The notes below the pieces were generated by a model. It saw only the letters and a list, made by a program, of their open reading frames with translations, was not told where the DNA came from and made no database searches. A DNA stretch of 64,000 nucleotides, from assembly GCA_964016885.1 (NCBI GenBank), contig OZ024749.1, positions 53,072,001-53,136,000 on the forward strand. The letters run 5' to 3'. Position 1 is the stretch's first letter. Every line of letters starts with the position of its first letter. The translations under genes and the position numbers were made by a program. The DNA comes from Eledone cirrhosa. Taxonomy: Eukaryota. Positions 1-64,000 of the stretch are shown here, one piece after another.

Positions 1-138
1 TAGCAATTATTTTATTACTAAGATTAATTAAATTAGAAACTTTTAAAATGGGAGGTTTTAGCTAGATTTGGCCAGGTTGGTAGCAAAAGAGTTGTACAAT
101 TTACTTCAATTGTATTTCAATTTGTTATCTTTTCTAAG

Positions 139-260
139 GGAGTTGTTTGATGTAATGAGCACCCCCAAGAACCAACAAAAGACAGATGCACCAGATCCTG
201 CCCTTTTGATGGAATTACTTGTTCAGAAAGATAAAGAAATGAAAGAATCATTAAAGCTTG
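139..260 (+). CDS. MED4: Mediator of RNA polymerase II transcription subunit 4, internal coding exon (gene 5' end is upstream of the window)
   Basis: Acceptor ttctaag|139, donor 260|gtgagt. Translates (R)ELFDVMSTPKNQQKTDAPDPALLMELLVQKDKEMKESLKL, which resembles the MED4 N-terminal coiled region (human RELIEML...LELLIHRDGEFQELMKL, from recall). Confidence 0.93.
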
Positions 261-311
261 GTGAGTAGTTGTATTTAAACCCCTTTATTATCATTATTAT
301 CATCATTAAAA

Positions 312-562
312 GCACCCAGTCCACTCTGTAAGGTGGTTGTGCTGGTGACACAACAAAAAACACCCAGTCCATCCTGTAAAGTGGTTGTGCTGGTCACACA
401 ACAAAAAAACGCCCAGTCCACCCTGTAAAGTGGTTGTGCAGGTGACACGACAAAAAACGCCCAGTCCACCCTGTAAAGTGGTTGTGCAGGTGACACAACA
501 AAAAACACCTTACCCATCCTATGGTCATTTTGGTGCCATGATAAAAAGAACCCAGTCCACAC
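312..562. repeat. ~48-bp minisatellite (about 5 units) derived from a dispersed retroelement segment
   Basis: Repeated cacccagtccaccctgtaaagtggttgtgc...; the same motif occurs in dispersed copies at ~46350-46400 and, reversed, at ~59890, ~60040 and ~63100. Confidence 0.8.
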
Positions 563-691
563 TAAATGTGTTAATGGTGGCGCTAGTGGTGATAATGGCA
601 GTGGCTGTTATTGTGTTTTTTTTTCTTTTAATTCTGTTATTAAATTCCATTGTCAGTTTCTAAGGGTAAAACATTATTGTTGTTGTTTCAG

Positions 692-807
692 CTGAAGAAC
701 AGATGGACATTCAGAAGACGATGGATGAGTTGAAACTGGAAGTTGAGAAACGAGACACGGATATAAGGAATTTACAGAAGAACTTTAAAGAAGCTGAAAC
801 TATTTTA
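692..807 (+). CDS. MED4: MED4 coding exon
   Basis: Acceptor tttcag|692, donor 807|gtaagg. Translates AEEQMDIQKTMDELKLEVEKRDTDIRNLQKNFKEAETIL; phase is compatible with the flanking exons and EVEKRD..I..LQK..KEAE.IL is a MED4 signature. Confidence 0.95.
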
Positions 808-914
808 GTAAGGATACCATCATCATCAGCATCATTATTGTTTTAATGTCCACTGTCCCTGCTAGAAAGGGTTGGATGGGTCTATATAGACTGTGTCAGC
901 ACTGAAGCATATTC

Positions 915-1197
915 ACAACCACCTCCACCAACACCACCATCATCATCATCACTGCCACTACCATCTCCACCACCACCACCATCTCCACCACCACCACCAT
1001 CTCCATCACCACCACCACCATCACCACCACCACCGTCACCACCACCACCACCGTCACCACTATCACCATCGCCACCACCACCACCACCATTATCACTACC
1101 ACTACATATCCATCACCAACATCACCCTTCCACCGCCACCATCACCACCACCACCACCACCACCACCACCACCACCAGCACTATCATCATCATCATC
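915..1197. repeat. (CAC/CAT)n trinucleotide microsatellite in a MED4 intron
   Basis: Direct inspection. Confidence 0.9.
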
Positions 1198-1214
1198 TAA
1201 TTCTATTTCTCCAG

Positions 1215-1359
1215 GCAACTGCAATCTACCAAGCCAAGCAGAAACTAAACTCTATAGCTCAAGCTAATAAAAAGACGATATCATCGGAAGAACTTATCAA
1301 ATTTGCTCACAGAATCAGCGCCAGTAATGCTATAGCAGCACCAGTTACATGGGCACCAG
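1215..1359 (+). CDS. MED4: MED4 coding exon
   Basis: Acceptor tctccag|1215, donor 1359|gtattt. Translates [48 protein letters not shown], the conserved Med4 core. Confidence 0.96.
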
Positions 1360-1499
1360 GTATTTAGTTCTTATCTACTTCTTCTGCTCTTCTGTATTCT
1401 TTCATCTTTCTCTGTATTTGTAGTTACTGAAAGGTAAACAAAAGCTAAGCTTTGTTGCAAGAGATGTCAACATGAATGGACCTGTTATTTTATCTAAAT

Positions 1500-1775
<276 letters not shown>

Positions 1776-2175
1776 CATAGCTCGTCCCATTCTTAGAACA
1801 ATGTCTATATATTTATTTCTCTCTCCCTATCACTCCATCTCTCTCTATCACTCTCTCCATCTCCCTCTCTATCACTCTATCTCCCTCTCCATCTCTCTCT
1901 CCATCACTCTATCTCTCACTATCCCTCTATCTTCCTCTCCCTCTCACTATCCCTCTATCACTCTATCTCCGTCTCCATCTCTCTCTCTATCCCTCCATCT
2001 CTCTCACTATCCCTCCATCTCTCTCTCTATCCCTCCATCTCTCTCACTATCCCTCCATCTCTCTCACTATCCCTCCATCTCTTTCACTATCCATCTCTCT
2101 ATCACATTTCATTAGAACCATGTCACCCTCTCTCTATATATTTTGATTATTTCACATATTTTTAATTTGCTACAG

Positions 2176-2229
2176 GTGACCCTCGACGACCGTATCCAAC
2201 AGATTTTGAAATGCGTCATGGATATTTGG
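2176..2229 (+). CDS. MED4: MED4 coding exon
   Basis: Acceptor ctacag|2176, donor 2229|gtaagt. Translates GDPRRPYPTDFEMRHGYL, the hallmark MED4 motif GDPRRPYPTD.EMR.G.L. Confidence 0.96.
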
Positions 2230-2394
2230 GTAAGTAATGGCTTTTTTTTCTAGTCTGAAAATCTTTATCATCATCATCATCATTTTTATGTCTGCTTTTC
2301 CGTACTTTAATGAATCATCTCACATATTTCAGAATGTCACTTGTTAGGATGCTTTCATTAGCACTATTTCTTCTTTTTTCCCCCATATTCCTGA

Positions 2395-2590
2395 AAGGGT
2401 CGTGGGGGAGTCAGAGTCCTCAAACACTCCTTCCAGTGGGTCATGTCAGAAGCAACCATCTCCAACTGATCTGGCTGGATCTCCAAGCGAGACCAGTCAA
2501 GCTCATGGATGTTATCCAGTCCTCTTGCTCAGGGGTCTACCCCTGGGTCTCCTACTGGTTGGTTTTGCCTGTAAAAGCACAGATTCTTAA
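2395..2590 (-). mobile_element. LINE (RTE-like) 3' fragment
   Basis: Similar to 43045-43310 (-) and 30995-31292 (+); degenerate ...GRP..RW... C-terminal reading frame. Confidence 0.6.
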
Positions 2591-3044
2591 CAATTAAACG
2601 TTAAACTAGTCTAATTTGAGTGACCAAGATGATGGAATATTGAAATTTTAAAAAATCTGTTTTAGTTTTGTTTTTGTACATTCTTAGTTCAAATTGAGTT
2701 GAGTATGGATGATAGAAAGGGCACCCAGCCATAGAAAGCCTGCCAAACAAAGGGTTGAGAGGACCCTTCAGTTGTGTCAAAGACATGACAACCTCCTCTG
2801 TGCACTTGATAGAACATAAGACCTTACACAAGTGAGATGCAACCCTCCGGCCTGACTGGGAGGTCAGTAGCCCCACTTCAGTTCTGACTCTATGTAGACC
2901 TGTCCAACCCTTGCTAGCAGGGAAAACCAGACATTGACGATGATGAGAGTGATGTTGGTGAAAGATCTCTTCTATGAATTTGTGGATTTATGTTTGTGTA
3001 TGAAATTACTATTTGAACATGATTAATATAAAGGTTTCATTATT

Positions 3045-3462
3045 ATGGGATTGCCAGTATCAGTAGAGCATCAGACACCATTCTTTGCAGCATAGAGTTA
3101 TGGCCCTTTACGTTCTGAGTTAAAATCCCGCTGAGGTTAACTTTGCCTTTCATCTTTATGGGGTCAATAAAATAAATTACCAGTAATACACTGGGGTAAT
3201 TGCTGGCCCTGTGCCAAAAGTAGAAACAATTACTATGGCAGTGGATTAGCAGAGGCAGTAGAGCATCAGACAAAATGTTTAGCAGTATTTGTTCTGATGA
3301 TTTACTTCCTGTGTTCAAATCCTACTGAGGTCAACTTTGTCTTTCATCTTTCTGAGGTTGATAAAATAAAATACCAGTAAAATACTGGGGGGGTTGATTT
3401 CATCAACTTTCCCGTCCTCCAAAACAAAACTGCCGCCCTTGTTCCTAAATTAGAAACGATTA
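3045..3462 (+). mobile_element. Two tandem tRNA-derived SINEs (abundant family with core gcctttcatcct.acggggtcgataaaataaagtaccag)
   Basis: A-box-like tggcagtatcggtag, B-box gagttcaaatcc, conserved core and tail gtgccaaaagtagaaacaatt; many copies across the window. Confidence 0.85.
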
Positions 3463-3564
3463 TTATTCATGCCCCAGCATGGCCTCAGCCAGTTGGCTGG
3501 GGACACACAAAAGAGTAAAGAGTATATATTAACATTTTAATCATGTATTTCTTTTTTTCTTTAG

Positions 3565-3935
3565 ATCATATGCAAAACTCCCAGAGCAACACACTATCAT
3601 GGCAGTCATCATCATTGCAACCTCCACTGGCTCCTCCTCCACCACAACCACCATCATCATCTCTACCTTCTCTCGAACCTCCTACACCGATGTTCGGTCT
3701 ATCAGCAGGTGGTCTCAATACATCAATGGGGAGTGGTGTAGCTAGTAGTGCAGGACTTTCAGAATCTATCCGCAATCATGCGTCACGAGAGAATACCTCA
3801 ATGGGGAGTGGTGTAGCCAGTAGCGCAGGACTTTCCGAATCTATTCGCAACCATGCATCACGAGATAACGAAGATGTTGAAATCATGTCCAGCGATTCCT
3901 CAAGTAGCAGTTCGAGTGATGAAGAAAACCCATGA
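3565..3935 (+). CDS. MED4: MED4 terminal coding exon
   Basis: Acceptor ttctttag|3565, phase-compatible with the 2229 donor. Ends ...DNEDVEIMSSDSSSSSSSDEENP-TGA, matching the MED4 C-terminal motif EDVEIMSTDSSSSSS. Confidence 0.9.
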
Positions 3936-4044
3936 AGTTTTGTGTGTCAGTCCAACGTTTCCTCATGTAGCAGGTGAAGTGATGAGGAAAACTCCTGATG
4001 TCTTCATTGTAGTTTTGTCAGTCCTTATTTGTTGTAATAATAAT

Positions 4045-4050
4045 AATAAA
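4045..4050 (+). terminator. Candidate polyadenylation signal of MED4
   Basis: AATAAA about 110 nt after the stop codon, followed by T-rich sequence. Confidence 0.55.
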
Positions 4051-4155
4051 ATATTTCTCTTAACATTGTTCCAATGTCTTCACACTCTGTTGATTTATCA
4101 AATAAGATCTTCCACATTTCCATTTTTACTATAAGTAAACTTTCTAAAAGCTGCT

Positions 4156-4187
<32 letters not shown>

Positions 4188-4297
4188 TAGGATTTTTATG
4201 TCGATTTCTTCATGCTGACATGGATTGGATGAGACTTTTTGAGGTAATGTTTCATAGCTGGATGTCTTTCCAGATGCCAACCCTTTTTCGTTCCTGC

Positions 4298-4700
4298 AGG
4301 GACACAGTGTACCTATTTAAACTGGGTACACACAGGGATACAGTGTACCTATTGTAAACCAGATACACACAGGGATACAGTGTACCTATTGTAAACCAGA
4401 TACCCACAGGGATATAGTGTACCTGTTGTAAACCAGATACCCACAGGGATACAGTGTACCTAGTGTAAACCGGATACCCACAGGGATACAGTGTACCTAG
4501 TGTAAACCGGATACCCACAGGGATACAGTGTACCTAGTGTAAACGAGATATACACAGGGATACAGTGTATCTATTGTAAACCAGATACCCACAGGGATAT
4601 AGTGTACCTGTTGTAAACCAGATACCCACAGGGATATAGTGTACCTACTCTAAACCAGATACTCACAGGGGTACAGTGAACCTACTGTAAACTGGGTATG
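4298..4700. repeat. 37-bp minisatellite (about 11 units)
   Basis: cacagggatacagtgtacctattgtaaaccagatac recurs at 4331, 4368, 4405 and onward. Confidence 0.92.
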
Positions 4701-4880
4701 GGTACGCACAAAGGTTCAGTGTATTTATTAATTTTAAAATTATCAACTTTGCATCATAAATTCCAAATAGCTTCAGTTGTCTTGATATTCCTATCGGGTA
4801 CATATCTGTAGCACAGATATATACTGAGGTCCATTTATAGCTACTTTTCAACCTGGGTAACGCCGGGTAGTCTATTAATA
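4700..4880 (+). mobile_element. Possible Helitron 3' terminus remnant
   Basis: GC-rich hairpin ACCTGG-gtaacg-CCGGGT (4851-4868) a few nt before an AT-rich end; the terminal CTAG is not intact. Confidence 0.3.
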
Positions 4881-5324
4881 TTTAACAATATCATTAAGTC
4901 AGTGTTGATATAAATTTAATAGAAGCAATATTAAAAAGTAAATTCGACAATAATAAAAAAAAAGAAGCAAATTAGACAATTAATTATAAAAGGAGAAATG
5001 GAAACAAAAGAGTAATGAATTTAAGGGAGACAACTCAGATTTTTAGAAATTAAATGATTCAAAGACGCCATCTTCATGGGAAAAGGCAGCGGGTGAGTTA
5101 GATTTACCATATTTAACCCTTTAAATTTCAAACAGCTGGAAACCAGCCCCGGGTATGTCATACGAGGTTATTTAAACCTTAAGGAATTGTACAAATTCGT
5201 ACAATCTTGTGTGTTCATTTACCAATTATTTTATTATTTTGACAAACTACAAACTGGATCACTGACAAGATCAGAAAATAAAAAGAAATGGAAACCATAT
5301 CCTGAGTTATCTCCCTTATATTAA

Positions 5325-6090
5325 CTAATATTTGTTTCTACTTTTGGCATCAATTATCTCAGTGTATTACTGGTACTTTATTTTATCGACTAACTAATAT
5401 TGTTTTTTATTTTGTATCGTCTAATTTGCTTTTTAATACAGCCGCTTCTTCTGTCCACAAAGTTAATATTACCCAGCAAACTAACCCGTTGTCAACTTCT
5501 TTGCTGGTTGACTTTGCCCGTAAAATATCTGTCCACAAAACCAATAATTGTTTAGGCATAAGGCCAGTAATTTGAAGGGGAGGGGAAAATCGATTAAATC
5601 TACTCCAGTGAATTACTGGTACTTTATTTTATCGACCCCGTAAGGATGAAAGGCAAAGCTAACCTCAGCGAGATTTGAAATCAGAACGTAAAGGGCCACA
5701 ATTCCGTGCCTCAAAGAATGACGTCCGACGCTCTACCGATTCTGCCAGCTAATAATTGTTTCTACTTTTGGCACAAGGCCAGCAATTATCCCAGTGTATT
5801 ACTGGTACTTTATTTTATCGACCCCGTAAGGATAAAAGGCAAAGTTAACCTCGGCGGGATTTGATCTCAGATCATAAAGGGCCGTAACTCTTTGCCTGCT
5901 AATAATTATTTATACTTTTGGCACAAGGCCAGCAATTAATCCAGTACATTACTGGTACTTTATTTTATCGACTCCTTAAGGATGAAAGGCAAAGTTAACC
6001 TCGGCGGGATTTGAACTCATACCATAAAGGGGCGTAACTCTATGCATCAAAGCATGGCGTCCGACCCTCTACCGATACTGCCAATCCAAT
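5325..6090 (-). mobile_element. Cluster of about 4-5 tandem or truncated SINE copies
   Basis: Repeated ctggtactttattttatcgaccccgtaaggatgaaaggcaaagttaacctcggcgggatttgaac, the reverse complement of the SINE core. Confidence 0.9.
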
Positions 6091-6299
6091 AATATCTTTA
6101 TAACATTTTTCTAGTGTTTCTTGCAAATCTAAAACATTGCCTGAATCTGATGAACAAAAGAACTTTTAATGTAAATGTGGATGTGTTGTGTTTGAAATAT
6201 ACAGGAAACGTCCAATTATGTTCTTCCTTTGAACCGAAAACAGAAGCCAGCGTTAAGTTAGTATATGTCAAAAGTTGAGGTGATTCTTGCACTTAACAC

Positions 6300-6529
6300 G
6301 TGCACACATATATATATATATACACATATATACACATACATACATACATACATACATACATACACACATACATACATACACATTCATACACACACATAAA
6401 TACATATACAGACACATATATACACATACATACACATATAGACACATACAGACACATACACTTATATACACATACAGACACATATATATATACATATATA
6501 CACATACACATACATACACATATAGACAC

Positions 6530-6560
<31 letters not shown>

Positions 6561-7165
6561 CACATATATGCACATATAGACATATATACACATACACGCA
6601 CATACACATATAGACACATATATACACATACTCATATATACTCATACAGACACATACACATACAGACACATATATACACATACACATACATACAGACACA
6701 TATATATATATACACACACATCTACACACATACATACAGACACACATATATACACACACACACATCTACACACATACATACATACACACACATATATATA
6801 CCCATACACATATATACACATACATACACATACATTCACGTACACATACAGACACATATATACACATACACATACATGCATATATATACACATACACATA
6901 CACACACACATACATAAATACATACATACATATACAGACACTTACATACACATACACATACATACATGCACACCCATACATACATATACATACACATACA
7001 TACACACATACACACACGAACATATACACACATTCATACGCGCACACACGTGTGTGGGTGTGTATATATGTGTGTGCGTGCGTACTTACGCATATATGAG
7101 TGAGTATTCATACATAAAGACATATATATATACATACATACATATACACACACAAACATTGACAC
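6300..7165. repeat. Compound (CA/TA/CATA)n microsatellite
   Basis: Direct inspection. Confidence 0.95.
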
Positions 7166-7307
7166 ACAAGTAATGTTAGTTGATTGTCATTTTATCAGCG
7201 CAATCAATGAATAGTGGTGTAATCAGGCTTAAGAACTCCACGTCACTTTCCCCCACACACACGCACACACATTCTATTATTCTTTTGATTCTTTTGTTCT
7301 CACTTAC

Positions 7308-7819
7308 ATTTTACCCACAAAGCTTACACATTCTTCATAACTAACCATCCATATTGAAAACTTTATTTGTCTAAAGTTCTCCCACCCCATACACCATTTC
7401 CAAATCTTTTACATCAGAGCGATGAGATGGTAGAATCGTTAGAAGTTCAGATAGAAGAAGTCTTTGTGGTATTCCTGGCATACATTCCAGTTATCTAAAC
7501 TCTGCCGTTTAATCATTGAGTGTCAACAAGGGGCTTTAATCGTTAGAAAACAATTTACAAAGGAAACCAACGCCTTGTAGATTCAATTGAAATATTTTGA
7601 TGTAAAGAAGTTTGTTTTATTTATTTTAAATAGAGAGTGGATTTTAAATAGAGCGTGAATTAGTAGAGTTGTTAGAGACGTCTGATAGAATGTTTTGTGA
7701 TATTTGTTCCGGCTTTCTGAGCTCTCTGAGTTCAAATCTCACCCGAGATCAACTTAGACTTTTATCCTTTCGAGGTCGATAGAAAAAAAAAGTACCTGTT
7801 CACTACTGGGGTCCATTCT
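7308..7819 (+). repeat. ~510-bp segment duplicated almost identically at 49109-49616
   Basis: attttacccacaaagcttacac...tactggggtccattct is present at both loci with only a few differences. Confidence 0.9.
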
Positions 7820-8043
7820 TCCCACTCTCTCTCTCCTTCTTTCGAACATATCGGCCGTGTTCAAACCTGGCGAGAGTATTTAAAGATATCACAGACACTT
7901 CGGCGTCGCAACGACTTCATCAAGAATAACGTGGTGTGTGTGTGTGTGTGTGCCTATATATATATATATGCAAAAGTTCTATTTAAAATTGTTGGGATAC
8001 AACAAGTAAATATTTTTATAACTGATATAAAGCACTCGACAAG

Positions 8044-8097
<54 letters not shown>

Positions 8098-8175
8098 AAC
8101 ACTCATATATATATGGATGGTTAGTTATATAAATACACACACATACATTTCTGCATTGTACTGTGTCGTTTGCTT

Positions 8176-8236
<61 letters not shown>

Positions 8237-8239
<3 letters not shown>

Positions 8240-8420
8240 TCATCATCATTTTACGCCCGCTTTTCCCTGCTTGTAAGGGTGGGACGCGTTCTATTCAGCA
8301 CAGCATCTCTCCATTTGTCACCTTCATTCGTCATCTCCTCCGTGAACTTCAGCGATCTGAGGTCTGCTCTCACCACCTCCGCCCATGTTTTTCGTGGTCT
8401 TCCTCTACTGCGTCTTCCTT
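8237..8420 (-). mobile_element. RTE-clade LINE 3' end with (CAT)n tail
   Basis: Minus frame reads RSRGRPRKTWAEVVRADLRSLKFTEEMTNEGDKWRDAV; near-identical to 33450-33664 (+). Confidence 0.85.
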
Positions 8421-8463
8421 CTATTGGATTTCTTGGCACTTCTTTACCCAGCGGTCATCCTCC

Positions 8464-8536
<73 letters not shown>

Positions 8537-8877
8537 TGTAAAAATATGATTTCTTTTGAATGAAACAGTTCTAGTCCTATAGAAGTCATTTCTATATTAA
8601 ACATGATTTTTACGCTCTACTAATGTATTGTGTACCCCGATTGAAACATGGACTCACACACACAGACACACACACACACATATATATCCTGGAACTGGCT
8701 GTTGAAACGGAAAGAGCTCAGCCGGCGGGGTCCTGGCTCTTTATAATATATATATAAATATATAAATAATATTAATAAATGTAAACTATCATTATAAAAC
8801 AATATTTATTTTATTATACGTATTTCAAGGGTATCAGTATTTTGGTACGCTTTCGTCAGATAAAATAATAACTCATT

Positions 8878-8949
<72 letters not shown>

Positions 8950-8952
<3 letters not shown>

Positions 8953-9075
8953 AAAAGACTCAGGACCCCGACGGCAGTTCTGACTCTTTTTCTATTACCC
9001 TCTCTACTACTCCAAGTATCGAGTACTCTGGTCTGTTATGGTCCACCTGGTTCCTTACCACACTTCCTTCGTTAT
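8950..9075 (-). mobile_element. (TA)n-embedded short element, family D (GAGTACTC motif plus hammerhead 3' remnant GCCGTC-GGGGTCC)
   Basis: Homologous to 20240-20341 (-), 61895-62037 (+) and a fragment at 8695-8745 (+). Confidence 0.7.
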
Positions 9076-9584
9076 ATATATATATAACTTTTACGTCATT
9101 TTTCTTCAATTATTAACCCACACTTGTACTCTTTGTTGCTTTTTTTTCTTTACCTACCCTCTGCCACCAGAGTCCACTTCCTAAAATAACTATTAACCCT
9201 CCCAAAATTTATCAATTGCAGTTTAATAGTTTTAAAATTGGACTGTATTCACAACCGCACCTAGTAGACAAGGCGCCCCCTACCGAGTAATAGCTGTAAC
9301 TTTACTCGTACGACAGTTTCTCATTTCAATCCTTTCTTTTTTTTTTCGTAATCATGTTTTTATAAATAACAAATGTTTTTTTTTATTTTGAACTAAATGT
9401 TTTTTTTTAATTTTGAAATAAATGTTGTTTTTTTTTCTTTTGAAATAAATGCTTTTTTATTTTGAAATAAATGTTTATGACAAGAAGAAAAAAGGAATTA
9501 AGAAATAAATATATTTTGAACTTTAACTTTTGCTGACATCCATGATGTATTCCTAAAATAACGTTCTACAAATATTTCGTCTAG

Positions 9585-10081
9585 GTGTGTATGTATGTTT
9601 GTGTGTGTTTGTATGTATGTGTTTGTATGTGTGTATGTATGTATGTATGATTGTGTATGTGTGACTGTGTATGTGTGTGTGTGTATGTATGTATGTGTGT
9701 GTATGTATGTATGTGTGTGTATATGTATGTATAAATGTATGTGTGTGTATGTATGTACGTGTGAGTGTGTATGTATGCACGTATGTATGTATGTGTGTGT
9801 ATGTACGTATGTATGTGTGTGTGTGTATGTATATATGTATGTATGTGAGTGTGTGTGTATGTACGTATGTGTGTGTGTATGTATATATGTATGTATGTGA
9901 GTGTGTGTGTATGTACGTATGTATGTGTGTGTGTATGTATATATATATGTATGTGAGTGTGTGTGTATGTACGTATGTATGTGTGTGTGTATGTATATAT
10001 GTATGTATGTGAGTGTGTGTGTATGTACGTATGTATGTGTGTGTGTATGTATATATGTATGTATGTGAGTGTGTGTGTAAG

Positions 10082-10110
<29 letters not shown>
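9585..10110. repeat. Compound (TG/TATG)n microsatellite
   Basis: Direct inspection. Confidence 0.95.
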
Positions 10111-10112
<2 letters not shown>

Positions 10113-10239
10113 TAAAAAATTTCCTTTACTCTCTAAAAAAATTTGTTTTCCTCCCTTTTCTCCCCTCCCCCTTTTGTTTAAATGTCTTTCCACCACTCCC
10201 CCACACACCCTCGGAACTCTCTTCCTACCCACTTTTCTC

Positions 10240-10267
10240 CTGATGGAGGGCTAATGCCCGAAACGTC
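10240..10267 (+). ncRNA. Degenerate minimal hammerhead motif
   Basis: CTGATGG-A-GGGC(TAAT)GCCC-GAAAC-GTC; stem I is no longer paired. The flanks resemble family A (C-rich upstream; tactgt...tctgttt-(TA)n downstream). Confidence 0.55.
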
Positions 10268-10355
10268 CCCCCTCACTCTCAAGCGTGAAACTAATACTAA
10301 TATCATTTGTACTGTCTCTTCGTTTTTCTGTTTTTTGTTCTCTGTTTATATATAC

Positions 10356-10433
<78 letters not shown>

Positions 10434-10449
10434 TTCGTTCGTCGAACAA

Positions 10450-10487
10450 TCAACTTGTGAAATATTAGACCTGGATTGGTTAACTAT

Positions 10488-10529
<42 letters not shown>

Positions 10530-10563
10530 ATGTGCAACCATGCAGTATTCTTCTCCCCATATT

Positions 10564-10634
<71 letters not shown>

Positions 10635-10844
10635 TATTGAAGTTTCCGTTGAAAATTGAAAAAGTCATAGGAGTGAAGAGTGCTCTGTGTAAGTACCAGA
10701 GCAAAATTTAATGTATAATAAACAATACAATATAATTACCTCATTACCAGAGGTTTCCCGAATAAGACGAATACGAAAAAAACGTCCTCATTCGTTCGTC
10801 GGACAATCAACTTCTGAAATATTAGACCTGGATTGGTTAACTAT

Positions 10845-10932
<88 letters not shown>

Positions 10933-11336
10933 AAGTGAGTCCTTCATCAGTGACCCTCCAACCGTCCTCGGCATTTCATCGCTTTAAGGGCCATATGCCT
11001 CAGGTTGGTGCGAACAACGGCTAAAAAAAGTCGTTGGGACACGTAAATAAAGGGGGACGCTAGAGTAACAACAAAAGGGTTATAGCAACGGAAAGTGAGT
11101 AGAAATAGACAAGTCCCAGATCTCTATGAATATAAACTCTGTGAAATCGTGAACAAGAGACGAAAGACCATCGAACCTGGTAGAAATGTGAGCAAGGAAA
11201 GAATTTCGCCCAAGTTTGACGGGGGGGGGGGGGGAAGAGAGAGAGAGAGAGAAAGAAAAAGGAGAGAAGAGGAAGAAGATATATATATATATATATATGA
11301 AAAATATGGGGAGAAGAATACTGCATGGTTGCACAT

Positions 11337-11407
<71 letters not shown>

Positions 11408-11465
11408 TATATATATATATATGTTGATAGTTAACCAATCCAGGTCTAATATTTCACAAGTTGAT
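10450..11465. repeat. Inverted duplication: 10450-10570 versus 11298-11465
   Basis: tcaacttgtgaaatattagacctggattggttaactatcaa-(TA)n-tccatgtgcaaccatgcagtattcttctccccatatttttca is reverse-complemented at 11298-11465; a third partial direct copy lies at 10788-10850. Confidence 0.85.
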
Positions 11466-11903
11466 ATATATTTTCACATACACGCTTGTGACCTTTCATG
11501 TGCCCCCCCTGAGTTAGGTGTGAAGTAGGGCAGGAGCGCCTGTGACATTACAAAATACCAGTAAAATACTGAGGGAGTGATGGAATTGACTCCCCTTCCC
11601 TCTTCCCATTCCCACAAAATTCTTGGTCTTGTGCCTAAATTAGAAACTATTTAGTCACGGTACTTTCCGTTATGAGTTCAAATCCCGGCAAAGCAACTTT
11701 GCCTTTCATCCTCCCGGGACCAATAAAATGAAGTACCAGTAATGTACTGAGATAATTTGGTGGCCTTGTGCCAAAAGTAGAAACAATTAATTATAATTAA
11801 TCACCTCTCCTTTCTCTACACTTATTTCTCAGCAGCTTGATCGATTATGTGTGTGTGTGTGTGTGTGTTTGTGTGTGTATATATATATACACACACACAC
11901 GCA

Positions 11904-11973
<70 letters not shown>

Positions 11974-12036
11974 GTTATTCCGGGTTGAATCGGAGGTAAC
12001 CACAGTAAGTAAGGTACTCAATACATAGCAGAGTAT

Positions 12037-12087
12037 AGATTCCTGATGATTTCTAATGAATGAAACAGTTCTAGTCCTGTAGAATCT
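12037..12087 (+). ncRNA. Type I hammerhead ribozyme motif with complete stems (family B)
   Basis: AGATTC-CTGATGA-T.TTC(TAAT)GAA.T-GAA-ACAG(TTCTAGTC)CTGT-A-GAATCT. 6-bp stem I, 4-bp stem III, predicted GUA cleavage after 12081. Confidence 0.8.
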
Positions 12088-12133
12088 CATCTATATTAAA
12101 ACTTTTATACTCTGCTATATATATATATATATA

Positions 12134-12278
12134 TAGAAGTAGTAACACAACAGTTAGTTCACCATACCGAGAACAATTATTTCACCTTAGCGGATCTTCA
12201 GCTCGGACTGGTCAAGAGCCGCCAAGGTGAAACAATTGTTCTCGGTGTGGTGAACTAACTGTTGTGTAACCACTTCTA
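12134..12278. mobile_element. Foldback element, arms 12134-12198 and 12214-12278, next to (TA)n
   Basis: tagaagtagtaacacaacagttagttcacc... pairs with ...ggtgaactaactgttgtgtaaccacttcta; the arms contain the hammerhead. Confidence 0.8.
12167..12206 (-). ncRNA. Type I hammerhead ribozyme motif (family C)
   Basis: Reverse strand reads CCGAG-CTGAAGA-T.CC(GCTAA)GG.T-GAA-ATAATTGT-T-CTCGG. 5-bp stem I, near-palindromic stem III (ACAATTGT in the sister arm), GUU site. Confidence 0.75.
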
Positions 12279-12357
12279 CCAAACTCGTCCCATGGACTGA
12301 GTGCTCTACCACTACGGACATTACCTGCCAGTGTTCTAACCCCCTCTCTCCCTCTCT

Positions 12358-12418
<61 letters not shown>

Positions 12419-12597
12419 CGAAGGTCGGCTGAATGGTTCATAGGCGGACCAAGATACTCTCATGGAATGACCAAATGAGGTTTATTTTTCAACATAGTCC
12501 CTGGAAAGAAACAATGCAGTTATAATTAATAAAAAGAGTTGAAATTAATGTATGCAAGATTTCACAGCTCTAGCATCATTCCACTCAGCCCACCCAC

Positions 12598-12634
<37 letters not shown>

Positions 12635-12772
12635 TAAATACGTCAATACTCCTCTTCCTTCATTTCTTAGAAGGTTCTAAACCCCGCTATAAGGCTAACA
12701 TTTCTTTAGTAAAAAAAATACGGCGTAAGCTTCTCTCTCTCTCTCTCCCTATCTCTCACTCTCTATATATAT

Positions 12773-12962
12773 AATTGTTTCTACTTTTGGCACAAGGCCA
12801 GCAATTATCCCAGTGCATTACTGGTACTTTGTTTTATCGATTCCGTAAGGATGAAAGGCAAAGTTAACCTCGGCGGGATTTGAACTCAGATCATAAAGGG
12901 ATGTAACTCTATGCTGCAAAGCATGGCGCCCAACCCTCTACCGATACTGCCAATCCACCGCC
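12773..12962 (-). mobile_element. Full-length tRNA-derived SINE
   Basis: Complete reverse copy of the SINE, from tail aattgtttctac to head ctgccaatccaccgcc. Confidence 0.9.
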
Positions 12963-13284
12963 CTATATATATAATATTATTTATTTATGTTCATACACGG
13001 AATAAAAGGCTCTACGCAAGGTTTCAAGGCCCAAATTTGACCATATTTCCAGAAAACAAGAGACATCAACATAGTGACCTTTCTTCAGGCGCTAAGACGA
13101 GTTTATATCATTATAATATAATATCTTTGCTCTCTCTCGATTGAGCAGTTTTCTCCTTTTTCCTTCTCACACCCACACACACACACACACACATATTTAT
13201 ATATTTACTTCCAAGTATTCCAAATGTGGAGATTTTATACAATAAGTTCTCTAATAATATCTTTAGTGAAACATCTTGGATTTA

Positions 13285-13450
13285 GTAACCGGAAATGCGT
13301 TATTGAGGTTTGTTTCGTCTCCGGATAAGGTCAGAGATTTCACTTAGTTCAGTGTGGAAACTAGAAAAGTTAGTCGTTTTGTAATGACCGGAAGCTGTAT
13401 CTTTACAGAAACAGCAACGGAAGTACAGTATTCTCATCTTAAAAAGGAAG
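13285..13450. promoter_or_regulatory. ETS-motif cluster, candidate promoter or enhancer
   Basis: CCGGAAAT (13289), CCGGAT (13321), CCGGAAGC (13388), ACGGAAGT (13417) and AGGAAG (~13445), in the same orientation within non-repetitive sequence. Confidence 0.4.
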
Positions 13451-13892
13451 GTTGTTCGGGAGAAAAAAAAAAAAATGTTCTCAAACCATCAATATTTTGT
13501 GAGAAATCGTAAATTTTTCCTCTCGGCCATGTTTGATTTTGTTGCCCACTCTAGAGAAGCGGGCATTTTTCACATATTCTGAAATCGAATAAAATTTCCG
13601 AGGAAAAGTTCTTTAATAATTCGGACATAACTACTTATAAATTATTATTATCATTATTATAATTTTTGTTTTGTTATTTATCTATCTATATAAATATATA
13701 TATATATTTTTTCCTTTTTCTAGGCGTAAATATAGAAAATAATTTGTCTACGTTTTCAGAGACGAGGCAGGATATATAGTTTACGTCAAATGAATTTGTT
13801 TTTAAAACTTGTCAATATTCAAATATTTAAAATATTTCTCATAAACAGAGGAAAAGTTCAGCAGATTCCATTGTCTTGTTAGCGTTGTTACC

Positions 13893-14770
<878 letters not shown>

Positions 14771-14877
14771 TATATATATTTATAGCAGGGAAACTTATGC
14801 TAGTCCCGTCAACTTATATATGTGAGATACATGCATATATATTCACAATTTTTAACTTCAATGTAATGTGTATGAGC

Positions 14878-14909
<32 letters not shown>

Positions 14910-14925
14910 GTGTGTGTGTGTATAG

Positions 14926-14998
<73 letters not shown>

Positions 14999-15294
14999 CA
15001 CATATATCTTGACCAGTTGGGAATCGGAATAATGCTATTGTTTGGTTGCTAACCAAATATCAGTATTCCTATTCCACTACTGCAGTAAATGCCGAGATTG
15101 ATTACATGCGGAAGGTTTTCAAACGAGACTGAGCGATAAATTTCGTTCTAGCTGATAGTTATGATAATAAATGTGTTTCTAGGCAACAACGACTGGCTAT
15201 CTGGTATGTTATTGATACGCCTAGCTAGCCAGAGGTTTGGATCAATCGGTCATCGTCTCTGTAGTGGGAGGTTTCATTCATAAATTAGATTTGG

Positions 15295-15427
<133 letters not shown>

Positions 15428-15597
15428 CACACACACACACATATATATATATCTATAACTGTGATTATATATATAACTGGCATGGAAAATAATAATAATA
15501 ATAATAATAATGATGATGATGATGATGATAATGATGATACCTTTCTTTATTAACCACAAAAGGTTTCCAAAAAATAATCATTAAGGACAGCACAAAT

Positions 15598-15637
<40 letters not shown>

Positions 15638-15745
15638 GTAAGAGTATATAAATCAATGAATTGTAGTTGCAGTCCGGTCAGACAAGTTTACTCAATAACA
15701 CTGTAACCTTGACATGAGTGGAATAGTTATTTAATCGAATGAGCT

Positions 15746-15875
<130 letters not shown>

Positions 15876-15978
15876 CTGTGCGTGCCATTGATAGTGGTCT
15901 CCAAGAAATTTAACCTAATTTCTTCTTCAGGTCTTCGAGAAAAACAATTAATTGTATTGTCTCTCTCTCTCTTTCTCA

Positions 15979-16071
<93 letters not shown>

Positions 16072-17235
16072 GTATTTAGTCATTTATATTTTCATTAAAA
16101 CCTTTTTTTTGTTTAATATCTCCGTCTAACTTCACTTCGTATTTCCTTCACAATGTTCCAAGTTCCATAATATTATTTCTCGTTGAACAATCTTTGTCTT
16201 ATCGTTTGACTGAAAACATAAGACAAGCTCTACCATTGACATATTTTTTTATTTAATCAATTTAAACGTCGGTATAGAGCTAGTAAGCCATGACAGACTA
16301 AGGGAAGTATCTAGTACTTCTTACTGTTTAGAAACAAAAAACAAACAAACAAACAAAACAAACAAGATATACAGATATAAGTGAATATAAAAATAAAATA
16401 AATTTAAATTTAAAAGTCCGTATAGACTAAGCAAAGTATTTAGTACTTCTTACAGGTGAGGGGAAAAAAATCAGGATATACAGGTATAAGTGAATAGGAA
16501 AATAAAAATAAGTTTAAAAAATGAAATTAAATAAAAAAAAAATTTAGATGTGAAACAATGGAAGTTGTAAAGCATCTAGAAGGTTCTGTTGTTGAATATT
16601 CCCCTAACCTCCATGTCAAAGATTGTGTTTATAGTTGGTAGATCTTTTACAATATATTGTAACTCCAATCTTGGTACTATTTTAGTGTTTGGCTTCAAGA
16701 TGTCCTCCTCTCTCTCTCTCTCCCCCCATCTCTCTCACACACACACACACACACTCTCTCTCTCCCCCTCTCTCTCTCTTAGTCTGATAGTTTCTACAGT
16801 GGAACAAATAGTGCCAAAGAGTTTCTGGCAAGTCACCACAATGACACATACATCACAAGTCTTTTGATGTATGTTATAATGATTGCCATCACCATAGTAA
16901 CAGGCGGGCAGTCTTTCACAAGGATATGTGCCTCGACATGGCAGAACCTTAGGTGCATCTCACCTCATGCTCCCAGTGGGACAGAATAGAGACAACGTTG
17001 GTGTTATTGTTGTTGTTCAGTCCTTGTCCAACACACTTATAACTAAAGACAATCCAACCACGACCACCCAGTCTTATTAATATACGGACTACTTTTCCCA
17101 ATGCGTTCTTCCTTTCTCTTTTAATTACGATAGATTTATAATTTGAGGGGAATTTCCCTGCTATTTCTTGTATGTCGTACCTCCACGTAAAGGCCGCCCT
17201 CTCCACCAGCGTTGATCCGCCAGACAAGCTCTACC

Positions 17236-17418
17236 ATTGGTGGATTGGCAGTCTCGGTAGAGGGTCAGACGCCATGCTTTGAGTTACGGCCCTTGCCATT
17301 CTGAGGTCAAATCCCGCCGAGGTTAACTTCGCCTTTCATCCTTACGGGGTCGATAAAATAAAGTACCAGTAATGCACTGGGTATTGCTGGCCTTGTGCCA
17401 AAAGTAGAAACAATTATT
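17236..17418 (+). mobile_element. Full-length tRNA-derived SINE
   Basis: Head ggtggattggcagtctcggtagag, B box, core and tail gtagaaacaatt. Confidence 0.9.
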
Positions 17419-18199
17419 TGAGTGTGTGGAGTGTGGTGGTGCGGAGTCGTAGAGAGAAACTCATGGCTACCATTAACATTTTGTAACTTAGTCATCTTCG
17501 GATTTCAAATTTCCGATTGTTGGTGTCAGGTTTCTTGTAATCATGATATGAGCTGCCAATTTACGTGGTTTTGCTAATTTTAGATGTGATATTTGTGTAT
17601 TCAGTTTTGGGTTATATGTTTTTAAAATCAATCCCAATGATTGATCTGGTTGTCAATTGTCAATTTTCTAGTTTATTTTGAGTTTATTCCCAAAATAAAT
17701 TAACTGTGTTAAAACAGCGACTGTGTTTCGTCAAACATGTTTTTTGTTTTCTTTTGTGCAAAAACAACGTGTTACAATTATGACTCACAGTTATAAATTC
17801 TTGGCCGGTTAACGGGTGAGTAAGGGAGGTTTATTTCAATGTCAAAGAGAGCTGTGAATGGAATTTAGGAGTTAACAAAGGGAGCTTTTATATTATATAA
17901 TCGTACGACCAGCTAGAAATAGCAACCAATTTCCCTCTCTCCCCTTTCAAACCTCACCATAAACCCTGACGGTTCTAAAAACCAAAAGCAGTACATTTGA
18001 CCATGTAGTTAGTTCTAGACGGAGCGAGTTTTAGTCACCGTGTAGAAAGAGTTCGTTCATCAGACTGCATGTTCCATAGAACTAAACAAACAACAACAAA
18101 AACAACAACAATAGAAGATATAATGAGAGATAAAAGATGAAATAGGAAGATAGACGAGAGTAAAAAGGGAAGAAACGGAAAAGAAAATTTTTTTTTACA

Positions 18200-18342
<143 letters not shown>

Positions 18343-18793
18343 TGTTGGGAGAGTGATTATACAATATGGTGTGAAGTCAAAGGGAAAAAATGATTGCATA
18401 ACAAGGAAATTAGACAAAGGCTTTGAAAATGTGTCATAAACAGTACATTTGGTGGTGATGGTGGTGGTGGTGATGGTGGAGATGTAGTCGTGGTGTTGGT
18501 GGTAGTGGTGGTAGTGGTGGTAATGGTGGTGGTGTAACGTGTTAGGGTGCACAAGTCTATATAGGAAAGAAAATGGTCGGGTGGAGCTAAATAAGATTTT
18601 GGAGATTGTGGGAGAGTGAGGCATAGCATGTGTCATCCTGGGGCGGGGGGCAGGGGGGGGGGCTTGGTGGGGGAATTAGAATTAAGAGAGAGGGAGGGGG
18701 CAGCTGAGAGAGAAAGTGATAGATCTATAGTGATAGATAGAGAGGTTGAGAGCTAAATATATATATATATATATATATATTTGCTAGACCTTG

Positions 18794-18900
<107 letters not shown>

Positions 18901-19467
18901 GTAAAGACCCAAATATCTGTCAACAGTAAAAACTAAAATATGATACTTGTGTTTCTTTGTCTATATCCCCCGACTTCTTCGAGATGTTTCGTTCTCGACT
19001 GGGCAGGAATTCTTAAGACTTTTCCCCGTACTACCAAATCTTAAGACATTTGCTGGCTTAGATATTGTATTTCGACACAACATCCCCCCACCACCAGCTT
19101 CTCAGCATGTGTGTATGTATAGTGTGTCAGTACTAACATTCTACCGCACACATAAACACTGTTTACCCCCATATATATATGGGATAACAAGTTATCGTTT
19201 TAGGTAATCCAGTTAGAGGTTGTGAGTACTCTGTACTATGGATAGTTTTAACGTACGGCGTTCTTTGACCCAACAAGAGGTTTCCATTGTTAGGTAGCGA
19301 GTTCGCGAGAATTCTCATGCAGGTCATTCTCGGAGTAATAGAGTGAAAGAGTGAAGAATGGTCGGCTGAACAAAAAGTGTTTTATTTACAGTATTAACAA
19401 TTGTTTCATTGATCAGGTGAGTCTAAAGGCCGCTAATCACTCGAAATTGCGTGACTCGACCTTAAAT

Positions 19468-20079
<612 letters not shown>

Positions 20080-20239
20080 ATTAACTCCGTATTCGCACCA
20101 CCAACTACACAAACGAAGATGGGTGAACTGCACTACGTTGAGTACTCTCCACAATATTACACCAAGATTGACCATACGGAATGACCAATTCTATCCAGTG
20201 GTGAACCAACAAACCTAAAGAAATATATATACATATATA

Positions 20240-20339
20240 TAGGAACGAGTAGGACCCCGACGGCTGAGCTCAAGCCGTTTCGATGGCTTGTACTTTGGTG
20301 CGTTATGGTCCACCTGGTTCCTTACCACATTTCCTTCGT

Positions 20340-20341
<2 letters not shown>
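20240..20341 (-). mobile_element. (TA)n-embedded family D element with a hammerhead 3' half
   Basis: Reverse strand reads ...ccatc-GAA-ACGGC(TTGAGCTCA)GCCGT-C-GGGGTCC; homologous to 61895-62037. Confidence 0.7.
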
Positions 20342-20371
<30 letters not shown>

Positions 20372-20479
20372 CATACAGACACACGTACTGTGGATGACTC
20401 TGTGATAAATTGGCGAAACTCCAGAGAAAAGACTCACATTTTAGTCTTAATAATAACGAATATTAAAACTACTTACTGC

Positions 20480-20835
20480 TACTTTATTTTATCGACCCCA
20501 GAAGAATGAAAGGCAAAGTTGACCTCAGCAGGATTTGAACTCAGAATGTAAAGAGCCAGAACAGCACAATGCCATTTTATCTGAGGCTCTACCAATTCCA
20601 CCAACCTATCACTATAATAGCTTTTTATATAGGCACAAGGCCAGCAATTTTGGGGAGGGAAAAGTCGATGAAATTGACCCCAGTGCGTGACTGGTACTTT
20701 ATTTTATCGACCTCGTAAGGATGAAAGGCAAAGTTAACCTCGGCGGGATTTGAACTCAGATTGTAAAGGGCCGTAACTCTATGCGACAAAGCATGGCGAC
20801 CGACCCTCTACCGATACTGCCAATCCATCGCCCTA
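20480..20835 (-). mobile_element. Two SINE copies
   Basis: The SINE core appears twice in reverse complement. Confidence 0.85.
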
Positions 20836-20922
20836 CCAATCTATCACTATAATGAAAAGAATTGTTGCATCTCAGATAAGATAGTCGTTACAAGTTGTCA
20901 TATCCTGGATGGTCCGCTGGAT

Positions 20923-21280
<358 letters not shown>

Positions 21281-21440
21281 TCTGTGTTTGATCTCGACTG
21301 CTTGGGTACCTAAAACACTTACTGAGATCATGGTATATAGTACCAAGTCATTCTCGATTGTTAGTGGCGGCTGTATATTATATATTTAATATTGTAAGAA
21401 CTACGGCATCTGAGTTATAGAACACATTATTTCAATTGAC

Positions 21441-21624
21441 CATTGGTGGCTTGGCAGTATCGGTAGAGGGTCGGACACCATGCTTAGCAGCATAGTTACG
21501 TCCCTTTACGATCTGAGTTCAAATCTCGCCGAGGTTGACTTTGCTTTCATCCTTACGGGGTCGATAAAATAAAGTACCAGTAATGCACTGGGTAATTGCT
21601 GGCCTTGTGCCTAAAGTAGAAACA
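21441..21624 (+). mobile_element. Full-length SINE with a 15-bp target-site duplication
   Basis: attatttcaattgac at 21426-21440 and 21625-21639 flanks the SINE. Confidence 0.92.
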
Positions 21625-21932
21625 ATTATTTCAATTGACGAACACTGGAACTATTTTTCCGATTTTTTTTTTTACTGTACTTGAAAACTTTAATATTTTG
21701 CAAACGAATATCATTTTATCGATAAATAAATAATGTTTATCATAAAACCTTAACGATTCTGTTGGCATTAAATGGTATTAGAAACTTTCAAATAACACTA
21801 ATTAATTACATCACATGATGCGGTATTGTTTTCATTCGATTAGATTCGATTAATTCCCTAATGATATTTTACTTGTACTATTGGAGTGGTTTACCCTTTA
21901 AAATCATTCCAGATGTAGATTTCTGAAAGACA

Positions 21933-22090
21933 TTATTGCACTGGATTGCATTTGGTATTATTGCACCGGTTTACATCTGATATCATTGCACCGGTTTACA
22001 TCTGATATTATTGCACCGGTTTATATCTGATATTATTGCACCGTTTTACATCTGATATTGCACCAGTTAGCATTTGATGTTACATCTGGG
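21933..22090. repeat. 25-bp minisatellite
   Basis: Units of attgcaccggtttacatctgatat. Confidence 0.85.
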
Positions 22091-22489
22091 ATGTTACATG
22101 TTGTGACACCTTCTCCAGCGGCAACCCTGTGCGTTCAGCTACCAAGTCAGGCTCTGCTGCTCGCCAGGTCAAACTGTCCAATTATCGGTCACTCTCTGAT
22201 AGGTTTGAGGTTTGTGGTCGAGCTTGTGGCTGTTGAGACTTCCGGCGTTTTGGGCCCCACCAGATCACATCCCTTCTCACTGCTATAGGAGGGGAGTTAG
22301 GCTACCCGCAAGTGTGAGTGAGCCCCGCAAGGTGGAGGGACTGTACCAGCACATTTCCCTCGTCATTCTCCGAGGCAATGTTTTCTCTATCCTGTCCGTC
22401 AGGACCAGGAGCGGACTGACCTTTAAGTTTCATTTATGGTGGTGGCATGTGGAATAAATTTACTTCCAATTTATTATTATGTAAAATCT

Positions 22490-22697
22490 GATTGGCAGTA
22501 TCGGTAGAGGGTCTGACGTCATGCTTTGCAGCATAGAGTTACATCCCTTTATGATCTGAGTTCAAATCCCGCCGAGGTTAACTTTGCCTTTCATCCTTAT
22601 GGGGTCGATAAAATAAAGTACCAGCCCGCACTGGGGTAGATTTAATCGACTCCCCCCCCAAAAAAATTACCGGCTTTATGCCTATATGAGAACCCAT
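22490..22697 (+). mobile_element. SINE with an imperfect TSD (attatgtaaaat.ctgat)
   Basis: SINE head and core with a flanking direct repeat at ~22476 and ~22696. Confidence 0.85.
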
Positions 22698-22964
22698 TAT
22701 GTAAAATTCTGATCGAGACTGTTTTTTCCCTCAATAGAATAAAAACTTCGATTAGTCACTGTATCGATTTATCACGATCAATCAGACTTCTGAAACGATC
22801 GTAAAACAATGAACTGATTAAGCACTAAACTTCTTGAAGTACCATCTTTGGTTGTCAATTAATTAAAACATTATTAAGCTCTGTATTCTTCCATAAGTGG
22901 TTTATACATTGAGCTTTTTAAATATTTGGTAATAAACGAGTCACCAACCCAATTTATACAGCTC

Positions 22965-23025
<61 letters not shown>

Positions 23026-23269
23026 ATATTTTATTAAGAAAAGTTTTTTTCTCTTTTCCATTTCTTCAAAAATTGCCCGCGTTTATACATGGGTGGGGCC
23101 AAGAAAGAGATATTAGTTACAACAGCTGCAAATTGAAATGGCGGGAAAGTAAAGTGACTCATCGGCACCACACCCAGGAGAAATGAGAGGAGGCGGTGAA
23201 TGGCTGTCAATGTTCCTGTTGAGACAAAAGTACATTGTAGCAGATGGTCACTATCGTCGTTGGTATCGC

Positions 23270-23605
23270 ACACGTCACCACCACCACCCGTCATCGCCAC
23301 CATCACCATCCTCACCACCACCACCACCATCATCCTCACCAACACCACCACCATCATCTCCACCCATCATCGTCACACCGTCACCACCACCACCACCACC
23401 ACCACCACCGTCACCGTCACACCGTCACCACCGTCACCACCGTCACCACCACCATTACCGTCACCACCACCACCACCACCACCACCACCACCACCATGAC
23501 CGTCACACCGTCACCACCACCACCACCACCACCGTCACCACCACCACTACCACCACACCATCGTCGTTGGCATCACACACGCCGCCACCACCACTGCCAC
23601 CATAA
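23270..23605. repeat. (CAC)n-rich microsatellite
   Basis: Direct inspection. Confidence 0.9.
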
Positions 23606-23971
23606 CCAATTGAAGGGAACCTCTACATGGTCACTAGACCTGCTAGAAATAGTAGCCAAATCTCTCCTAGATCATATCTTAATGAATGGACGCGTTAGAT
23701 AATAGGAACTTTGATACAAGACAATGTATCTGAAAATATATAATTACATAAAATATGACATAAAACTGACGGGATTGTCACGGCTGGAAAGCCTTTTCAT
23801 CGTAAGGTTGCTTCATATTTGTTGACGAGGGGGGGGGGGGGACAACAACAACAACAACAACAACACCACCAACAACAGCAACACCACCACCAAAACAACA
23901 ACAACAACAGTCTATAACAACAAAAGAACGAAAGTCAGCAGTATTTGTATTTCAAGATATTGTCTTCGTTT

Positions 23972-24100
23972 CACACTCAGACACACGCAATTACGCACAC
24001 ACACTCAGACACACGCAATTACGCACACACACTCAGACACACGCAATTACGCACACACACTCAGACACACGCAATTACGCACACACACTCAGACACACGC
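23972..24100. repeat. 28-bp minisatellite
   Basis: cacactcagacacacgcaattacgcaca, about 4.5 units. Confidence 0.9.
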
Positions 24101-24194
24101 CCACACATGCAGCATATATAGACATGCACATACACAAATTCTTTTCGTATCTCTGTCTCTCTGTCTGCCTCTGTTTGTCTTTGTTTCTCTCTCT

Positions 24195-24265
<71 letters not shown>

Positions 24266-24872
24266 CTCTCTGCCTCTGTCTATCTCTCTCTGTCTTTATC
24301 TCTCTCTCTCTCTCTCTCTCTGTCTCTGTCTCTCTCTCTCTCTTTCTGTTTCTCTCCCTGCCCCCATCTCTCTGTTTCTGTCTCAACCCACATTCGATCT
24401 TACCGTGTCCCCGTTTTGGGAAAGGTGTCTTTATTTATCGACCTCGAAAAGATGACAAACAAAGTTGACCTCGACGGGAATTGAAACCAGAAAATGCATT
24501 AAACTGGTGGATCAAATACGGAGGTTTGAGCCAATTCATCAACTATGTGAATAACCTCTCGGTTAATAGTCTCAAGGAGCTCACGCGATAGGTTGAAACA
24601 AAACACCATCATTTGTGTTTATTCACTGATATTGACTCACTGAAAAACTAACGGAAAAAACAATTTAAGTGGAATTTTCCCGTGATCTACTTGCGATGTG
24701 TAGTGTATATTGTCTTTTTGAGAGGGTAATTGAAGGCGAGACCAAAAAGAACAAAACAAAAACAAAGACAACAGAAGACAAAAAAGATCCCCCTCAAATC
24801 ATAAAACAACTTCCCATCCTCATCCCCCCCCCAAAAAAAAGAACAACGGTTCTATATCTGATAAGCGACGCA

Positions 24873-25120
24873 TTGATCTCTACTTCTAACTCTTGAGTCT
24901 TGATATCTTCTAACTTTAGTCTTGATCTCTACTTTTAACTTGAGTCTTGATCTCTACTTCAAACTTAATTCCTGATCTCTACTTCTAACTTGAGTCCTGA
25001 TCTCTTCTAACTTAATTCCTGATCTCTACTTCTAACTTGAGTCCTGATCTCTTCTAACTTAAGTCCTGATCTCTACTTCTAACTTGAGTCCTGATCTCTA
25101 CTTTTAACTTAAGTCCTGAT
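24873..25120. repeat. ~22-25-bp minisatellite
   Basis: Units of tgatctctacttctaacttgagtcc. Confidence 0.85.
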
Positions 25121-25181
25121 TAATCCTACAGTATCTTCCACAAATAATTAAAACAGCCAAATTAAGTTTATGTCGCGACCT

Positions 25182-25229
<48 letters not shown>

Positions 25230-25455
25230 TAATGTCTCTCTATTACATATATACATACATATACATACATATGTACTTAACCCCCTCCCCCCCATATATA
25301 TATAACCGTTGTTCAATCAATGATAAACGTTGATTGCCAAATAAATTAACTATGGAGATATAAAAGATACAGAAGCGAAAACCAACCAAACAGTGAGTGT
25401 GTTCTGTTATTATTTCTGGCAATATTATTACAACAATATGACCCGCCCCAAGTAT

Positions 25456-25507
<52 letters not shown>

Positions 25508-26713
25508 ATTCACATATCGCCCCCTTGCGCTCAATGAACAAATGCTGATAACTTCTTTGATAAGAAAGCACCTCGTCATTGTATTCATTTGTAAACAGTT
25601 CTCAGCATATAGTGTACTAGTGAGTTGTCCGATCACCTATTTTACGTCATCAGACCAATACTTACGTAATCTCTCACGCCAATCCTGGCCACCTTCACTT
25701 CCGGCGGCAAAGTATCAAGTATGACAACTTGCTATTGACTGCCGAATGGCTAGCGATAAATATGGCCAAATTATATGGGTAGAATTCCACTGTCCATAGG
25801 CGGAAAATTGGCAAAATCGTTAGAACTTCGAATAGAATACTTTGCTGTGTTCGTTCCAGTCGTAAAAGTGGTCTTTGTAGAGGTATGGTTCCGTTGTAAC
25901 TGACATATACAGCATGTGTTGGGTATTTTTAAACATGGCGGAGTCGATCCTTCTCCGGGTTGGAACACAGCCGATTTCTTCCATGGATAGTGATAGAGAG
26001 GAAGTGAGAAAAAGAAAGAATCGACGCCGGTACTAGACTGGTGGCTTGTTCGAAAGGATGGCAGATAAAGTTGACCTTGGCGGGATTTCAACTCACAGAG
26101 CAGAGAGTGTCAGAACAAATACCGCAAAGTATTCTATCGTTCTAACGGTCCAAGGACTTCGCCATTTTGTCGCCGACAGACTAAAAATAGCTTTAAACCA
26201 GTCAATAATATCTTAGATGGAGCAAGGTGGGTTATACGAGACTTAAGAAATACGCTGTCTATACATAACTGTTTAAGTTGATGTTGTGAGTCATTTTAAA
26301 TGTATTTTAAGAAGTTGTCATTTAAACCTGGTTAAACTGGTTGATTACGTCACAGAAAACAACCTTTTGATAGCTCCTGGGTAAGCGATTATACATTTCT
26401 AAGATTGCTTTCATTAAAGTGATGTTGTTGATGTTGCCGCTATTGCTGCTGCCTTTTTTTTTTTTTACACTATTGCAGTTATTGTTGACGATAATGGTAA
26501 CATTGCTGGCGACCATGTTTGCAGTGTGACAATATTTAACCTACCTTGTTAAATTTCATATACTTAAAATATCATCTCACAGATTGCTTAAAACATTTTC
26601 TTTTTTTTCACAAATAACGTAAATGGTTTCTACTTTAGGACCAAACACTTTATTTTGGTCGTCCTGGTACTTTATTTTAACTTTGGGAAGGTCATGCTAC
26701 CACATTAAAAAAC

Positions 26714-26842
<129 letters not shown>

Positions 26843-26929
26843 GTAAAAGGTAAACAGAAATAACCACACAATCGGTACAGTATATGGAAGGAATATATTA
26901 GGTTAACGCTTGATATAGCAGGAAGAGGG

Positions 26930-26965
26930 TCTTAACGTTTCGGACGCTAGTCCTTCATCAGAAGA
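26930..26965 (-). ncRNA. Minimal hammerhead motif, identical to 1552-1587 (family A copy 26841-27025)
   Basis: tcttaacgtttcggacgctagtccttcatcagaaga is the exact reverse complement of 1552-1587. Confidence 0.75.
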
Positions 26966-27062
26966 AAGAATGAGAAATAAGATAGATTGAGGGGACGGGG
27001 GGTGGGTTGGAATTGGAAAAAATGTCTTTATATATTTTATGTAATAAACAACACAATATCAT

Positions 27063-27238
27063 TAGTATCGGTAGAGGGTCGGACGCCATGCTTTCCAGCA
27101 TAGTTACGTCCCTTTACGATCTGAGTTCAAATCCCGCCGAGGTTGACTTTGCCTTTCATCCTTACGGGGTCGATAAAATAAAGTACCAGTAATGCACTGG
27201 GTAATTGCTGGCCTTGTGTCTAAAGTAGAAACAATTAT
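27063..27238 (+). mobile_element. SINE
   Basis: Core and tail of the abundant SINE. Confidence 0.88.
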
Positions 27239-27293
27239 TGTGTACTATACATAGAACAATCTTATTTCCTTTACCTTTTCCGCGTAAATACTT

Positions 27294-27332
<39 letters not shown>

Positions 27333-27614
27333 TTATATATATATATGTGTGGGCGTATATATATATATATATATTAATTGTATGTTCATTAAGGTAACAT
27401 AAGGTAAATTATACATACACCTGTTGATTACCTTACCTTTATGGCTGTAGAGACACAGCTTGTTAGTTCAATACTGAAACATTGCTATATTTCACTGGAG
27501 GTAAAATATTGATGTTTTTGTCAGGAATTGAAGTTTTAATATCCTCGTTTGTGTTTAGGGTAGGACTTGGATGTTTTGAGTTTGTCATAGCTATACTATA
27601 TATTTCTGTTCTTC

Positions 27615-27687
<73 letters not shown>

Positions 27688-27877
27688 TGTATGTATGTAT
27701 GTATGTTCTATCTTTCTCTTAATTTTGAGTTTATTTTTGACTGTCCACCTTCCCGGTGGCAAAGTTGTAAAGAAAATGAAATTGTTGTCGTCTCTTGTGT
27801 AAGTGTTCATCCTTTGTCTCAGAAGAATGTTTTACAGATTTTGATTTTGTCTAAACAACCGATTTCTTGGAGAGAAG

Positions 27878-27950
<73 letters not shown>

Positions 27951-28098
27951 GTGGTTAAACTGTGATAATAGCCATTTAATAGTCAATTAAAATGTTAGGT
28001 GTGGCGGTGGATGAGAGAGAGAGGTGAGAGAGAGAAGGAGAGGGAGAGAGAGGGGGAGAGAGAGAGAGAGTGAAAGAGAGAAAGAGAGAGAGAGAGTA

Positions 28099-28156
<58 letters not shown>

Positions 28157-28404
28157 AAGATCGATCCCAGTACTGGACTGGTAATTTGTTTATCAACCTG
28201 GAAAGTGTGATAGGTAAAGTTGACCTCGGTACGATTTAGGCTCAGAGAGTTCAGTCAACCGGAATTAATATCCCAATGCCTTCTGTCCGATGTTCTGAAG
28301 ACTCCGCCATTTTGCCGCTTCCTGTTAGTCATATAACATATATCATATTTTCTGTTTTGTCATAACTAATAAAACAGAACTCTACTATGGACTGTGATAG
28401 AAGT

Positions 28405-28441
28405 TGCAACAACAACAACAGTATCATCAACAGCAATAACT

Positions 28442-28505
<64 letters not shown>

Positions 28506-28582
28506 TAACAACAATATCAAAAACAAAAATAACAACAGTAACAATAAAAACAACAGCAATGACATCAACATCAACAACAACA
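28405..28582. repeat. (CAG)n/(CAA)n microsatellite
   Basis: Direct inspection. Confidence 0.9.
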
Positions 28583-28701
28583 GTATATATCCGTCCAATT
28601 ATCCACTCATCCATCCTTACATCCGTACATATATCTCATTCCATCCATCCATACATTCGTATATACATATATCCATCGATCTATCTATTTATTTATCTAT
28701 C

Positions 28702-28732
<31 letters not shown>

Positions 28733-28733
28733 C

Positions 28734-29035
28734 CCCGTGTGAATGGGCCTTCACTCTACCTCAGACTATAGGTGAGGAAGATGAAAGACCAAGGGAGCAC
28801 CCCTTCTCTGTGCTCCTGAGGAGAAGGGTTGCACACTTTTTTCGGGGGTGTGTGCGACCCCCCAAGGCGCCTCCTCTCTATTGAGGACTTTGTTATAAAT
28901 TTTATTTTTTGTTATATTTTATTTTATTTTTATATATTGTTATTGCCTCCTCCTTATTGAGGATGCCTTGTTTTGTAAACTCGCCCCTTTGTACTTGTCC
29001 CACTTTTGATGCCCTGGTGGCAAATAAAAGAAACA

Positions 29036-29090
<55 letters not shown>

Positions 29091-29432
29091 AGAAGAATCA
29101 GGGTGGAGAGAGAGGTGCTCTACCCCAGCAAGTTTTATGAAAGGTGGGTGAAAGTGGCGAGAATGGCCCGAGTGAATGGGCCTTCTCTCTATATCAGTCT
29201 GTAGGTTGAGGAAAAGGAGGAGGAGAGGAAAGGAGTACACACTCTTCGTACTCCTGGAGATGAGGGTTGCACATTTTTTCGGGGGTATGTGTTACCCATA
29301 TGAACTGTCTCCCCTATTGGGGAAAATCGACTAATTTTTTAAATTGCATTTGTGATAACATTTTATTGTATGTAAACTTCCCCTTTTGTATTTGTCCCCT
29401 TCTTTTGTGCCCCTGTGGCTAATAAAGAAACA
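28734..29432 (+). mobile_element. Two 5'-truncated Tx1/L1-like LINE 3' ends embedded in (TATC)n
   Basis: 28734-29035 and 29090-29432 share cc(g)agtgaatgggccttc...tgccctgtggc-aataaa-gaaacat-(atct)n with 31722-32231. Confidence 0.7.
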
Positions 29433-29492
<60 letters not shown>

Positions 29493-30419
29493 CATCTATC
29501 TATCTATTCATCCGTCCATCTATCCATACCTACCTACCTACCTACCTACCTACCTACCTACCTACCTACCTACCTACCTACCTACCTACCTACCTACCTA
29601 CCTACCTACCTACCTACCTACCTACCTACCAACCCACATACATGTATCTATCTATCCATCCATACATCCAGCCATCCATACATATCCTGGCCGCAATTGT
29701 TAGAGTTTTTTCTAAACAAACGCTAGAAGCTATTCATTCTTTCCTTTTCAGCCCTTCATATTTTCTTTCGTTCACACGTTTACTTATATCTGCCGTCATT
29801 TTGAAAATATTCACCAGAGGCATGACATGTTTTTTTAAATTTCTATTTTTTATTTTCATTTAACGAATTTCAGTAAATATTGTCTTTTTTAATCAGAATT
29901 AGTTGTTGCCTGTTCTAATTTATTTATTTTTCTTTAATCGTATTAAAAAAAAAAAGATTAAAGTTAGGATTACCATTTTAAATTCTAGAGTTCTCACACC
30001 AGTCATTTAATAAGCAAATATTTAACACCACCCAAGTGTCTTCAAACGATATTTCTTAAGTCAACAAGGATGTTTACACTTTTAGCTACAGGCTTAAACT
30101 CATCTATTCAATCTGTGGAGGAGTAAATATAGTTAAAACGATTCCCAGTGTTTCTTAAGTCAATTGAATGTTTACACTTTTAGCTACGGGCTTGAACTCA
30201 TCTAAAAAGACAGCAATTTGTGGCCAACCCTTCTCTTTTCTTCTATTTTCCTTAATGTAATGGTTAACATATTAATACCCTGTGATGTTGGTTATCCTTC
30301 AATCTTCCACATCTTACTTACCTGCACTTTAACTGGGGCTTATTTGATCTGTATTGATTAATAACCACACCAACACATTGAAATTCCCAGCATCTTGTTT
30401 AGTGAAAAATAAGTGGATA

Positions 30420-30537
<118 letters not shown>

Positions 30538-30994
30538 TCTATATATATATATATGTTTTAGAATTAAAAATGAATGAAAGCGAGCGTTCTTTAGTAAAAC
30601 GCGACTGTTGTGTGCAGTTAGACATACATAACAACTGTTATATATCTATCCACATACACAACAGCTGTTGTACATCTATCTACAACTGACACAGTATGCC
30701 GATCTACGCCGACAACCAGTAGTTCATTATTTTTTTAATTCTTTTTTTCTTTTTCGGAATCTATTTTTCCACTTATTACATATTTAAACTGTAACACCAA
30801 GTCCAATGTACAAACAAACCACTTCTATACATATTTAATTACCATTTTGTTCTCACTTCTTATACTTTTGACTTTTAATTGTCAACAAACCGGCTAGTTT
30901 TAACACATAAGCCTAACAACTAAATTTAACAGTTTCCCTCACAATAATTATTTACTGTATATAACAGAAGATGAATACACCCTACCTCTCTCCG

Positions 30995-31292
30995 CATCTA
31001 ATTTTGAGAGGTTACAGCTGCGATATTACAGGCATGTGGTTAGAATATCTCAGGAAAGAATCACTGGACAGATTTTACGGGCAAAAAACCCCCAACCGGA
31101 TGGAAATGCAGGGGTAGACCCCGAGCAAGATGGTTGGCTAACATCCACATCAGCTTGGCTGCTGGTCTCGCTTGAGGGATCCAGCTGGATCAGTTGGAGA
31201 CAGTTGCTTCTGACAGGACCCGCTGGAAGGAAGTGTTTGAGGACTCTGCTCTAACACACGACCCCCTCAGGAATAAGTGGGCGAAGAAGAAG
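30995..31292 (+). mobile_element. LINE (RTE-like) 3' fragment with a (GAA)n tail
   Basis: Degenerate ...GHVVRI..ERI..QIL...GRPRARW...DRTRWK frame; homologous to 2395-2590 and 43045-43310. Confidence 0.65.
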
Positions 31293-31497
31293 AATATTTC
31301 TTACATACTTTGGTGATGGCAGTTGGAAGTCGGGAAATGTCAGTCAAAGATGGCGTTTATTGGTGCCGGACGACGTAACAGGAAGAGGAAGTTGTGCTAA
31401 GCTAAGCATTTATTATCAAACGGTACAATCCGGAATCCGATTTAGGGCATCAAAGAAAGAGGGACACCATTTTATACATGTTTAGGGCATCTGGGGA

Positions 31498-31526
<29 letters not shown>

Positions 31527-31529
<3 letters not shown>

Positions 31530-32231
31530 GGAGGTATGTGTTACCCATATAAACTGTCTCCCCCTATTGGGGAAAATCGACAAACTTTTTAAATTGCATT
31601 TGTGATAACATTTTACACGTTTTTATTGTATGTAAACTTCCCCCTTTGTATTTGTCCCCTTCTTTTGTGCCCCTGTGGCTAATAAAGAAACATATCTATC
31701 TATCTATATCTATCTATCTATCCAGTTGACTGCCACCTTCATTTAAAAACGTAAGAGAGGTGGTTTTCCTCTGTATAGTGGCTATGGAGAAAGAAGTTAT
31801 ATGGTGGACAAGGTTGAGAGGACTGAGGACAGATGCCTTTCTCTCCGGACAACAACTCGTTCCCTTCTTTAGGTACCACGTTAGAAGGAGAATCAGAGTG
31901 GAGAAAAAGGTACTACACCCCAGTAAATTTACTGAAAGGTGGGTGACTGTGGTAAAAATGGCCCGAGTGGTTGGGCCTTCTCTGTATATAAACCTGTAGG
32001 TTGAAGAAGAGAGCAAAAGGAAGAAAGGAGCACTTGCACAACATGTTCCTGGAGTTGAGGGTTGTTCTATCTACGGGGTATAAAGCAACCCATTTGTAAC
32101 GCCTCCCCCATATTGGGGATTTCGATTGTTGAATTTGTATGTTAAAATTTTTTACACGATTGTATGTAAAATCCCCGCCATATGTCTTTGTTGTCCCCTT
32201 TTCATGTGCGCCCTTGTGGCAAATAAAGAAA
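31527..32231 (+). mobile_element. Tx1/L1-like LINE 3' fragments flanked by (TATC)n
   Basis: ORF 31760-31999 (VFLCIVAMEKEVIWWTRL...RIRVEKKVL..SKFTERW) resembles the C-terminus of Tx1/L1 ORF2. It is followed by a 3' UTR, AATAAA and (TATC)n; 31527-31693 is a shorter copy nearly identical to 29278-29432. Confidence 0.65.
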
Positions 32232-33314
32232 TCTATCTATCTATTTTTAATCAATAGTAATTACATCTCTAATTACTGGAGACGTCATTAGTGTTAATGA
32301 CTGTCCGTGCCGAGGTGGGTAGGAAGTAATTGTCCTAAAAAAGCGATTATAAACATTCTAAATTACCAATTGAAATATATTTATGACATTCCCTACAGGA
32401 AGCGGAAATAATGATAAAAAAAACGCGGGGCTTTAACTCCGAAATTTAAATTGATTAACACTTAACTAGAGATATGTATTAGGGAATTAGTTTGGGCTTT
32501 GGTCAGTACAGTGACAATACCAGACATATTTCGTTATTATTGGACCTTCTCAGCGAAGTAAAGTCTAATACATATAGTTAAGTTTGGGCTGTAGTTCAGT
32601 GCACCACTATCCCACTACCACCACCGCCGCCCCACTACCACCACAACCAACAACCACCACCACTACTCCCACTACTACTACTACTACTACTAAATGAATA
32701 TACCATAACCACAACAACCGCCTCTGCCCCCCCCCCTCATCTTCACCACCACCACCACCACCTTCATCTCCACCTCCACCATCACCACCACCACCACCAA
32801 AATCAAAGAAACCATTATTGATTCCCTCTATAATGGTATCTTGTTATGTTATGGGTGTAGGAGTGTAGAAGAACACCAGTCCGCCATTACACTATCAATA
32901 ATATAGTGTGTTTGGCTGGCATTTACGTCTGCTAGATATGTAAAGCAGACGACCAACGTTGTATCAACGCCAACTTCTACTATATACTCTATATTATACA
33001 ACACAATATTTCTCTGCTGATAGAAGGCTTTGAGGTATTCGTTTCGGCTCTGTACTCTCTGAGTTCAAATCCCACCGAGGTAAACTTTGACTTTCCTCCA
33101 TTCAAGGTCGATTAAAAAAAGTACCAGTCAAGGACTGTGCTCGATTCTTCCTCTGTGTCTCTTTCTCAGTTTCTTTCCTTCTCTAGAAGAAATCTGTTGT
33201 ACTCAGGTCTGGAGAGGGATGGGTTCGCCGAGCATCTAAAATGTCCACGAAACGCCGTATGCGGTGTTTCTACAACTCCACCAGGAGTCGCAGGAGCTTA
33301 TATATATATAATGG

Positions 33315-33634
33315 TCAATGTGCGTGAACGACCGAGCATGGATGTGTTGAGAGAGAAACGGTGTCTGAGAGGGATAAAGTGTAGTGTGCGGGAGAGGAGA
33401 CTGCGATGGTATGGACATGTGATGCGCATGGAGGATGACCGATGGGTGAAGAAATGCCAGTTGAAAGAAGACGTAGCAGAGGAAGACCACGAAAAACATG
33501 GGCGGAGGTGGTGAGAGCAGACCTCAGATCGCTGAAGCTGACGGTGGAGATGACGAAGGACCGTGACAAGTGGAGAGATGCTGTGCTGAATAGGACCCGT
33601 CCCACCCTTGCAAGCAGGGAAAAGCGGACGTAAA

Positions 33635-33664
<30 letters not shown>
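33315..33664 (+). mobile_element. RTE-clade LINE 3' fragment with a (GAT)n tail
   Basis: VNVRERPSMDVLREK..LRGIKCSVRERRLRWYGHVMRMEDDRWVKKC, then a frameshift to RSRGRPRKTWAEVV. Confidence 0.88.
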
Positions 33665-33666
<2 letters not shown>

Positions 33667-33919
33667 ATATATATATATAAGATCCTGCTCATGAAATTAA
33701 CGTACAAGTATCCGAACATTCCACAAACACGTGCACCCATAGCTTAGTTCGTTCTCAAGGAGATTCAACGTGACACAGTATGTGACAAGACTGACCCTTT
33801 GAATGTGTTAAACTACCTGGAATAGACGAAGGCTAAGTAATGTCCTCAAAGGTGCATGGTTATTCCAGCGTCTTAACCTCGTTCTCACCCATGACAAGGC
33901 TGTGACTGTGTTGCCGATT

Positions 33920-34305
33920 GACAGGATGGAAAATGCATTGCCCTCGAGGACGGCGAGGGAGACATGTTGGAACAGCCACGACACCTCTGGGTCCCGGGTG
34001 ACAGGATGGAGAAATTATTGCCCTCGAGGACGCCGAGGGAGACGTGCTGGAACAGCCACTACACCTCTGGGTCCCGGGTGACAGGATGGAGAATGCATTG
34101 ACCCGAAGGACGGCGAGGGAGACGTGCTGGAACAGCCACTAGATCTCTGGGTCCCGGGTGACAGGATGGAGAATGCATTGCCCTCGAGGACGGCGAGGGA
34201 GACGTGCTGGAACAGCCACTAGATCTCTGGGTCCCGGGTGACAGGATGGAGAATGCATTGACCCGAAGGAAGGCGAGGGAGACGTTCTGGAACAACCACT
34301 ACACT
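33920..34305. repeat. GC-rich 80-bp tandem repeat (about 5 units) derived from a dispersed element
   Basis: acaggatgga recurs at 33921, 34001, 34081, 34161 and 34241; single dispersed homologues at 41124-41243, 59480-59580 and, reversed, 22300-22415. Confidence 0.9.
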
Positions 34306-34637
34306 TCGCGGGGCTCGCACATGCGGGCGGCCAAGTCTGCCGTTGAAAAACAAGTACATAAACGTAATGTGTTTATATAATATCAACTATATATGTATGA
34401 CCTTTTGTTGAATGAAAGCTAACATTTATTTATAGTTTATAGAAATAAGATACATCAAAACAGATTAATTAATAAAGAAATTATAAACAGAATGTTTTAC
34501 ATCTCACATCCATAAATAACAACCAGTCCATATTGGGAATTAAAACTCTTTAATTCCAAAATGGTAAAGTATTAGATTATTCCGCTGATAAACTTGATAA
34601 ATTTCGACCTGTTTTAGTTGGTTCTGTAGATATTCCT

Positions 34638-34973
34638 CCTTATATGGGCAGGTCAAATACTTTCTTTAAACAGCCAGAAAGATAGAGAGAAAAAAATAAC
34701 AGTCGAAATGAAATGACAGAAATTTTTATTTTTTACCGCCCAGAAATGTTAAGAGAGAGAGATATACTTCCACAATAAGTTCATCCTTAACTACTTCTGT
34801 TTTCAACCAGTAAAGGAAACTTGTTTTTATTTGTTGTTGTAGTTGTAGTAGTGCATTTTTTCCCTTTATGTGGGCGCAACTCTACCTTCTGACACCTCCT
34901 ACTACTGGTCCATCTACTTTACTGATCACGTGAACAGGTTGTGAGTCAGCAGAGTCGGTTGGTCTTATAAATA
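34638..34973 (+). promoter_or_regulatory. Promoter of the myophilin/transgelin-like gene: CArG box, E-box, AP-1 site, TATA box
   Basis: CCTTATATGG at 34638-34647 (perfect CC[A/T]6GG), CACGTG at 34927-34932, TGAGTCA at 34942-34948, and TATAAATA at 34966-34973, 150 nt before the ATG. Confidence 0.65.
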
Positions 34974-35115
34974 TAGTGTAAACAGATAGCTTTCGTTTCA
35001 GACGACAGTTTGCAGTCGCCTGGATAATTAATTCATTCATTAGATTTAAACAAAATAATAACAAAAAAAAAACCATCTCTTTCTACCTAATTGGGATTAG
35101 ATATTTCTAAAAAAA

Positions 35116-35166
35116 ATGAATAACCGTGCCAAAAAATCTGGAATAGGAGCAGCTTTTCAAGCCAAA
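35116..35166 (+). CDS. Myophilin/transgelin/muscle protein 20-like calponin-family protein, exon 1
   Basis: aaaATG, MNNRAKKSGIGAAFQAK, donor 35166|gtaagt; typical myophilin N-terminus. Confidence 0.88.
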
Positions 35167-35428
35167 GTAAGTTTTATTTATCAATTAACAGATTTGATTT
35201 GATTTTATATTTTATCTATTCAGAATTTTTAAGGTTTAAAAAATTTTTTTTTTCCGTTTCCACGGAAGTAAAAGAGTTTTTGTCTTGTCAAAGGTGAAGG
35301 GGTTTCTCTTGATAAAATAAAAATGGGTTTTTATTTGATCTTAAGCAAAAAAAAGTTAAACTGTATTTTAATTATTTATTACAAATGGTAATCGAACCAA
35401 AATAATTATTGAACTCCAATATTAACGG

Positions 35429-35598
35429 CAGTGCTGGATTTACCCTTGTACTTAGGTGTGCTAAAGCACAGGGCTCCGTTGGTCAGGAGAACCCATCTTC
35501 CTGTCCCCCCTCCCCATTTTTTACGATGAATTTTTCAAATGTTTGGGGCCTCATAACTTGACTAGCATAGGGCCTTATTTGTCCTAAATCCGGCACTG
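35429..35598. mobile_element. hAT-type MITE
   Basis: TIRs CAGTGCTGGATTTA and TAAATCCGGCACTG; degenerate 8-bp TSD attaacgg/attaattg. Confidence 0.75.
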
Positions 35599-36090
35599 AT
35601 TAATTGGTCTTCAGTAAACTTAATACTCTCACCACAACCAGGAGAACGAAAGCAAATGCGACGCAAAAGGCCCCTAATTTCTGTTTTTCGTCCTAAAATC
35701 TCTTCTTTTGATATTCGATACAACTGGCTAATTATCGGGTATTTTTTACTGATATTATTTATGAATGTAATCTTAAAATTACTTGAGGGGATCCGACTGA
35801 AACAATGGTATTGTCGTTCGGCTGGATGTTTAGAAAGTCTATCTAGTCAGTATTCGACCAACCTACACCCCCTCCCCCATCAATTTCATGTTCTCTTAGC
35901 AAATGAAATTATCAAAGAACACTATTATTCAATAATGAATACTTTGTTCCGGGGCCCAAGAGCTGAGAAGGCTCCACAGTAACCATGCAACACCCTTTTT
36001 GAGAAAATTATTTGCCTGCTTCGGGTTCCAAAGAGGTCTTGTACCGCCTTTCTAAATTTCTCCTGGAGGCCGTGTGTGTGTGTGTGTATG

Positions 36091-36135
<45 letters not shown>

Positions 36136-36328
36136 GCACATCTTCGAGGGAAACGTGTGCGATGACGGCCTACTACAAAAACTATAGATCTGCCCCTTCT
36201 AATCACTTCAAAGCTGCATTGACTTCTAACAATGTTATCGGCCCCACCATTAACACTGTGGGTGTATGTGAGCGAGAGACCCGGGCTCAATCGAGGGTAA
36301 CCACAGTTAGTAAGGTACTCAATACATC

Positions 36329-36421
36329 ATGTTTAATATAGAAATGGCTTCTACAGGACTAGAACTGTTTCATTGAATGAAACGGTTCTAGTCCTGTAGA
36401 AGCCATTTCTATAGTAAACAT
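36329..36421. repeat. Near-perfect 93-bp palindrome made of two family B hammerhead 3' halves
   Basis: 46-bp arms, 2 mismatches, 1-nt spacer. Each arm reads aatGAAAC(A/G)GTTCTAGTCCTGTAGAA..., as in 12059-12084. Confidence 0.85.
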
Positions 36422-36503
36422 ATATATATATGATGGAAAGTCACTGACTATTGAGTTTTCACTTTACTAAGTACCAAGTACTTAGCTGAATAGTCTAAAC
36501 TGG

Positions 36504-36540
<37 letters not shown>

Positions 36541-36778
36541 CTCTATACGCACACGTACAGTTGTTTTTTTCAGACAATCTGATATTTTCCCGATGTAGTT
36601 TATTGTGGACTTCCCCTCCCTTCTAAAATTACTGTTAATTTTGTTTCTTTTCTTTCCCTTTATAATTCTGTTAAATTACAAGATGACAAACTTCCAGGTG
36701 ACAGTTTCGGAAGCTGATAACATAAAACGAAGTTTTATTCTGTATTTGGCGCTATTTTAATCAAACTTTTTCTTTCAA

Positions 36779-36809
<31 letters not shown>

Positions 36810-38060
36810 CTTTTAACTAAAAAAAGAAAAATTCTTTTCCGGTTCTGTTGACACAAATTATTTCGATGGTGTTTGTAATTAATTCAAGATAAACAATAAT
36901 TATGGTCTCTCTCTCTCTCTCTCTCTCTCGTCCACCGCCACATCTAACATTTTAATTGAAGTAGCAATAGTTATTATTACAGTTTAGCCACAGCGCGGCT
37001 GTATTGGTCAATGTGACAGTGTAGCCAAGACTACGTTCTCAAATCTCTTTTTTAAAGTAGTGGTGTGTTCGTTGGCTCATTTTTTAAAAAAAATGATTTA
37101 CTGTCCCTAACGTAATAAGGCTTAAGAGGCGGGAAAACCCAGCAAAGCGATTGGATGAAATAAAAAGGGGGAGGGGCAGAAATTGATCTAGGTATTTCTA
37201 AAATTCGTATGGTAGGGTCCGGTAACTCGCAAGAGTGTCATAGGGGCTCTGTATTAATATACGGCGTTTCTGAGGGCATTTATAAACCTGGCGGAACCCA
37301 TTTCATCTCCAGGCCTGAATACAGTAGATTTCTTCCAGAGAAGGATAGAGAGAGAGTGAGATATAGAAGAATTGCCCCTAGTACTTGACTGGTACTTTAT
37401 CTGGCGATATTGACTAGGAAGGTTCTCTAGATCTGGTGAGCTTGGCGAGGAGGGTCCCTCAGTTAATAAAATCACAACAAAGAACCTGTTAACTTAGCTG
37501 GTTGTTTAGATTTGTTCAGTTGCTGTGAATATACTTACTTATTGTTTAGTGGGTGGTGGGTTGGCAGGGTGTATTGCACTAAATTTCTCGCAGTTTACTA
37601 TTCAGTGGGTGCGGGTTGGCAGGATATATTGCACTAATATCTCGTACTTTCCTCATTGTTCTGATTATCGATTATCGTCTATTGATCTGGCGAAGGGAAG
37701 AGATCAATAACACGTATTACAGCAACTGCAGTAACCCTCTGGCAATGGATTGGCAGAATTGGTAGAGCGTCACATCAGTTGCCTTTACCATTTCGGCATT
37801 TAGTTTTGGTTCTTAACATTCTGAGTTCAAATCCCGCCGAGATCAACTTTAACTTTCCTCCTCTCGGAGTTAATAAAATAAAGTACCTGTCAAGTACTGG
37901 GGTCGATTTAATAAACTTTGCCATTCACCTTGATTTATTGACCTTATGCCTAAATTACAAATCCATATTCACCTGTGCATGGAAACCTCTAAAGGGGTCA
38001 AGGGTTTTTGTACAAATACAATTAATGGTTGAAAATGTTTTTTACGTCATATTGAACATT

Positions 38061-38530
38061 GAAATACCCCCTCTAAATAATATTGGCTGTTGAAATATCC
38101 CCTCTAAATACTATTGGCTGTTGAAATACCCCCTCTAAATAATATTGGCTGTTGAAATATCCCCTCTAAATACTATTGGCTGTTGAAATACCCCCTCTAA
38201 ATAATATTGGCTGTTGAAATATCCCCTCTAAATACTATTGGCTGTTGAAATACCCCCCTCTAAATACTATTGGCTGTTGAAATACCCCCTCTAAATACTA
38301 TTGGCTGTTGAAATACCCCCCTCTAAATACTATTGGCTGTTGAAATACCCCCCTCTAAATACTATTGGCTGTTGAAATACCCCCCTCTAAATACTATTGG
38401 CTGTTGAAATATCCCCTCTAAATACTATTGGCTGTTGAAATACCCCCCTCTAAATACTATTGGCTGTTGAAATACCCCCCTCTAAATACTATTGGCTGTT
38501 GAAATACCCCCTCTAAATACTATTGGCTGC
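38061..38530. repeat. 31-bp minisatellite (about 15 units) in intron 1
   Basis: gaaataccccctctaaatactattggctgtt repeated, with degenerate copies continuing to ~38690. Confidence 0.95.
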
Positions 38531-38923
38531 TAAAACGTTTTTTTTTACGTCACCAAAGTTATTGGACGTTAAAATGTTTTTTATGCCACCAATATTATTG
38601 GATGTAAAATTCTTTTTTTACATCATCAAAGTTATTGGACGTTAAAATACCCCCTCTAAATACTATTGGACGTTAAAATACCCCCCTAAAAGCATAAAAT
38701 ATTTGCATTCTCCTGACTTATCCTAATTAGGTTTACACTAGTTTGAAATTTATCCCACTGAACTCGGACGAAAACTTATGGCATCCATACATTTCCAAAG
38801 TGTAGTCATGATACTGGTGTTGTCGGTTTAAGTGTAGTTATAATACTGGTGTTGCCGGTTTAAGTGTAGTTATGATACTGATGTTGCCGGTTTAAGTCTA
38901 TTTGGGATAGTTATGTTGCCCGT

Positions 38924-39445
38924 TTAACCCTTTTGATACCAATCCGTCAGAAACCATCCCTGGTTCTATGATACTAAACTGTTTTATGTAAGAACCTTTG
39001 AACCAAACACCAACTTAATAATGGAAAAGTTATATTACTAAATTCTTCCAAATTCTTGACTATTTTCAAAATTAATTGAAAATAATAGTGTCTTTCATTA
39101 GAAATATGGTAATGAAAGGGTTAAGGACATAGACAGTGTCTTTCATTAGAATGATGGTAATGAAAGGGTTAATGACATACAGTGTCTTTCATTAGAATGA
39201 TGGTAATGAAAGGGTTAATGACATAGACAGTGTCTTTCATTAGAATGATGGTAATGAAAGGGTTAATGACATAGACAGTGTCTTTCATTAGAAATATGGT
39301 AATGAAAGGGTTAAGGACATAGACAGTGTCTTTCATTAGAATGATGGTAATGAAAGGGTTAAGGACATAGACAGTGTCTTTCATTAGAATGATGGTAATG
39401 AAAGGGTTAATGACATAGACAGTGTCTTTCATTAGAAATATGGCA
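38924..39445. mobile_element. piggyBac-type MITE (TTAA-CCCTTT...AAAGGG-TTAA, 38924-39124) followed by a 48-bp tandem array of its right end
   Basis: Terminal TTAACCCTTT and AAAGGGTTAA; the unit agtgtctttcattagaatgatggtaatgaaagggttaaggacatagac repeats about 7.5 times over 39087-39445. Confidence 0.75.
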
Positions 39446-39892
39446 AGGGAAGTGTATTTACGATGCCAACTTTTCCAGAATAAAGATGTTCTAAATTGCA
39501 GTTTTTTCTTTGTTTGTAGTTAGTTATTTCACAAACCATATTTAGCTTTCTTTGATTCTCCCATTAATGGCACAGCTGGCCCAGGACGGTCCTCCACTTC
39601 ACCTTATTCCTCCTCCACCACAAGAAATCTTGGAAGTAGATTGTGGAGTCATTCTCTCTCCAGGTCTAAACGCAGCGGAGTTCTCCAACGAAGGAGAGAG
39701 AGGGGGGGGGGGAGAATCGACGCCATTATTAGATTGGTACTTCTATTATCGACCTCGAAAAAATGAGACAATATTTACCTGGGCGAGATTTGAACTCAGA
39801 ACACAGAACCTATTATCCATCCGATGATGTAATAATTCTGCCAATTCGCCGCCTGGTGTGGTGTAGTGTGGTATGCTAAAGTGTGCTCTAGG

Positions 39893-40039
39893 CAGGGCCT
39901 ATGAGAGAGGGGCCCAGCCGGTACTTTGTTCCAGGGCCCAAGAGCTAAGAAGGCCCTCCATTTTGAGAAAAATCTTCGCCTGCTGCGGGCTCCAAGGGGG
40001 GTCTTGTACCGCCTTGCAAAATTTCTTTTGGAGGCCCTG
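39893..40039. mobile_element. hAT-type MITE
   Basis: TIRs CAGGGCCT and AGGCCCTG; degenerate 8-bp TSD gctctagg/gctatagt; a partial second copy lies at 35940-36070. Confidence 0.75.
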
Positions 40040-41441
40040 GCTATAGTATAGTGTGGTATGGTATAATGTTATGGCATGGTACAGTGTGGTATAGTATATA
40101 GTAGTATAATATGGTATGGTAAAGTATATTGTGGTATAGTATAGTGTGGTATATGTTATGATATAGTATAGTGTGGTATAGTATATAGTATAGTGTATGG
40201 TATAGTGTGGTATGTTGTACTCCTGACGGAGTCGTAGGGGTGCTGTAGTGGTACACGGCGTTTCTTGGGGTATTAAAGCCTGGCGGTCCCTTCTTTCCAG
40301 GTTATACGTGTAATGTATTTTAATGTATTCTCTAAAATGTGAATGAAATTATATAATAGACTAAGAAAAAGATCGTGGGGAGCGGGGGCTAGTCTTAACT
40401 AGACAAATGATATGTCATCTTAGTATAGCCCCACCCCACAACTTTGTCGTATTTTAGATATGTTGACATTGTTACTCACAGCTGTTACGTGTCCTTCACC
40501 TTTGGTGACGTCACTACAGTATATCAGTTGAAGACGGACGACACTGTTATGTCTGAATCTAACCAACAGTTTGGTTTTTCAGAGTTGGCTTGTCAGCCAT
40601 TAAGCTATGACAAACGTTTTTCGTTTAATTTTTTTCTCTTTTTTCTTTTTATATTCTCTTCTTCCCTTAAAAGGAAAGGAATGTATACACACAAAATTGT
40701 CTAATATTTACTGTTGGAGTTAATGGTCGTTACATCTTGGGCTTGTCTTTAAACAATCCAGTTAAAACTTTATAAATAGAGGGTCGTGCGAGCAACTCGT
40801 TAACTTTAAATTGCCCTACAATGTCCCCGTGAGAAAATGAGAAAAAAGACATTTTCTTTTTCAAAATAACTTGTCAAATTTTAGATTTATCAGTTGACAA
40901 TATATTAACTATGTCACTGAACTTTTGTTGTTAGTACAGGGATGTAGTTCTTTATTAAACTGGTTTCTCAATGATTAGTAAAAATGAACGAGACGCAGTT
41001 TATATCTGACAAGAAGAAAATGAAGGCAGGGTGTATGTGGTTGCGTGTGGTTGCGTGTGGTTGTGTGTGTGTGAGAGAGAGACGTCCGAACGAGTATCTT
41101 CCACCCCAACTTAACTTGACCCTCCACCTCTTGGTCCCGGTGGCCGACAGGGCGGAGAATACGTTGCACCCCATCCTCCCCGGCCCTCGGAGGACGGCGT
41201 GGGAGATGCACTGGAACAGCTCACTCCACCTTGCAGGGCTTTCTCGTACCTATGGGCAGCCATCTCCAATTACCATTGAATACACTGAAACTAGTGATTT
41301 CCAGCAGTTGGGACTAAGGAGATGGGATTGTCGGGAGACCATGTCTCATTCGCAAGGAAGGTTTTTATTTTTTTTATTTTTATACAGCTGGATCCCATTC
41401 CTAACACCAACCACTTTTACATTGTTTTTTTTTTTTTTTAG

Positions 41442-41593
41442 GTGGAATCAAAATATAATGAAGAAGTGGCATCAGAATGTCTGGTGTGGATTCATACCAT
41501 TTTAAAAGAGACAAACGACGATGAGGAATTTGATGTTTCTGGTGAGCGAACGAACTTCCAAAGTGTACTCGAAGATGGATTCATTTTAGCCAA
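41442..41593 (+). CDS. Myophilin/transgelin-like protein, exon 2 (start of the CH domain)
   Basis: Acceptor (t)n-ag|41442, donor 41593|gtaagc. Translates VESKYNEEVASECLVWIHTILKETNDDEEFDVSGERTNFQSVLEDGFILAK. Confidence 0.93.
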
Positions 41594-41661
41594 GTAAGCG
41601 TCTTTTAACCGAGTGTCTTTTAGGCTAAAGTACCAGTTCAGTACTGGGGAGATTATCTCCC

Positions 41662-42104
41662 CTCTCTCCCGTCTCTCTCTCTTCCTTCCCGTCTCTCTCT
41701 CTTCCTTCCCGTCTCTCTCTCTTCCTTCCCGTCTCTCTCTCTTCCTTCCCGTCTCTCTCTCTTCCTTCCCGTCTCTCTCTCTTCCTTCCCGTCTCTCTCT
41801 CTTCCTTCCCGTCTCTCTCTCTTCCTTCCCGTCTCTCTCTCTTCCTTCTCTCTCTTCCTTCTCTCTCTTCCTTCTCTCTCTTCCTTCTCTCTCTTCCTTC
41901 TCTCTCTTCCTTCTCTCTCTTCCTTCTCTCTCTTCCTTCTCTCTCTTCCGTCTCTCTCTCTCCTCTCTCTCTCTCCTCTCTCTCTCCCTTCTCTTTCTTT
42001 CTTTCTCTCTTTCTCTTTCTTTCTTTCTCTCTTTCTCTTTCTTTCTTTCTCTCTTTCTCTTTCTTTCTTTCTCTCTTTCTCTCTCGTCTCACTCTCTCTC
42101 TCTC
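41662..42104. repeat. Polypyrimidine minisatellite (20-bp ctctctctcttccttcccgt and derivatives)
   Basis: Direct inspection. Confidence 0.9.
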
Positions 42105-42532
42105 TAAGAAATCGGCTGTTGAGATATCTGAAGAAAGGATGGGCTCTGCTAAGTTAAGTGTTTAGGCTACGCCGTATGCCTTTACACTCCATCAGGAGTT
42201 ACGGGTCCATAGTTTTGTTACTTCATCTCCATGTGAAGGAAGGGAACACTTGTTGGCACTGACCCTAGGGACCGCTGAGTGCTGGAACGAATACCGCAAA
42301 TCCTTCTTTCCCACGTTTCCCGCGAGTCAGCTAAATCGCTGCCGTAAGAGTTTTGTAGTGTGAACCTGGAATATATTGTTTAAATCCGAGGTGATAAAGG
42401 GTTTGTTTGGCTATCACATAGTTTGGGGTTCTGTCTGACTGCAAGGGACATTGGGTGTTTTCTGACCAACACTTTCTATAGAATATAGTAGCCAGTCGGC
42501 AACTATATTCCACAGAATGTTTTTGTTATCTG

Positions 42533-42570
42533 TCCTAATATTTCGGGGCTAATATACCTTCATCAGAAGA
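42533..42570 (-). ncRNA. Degenerate minimal hammerhead motif
   Basis: Reverse strand reads TCTT-CTGATGA-A-GG(tatattagcc)CC-GAA-ATAT-T-AGGA; stem II is weak. Confidence 0.5.
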
Positions 42571-42801
42571 TTACAATAAGAAACTGGTTCGGAGCTTTGT
42601 GCTTTTGTTATAGACACGCCATCGAACTGTCTTTGTTTGCAAACGGTGGGTCTATTTATAGCTACCGGAAATAATGGGAGGATAACATCGTATGTGCGTG
42701 TGTGTGCTTTTGTAAGTGTGTTCCAAGGAATTTAAAATATTTCAAATTTTTTTTTTCTGAAGATTCGATTTTATTTGTAATTGCTTCAATTTTCTTTGTA
42801 G

Positions 42802-43015
42802 ACTAGTCAATGTACTACATCCTGGTTGTATCAGCAAGTCCAAATTTACAGCACGACCCAAAATGATATTTAAGAAAATGGAATTAATAGGACTTTTTCT
42901 TGATAAGGTATCTGCTTATGGCGTACAAGACCACGAACGATTTGCCACAATTGATCTAACTGAATCACAGAATCTTAATCAAGTTGTTATTTGTTTACAA
43001 TCCTTAGGCCGAAAG
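42802..43015 (+). CDS. Myophilin/transgelin-like protein, exon 3 (CH domain)
   Basis: Acceptor ttgtag|42802, donor 43015|gtgagt. Translates LVNVLHPGCISKSKFTARPKMIFKKMELIGLFLDKVSAYGVQDHERFATIDLTESQNLNQVVICLQSLGRK. Confidence 0.95.
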
Positions 43016-43342
43016 GTGAGTTTCTCTTTATTGACAGAAATATTTCTTCTTCTTTGCCCACTTATTGCTGAGAGGGTCATGGAGGACAGTCCACCAACAC
43101 TCCCTCCAACAGGTCCATTCAGAAGCAACTGTCCCCAACTGATCCGTCTGGATCCCCAAGCATGATCAGCCAAGTTCATGGATGTTATCCAACCCTCTTG
43201 CTTGAGGTCTACCCCTGGGTCTCCTGCCTGTTGGTTTTGCCCATAAAATCTAACCAGCGATTCTGTTCTGGGACATTCTAACCACATGTCCATAGTATCG
43301 GGCAAAACCAAAATTGCTGTCTTTGCTTATTATTGTGGAGGC

Positions 43343-44500
43343 ATATATACTATTGTATTGTCACAGTAAAGGCTTTACCTCACATAATATCTCCCATAAC
43401 ATTTACATTACTCTATATATACTATTGTATTTTCACAGTAAAGGCTTTACCTCGCATAATATCCCACATAACATTTACATTACTCTATATATACTATTGT
43501 ATTGTCACAGTAAAGGCTTTACCTCACATAATATCTCACATAACATTTACATTACTCTATATATACTATTGTATTGTCACAGTAAAGGCTTTACCTCACA
43601 TAATATCCCACATAACATTTACATTACTCTATATATACTATTGTATTGTCACAGTAAAGGCTTTACCTCACATAATATCTCACATAACATTTACATTACT
43701 CTATATATACTATTGTATTTTCACAGTAAAGGCTTTACCTCACATAATATCTCACATAACATTTACATTACTCTATATATACTATTGTATTTTCACAGTA
43801 AAGGCTTTACCTCACATAATATCTCGCATAACATTTACATTACTCTATATATACTATTGTATTTTCACAGTAAAGGCTTTACCTCACATAATATCTCACA
43901 TAACATTTACATTACTCTATATATACTATTATATTTTCACAGTAAAGGCTTTACCTCACATAATATCTCGCATAACATTTACATTACTCTATATATACTA
44001 TTGTATTTTCACAGTAAAGGCTTTACCTCACATAATATCTCACATAACATTTACATTACTCTATATATACTATTGTATTTTCACAAAGGCTTTACCTCAC
44101 ATAATATCTCACATAACATTTACATTACTCTATATATACTATTGTATTTTCACAAAGGCTTTATCTCGCATAACATTTACATTACTCTATATATACTATT
44201 GTATTTTCACAAAGGCTTTATCTCACATAACATTTACATTACTCTATATATACTATTGTATTTTCACAAAGGCTTTATCTCGCATAACATTTACATTACT
44301 CTATATATACTATTGTATTTTCACAAAGGCTTTATCTCGCATATTCATCTCGCATAACATTTACATTACTCTATATATACTATTGTATTTTCACAGTAAA
44401 GGCTTTATCTCGCATATTCATCTCGCATAACATTTACATTACTCTATATATACTATTGTATTTTTGTGGTAAAGGCTTTATCTCGCATAATCTCACATAA
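43343..44500. repeat. 72-bp minisatellite (about 16 units, shorter toward the 3' end) in intron 3
   Basis: cacagtaaaggctttacctcacataatatctcacataacatttacattactctatatatactattgtatttt repeated. Confidence 0.95.
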
Positions 44501-44752
44501 AATCGAATCTACGAGATTTTGATATTATTTACTTTGAGAACAATACCTTAACATCACTATAAGCGGCTGGTTACATCCAGTTTGAACAGAAATAGATGAG
44601 AGAATTCTGGCCAGATATGGCCGGTTTAAATGTTAAAGGGTTAAACATTATCTTGAACAGATTTCACATCAATGCTAGATAAAATTATTCTTTGGTTAAA
44701 TATTTTAAAGAATTAACACATTTTAAACTTTATTTTCTTTAAATTTTTGTAG

Positions 44753-44929
44753 GCTGGTGCCAAAGGACATGTTGGTTTGGGACCACAAGAAGCTGAAGCT
44801 AATATTAGGAACTTTACTGAAGAACAAATGAAAGCTGGTAACAACATTATCAGTCTTCAGTACGGTACCAATAAAGGAGCATCACAAGCTGGAATGAATT
44901 TTGGAAAAACCCGTACGATCCTTGATTAA
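44753..44929 (+). CDS. Myophilin/transgelin-like protein, exon 4 (calponin repeat and stop)
   Basis: Acceptor ttgtag|44753. Translates AGAKGHVGLGPQEAEANIRNFTEEQMKAGNNIISLQYGTNKGASQAGMNFGKTRTILD-TAA with the calponin-family repeat ISLQYGTNKGASQAGM. The four exons sum to 594 nt, i.e. 197 aa plus stop. Confidence 0.96.
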   Translation, partial: AGAKGHVGLGPQEAEANIRNFTEEQMKAGNNIISLQYGTNKGASQAGMNFGKTRTILD

Positions 44930-45360
44930 ATTTCAACATTTGTTTTGCGTCGAAAGATTAAAAAAAACAAACAAAACAAAAACAACAAAAGCTCAATTAA
45001 AACTTAAACTTAAAACTTTCTCTTCGTGGTTCATTTTGGTCGTCACAATATTAAATACCATTGTGAATCTTACAGGTTTGTTATCGAAGGTAAGGTACCA
45101 TCGACTACATGGTGATCTTTTATACCAACCTGACTGCTGTAGAGGCTTCAATTATTTAAGGTTTTATATCCTTAAGGAAATAACTAAATCGTTTTGATGA
45201 AATTTGAAATGTTGACTTCAAATGAGTTTGTCGGCAACATATTCTTCTCCATTCCTTCATAGTGAATAAGGACTGATGGAGTTACCTAAGCCAAAGTCTC
45301 AATCACACCATTCTTCAAGATAAATGGACATCAAACATTCCTGTTTACTGAAAATTTATT

Positions 45361-45366
45361 AATAAA
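45361..45366 (+). terminator. Candidate polyadenylation signal of the myophilin-like gene
   Basis: AATAAA about 430 nt after the stop codon. Confidence 0.55.
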
Positions 45367-45539
45367 ATTTCTAAAAAGTCATCACTGGTTTCATTATTGA
45401 TTTCTATTAAGTTTGCTGCTAACATTTGACTTGATATGGGCAGGGGTAGGGACCGAAATAGCCTGAGGGGATCACCCCTACTCTAGGTGAGAAACAAGGG
45501 AGGAATTATGTCTATTTGTACCTAATATTCCTTGTGGAG

Positions 45540-45660
45540 ATCAATATATGAGGTTTGGTACATGGAATATTGGGATGACAAGGAGATTGGGAGATGTAAT
45601 AGACTCTAACTAGAAGAGATGTTGTCTTGGAGACGCGATGGAAAGGGTGTGGTGGGAGTA
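45540..45660 (+). mobile_element. Degenerate N-terminal AP-endonuclease fragment of an RTE LINE
   Basis: Reads RFGTWNIG.MT...GDVID...CC..ETRWKG across frameshifts, resembling the APE motifs TWN and ETRW. Confidence 0.55.
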
Positions 45661-46030
45661 TGGTACATGGTGTTGGTGTCTTGTGTGAGTGACTGGAGTG
45701 TGACTAGTGACCAGATTGGTGAGTTTGGCTAGTGGTGAGTGACTAGTGAGTGATTTGAATGTAACTAGTGGGAATGAGTGAGTGTCTGTGACTTGAGTGT
45801 GGCTAGATTGTTGAGTGACTAGACTGAGTCACTTGAGTGTGGCTAGAGTGAGTGACTCGAGTGTGGTTAGATTGCTGAGTTTGACTAGTGGTGAGTGTGG
45901 CTAGAGTGCTCTACCAACTTTGGAGATTTAGTACAATATTGACTCACTCTCTCTCAAAGTGACGAGTATGGCCATTTCTCAACTGAGTATTGTGAAAGGA
46001 AAACCCACCAGCAACATTTTTAGGGGATTA

Positions 46031-46089
<59 letters not shown>

Positions 46090-46241
46090 GCATTATATAT
46101 GTGTTTGTGTGTGTATGTATATATGTTTGTGTGTGTATGTATATATGTTTGTGTGTGTATGTATATATGTTTGTGTGTGTGTGTATGTATATATTTGTTT
46201 ATGTGCGTATGTATATATGTTTGTGTGCGTATGTATATGTT

Positions 46242-46273
<32 letters not shown>

Positions 46274-46276
46274 CAT

Positions 46277-46313
<37 letters not shown>

Positions 46314-47509
46314 GAGGTCGTGTAGGTGTCATGACAAAAAAACAGTAAAAACCTCCCAGTCCACACTGTAAACGTGGTTGGTGTTAGGAAGGGCATCCAG
46401 CCGTAGAAAACCCGCCAAACAGTCCTATACGAGCAAGACAACCAATCTTGCCTCAAGTGGGAAAATTCCCGTCCAAACCCATGCTAGCGTGGAAGATGGC
46501 CGTTAAATGATGATGAATATATCAGGGGATTATCTTCGTTTTCTATTTTACAAGTTGCTTTTTTTTTTCTTTTTCCGACGATTCAAATTGTGTTGAAATT
46601 TTCTTTTTCTATTTTTCATAAAAAAAAAAAATTCTTTCGGCATTTCGTGATATTACTTCTTGTTAGGTATATCTGTGAAATATGCTATTAAAACATTAAT
46701 CTGCCAAGGAGGACTGCTGTGGTAAGCCTAAGAGGAAGAATGCCATGTCGACATTCAAGGAGTGGAAACAGTTATTTAAAAAAAAACAACAAAAAAAAAA
46801 CAAAACCCGCCAACCTTTTTAAAAGTTTGTCACATCTTTGACATTCCTATCTGTTTTGTAATTTTGTATTTCTATTATTACAATAAAACCCTTTGTGAAG
46901 ACATGGAAGAAGATTTGAATTTATGAGCCAGTGGCTATAGTCTTACCTAGTATGTGTTGTTCTCTCGCTACCGCCCATCTCTCTCTCTTTCACTCACGAC
47001 CTCCATCTCTCTCTCTTTCACTCCCCCCCCCCCCCCACCTCTCACTATCGTATGTAAATGGGAGCCCATGCAAAATTAAACCCTCTGTGTGGAAGGGGGC
47101 ATGAGGTGTTGAAGGAAGGAAAACATCATTTACGTTGTAAACATTTATTATCCTAGGGTCTCCAATAATCGTCCCCGCCCCTCACTTATTAATTTTTCAG
47201 ATTTATTTCTACCCCTCCCCCTGCTTTTATTTCTCCTCCTCTGCTTATTAATTTTTTGCTAATCTATCTCTAGCGAAATTTTATTTTAAGTGGTAGCATT
47301 CCTGCGACAATTTTCTTTATACAGTAAAAGATATTACGTATGGAAACAAAAAAACAAAAACATTACAAGAAATCCCATATGTTATAAAATAAATAAGATG
47401 GGATGGGGTATCAATATGTAAACTAAACGACTAATTCTGGTTTTTAAAACAAATCAAGAGAGACAACCGAGAAAAAGTGTTCCAGTTGATACGATCAATG
47501 GAATAACAA

Positions 47510-47775
47510 GTTAAATTAATGTGCAAGTGGCTGAACATTCCAAAAACAGACACTAACTCTTAACGTAGTTCTCAGGAAGATTCAGTCAGCGTGACATGGT
47601 ATGTGACAAGGATGGCCTTTCGAAATTACAGGTACAACTCATTTTTTCCAGCTGAGTTGCCTGGAGGAACGAGAAATAAAGTGTCTTGCTCAAGGACACA
47701 ACGTGCCACTGGAAATCGAACCCATGACCTTAGGATCATCAGCCGGGTACCTCTAACCACAAAGCCACGCGGCTC
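47510..47775 (-). mobile_element. Second SINE family (core gtgtccttgagcaagacacttt)
   Basis: Reverse copy; other copies at 50085-50295 (-), 50596-50800 (+), 53968-54150 (+), 54340-54530 (-) and 58132-58275 (+). Confidence 0.8.
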
Positions 47776-48216
47776 CACCTCAGCTATATTAGCATAGATA
47801 TAACAGTATGATGTGACCCAGGTCATTATAATTACGTGGTTTCACATATTTTCAAGTAGGTAATTCACTTAAAAACTGTTTTTAAAACACTGCTCTTGGG
47901 TTATTTATGATAAATAATAATAATTGTTTCTACTTTTGGCACGAGGCCAGCAATTATCTCGGTGTATTACTTTGCCTTTCATCCTTACGGGGGTCGATAA
48001 AATAAAGTACCAGTAATACACTGAGGTAATTGCTGGCCTTGTGCCAAAAGTAGAAACAATTATATTATTTATAATAAATAATATAATAAACCTCGGATCT
48101 AATCTGAACATTGATCAACCGAAACAAAAATCGTTGAACAGCTAAAAATATAGTTTCAACTATCGACATATTTGAACCTGCTACATTAAATATTACGTCT
48201 CATATAACACTATATA

Positions 48217-48605
48217 ATAATTGTTTCTACTATTGGCACAAGGCCAGCAATTACCTCAGTGCATTACTGGTACTTTATTTTATCGACCCCGTAAGGATGA
48301 AAGGCAAAGTTAACCTCTGCGGGATTTGAACTCGGAGTTTAAAGGGCCGTAACTCTATGCAGCAAAGCATGGCGCCGACCCTCTGCCAATAACTACAATA
48401 ATACACCATTTATTACTGCTACTGTGGTCGTGTTGGCAGTATCAGTAGAGTCGGACGCCATGCTTTGCAGCATAGAGTTACGTCCCTTTATGGTCTGAGT
48501 TCAAATCCTGCCGAGGTTAACTTTGTCTTTCATCCTTACGGGGTCGATAAAATAAAGTACCAGTAATGCACTGGGATAATTGCTGGCCTTGTGCCAAAAC
48601 TAAAA
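48217..48605. mobile_element. Closely spaced inverted SINE pair (- 48217-48390, + 48430-48605)
   Basis: Two near-complete copies head to head, about 40 bp apart. Confidence 0.85.
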
Positions 48606-48762
48606 AGTTATTGAATATTGTTTTACAATGCATGTTGATCATATAAGACTCACAACAGAGTCAATAGACAGAGAGGGAGAAAAGGGGAGTGATATATATA
48701 GAAAGGGAGAAAGAGGGACAGAGAGAGATAGACAAATAGATAGAGAGGAGAGAGAGAGCAAC

Positions 48763-48797
<35 letters not shown>

Positions 48798-49108
48798 AGA
48801 GAGAGAGAGCAACTCTTATATATATATGTGAGAGAGAGAGCAACTCTTATATATATATATATGAGAGAGAGAGAATGTATTCATAAGCACCATCCTTACA
48901 AACCACACCACTTATCAGGCTCTTAATACATTTAGGAGCTAAAGTCTGATAGGCAACTAACTTGTTAGCGACTGTCGTTTAATCATTAAGTGTCAACAAG
49001 AGGCTTTAGGAAACAATTTAAAAAGGAAACCAACGCCTTGTACTTTCAATAGAAATATTCACTTATAAAGAAGTATGTTTTATATATTTTAAATGGTGGT
49101 AGTGGTAG

Positions 49109-49616
49109 ATTTTACCCACAAAGCTTACACATTCTTCATAACTAACCATCCATATTGAAAACTTTATTTGTCTAAAGTTCTCCCACCCTATACACCATTT
49201 CCAAATCTTTTACATCAGAGCGGTGAGTTGGTAGAATCGTTAGAAGTTCAGATAGAAGTCTTTGTGGTATTCCTGGCATACATTCCAGTTATCTAAACTC
49301 TGCCGTTTAATCATTGAGTGTCAACAAGTGGCTTTAATCGTTAGAAAACAATTTACAAAGGAAACCAACGCCTTGTAGATTCAATTGAAATATTTTGATG
49401 TAAAGAAGTTTGTTTTATTTATTTTAAATAGAGAGTGGATTTTAAATAGAGCGTGAATTAGTAGAGTTGTTAGAGACGTCTGATAGAATGTTTTGTGATA
49501 TTTGTTCCGGCTTTCTGAGCTCTCTGAGTTCAAATCTCACCCGAGATCAACTTAGACTTTTATCCTTTCGAGGTCGATAGAAAAAAAAGTACGCGTTCAG
49601 TACTGGGGTCCATTCT
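49109..49616 (+). repeat. Second copy of the 7308-7819 segment
   Basis: Near-identical sequence to 7308-7819. Confidence 0.9.
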
Positions 49617-51544
49617 CTTGTTCTTCTTCTGCCAGATGCAGCTGAGATATATTCCCTGCAATTGCGGCGTACAGTCTGTCACCCCTTCCACTTTCGCCGT
49701 TTGATCCTTCCCATTTTTCTTTCTTTATTTTATTCTACTTTAAAAAGAGATAGTCACCTTTCTTTAGTAGTAGCTTGCTATAATTAGTTGTAATATCTGA
49801 GCAACAATACGTTAATGTGGTCTTGTTACTTTTTCCGGGTAGAAATAAGACTGAAGGATTTTTAGATTAGGAGGATCGGGTTTAAGTCTTTCAAACATTT
49901 CCGGAAGATGATTACGAGAATCGTTAGAACATAGGGACAAACTGTTTAGCAGTATTTAACTACTTACGACAACTTAACGTTCTGAGTTCAATTCCGACCG
50001 GGGTTTTCAAGTAGTGGGTGGTTTATAAACCCATTTTTAGGTCGACCGACAAAATCCCAGACCTCATTCACTTACCGAGTGAGATGGAACTCGTCAGATC
50101 GGACCAAGAAACAATGTTTCCATTGGTTGGTCTTTCCATTACTAACATTATAGGTCTACCGGTCGCAACTCCTGGCAGAAAAAAACATGAAATAATGTTT
50201 CTTGTTCAAGGACATAACGCACCACCCGCCCCTGGAATCGAACTCGCATTCCCACGATTGCGAATCCAATTCTCTAACTACTAAGTCACGCCCCTTCACA
50301 TATATACATATAGGGCATTCTAGATGTGAATGGGATTACGATATAATGCTTTCTGATTTAGACACAAGGCCGACAATTTGGTGGCGGGGATTTGATTAAA
50401 TCGACACCAGTGCATTACCGGTACTTTATTTTATCACCAACCCCGCAAGGATAAAAAGCAAAGCTAGCATCACCATGATTTGAACACTGAACTTAAAAAG
50501 ACGCAACCATATAAAGCAAAACAAAATGTTGTTCGACACTCTACTGATTACTGCTAAGCCACCGTCCTGAATTACGATATAAATAGAAGACACATGAAGG
50601 CGTAAAGCTGAGTGGTTAGAGAATTGGATTCGCAATCGTGGGGTTGTGAGTTCGATTCCCGGACCGAGCGATGTGTTATGTCCTTGAGCAAGACACTTTA
50701 TTTCACGTTGCTCCTTCTACCTGGAGTTACGACCGATAGATAGTATTAACAATTGGAAAGACTAATGGAAACATTGTTTCCTCGGTCCGATTTAACGAAA
50801 GTCTATCGACTGTCGATAGAAGACAAAACAAGCCAAGACAAGATTAAACTTAAAAGTGTCGCAATGAGAGTTAAATAATTACGACTTGGGATAGGAAACG
50901 GAGCCATGAGCTCATTTTTGCTAGGAGCACAAATAAACTTCGTAAATAATTATCTAGCCATTTAAAATATCTGTGTAACTAATTATTTGTATTTCACAAT
51001 TAATTGCCAAAAAATGTTTCTCTTTTAGCAATTATTTTCTAACATCGACATGACACTTGAGATCAACACACAAACACACTGAGTCTGTTTGTCTGTATCT
51101 ATATCTCTCTCCCTCACCCTATCTATCTATCTATATATCTATCTATCTATCTATCTATTTATCTGTCTACATTTTTGGTGTACCCACCCAACGTTTATTT
51201 TACAATTAAGGGAGTTAATTTAAACACCCTTCCTGCCTATTCTACTCGTTCACATCCATACTCTTTCTTCTTCACCACTTACTTTACCACTTTACTCCAC
51301 CTTCGCCTCCTTCACATTAATCTTCTGATGTTTTGCTTCCAAACATCCTCACCCTTTCACATATTCATCATCACCTCAGTCTATCCCTACTCTCTGTTAT
51401 TAACACCAAGTCATCTGTCTACAGCAACGCCCATAATAAACCAAGACTTGTCAACTCTCCCCGTCCGATGGGGAGATCTCCCACCCACTTTGGGGTGGGT
51501 GAGAGATGTCTTCTCTTGTGAGAATTGGTGTAGCTTTCATTATC

Positions 51545-52455
51545 GGTGGATTGGCAGTATCGGTAGAGCGTCGGACGCCATGCTTTGACGTATAGAGTTA
51601 CGGCCCTTGTCATTCTGAGTTCAAATCCCGGCGAGGTTAACTTTGCCTTTCATCCTTACGGGGTCGATAAAATAAAGTACCAGTATAATTGCTGGCCTTG
51701 TGCCTAAAGTAGAAACAATTATGTAAAAATCTTCTCCTCTTGCCATATTTCTCACCGTTTAGGGGATTTTAGAGGTTGGCAGATCTGTAAACCCTCCTTT
51801 AAACTTCGGGCCAGTACCTGCATCATAATTACAAACGGTAGTGGGCTTAATAGTGGTCCCTGATGCACTCCAACCTTTACTTCAAACCCATCACTGTTCT
51901 CGTCCACCGAACCAACTATGTGTTCAAGTCCCACCAAGGTTAACTTTGCCTTTCATCCTTACGGAGGGTCGATATAATAAAATACCAGTAACGTACTGGA
52001 GTCGATTTAATCGACTTTTCCCGCCCCCTACTTTAATCAGATTTATTTAATAATTGATTTTACTTCAGGCACAAGGCCAGAAATTTGAAGGGTAGGGAAA
52101 AGTCGATTAAATCAACCTCAGTGCATTACTGGTACTTTATTTATCGACCCTGTAAGGATGAAAGGCAAAGATAACCATTATTTAATAATTGTTTCTACTT
52201 TTGGCTCAAGGCCAGCAAATACTCAGTGCATTACTGGTACTTTATTTTATCGACCCCGTATTGATGAAAGGCAAAGTTAACCTCGGCGGGATTTGAACCC
52301 AGACCGTAAAGGGCCGTCACTCGATGTTGGAAAGCATGACGTCCGACCCTCCACCGATGCTGCCAATCCACCGCCCTTTGAACTAATAATTGTTTCTACT
52401 TTTGGCACAAGGCCAGCAATTACCCAGTGTATTACTGGTACTTTATTTTATCAAC
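51545..52455. mobile_element. SINE cluster with an embedded RTE reverse-transcriptase fragment (51790-51925, -)
   Basis: Multiple SINE cores on both strands; the minus frame FEVKVGVHQGPLLSPLPFVIMM matches the RT motif GVHQG..LSP. Confidence 0.8.
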
Positions 52456-52692
52456 CCTTCAAGACAGATACAGGTGACAACTGCAGGTATATTTCTATCA
52501 TGGCTAGACATACTCAGCTAAGCATAGCTTTATTTCTCTATGGTGCCAGCCAAATCGTCATATTCTTCTTCTTCTAAACTAAATTCCTCAAGAAATGTTA
52601 TCAGTGCCACCTCCCTCTTCTGCAGTAGGTGATGACAGCTGAATTCTAAATCACAACCTTATATTATACTTTACTTAACTCTAAACTACACT

Positions 52693-53250
<558 letters not shown>

Positions 53251-55039
53251 GACAGACCAGAGAGTAAAAGCCATGCCAGTCCCCCCTTCCAACCAGTCAA
53301 TGGAATTCAAAATATGCTGAGAACTTAAGCTATCCAACATATATCAGTTAGGCCATTCTTAGGCCCCCAGAATTAAAAAAAAAATCTAATCCACACCGTC
53401 TTATAGACTTCCTCACTTCATACATAGTAATTCTTGTCCAAACAAGCTCTGATAAGATGAATGACACTTTATTTTCTAGGGCGTGGGTGGCCTACTAAAT
53501 TTAGAGTGAAACTTAAACATCTTGTTGATATCTCGTTGTGAGGGTTAAGAAGTCCGCTTCACACCCACACGGCTGAGGGTTCGGTCCCACAGCGTGGAAC
53601 CTTAGGCAAGTGGTGTTATTTTTGTTATTTTTTTACCATATCGCCGGGTTGACCAGTGCCTTGGGTGTAGAATTTGGTAAAAAGAACTTCGGTAAATAAG
53701 ATAGGGCCATTGACCTTAGATTTTATCGTACTCAACAATTTTCTTCTTTTTCCTCCTCCTTTTCTTTTTGATTGATCGATACACAATATAATTATAAATC
53801 TTATGTATGGTTACGGGACCATACATAAGATATATAATTATATTGTGTATCAAGATATTGTGTAGACCCTCTACACGGTCATATGACCTGCTGGAAATAG
53901 TAGCCAAATCTTCCACAAATTATGTTCTACCGTCTTAGAAAAGCTCACATTTGATAATGTAGTACTGAAGGCGAGTGGTTTAGTGGTTAGGGTGTTCGGC
54001 TGGCGATCGTGAAGTGTTGAGTTCGATTTCTGACGGCGTTTTGTGTCCTTAAGCAAGACACTTTATTTCACGTTGTCCCTGAGAATTGTGTTAAAGATGC
54101 ACACGTGTTTGTGAAATGCTTTCGTTGTTCGATCAACTGGAACACACGTCGTAGAAACCGATGAAAGACCACCAACAACGACATTACATGATGGGAAGGT
54201 CACGGCTGGAATAGCTCTGATCATAGGTCTGTTCAATGAAAGTTTATCTAAGTTTAAACAGCAATAAGAACTAAGCTATAGGGAAGATTCGATCGACCAA
54301 ATTCCAGGCCTCATTCGCATACCAAGTAGGGTAGAACTGGTCAAATCTGACCAATGGAAACAACACGTCCATTGGTCTTTCCGTTTGTTGATACTATCTA
54401 CCAATTGTAACTCCTGGCAGAAAGAACAACGTGAAATAAAATATCTTGCTCAAGGACATAACATATCGCCCGGTCCGGGAATCGATCTTACAACCTCATG
54501 ATTGCGAATCTAATTCACGTGACCACGCGAAAGACGTGATTTTAATATGAAGCAACTGTCCGTGTAACAACGTTCTTTTGTTTTGGGAAATTGTGTTCAC
54601 TTTTCTTAAGAGTTTTATTTCAACCACTCAGGGAGTTTGTCAAGTTGAAGAAGAGTCTAGTCGCCATTTTTACTATGAAATTGCACGTGTGAATTATTTT
54701 CATCTCCCCGTTTAATTTGTTCGACATGGCATATGTCCCGTTGGTTTGCCCTCTAAAATATTATATAATTTGCTAGCGACAATTGCTAGGTGATGTCCAA
54801 AGCAAAGGTGAAGTCCACAATGAAACATTATCCCCACAGCTGGGACCCTGCTACTGCCACACCCACACGTACATCCCTGGATGACAACAGAAAACGACAG
54901 ACGCCCACCAGCATACTCCAACCTCTGGCATTCAGGTAAGCTGTTTCCTCATTGTCTCTACTACTACATTCCCCCCCCCCCCTATCGACCTGTTACTAAT
55001 ACTGTATCTACCCCTGGGTTACACACAACCTCCCATCTG

Positions 55040-55380
55040 TAACAACAATGGAGCTATAGAAGAGCGAGGCACTGCTCTCGGAGCAGATATAAATTATGCA
55101 GTGTGAAAACGCCTCAACAGATTAAGATCTGCTGTTGGTCGTGCAAAAGCCAATCTGGCAAAATAGGGATATTTAAAGGATGGGGACGTTGTGTGAGACT
55201 GCAGAAATCGAACCACAGACTACACAGCACCTCCTGATATGTCCCCTGCTGGAACATCCTTGGACAGTATTGGACTTGGCAGAGTTTAACGAGAAAGGAC
55301 AGCAATGTGTTCAGCTTTGGCGGAACCACATCTAGCCAAGCTTTGTAGCCGACTCTCTTGTGGGCACGACTAGAAAAAGA
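55040..55380 (+). mobile_element. Non-LTR retrotransposon C-terminal fragment
   Basis: Frameshifted LNRLRSAVGRAKANLAK*GY...C...HLLICPLL zinc-knuckle-like C-terminus. Confidence 0.55.
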
Positions 55381-55877
55381 CTCACAACCTCACGGTCGAA
55401 AATACCAACTCCCTAACCACTCAGCCACACGTTAGAATGTCTCCATTCCAATTGTGATAATTCTTTAGATTTATTTACTTTGTTTCACCAAAACATGGAA
55501 TAGAACATTTCAATTTAGAGATTCAGCCTTTGTTGGAATACGAGATCATTTTCAACTTTTTAAAAGAAAATTTCACCATTTCTACTGCTTCACACATTAC
55601 GTGTTAAAAACGTGTTTAAAACGTCGTTAAAAACGTGGTTAAAACGTCGTTAAAAACGTGGTTAAAACGTCGTTAAAAACGTTTAAAACGGCGTTAAAAC
55701 GTGGTTAAAACCTTTGTGATTTTTCTTCAGTCCCTCCAACTCAATATCAGATTTCTACCACTAATTCTGACCAGATAAGCTGGAATAAATTAAGTTATTT
55801 TATTTTATTTTATTTATTATATTGATACAATGTCCTTGGCTGTGGGGCTAAAACAAACTAGAGAACATATTTATCTC

Positions 55878-56139
55878 CAGTAACGTAGCTATGGAGGGTG
55901 TGAGAGGGATGGCTCCTCCCTCTGGTGACACTTTTATGCGGTGGGGGGAGAAGAGCGGCTGCACTTTAAGAGGAAGTCATTGTGCAATATGTAGTATTTT
56001 TTTAGAGTTGGGGTATAGGGTGAGATGAGGCGCCAAATTCAAGGGCTACCCGTGGGTGGCACACACGGGTATAGGGTGAGACGAGGCGCCAAACTCAAGG
56101 GCTACCCGTGGGTGGCACACATGGGTAGCTTCACCACTG
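55878..56139. mobile_element. hAT-type MITE with an internal ~50-bp tandem duplication
   Basis: Termini CAGTAACGTAGCTA and TAGCTTCACCACTG; duplicated gggtatagggtgaga...gtgggtggcacac. Confidence 0.55.
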
Positions 56140-56539
56140 TCTACATCATTTATTAAAGTCATAAGTCCTCGTGTAAAGATTATAAATGTTACTTAATCTC
56201 CTGATTAAAAAAAAATCTGACTTGGTCCATGTAGACCCGTCCAACCCATGCTGGCAGAGAAAGCGGACGTTAAACAACGACGATGGCGATGACAACGATG
56301 GCGATGGCATATCAATAGTAGTTGATTTATCGATCAGGGGATATATCGATCACGGTTAAGATAATTTCAGTTGAAGTTGTAATAGAAAATGGGGAGACAT
56401 TGAAGTAAATACAACAAGGTAGCAGTCCCTACTTAAGTAAATACAATAATACATTTATCTAGTTTAGACTTTAGGTCGACACTTCACATTTCCTGTTGTA
56501 TACATTGCTGCTAATGTATGTATATAGTGTGTTTGGTAT

Positions 56540-56603
56540 ACACATATACACCGGTGTGTGTGTGTATATATATGTATGTGTGTGTGTATATATATGTATG
56601 TGC

Positions 56604-56647
<44 letters not shown>

Positions 56648-56954
56648 ATGTATATATATATGTATGTGTGTGTATGTATATATATATGTATGTGTGTGTA
56701 TGTATATTTGTATGTATGTGTGTGTATGTATATATATATATTTGTATGTATGTGTGTGTATGTATATATATATATTTGTATGTATGTGTGTGTATGTATA
56801 TATATATATTTGTATGTATGTGTGTGTATGTATATATATATATTTGTATGTATGTGTGTGTATGTATATATATATATTTGTATGTATGTGTGTGTATGTA
56901 TATATATATATTTGTATGTATGTGTGTGTATGTATATATATATATTTGTATGTA

Positions 56955-56985
<31 letters not shown>

Positions 56986-57446
56986 TTGTATGTATGTGTG
57001 TGTGTGTGTATATATATGTGTGTATATATATATGTGTGTATATATATATATATGTGTGTGTATATATATATATATGTGTGTGTATATATATATATATGTG
57101 TGTGTATATATATATATATGTGTGTGTATATATATATATATATGTATGTGTATATATATATATATGTATGTGTATATATATATATATATGTATGTGTATA
57201 TATATATATATATGTATGTGTATATATATATGTATGTGTGTATATATATATATGTGTGTATATATATATATGTATGTGTGTATATATATATATGTATGTG
57301 TGTATATATATATATGTATGTGTGTATATATATATATGTATGTGTGTATATATATATGTATGTGTGTATATATATATGTATGTGTGTATGTATATATATA
57401 TGTATGTGTGTATGTATATATATATGTATGTGTGTATATATATATA

Positions 57447-57487
<41 letters not shown>

Positions 57488-57546
57488 ATGGGTGTGTAGA
57501 TATATATATTTGTATGTGTGTGTATATATATGTATGTGTGTATATA

Positions 57547-57577
<31 letters not shown>

Positions 57578-57869
57578 ATATATGTGTGTGTGTGTGTATA
57601 TATATATGTGTGTGTATATATATATATATATTTGTATGTGTGTGTGTATATATATATATGTATGTATGTGTGTGTGTGTATATATATATGTGTGTGTATA
57701 TATATATATATATATTTGTATGTGTGTGTATATATATATATGTATGTATGTGTGTGTATATATGTGTATGTATGTGTGTGTGTATATATACATATACATA
57801 TATATATATGTGTGTGTGTGTGTGTCGTATGGACCTGTAACTCCTGATAGAACCCCTCCTCTCTCTGGG

Positions 57870-57905
<36 letters not shown>
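56540..57905. repeat. 1.4-kb compound (TA/TG)n microsatellite
   Basis: Direct inspection. Confidence 0.95.
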
Positions 57906-58445
57906 ATATATAGAAACGTGAGAAAGGGAATTACCATATTGTGTACCGACACCAAAAGAAACCAGTTCTGGTGCAGATCTGTGTGTGGAGATGTCGGTCA
58001 GTTCCAAGGAGTTACCTCACCAAACAAGTTTTGGCAACCGGACCATTTTAAATATTTGATTATTTCATGACTCTTCTCAACAGATGTTAACCAACTTGTT
58101 TTGTTTTGTGTGGGGTGTTATTAGACTTGTGAAGGCGCATGGCTTAGTGGTTAGAGCATTGGGCTTGCAATCGAAAGGTTGTGAGTTCAATTCTTGGACT
58201 GGGTGATGTGCTGTTTCCTTGAGCAAGACACTTTATTTCACGTTGCTCCAGTTTACTCAGCTGTAGAAATGAGATGATAGGACTGGGGTCCCTATCATTA
58301 AATCACCCAAGACACCCCCAACGAGATATACCTTGGAGGAGGCCAGCTAAATCTGCACATTAGACTCAAGCCTGTCGTCTGCTACAGGTTTATCCCGTTT
58401 CAATATATGGACGCCGCTATTCTGTTCTGACTATTTGGTTACGTG

Positions 58446-58496
<51 letters not shown>

Positions 58497-61400
58497 AAAT
58501 TGAAAATATTTGTTAATATGATGTTGTTCAGTCCCAGGTTGCCTCTGATCCAATAGACCTTTGCATTTATGATACTGTTGTAGTTACTGTTGCTGTTGTT
58601 ACTCTTATTGTTTAGGCCCAGATTTTCCTCTGACCATTCTGTCTTTTTAAGGGTACAGCATAGAACACTTTCAACCATGGTTGGCCGTGGGCTTGCACCT
58701 ACAATCCAACGCAAAAGCCTGGAAAAAAGTTTTTTTTTTCTTTTTGTCGTCGAAGATCATGATAATCCTATTTTAACAGTTGTTTTAATGTCTGTTTTCC
58801 CTGCTAGCAAAGGTTATACAGGTCTACATAGACCAAGTCAATACTGAAGTGGGGCTGGCTACTGATCTCCCGTCAGTTCTGAAGCAGGGCTGGCTACTGA
58901 CCTCCCAGACAGGCCGAGGGATCTGAGTCTCGCTTATGAATGGTGTCATATAGAAAAACAAACCTTTTTCTCAATAATTAATTCATGTCAACACCTGATT
59001 GATAATTAGCTAAAGGTGTTTCATTTATTTCTTATGGAGAGAAACAGAAGGTTTCCAATGTAGGGAAGGGGAGAGAGGGGGATTAATGAATGACTTTGAA
59101 TGACTTTGTAGGCATTATTAATATGGGGTACGTGGTGTGACATTGTCTTGGAACCAGGTCAGAGATATGATAAGTCATTTACTCCCGCTAGCTTCATTGT
59201 TTAGTACAACAGAATATTAAGTCAATATAATATAGTCCCTCCACCTACAATAGTAGCTGTGTGACAAATTGTTACAAATAAAACAAAAAAAACAGTCGGA
59301 GATAACCATCAGTGGATTGTTTGTGTTTTAGTTTGGTTTGTTCTACTTGGAGTTATACAACGTTTTCTGTGATGTCGTCTGGTTTTCTCTAATTTGTAAA
59401 TCATCAAATACGTTTTAGTGAGACTTTACACAATGTGAACCAATTTATCTAGTAGAAATCATGTTTTCTAATATGTCATTGACCTCTTGGTCCTGGCAAC
59501 AGGATGGAGAAGACATTGCCCCAGAGGACAGCAAGGGAGACACGCTGGAACACTCACTCCCCTTGGTGGGATTCGAACTTTCAGGAAGCCAATTCTTCTC
59601 CAATAACAGTGAGCAGGGATATGGTCCGAAGGCCATGAACGTCGAAGCTCTCCATTGCTACAGGTTCTACCACAAACCTATCAGCGCCATGAATTTGCTG
59701 CCTTATTATGAAATACAACGTTTTCAATTATTGTAAACGATATTAATTTCTTGTTGAACAGAAATATACAATAATGAAAGTATTTAAAAGAAAAAAAAAA
59801 AAGAGACTGAAATAATGGTTTCTAACTTAAGCACAAGGTCAACAATTTGGTCGTTTGTATGGCAGGTTTTCTGTGGCTGAATGTCCTATCACCAACCACT
59901 TTACAGAGTGTACTGGGTGCATTCATCATCTAGACTACCAACACTAGAGAGGTTGTCATGCCTTTAACACAACTAACGAGTTCTCTCGGCCCTTTCTTGG
60001 CAGGTTTTCTGTGGCAAAATGTCCTCCCTATCATCAACCATTTTACAGAGTGTACTGGGTGCATTTATCATGTAGACTACCAACACTAGAGTGGTCATCT
60101 TTGACAACTAACGAGCCCTCCCGACACTTTGTTTGGCATTAGAGATAGCGAGAGTAGTAAAGTCTTCCTGCTTATTGTTGCCACAATCAAATTCCTTAAA
60201 AAATGTGTCCAATACAAATAAGATGCACTGTTTTTTGGCAATGTTGTTGTTCCATAACCCATTTTCACAGATGAACCAAATATGGTCAATAACATTGCAC
60301 ATAGCTTATTATTATTTATTTATTTATTTTGTCAACTGTGGACAAATGAAAGTTCAAGTTGACCTTTGTTATGTTTCAACTCAGAAACAATATTAAATAC
60401 AAAATCATTAACTAAACAATAAACCATTTTTACCAACTTGCCACTCAAGAATATTTTGTAATGCAGACTTTTCTTACAACGGTTTAAGATTTCATATTAA
60501 TGAGAGAGCGAGAGAAAGAGAGATTAAAGCGGTACATATGAACCGTCTGTTATCCTCCCACCCCCTACATCATTGGTAGTGTACAACACTGACTTAGGGC
60601 TAAGGAATTAATTTAACTTTCACCACAAACTCATGTGCTGCATTAATCACCTTCAGTATTAATTTATGATTAGAAAAAAAATTAAAGATAAAACAAAGCT
60701 GATAAAAAAAGTAATTATAATTGTTTGTTTATTTGCCATGGGGGTAATGGCTGACAAGGTATTACAAGAATTACACGCAATGAGGGGTGGGGTGCTTACA
60801 TAAAGTCGAGTTTGAGAAAACAGACATCAAATAATATACAAAACAAAGGAAACAGTTGTCCCAAAAGGGGGACATCTGCCAAGAATCAATAAAAAGAACA
60901 TTACCTTGATTACCTGTGGCAGATATCTTCTCCCAGATCTCTTATTTGGACTATAGGCTCAGTCACTAGATCGTAGTACAAACCATTTTTATCCACCTTT
61001 GGACAAATTTACTGGACGGCAACATTTCTTTCCTCCCGTCTCTCTCTATCTCTGTACCTCACTAAGTAGAACTTGGAAAAAGTTGAGGGCTTGCTTAGCT
61101 AATAATTGTTTCTACTTTTGGCACAAGGCCAGAAATTACCCAGTGCATTACTGGTAAAGATCAGGATGTTCCCAAGAATCCTCTTAGACACCTGAAGAAG
61201 TCTGATTGTTCTGCCACAGTCAGAGTATAAACAGGCACACCTTTGCTGATGTTCATAGCCCAGGATGTTCCAAAGAATTCTCCCAGACACCTGAAGTCTG
61301 ATTGTTCTGCCACTAAAGGCTCACCTTTGCTGATGATGTTCTCATTCCAGGATAATTCACCCCTCCCCCAACCCCCCAAAAAAACAACAAACCAAAACAT

Positions 61401-61745
61401 CAAAAAGCAATAACAATACAATAAAACAATAAAAAAGCTAGAGACAATAGTGTATATAACTGGTCAAGCTAAGTGTATTGAGTTCTCATTTGGCCATAGA
61501 GAGATAGTTATTGATTTATTGAAAAACTGACCAATATAAACCATTCAAAACAAAAGAGATTAATAAGTGAAGTATTCTTGACACACAGACACGAGGGAAG
61601 GAATGGAGAGAAAATGTTTTAATAATAGAAACATTGAGGATGGGAGGGCAGTGGCTAACTTTTGATATTCACAGGATTTTATATGTCCTCCTGCAAAAAT
61701 ACTGAGACAAAAATTGAACCACAAAAATATACATCTTACCATGTA

Positions 61746-61823
<78 letters not shown>

Positions 61824-61894
61824 ATTTAAAACCATATATATATTTATATATAATGTTGTGTCTGATTTAAAACCATATATATATATATATATAT

Positions 61895-62033
61895 AACAAA
61901 GGAATTGTGGTAAGGAACCAGATGGACCATAACGCACCAGAGTACTCAATACTTAGGGTAGTAGAGTGGGAAATAGGAAAAAAGAAATAGCCATCGAAAC
62001 GGCTTGAGCTCTGCCGTCGGGGTCATACTTTTT

Positions 62034-62037
<4 letters not shown>
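61895..62037 (+). mobile_element. (TA)n-embedded family D element with GAGTACTCAATAC and a hammerhead 3' half
   Basis: GAA-ACGGC(ttgagctct)GCCGT-C-GGGGTC at 61996-62024; internal taggaaaaaag pairs with terminal ctttttccta. Confidence 0.7.
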
Positions 62038-62068
<31 letters not shown>

Positions 62069-62072
<4 letters not shown>

Positions 62073-62555
62073 GGTTGTTTTGGAAGCCTCAACAATGCAG
62101 ATGGGTAAATCTCCAGGTAACAGAATCAGGTGGTAATGAGAGAGATGTAAGAGGAAATTTAAAATGAGACGTATAGGGTGTAGAGGAACGTAGGAAAGAG
62201 TGTAAAAATAATAACACGAGATAGTTACCTTGGGAGAGATTTAATTGTCCCTATATTTCGGATTTCGCATCCATCAACGATAGACAACAGAGGCCACATG
62301 TTGTCTCTCTCCAACTAAAAAGCCTTCCCCCTCGGAAAACCCCCAGCTGATGGATGCGAAATCCGAAATATAGGGACAATTAAATCACTTCCAAGGTAAC
62401 TATCTCGTGTTATTATTTTTACACTCTTTCCTACGTTCCTCTACACCCTATACATCTCTTTCTACATTTTCTCTTACATCTCTCTCATTACCACCTGATT
62501 CTATTACCCGGAGATTTACCCATCTGGTTTGCTGAGGCTTCCAAAACGACCAATT
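62069..62555. mobile_element. Long foldback element: ~208-bp arms (62069-62276 and 62348-62555), 71-bp spacer, within (TA)n
   Basis: The arms are reverse complements with scattered substitutions, and their inner ends fall in a hammerhead motif. Confidence 0.88.
62341..62375 (+). ncRNA. Hammerhead motif with a mutated core (family F)
   Basis: CCC-CAGCTGA-T-GGAT(GCGAA)ATCC-GAA-ATAT-A-GGG. The core has 2 changes from CTGATGA, while the stems are intact. Confidence 0.6.
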
Positions 62556-62594
62556 TTATTATTCTACAATGCTTGAAGCAAACTTCAATACTCT

Positions 62595-62630
<36 letters not shown>

Positions 62631-62634
<4 letters not shown>

Positions 62635-62845
62635 AAAACAAGGAGAAAAAGACGATTATTACGAAGAAAAAAATAAATAAATGCCATTGTTAGTTAATAA
62701 ATAATTCAACTAATACCTTAACACTTCACACAAAGTAAAATATTTCGTTTTAATCATTTTCTAACCCAGAAAAAAGAGGGAAAAAATAAAAAGGAAAAAA
62801 AAAAATTTTTCTTCTTAATAATCGTCTTTTTCTCCCTGTTTTCAT
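62631..62845. mobile_element. AT-rich foldback element with ~45-bp inverted termini between (TA)n tracts
   Basis: gaaaacaaggagaaaaagacgattattacgaagaaaaa pairs with tttttcttcttaataatcgtctttttctccctgttttc. Confidence 0.7.
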
Positions 62846-62886
62846 ATATATATATATCCTAACTCGTGTGCTCCCTCTCCACATTT

Positions 62887-62929
<43 letters not shown>

Positions 62930-63339
62930 GTGTGTGTGAGATTTAAAACCATATATATCACCGTTTTACGTCCGTTCTTCCATGCTAGCATGGGTTAGAC
63001 GGGTTGTCCTGTTGTGGGCAGTGTCTGGTCAGCTGACCATGCCTTGCTCATACAGGAACTGATTCTGGCTTGATTTCTACAGCTGGATGCCCTTCCTAAC
63101 ACCAACCACATTTACAGTGAGTGCTGGGTGCTTTTTTCCGTGGCACCTACACGTCCACTTCACAGTGTGGGCTGGGTGCTTTTTAGCCGTGGCACCTCCA
63201 CGACCACTTTGCAGTGGGAGGGTGTGGGGGCATATTGTCTATATGCTTCAGCTTGTACCCATGGGAGGTCGGGTACTCTGTATTACTGCGTGACACCAGA
63301 GGTCACGGTCGTGTGTCATCGCCTTTAAGAGGTGTAATT

Positions 63340-64000
63340 GGGTAAGGTCGGCTTTTATCAGCACCTTTTTATGCAGCTGTCATCCTTCATACGCATCATA
63401 TGTCCATACCAACACAACCGCCTTTCCTGCAAACAGCATTTGATTCCTCTTATGCTCAGTCTCTCTCTCAATTCATTTATGCTTTGCCGTTCGCGTATAT
63501 TACTATTACACATCCATCGGAGCATGCAGGCTTCGTTTCTCTCTAATCTCCGTAAGTCTTCCACCTTCAGCACCCAGGTCTCACTACCATGTAACATTGC
63601 TGTTTGGATACACGCATCATACAGTCTGCCTTTCATTTTGAGGGAAAAGCCTTTTGCAGCTAGCAGTGGCAGTAGTTCCCTGAACTTCTTCCATCCCGTT
63701 TTTACCCTAGTTATTGTACTTTCTGAACACCCACCTCCGCTGCTAATTCGGTCACCTAGGTAGCAGAAGCTGTCTACTGTTTCTACAGAGCCCTCCCAGA
63801 GATTGGTGGTACTTGTTTCCTGTGGCTGTTTGCTGCTTGCTGTCCCAGCACAGCTGCTACATGTGAAGCCTACATTCTTAATTAAGCTTCCTGAGATCCC
63901 ACTACATCTCTTGTGTACCCATTGTTTGCATTTGGGGCAGAGAATGGAGTTCCTACCTACACCTTTCCTACATACTGAGCAAGGCCATTTCTCTGAGGGG
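63340..64000 (-). mobile_element. RTE-clade LINE ORF fragment (RT C-terminal region with a Cys/His-rich insert)
   Basis: Minus strand reads WPCSVCRKGVGRNSILCPKCKQWVHKRCSG...VDSFCYLGDRISSGGGCSES...KGRLYDACIQTAMLHGSETW...RRLCWYGHMMRM. Confidence 0.9.

Follow-up and report, generated by a model that had tools for sequence, protein, structure and literature searches.

The window, by which we mean the whole 64,000-nucleotide stretch of Eledone cirrhosa DNA analysed here, opens within the gene for the Mediator subunit MED4. Segment 1206-1337 matches the Pfam Med4 family (PF10018) at 9.9e-9, and this match from a single exon scores 35.6 bits, above the curated cut-off of 26.9. Five exons with AG/GT ends, all on the forward strand, join into a single open frame of 268 residues with one stop. 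These are 139-260, the first within the window, the start-codon exon lying upstream of it; 692-807, encoding a coiled coil; 1215-1359, which holds the Pfam match; 2176-2229, encoding the DPRRPYPTD region; and 3565-3935, the last coding exon, which encodes a disordered tail and for which the Pfam search returned sub-threshold noise only. The last exon ends in a conserved acidic and Ser-rich core (the N-E-D-V-E-I-M-S-S-D-S run) with the stop at 3867-3935 (+), present in a single copy.

The encoded protein differs from MED4 of O. bimaculoides/sinensis at 6 of 242 aligned residues (236 identical), and the aligned proteins of Argonauta and of cuttlefish differ from it at 17 and 39-40 positions, respectively, which marks the host as an octopod close to these Octopus species without being one of them. 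Judged against Argonauta and cuttlefish, four of the six differences from Octopus appear derived here, and a Pro insertion is found in addition; these changes fall in exon 692-807 and in 3565-3716 of the last exon. O. vulgaris and O. bimaculoides MED4 are identical across 263 columns. These alignments suggest that MED4 may have evolved faster on the present lineage than in Octopus.

Tandem repeats are abundant in the window (152 TRF rows), so that local slippage is common. Non-coding minisatellites lie at 4297-4692 (37-nt period), 5743-6045 (150 nt), 38059-38529 (31 nt), 39087-39437 (48 nt) and 43343-44500 (72 nt). A 33-nt element of very high copy number lies at 3469-3501, in the intron preceding the last exon; its summed contig depth is about 90,000 in two of the sequencing runs described below (X1 and X2), and it probably represents the core of an interspersed repeat. 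At the far end of the window, 63361-63999 (-) is an open frame of 213 amino acids with a Cys/His pattern that we take to resemble the PHD-type finger of RTE-class LINE proteins. The last MED4 exon has, where it is rich in Ser and Pro, a 45-nt-spaced and 76% identical pair, 3607-3643 and 3652-3688 (+), that may be an older in-frame duplication common to other coleoids or a chance product of low complexity.

Immediately before the acidic core, the last exon holds a 75-nt in-frame tandem duplication, recovered as the same pair at 89% identity by both Tandem Repeats Finder and a repeat finder. Copy 1 (3717-3791, +) and copy 2 (3792-3866, +) each comprise 25 codons, encoding the same 24 residues followed by E in copy 1 and D in copy 2. 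Copy 2 is identical at 25 of 25 residues to the single copy of O. vulgaris and of O. bimaculoides/sinensis, and copy 1 is the segment by which the protein exceeds all single-copy orthologues in length. The two copies differ at unit positions 6, 27, 33, 45, 54, 60, 66 and 75, in all eight cases at codon position 3; seven of the differences are synonymous and one is GAG/GAT (E/D). A sequence-only reading of this DNA had reported the same coordinates, translation and differences, all of which we reproduce, and had set the chance of eight third-position changes at (1/3)^8, which is arithmetically right (1.5e-4) and for which better nulls are computed below. We note that the register of the repeat is loose, with starts from 3716 to 3719 each yielding eight differences. 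Were the unit to begin a base earlier, E would be encoded by a hybrid junction codon, combining letters 1-2 of the Asp codon with letter 3 of the upstream Leu codon, and no amino-acid substitution would be needed.

A structured RNA element is rejected, as the repeat folds no better than its shuffles (z=+1.57; 189 of 200 shuffles fold as well). Selection for evenly spaced, repeat-breaking silent changes is likewise rejected, the spacing being random (the longest perfect run, at 20 nt, equals the null median; P=0.58). A-to-I editing as the source of the differences is rejected too, both versions being genomic and the transcript contig described next being unchanged within the exon. An in-exon splice removing one copy (GT at 3709, AG at 3788-3791) would lack a pyrimidine tract, and no corresponding joint is present in the contigs, although contigs drop rare forms.

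Of seven sequencing runs considered, four contain the stretch (X1, X2, X4 and X5), all from one study and none recorded as RNA, and we mapped these onto 3450-4140, the repeat being covered by contigs rather than by raw reads. X1 and X2, which are one sample and possibly the source of the window assembly, each provide one 709-nt DNA contig across 3471-4140 with 0 differing letters. X4, which carries another sample code, provides an 898-nt contig over 3560-3953 with both copies and no joint. Since the loose end of this contig is the upstream exon 2176-2229, joined to the last exon, we take it to be a spliced transcript, and it matches the window through both copies; its sole mismatch, at 3563, lies outside the exon, where the aligner ran five letters into the intron. 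X5 consists of raw RAD-seq reads with depth in 3 of 29 bins, none of them at the repeat. The contigs of three of the four runs thus contain no joint, gap or differing letter within the repeat, which is genomic and also part of a spliced transcript. The single unbranched contig per sample further suggests that no single-copy allele occurs in these samples, bearing in mind that contigs drop rare variants and that both samples may derive from one animal.

The sequence-only reading had offered a non-biological origin, by merged haplotypes or an edited sequence, as one of its two explanations. In favour of such an artefact are the shared origin of the runs in one study, the possibility that X1 and X2 are the assembly source and the use of contigs instead of raw reads; its chance is negligible all the same. 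The copies share no exact match longer than 20 nt, which is less than the word length of 31 letters, and read-derived contigs therefore cannot invent the junction; single contigs cross it without a difference, the spliced contig of the second sample has both copies, and the 11% difference between the copies far exceeds allelic levels. This part of the earlier reading is largely refuted.

Among relatives, a single copy only is found in the MED4 proteins of O. vulgaris, O. bimaculoides/sinensis, Argonauta hians, Acanthosepion pharaonis and four further cuttlefish-like sequences. In the alignments of cephalopod MED4, a check of the kind that the earlier reading had proposed, the peptide is conserved among the single-copy orthologues. 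Our wider comparison set held 125 proteins, the best 120 of 679 matches plus 5 cluster members; one of these 125, from Physella, contains an internal tail repeat, which is an unrelated Q/H repeat. A second carrier was found neither among longer proteins (3 of 2257 candidates, all single-copy) nor among proteins of near length (0 of 129); a representative-protein search gave one match, single-copy, exact look-ups returned 0 of 3, and 0 of 594 pattern matches in metagenome contigs were confirmed as orthologous DNA. Nor did we find a report of this repeat in the cephalopod, octopus or Mediator literature searched, which left most subscription journals outside. Because Argonauta, the outgroup, is single-copy, the simplest history would be one gain on the present lineage after its split from Octopus sensu stricto.

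Analysis of the two copies at the codon level points to constraint on the protein. The unit has about 18.7 synonymous and 56.3 non-synonymous sites, which puts pS at 0.375 and pN at 0.018, corresponding to a JC dS of 0.52 (95% CI 0.19-1.34) and a dN of 0.018 between the copies. This dN/dS comparison, also proposed in the earlier reading, gives a shared ML omega of 0.035, with omega above about 0.2 disfavoured. The LRT yields p=7e-5 against both copies being free and p=0.002 against one copy being free, values that are post hoc, since the changes number only eight and this very pattern was the reason for picking the case out of a large scan. Under a null that includes transition and CpG bias, at least seven synonymous changes out of eight would arise with probability 4e-4 to 9e-4 from two free copies and 0.008-0.016 from one free and one fixed copy, rising to 0.028 in the latter case if the per-copy distance is 0.10. 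A free extra copy would be expected to carry 5-12 replacements, and at most one is seen. Three of the seven synonymous changes lie at CpG, while four CpGs in Arg codons are intact. Gene conversion, or concerted evolution, is rejected as the cause of protein identity because it would homogenise silent sites too, and the copies differ at 7 of their roughly 18.7 synonymous sites. In conservation, the repeat does not stand out demonstrably from its flank (1 of 50 residues changed in the repeat vs 4 of 50 in the residues upstream, p=0.36).

A second tandem duplication, absent from the earlier reading, lies directly downstream at 3887-4024 with a period of 63 nt. Its unit 1 (3887-3949, +) starts at a GTCC microhomology and comprises the last 15 codons, the stop and the first bases of the 3' UTR; unit 2 (3950-4024, +) is a 3'-UTR copy with an 8-nt insertion and an internal stop. 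The repeat finder aligns 3887-3941 with 3950-4004 at 80% identity over 55 nt, and a local alignment of the distal part scores 56, against a maximum of 33 in 5000 shuffles. GTCC occurs at 3887, 3950 and 4021, which fits the expectation of microhomology-mediated slippage. Since the final codons and the stop are already supplied by unit 1, the UTR unit was non-coding from birth, and it constitutes a built-in neutral control for the coding repeat. Read in frame, its nine changes fall 2, 3 and 4 times on codon positions 1, 2 and 3, and three would be synonymous and six non-synonymous, one of them creating a stop. The contrast with the 75-nt repeat is seen in the non-synonymous changes (6 in 36.7 sites vs 1 in 56.3, Fisher p=0.015), in the ratio of position 3 to positions 1 and 2 (4:5 vs 8:0, p=0.020) and in the ratio of synonymous to non-synonymous changes (p=0.036). 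The neutral distance of the UTR copy is 0.18, compared with 0.26 per copy of the 75-nt repeat; because these distances are close, the two duplications may be of similar age, or may even be a single event. Over such distances, 9-12 replacements would be expected in a free extra copy.

We therefore find, from a dN/dS of about 0.035, the rejection of one free copy, the free decay of the UTR duplicate and the conserved peptide of the orthologues, that both copies are very probably constrained. The other explanation offered by the sequence-only reading, strong purifying selection on a duplicated interaction or phosphorylation motif, is thus supported as regards selection.

Combined alignment and structure prediction indicate what the duplicated block may carry. 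Codons 9-21 of the unit, a block of 13 residues ending in R-N-H in copy 1 (3741-3779, +) and occupying the invariant columns A85-H97 of the cephalopod alignment in copy 2 (3816-3854, +), are invariant in nine of nine rows spanning octopods and cuttlefish, several of these rows being near-identical; conservation of the unit's first third is confined to octopods. At the end of the block, K/R is found in 39 and H in 37 of 41 metazoan MED4 proteins, and the H of this [K/R]-x-H also aligns with the human MED4 chain (7emf_D). A loose [K/R]-x(1,2)-H stands at most 14 residues upstream of the terminal motif in 105 of the 122 proteins that have this motif (drawn from the best 120 of 679 matches plus 5). 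A second loose instance, some 35-40 residues upstream of the terminal one, is present in 35 of the 122, mostly insect MED4; given so degenerate a pattern and proteins related to one another, this may mean nothing. The acidic/Ser core that follows the repeat is near-invariant in the 41 metazoan proteins and is not duplicated in frame.

Each repeat copy contains eight Ser/Thr residues. AlphaFold assigns pLDDT below 50 to residues 169-251 of Octopus MED4 and likewise to most of the two-copy repeat, and in the two-copy exon neither copy receives a helix or any confidently predicted structure. The block is thus a conserved island within a disordered region, as is characteristic of a short linear motif or MoRF, and is a putative interaction or phosphorylation motif. 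The available passages of PMC4770211 describe the Med4 C-terminal disordered region as conserved in animals, plants and fungi, with predicted modification hotspots and MoRFs, as binding Med9 in Arabidopsis and as needed for yeast viability. Those of PMC7921410 place MED4 and MED9 in a helical bundle of the Middle module and are silent on the tail. No binding partner for the repeat segment itself was found in the literature searched. A SUMO-interacting reading of the V-E-I-M core found no support in the literature searched and was rejected, the core in any case lying outside the repeat.

The age of the duplication can be approximated from its silent divergence. At the rate of 2.4e-9 per site per year given in the available part of PMC7656900, a dS of 0.52 corresponds to about 108 Myr (39-279), and the same part of that source places Hapalochlaena and O. 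bimaculoides about 59 Myr apart and Callistoctopus about 183 Myr. The chance of accumulating at least seven silent changes is 0.14 for 59 Myr, 0.046 for 44 Myr and 0.008 for 30 Myr. The timing is tight, the age estimate being high and yet the protein only six residues from that of Octopus, and it fits only if the repeat was gained soon after an old split from Octopus, if CpG sites made the local rate higher, or if the duplication was lost in Octopus.

A different origin of the silent divergence would relax this timing. The units could have diverged as separate functional single copies, in a paralogue, a retrocopy or an introgressed allele, and have been joined later by unequal crossover or conversion; this would yield a high dS with zero dN and would require no selection on the extra copy. 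The joining of two alleles gives P(at least 7 of 19) of 5e-6 even at 4% divergence, and the accessible passages of PMC13174406 put octopus diversity at 0.07-0.26%. A paralogous donor is possible, but no second MED4-like contig was found at 88% or more on 3690-4025 in X1 or X2, with a filter that drops some records, and the neighbouring microhomology-flanked duplication points to local slippage. A late joining is accordingly very improbable. It is improbable as well, if less so, that the extra copy is neutral and its synonymous-only pattern the outcome of chance and ascertainment, aided by CpG change and a younger true age. The bias-aware probabilities for one free copy are only modestly small, nearly half of the synonymous changes (3/7) lie at CpG, and a large scan will occasionally meet such p-values; the LRT, the unchanged Arg-codon CpGs and the adjacent UTR duplicate, in which sequence is seen to decay freely, nonetheless argue against it.

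The main rival, since no partner for the segment was found in the literature searched, is that the duplication is real and the constraint generic only, acting on the composition, charge and Ser content of the tail in a dosage-sensitive complex, with the extra copy a tolerated filler and not a second binding site. The whole of MED4 is slow (6 of 242 changes vs Octopus), the repeat is conserved no more than its flank, the tail copies have no predicted structure, and molluscs vary in tail length, Q/H expansions giving 303-305 amino acids. Generic constraint would, however, permit swaps among S, T, A and G, none of which occurs in 48 codons, and it sits poorly with a 13-mer that is invariant between octopods and cuttlefish. 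We consider it rather unlikely, with a better claim than neutrality.

In sum, the results favour, as the probable explanation, an old, lineage-specific intragenic in-frame duplication in the disordered tail, with both copies under purifying selection and, probably, a doubled short motif. Under this explanation, a germ-line tandem duplication of 75 nt would have arisen in the last MED4 exon of one octopod lineage, probably by slipped-strand or microhomology-mediated replication and roughly when the neighbouring 63-nt duplication arose. With dS near 0.5 it would be old, on the order of tens of millions of years, and purifying selection would since have held the protein of both copies. The MED4 tail may be viewed as a disordered tether that ends in the conserved acidic/Ser motif, with the duplicated block as its conserved lead-in, the coleoid 13-mer ending in [K/R]-x-H. 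Two copies would then provide two docking or phospho-sites as well as a 25-residue longer reach for the terminal motif; if a mutant copy were not rescued by the other, neither would be free to drift. This doubled-binding-motif mechanism is put forward tentatively, at somewhat less than even chances.

A bolder version holds that the [K/R]-x-H block is an unrecognised docking motif whose bivalent form was fixed in the octopod lineage, both sites being needed from the start and no relaxed phase intervening. We regard it as speculative and on balance unlikely; if true, it would make this a natural gain-of-valency allele in core Mediator, marking the borders of the motif and carrying its own neutral clock in the 3' UTR. 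A duplicate whose protein is unchanged over about 0.5 silent substitutions per site suggests that the 25-mer matters and defines the borders of the peptide. Both duplications are good clade markers, and the known role of Mediator is unchanged by the finding.

With respect to other metazoan MED4 (PF10018; 7emf_D; XP_014782321.1; CAI9737051.1), the present protein shares the helical N-terminal part, the disordered tail and the terminal acidic/Ser motif, but these relatives are without a 25-residue duplication before the terminal motif among the 125 proteins compared (the best 120 of 679 matches plus 5). MED4 of Physella acuta shows an independent expansion of tail repeats in another mollusc, at about residues 203-245; in contrast to the present case, its low-complexity Q/H units are diverged, lie further upstream and do not cover the [K/R]-x-H. 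Polyubiquitin units, too, combine identical protein with diverged silent sites, their homogeneity being maintained by purifying selection and not by gene conversion. The MED4 repeat resembles them in this combination and differs in being a two-copy disordered peptide within one protein, restricted to a lineage, and not a processed folded unit. For intragenic repeats in general, the accessible part of Persi, Wolf and Koonin 2016 (PMC5120217) reports that copies diverge with dN/dS below 1, usually under strongly relaxed selection and about tenfold faster than orthologous repeats. The MED4 copies resemble the repeats described there in tandem duplication followed by divergence at dN/dS below 1, whereas here omega is about 0.035, copy 2 is the same as the orthologue, and the copies, only two in number, show no sign of a relaxed phase. 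Where selection on new repeat copies is usually relaxed, this locus is a clean exception, and it has a neutral control at a distance of 100 nt. Intragenic duplication with purifying selection is a known process, and the MED4 case stands at its conserved extreme.
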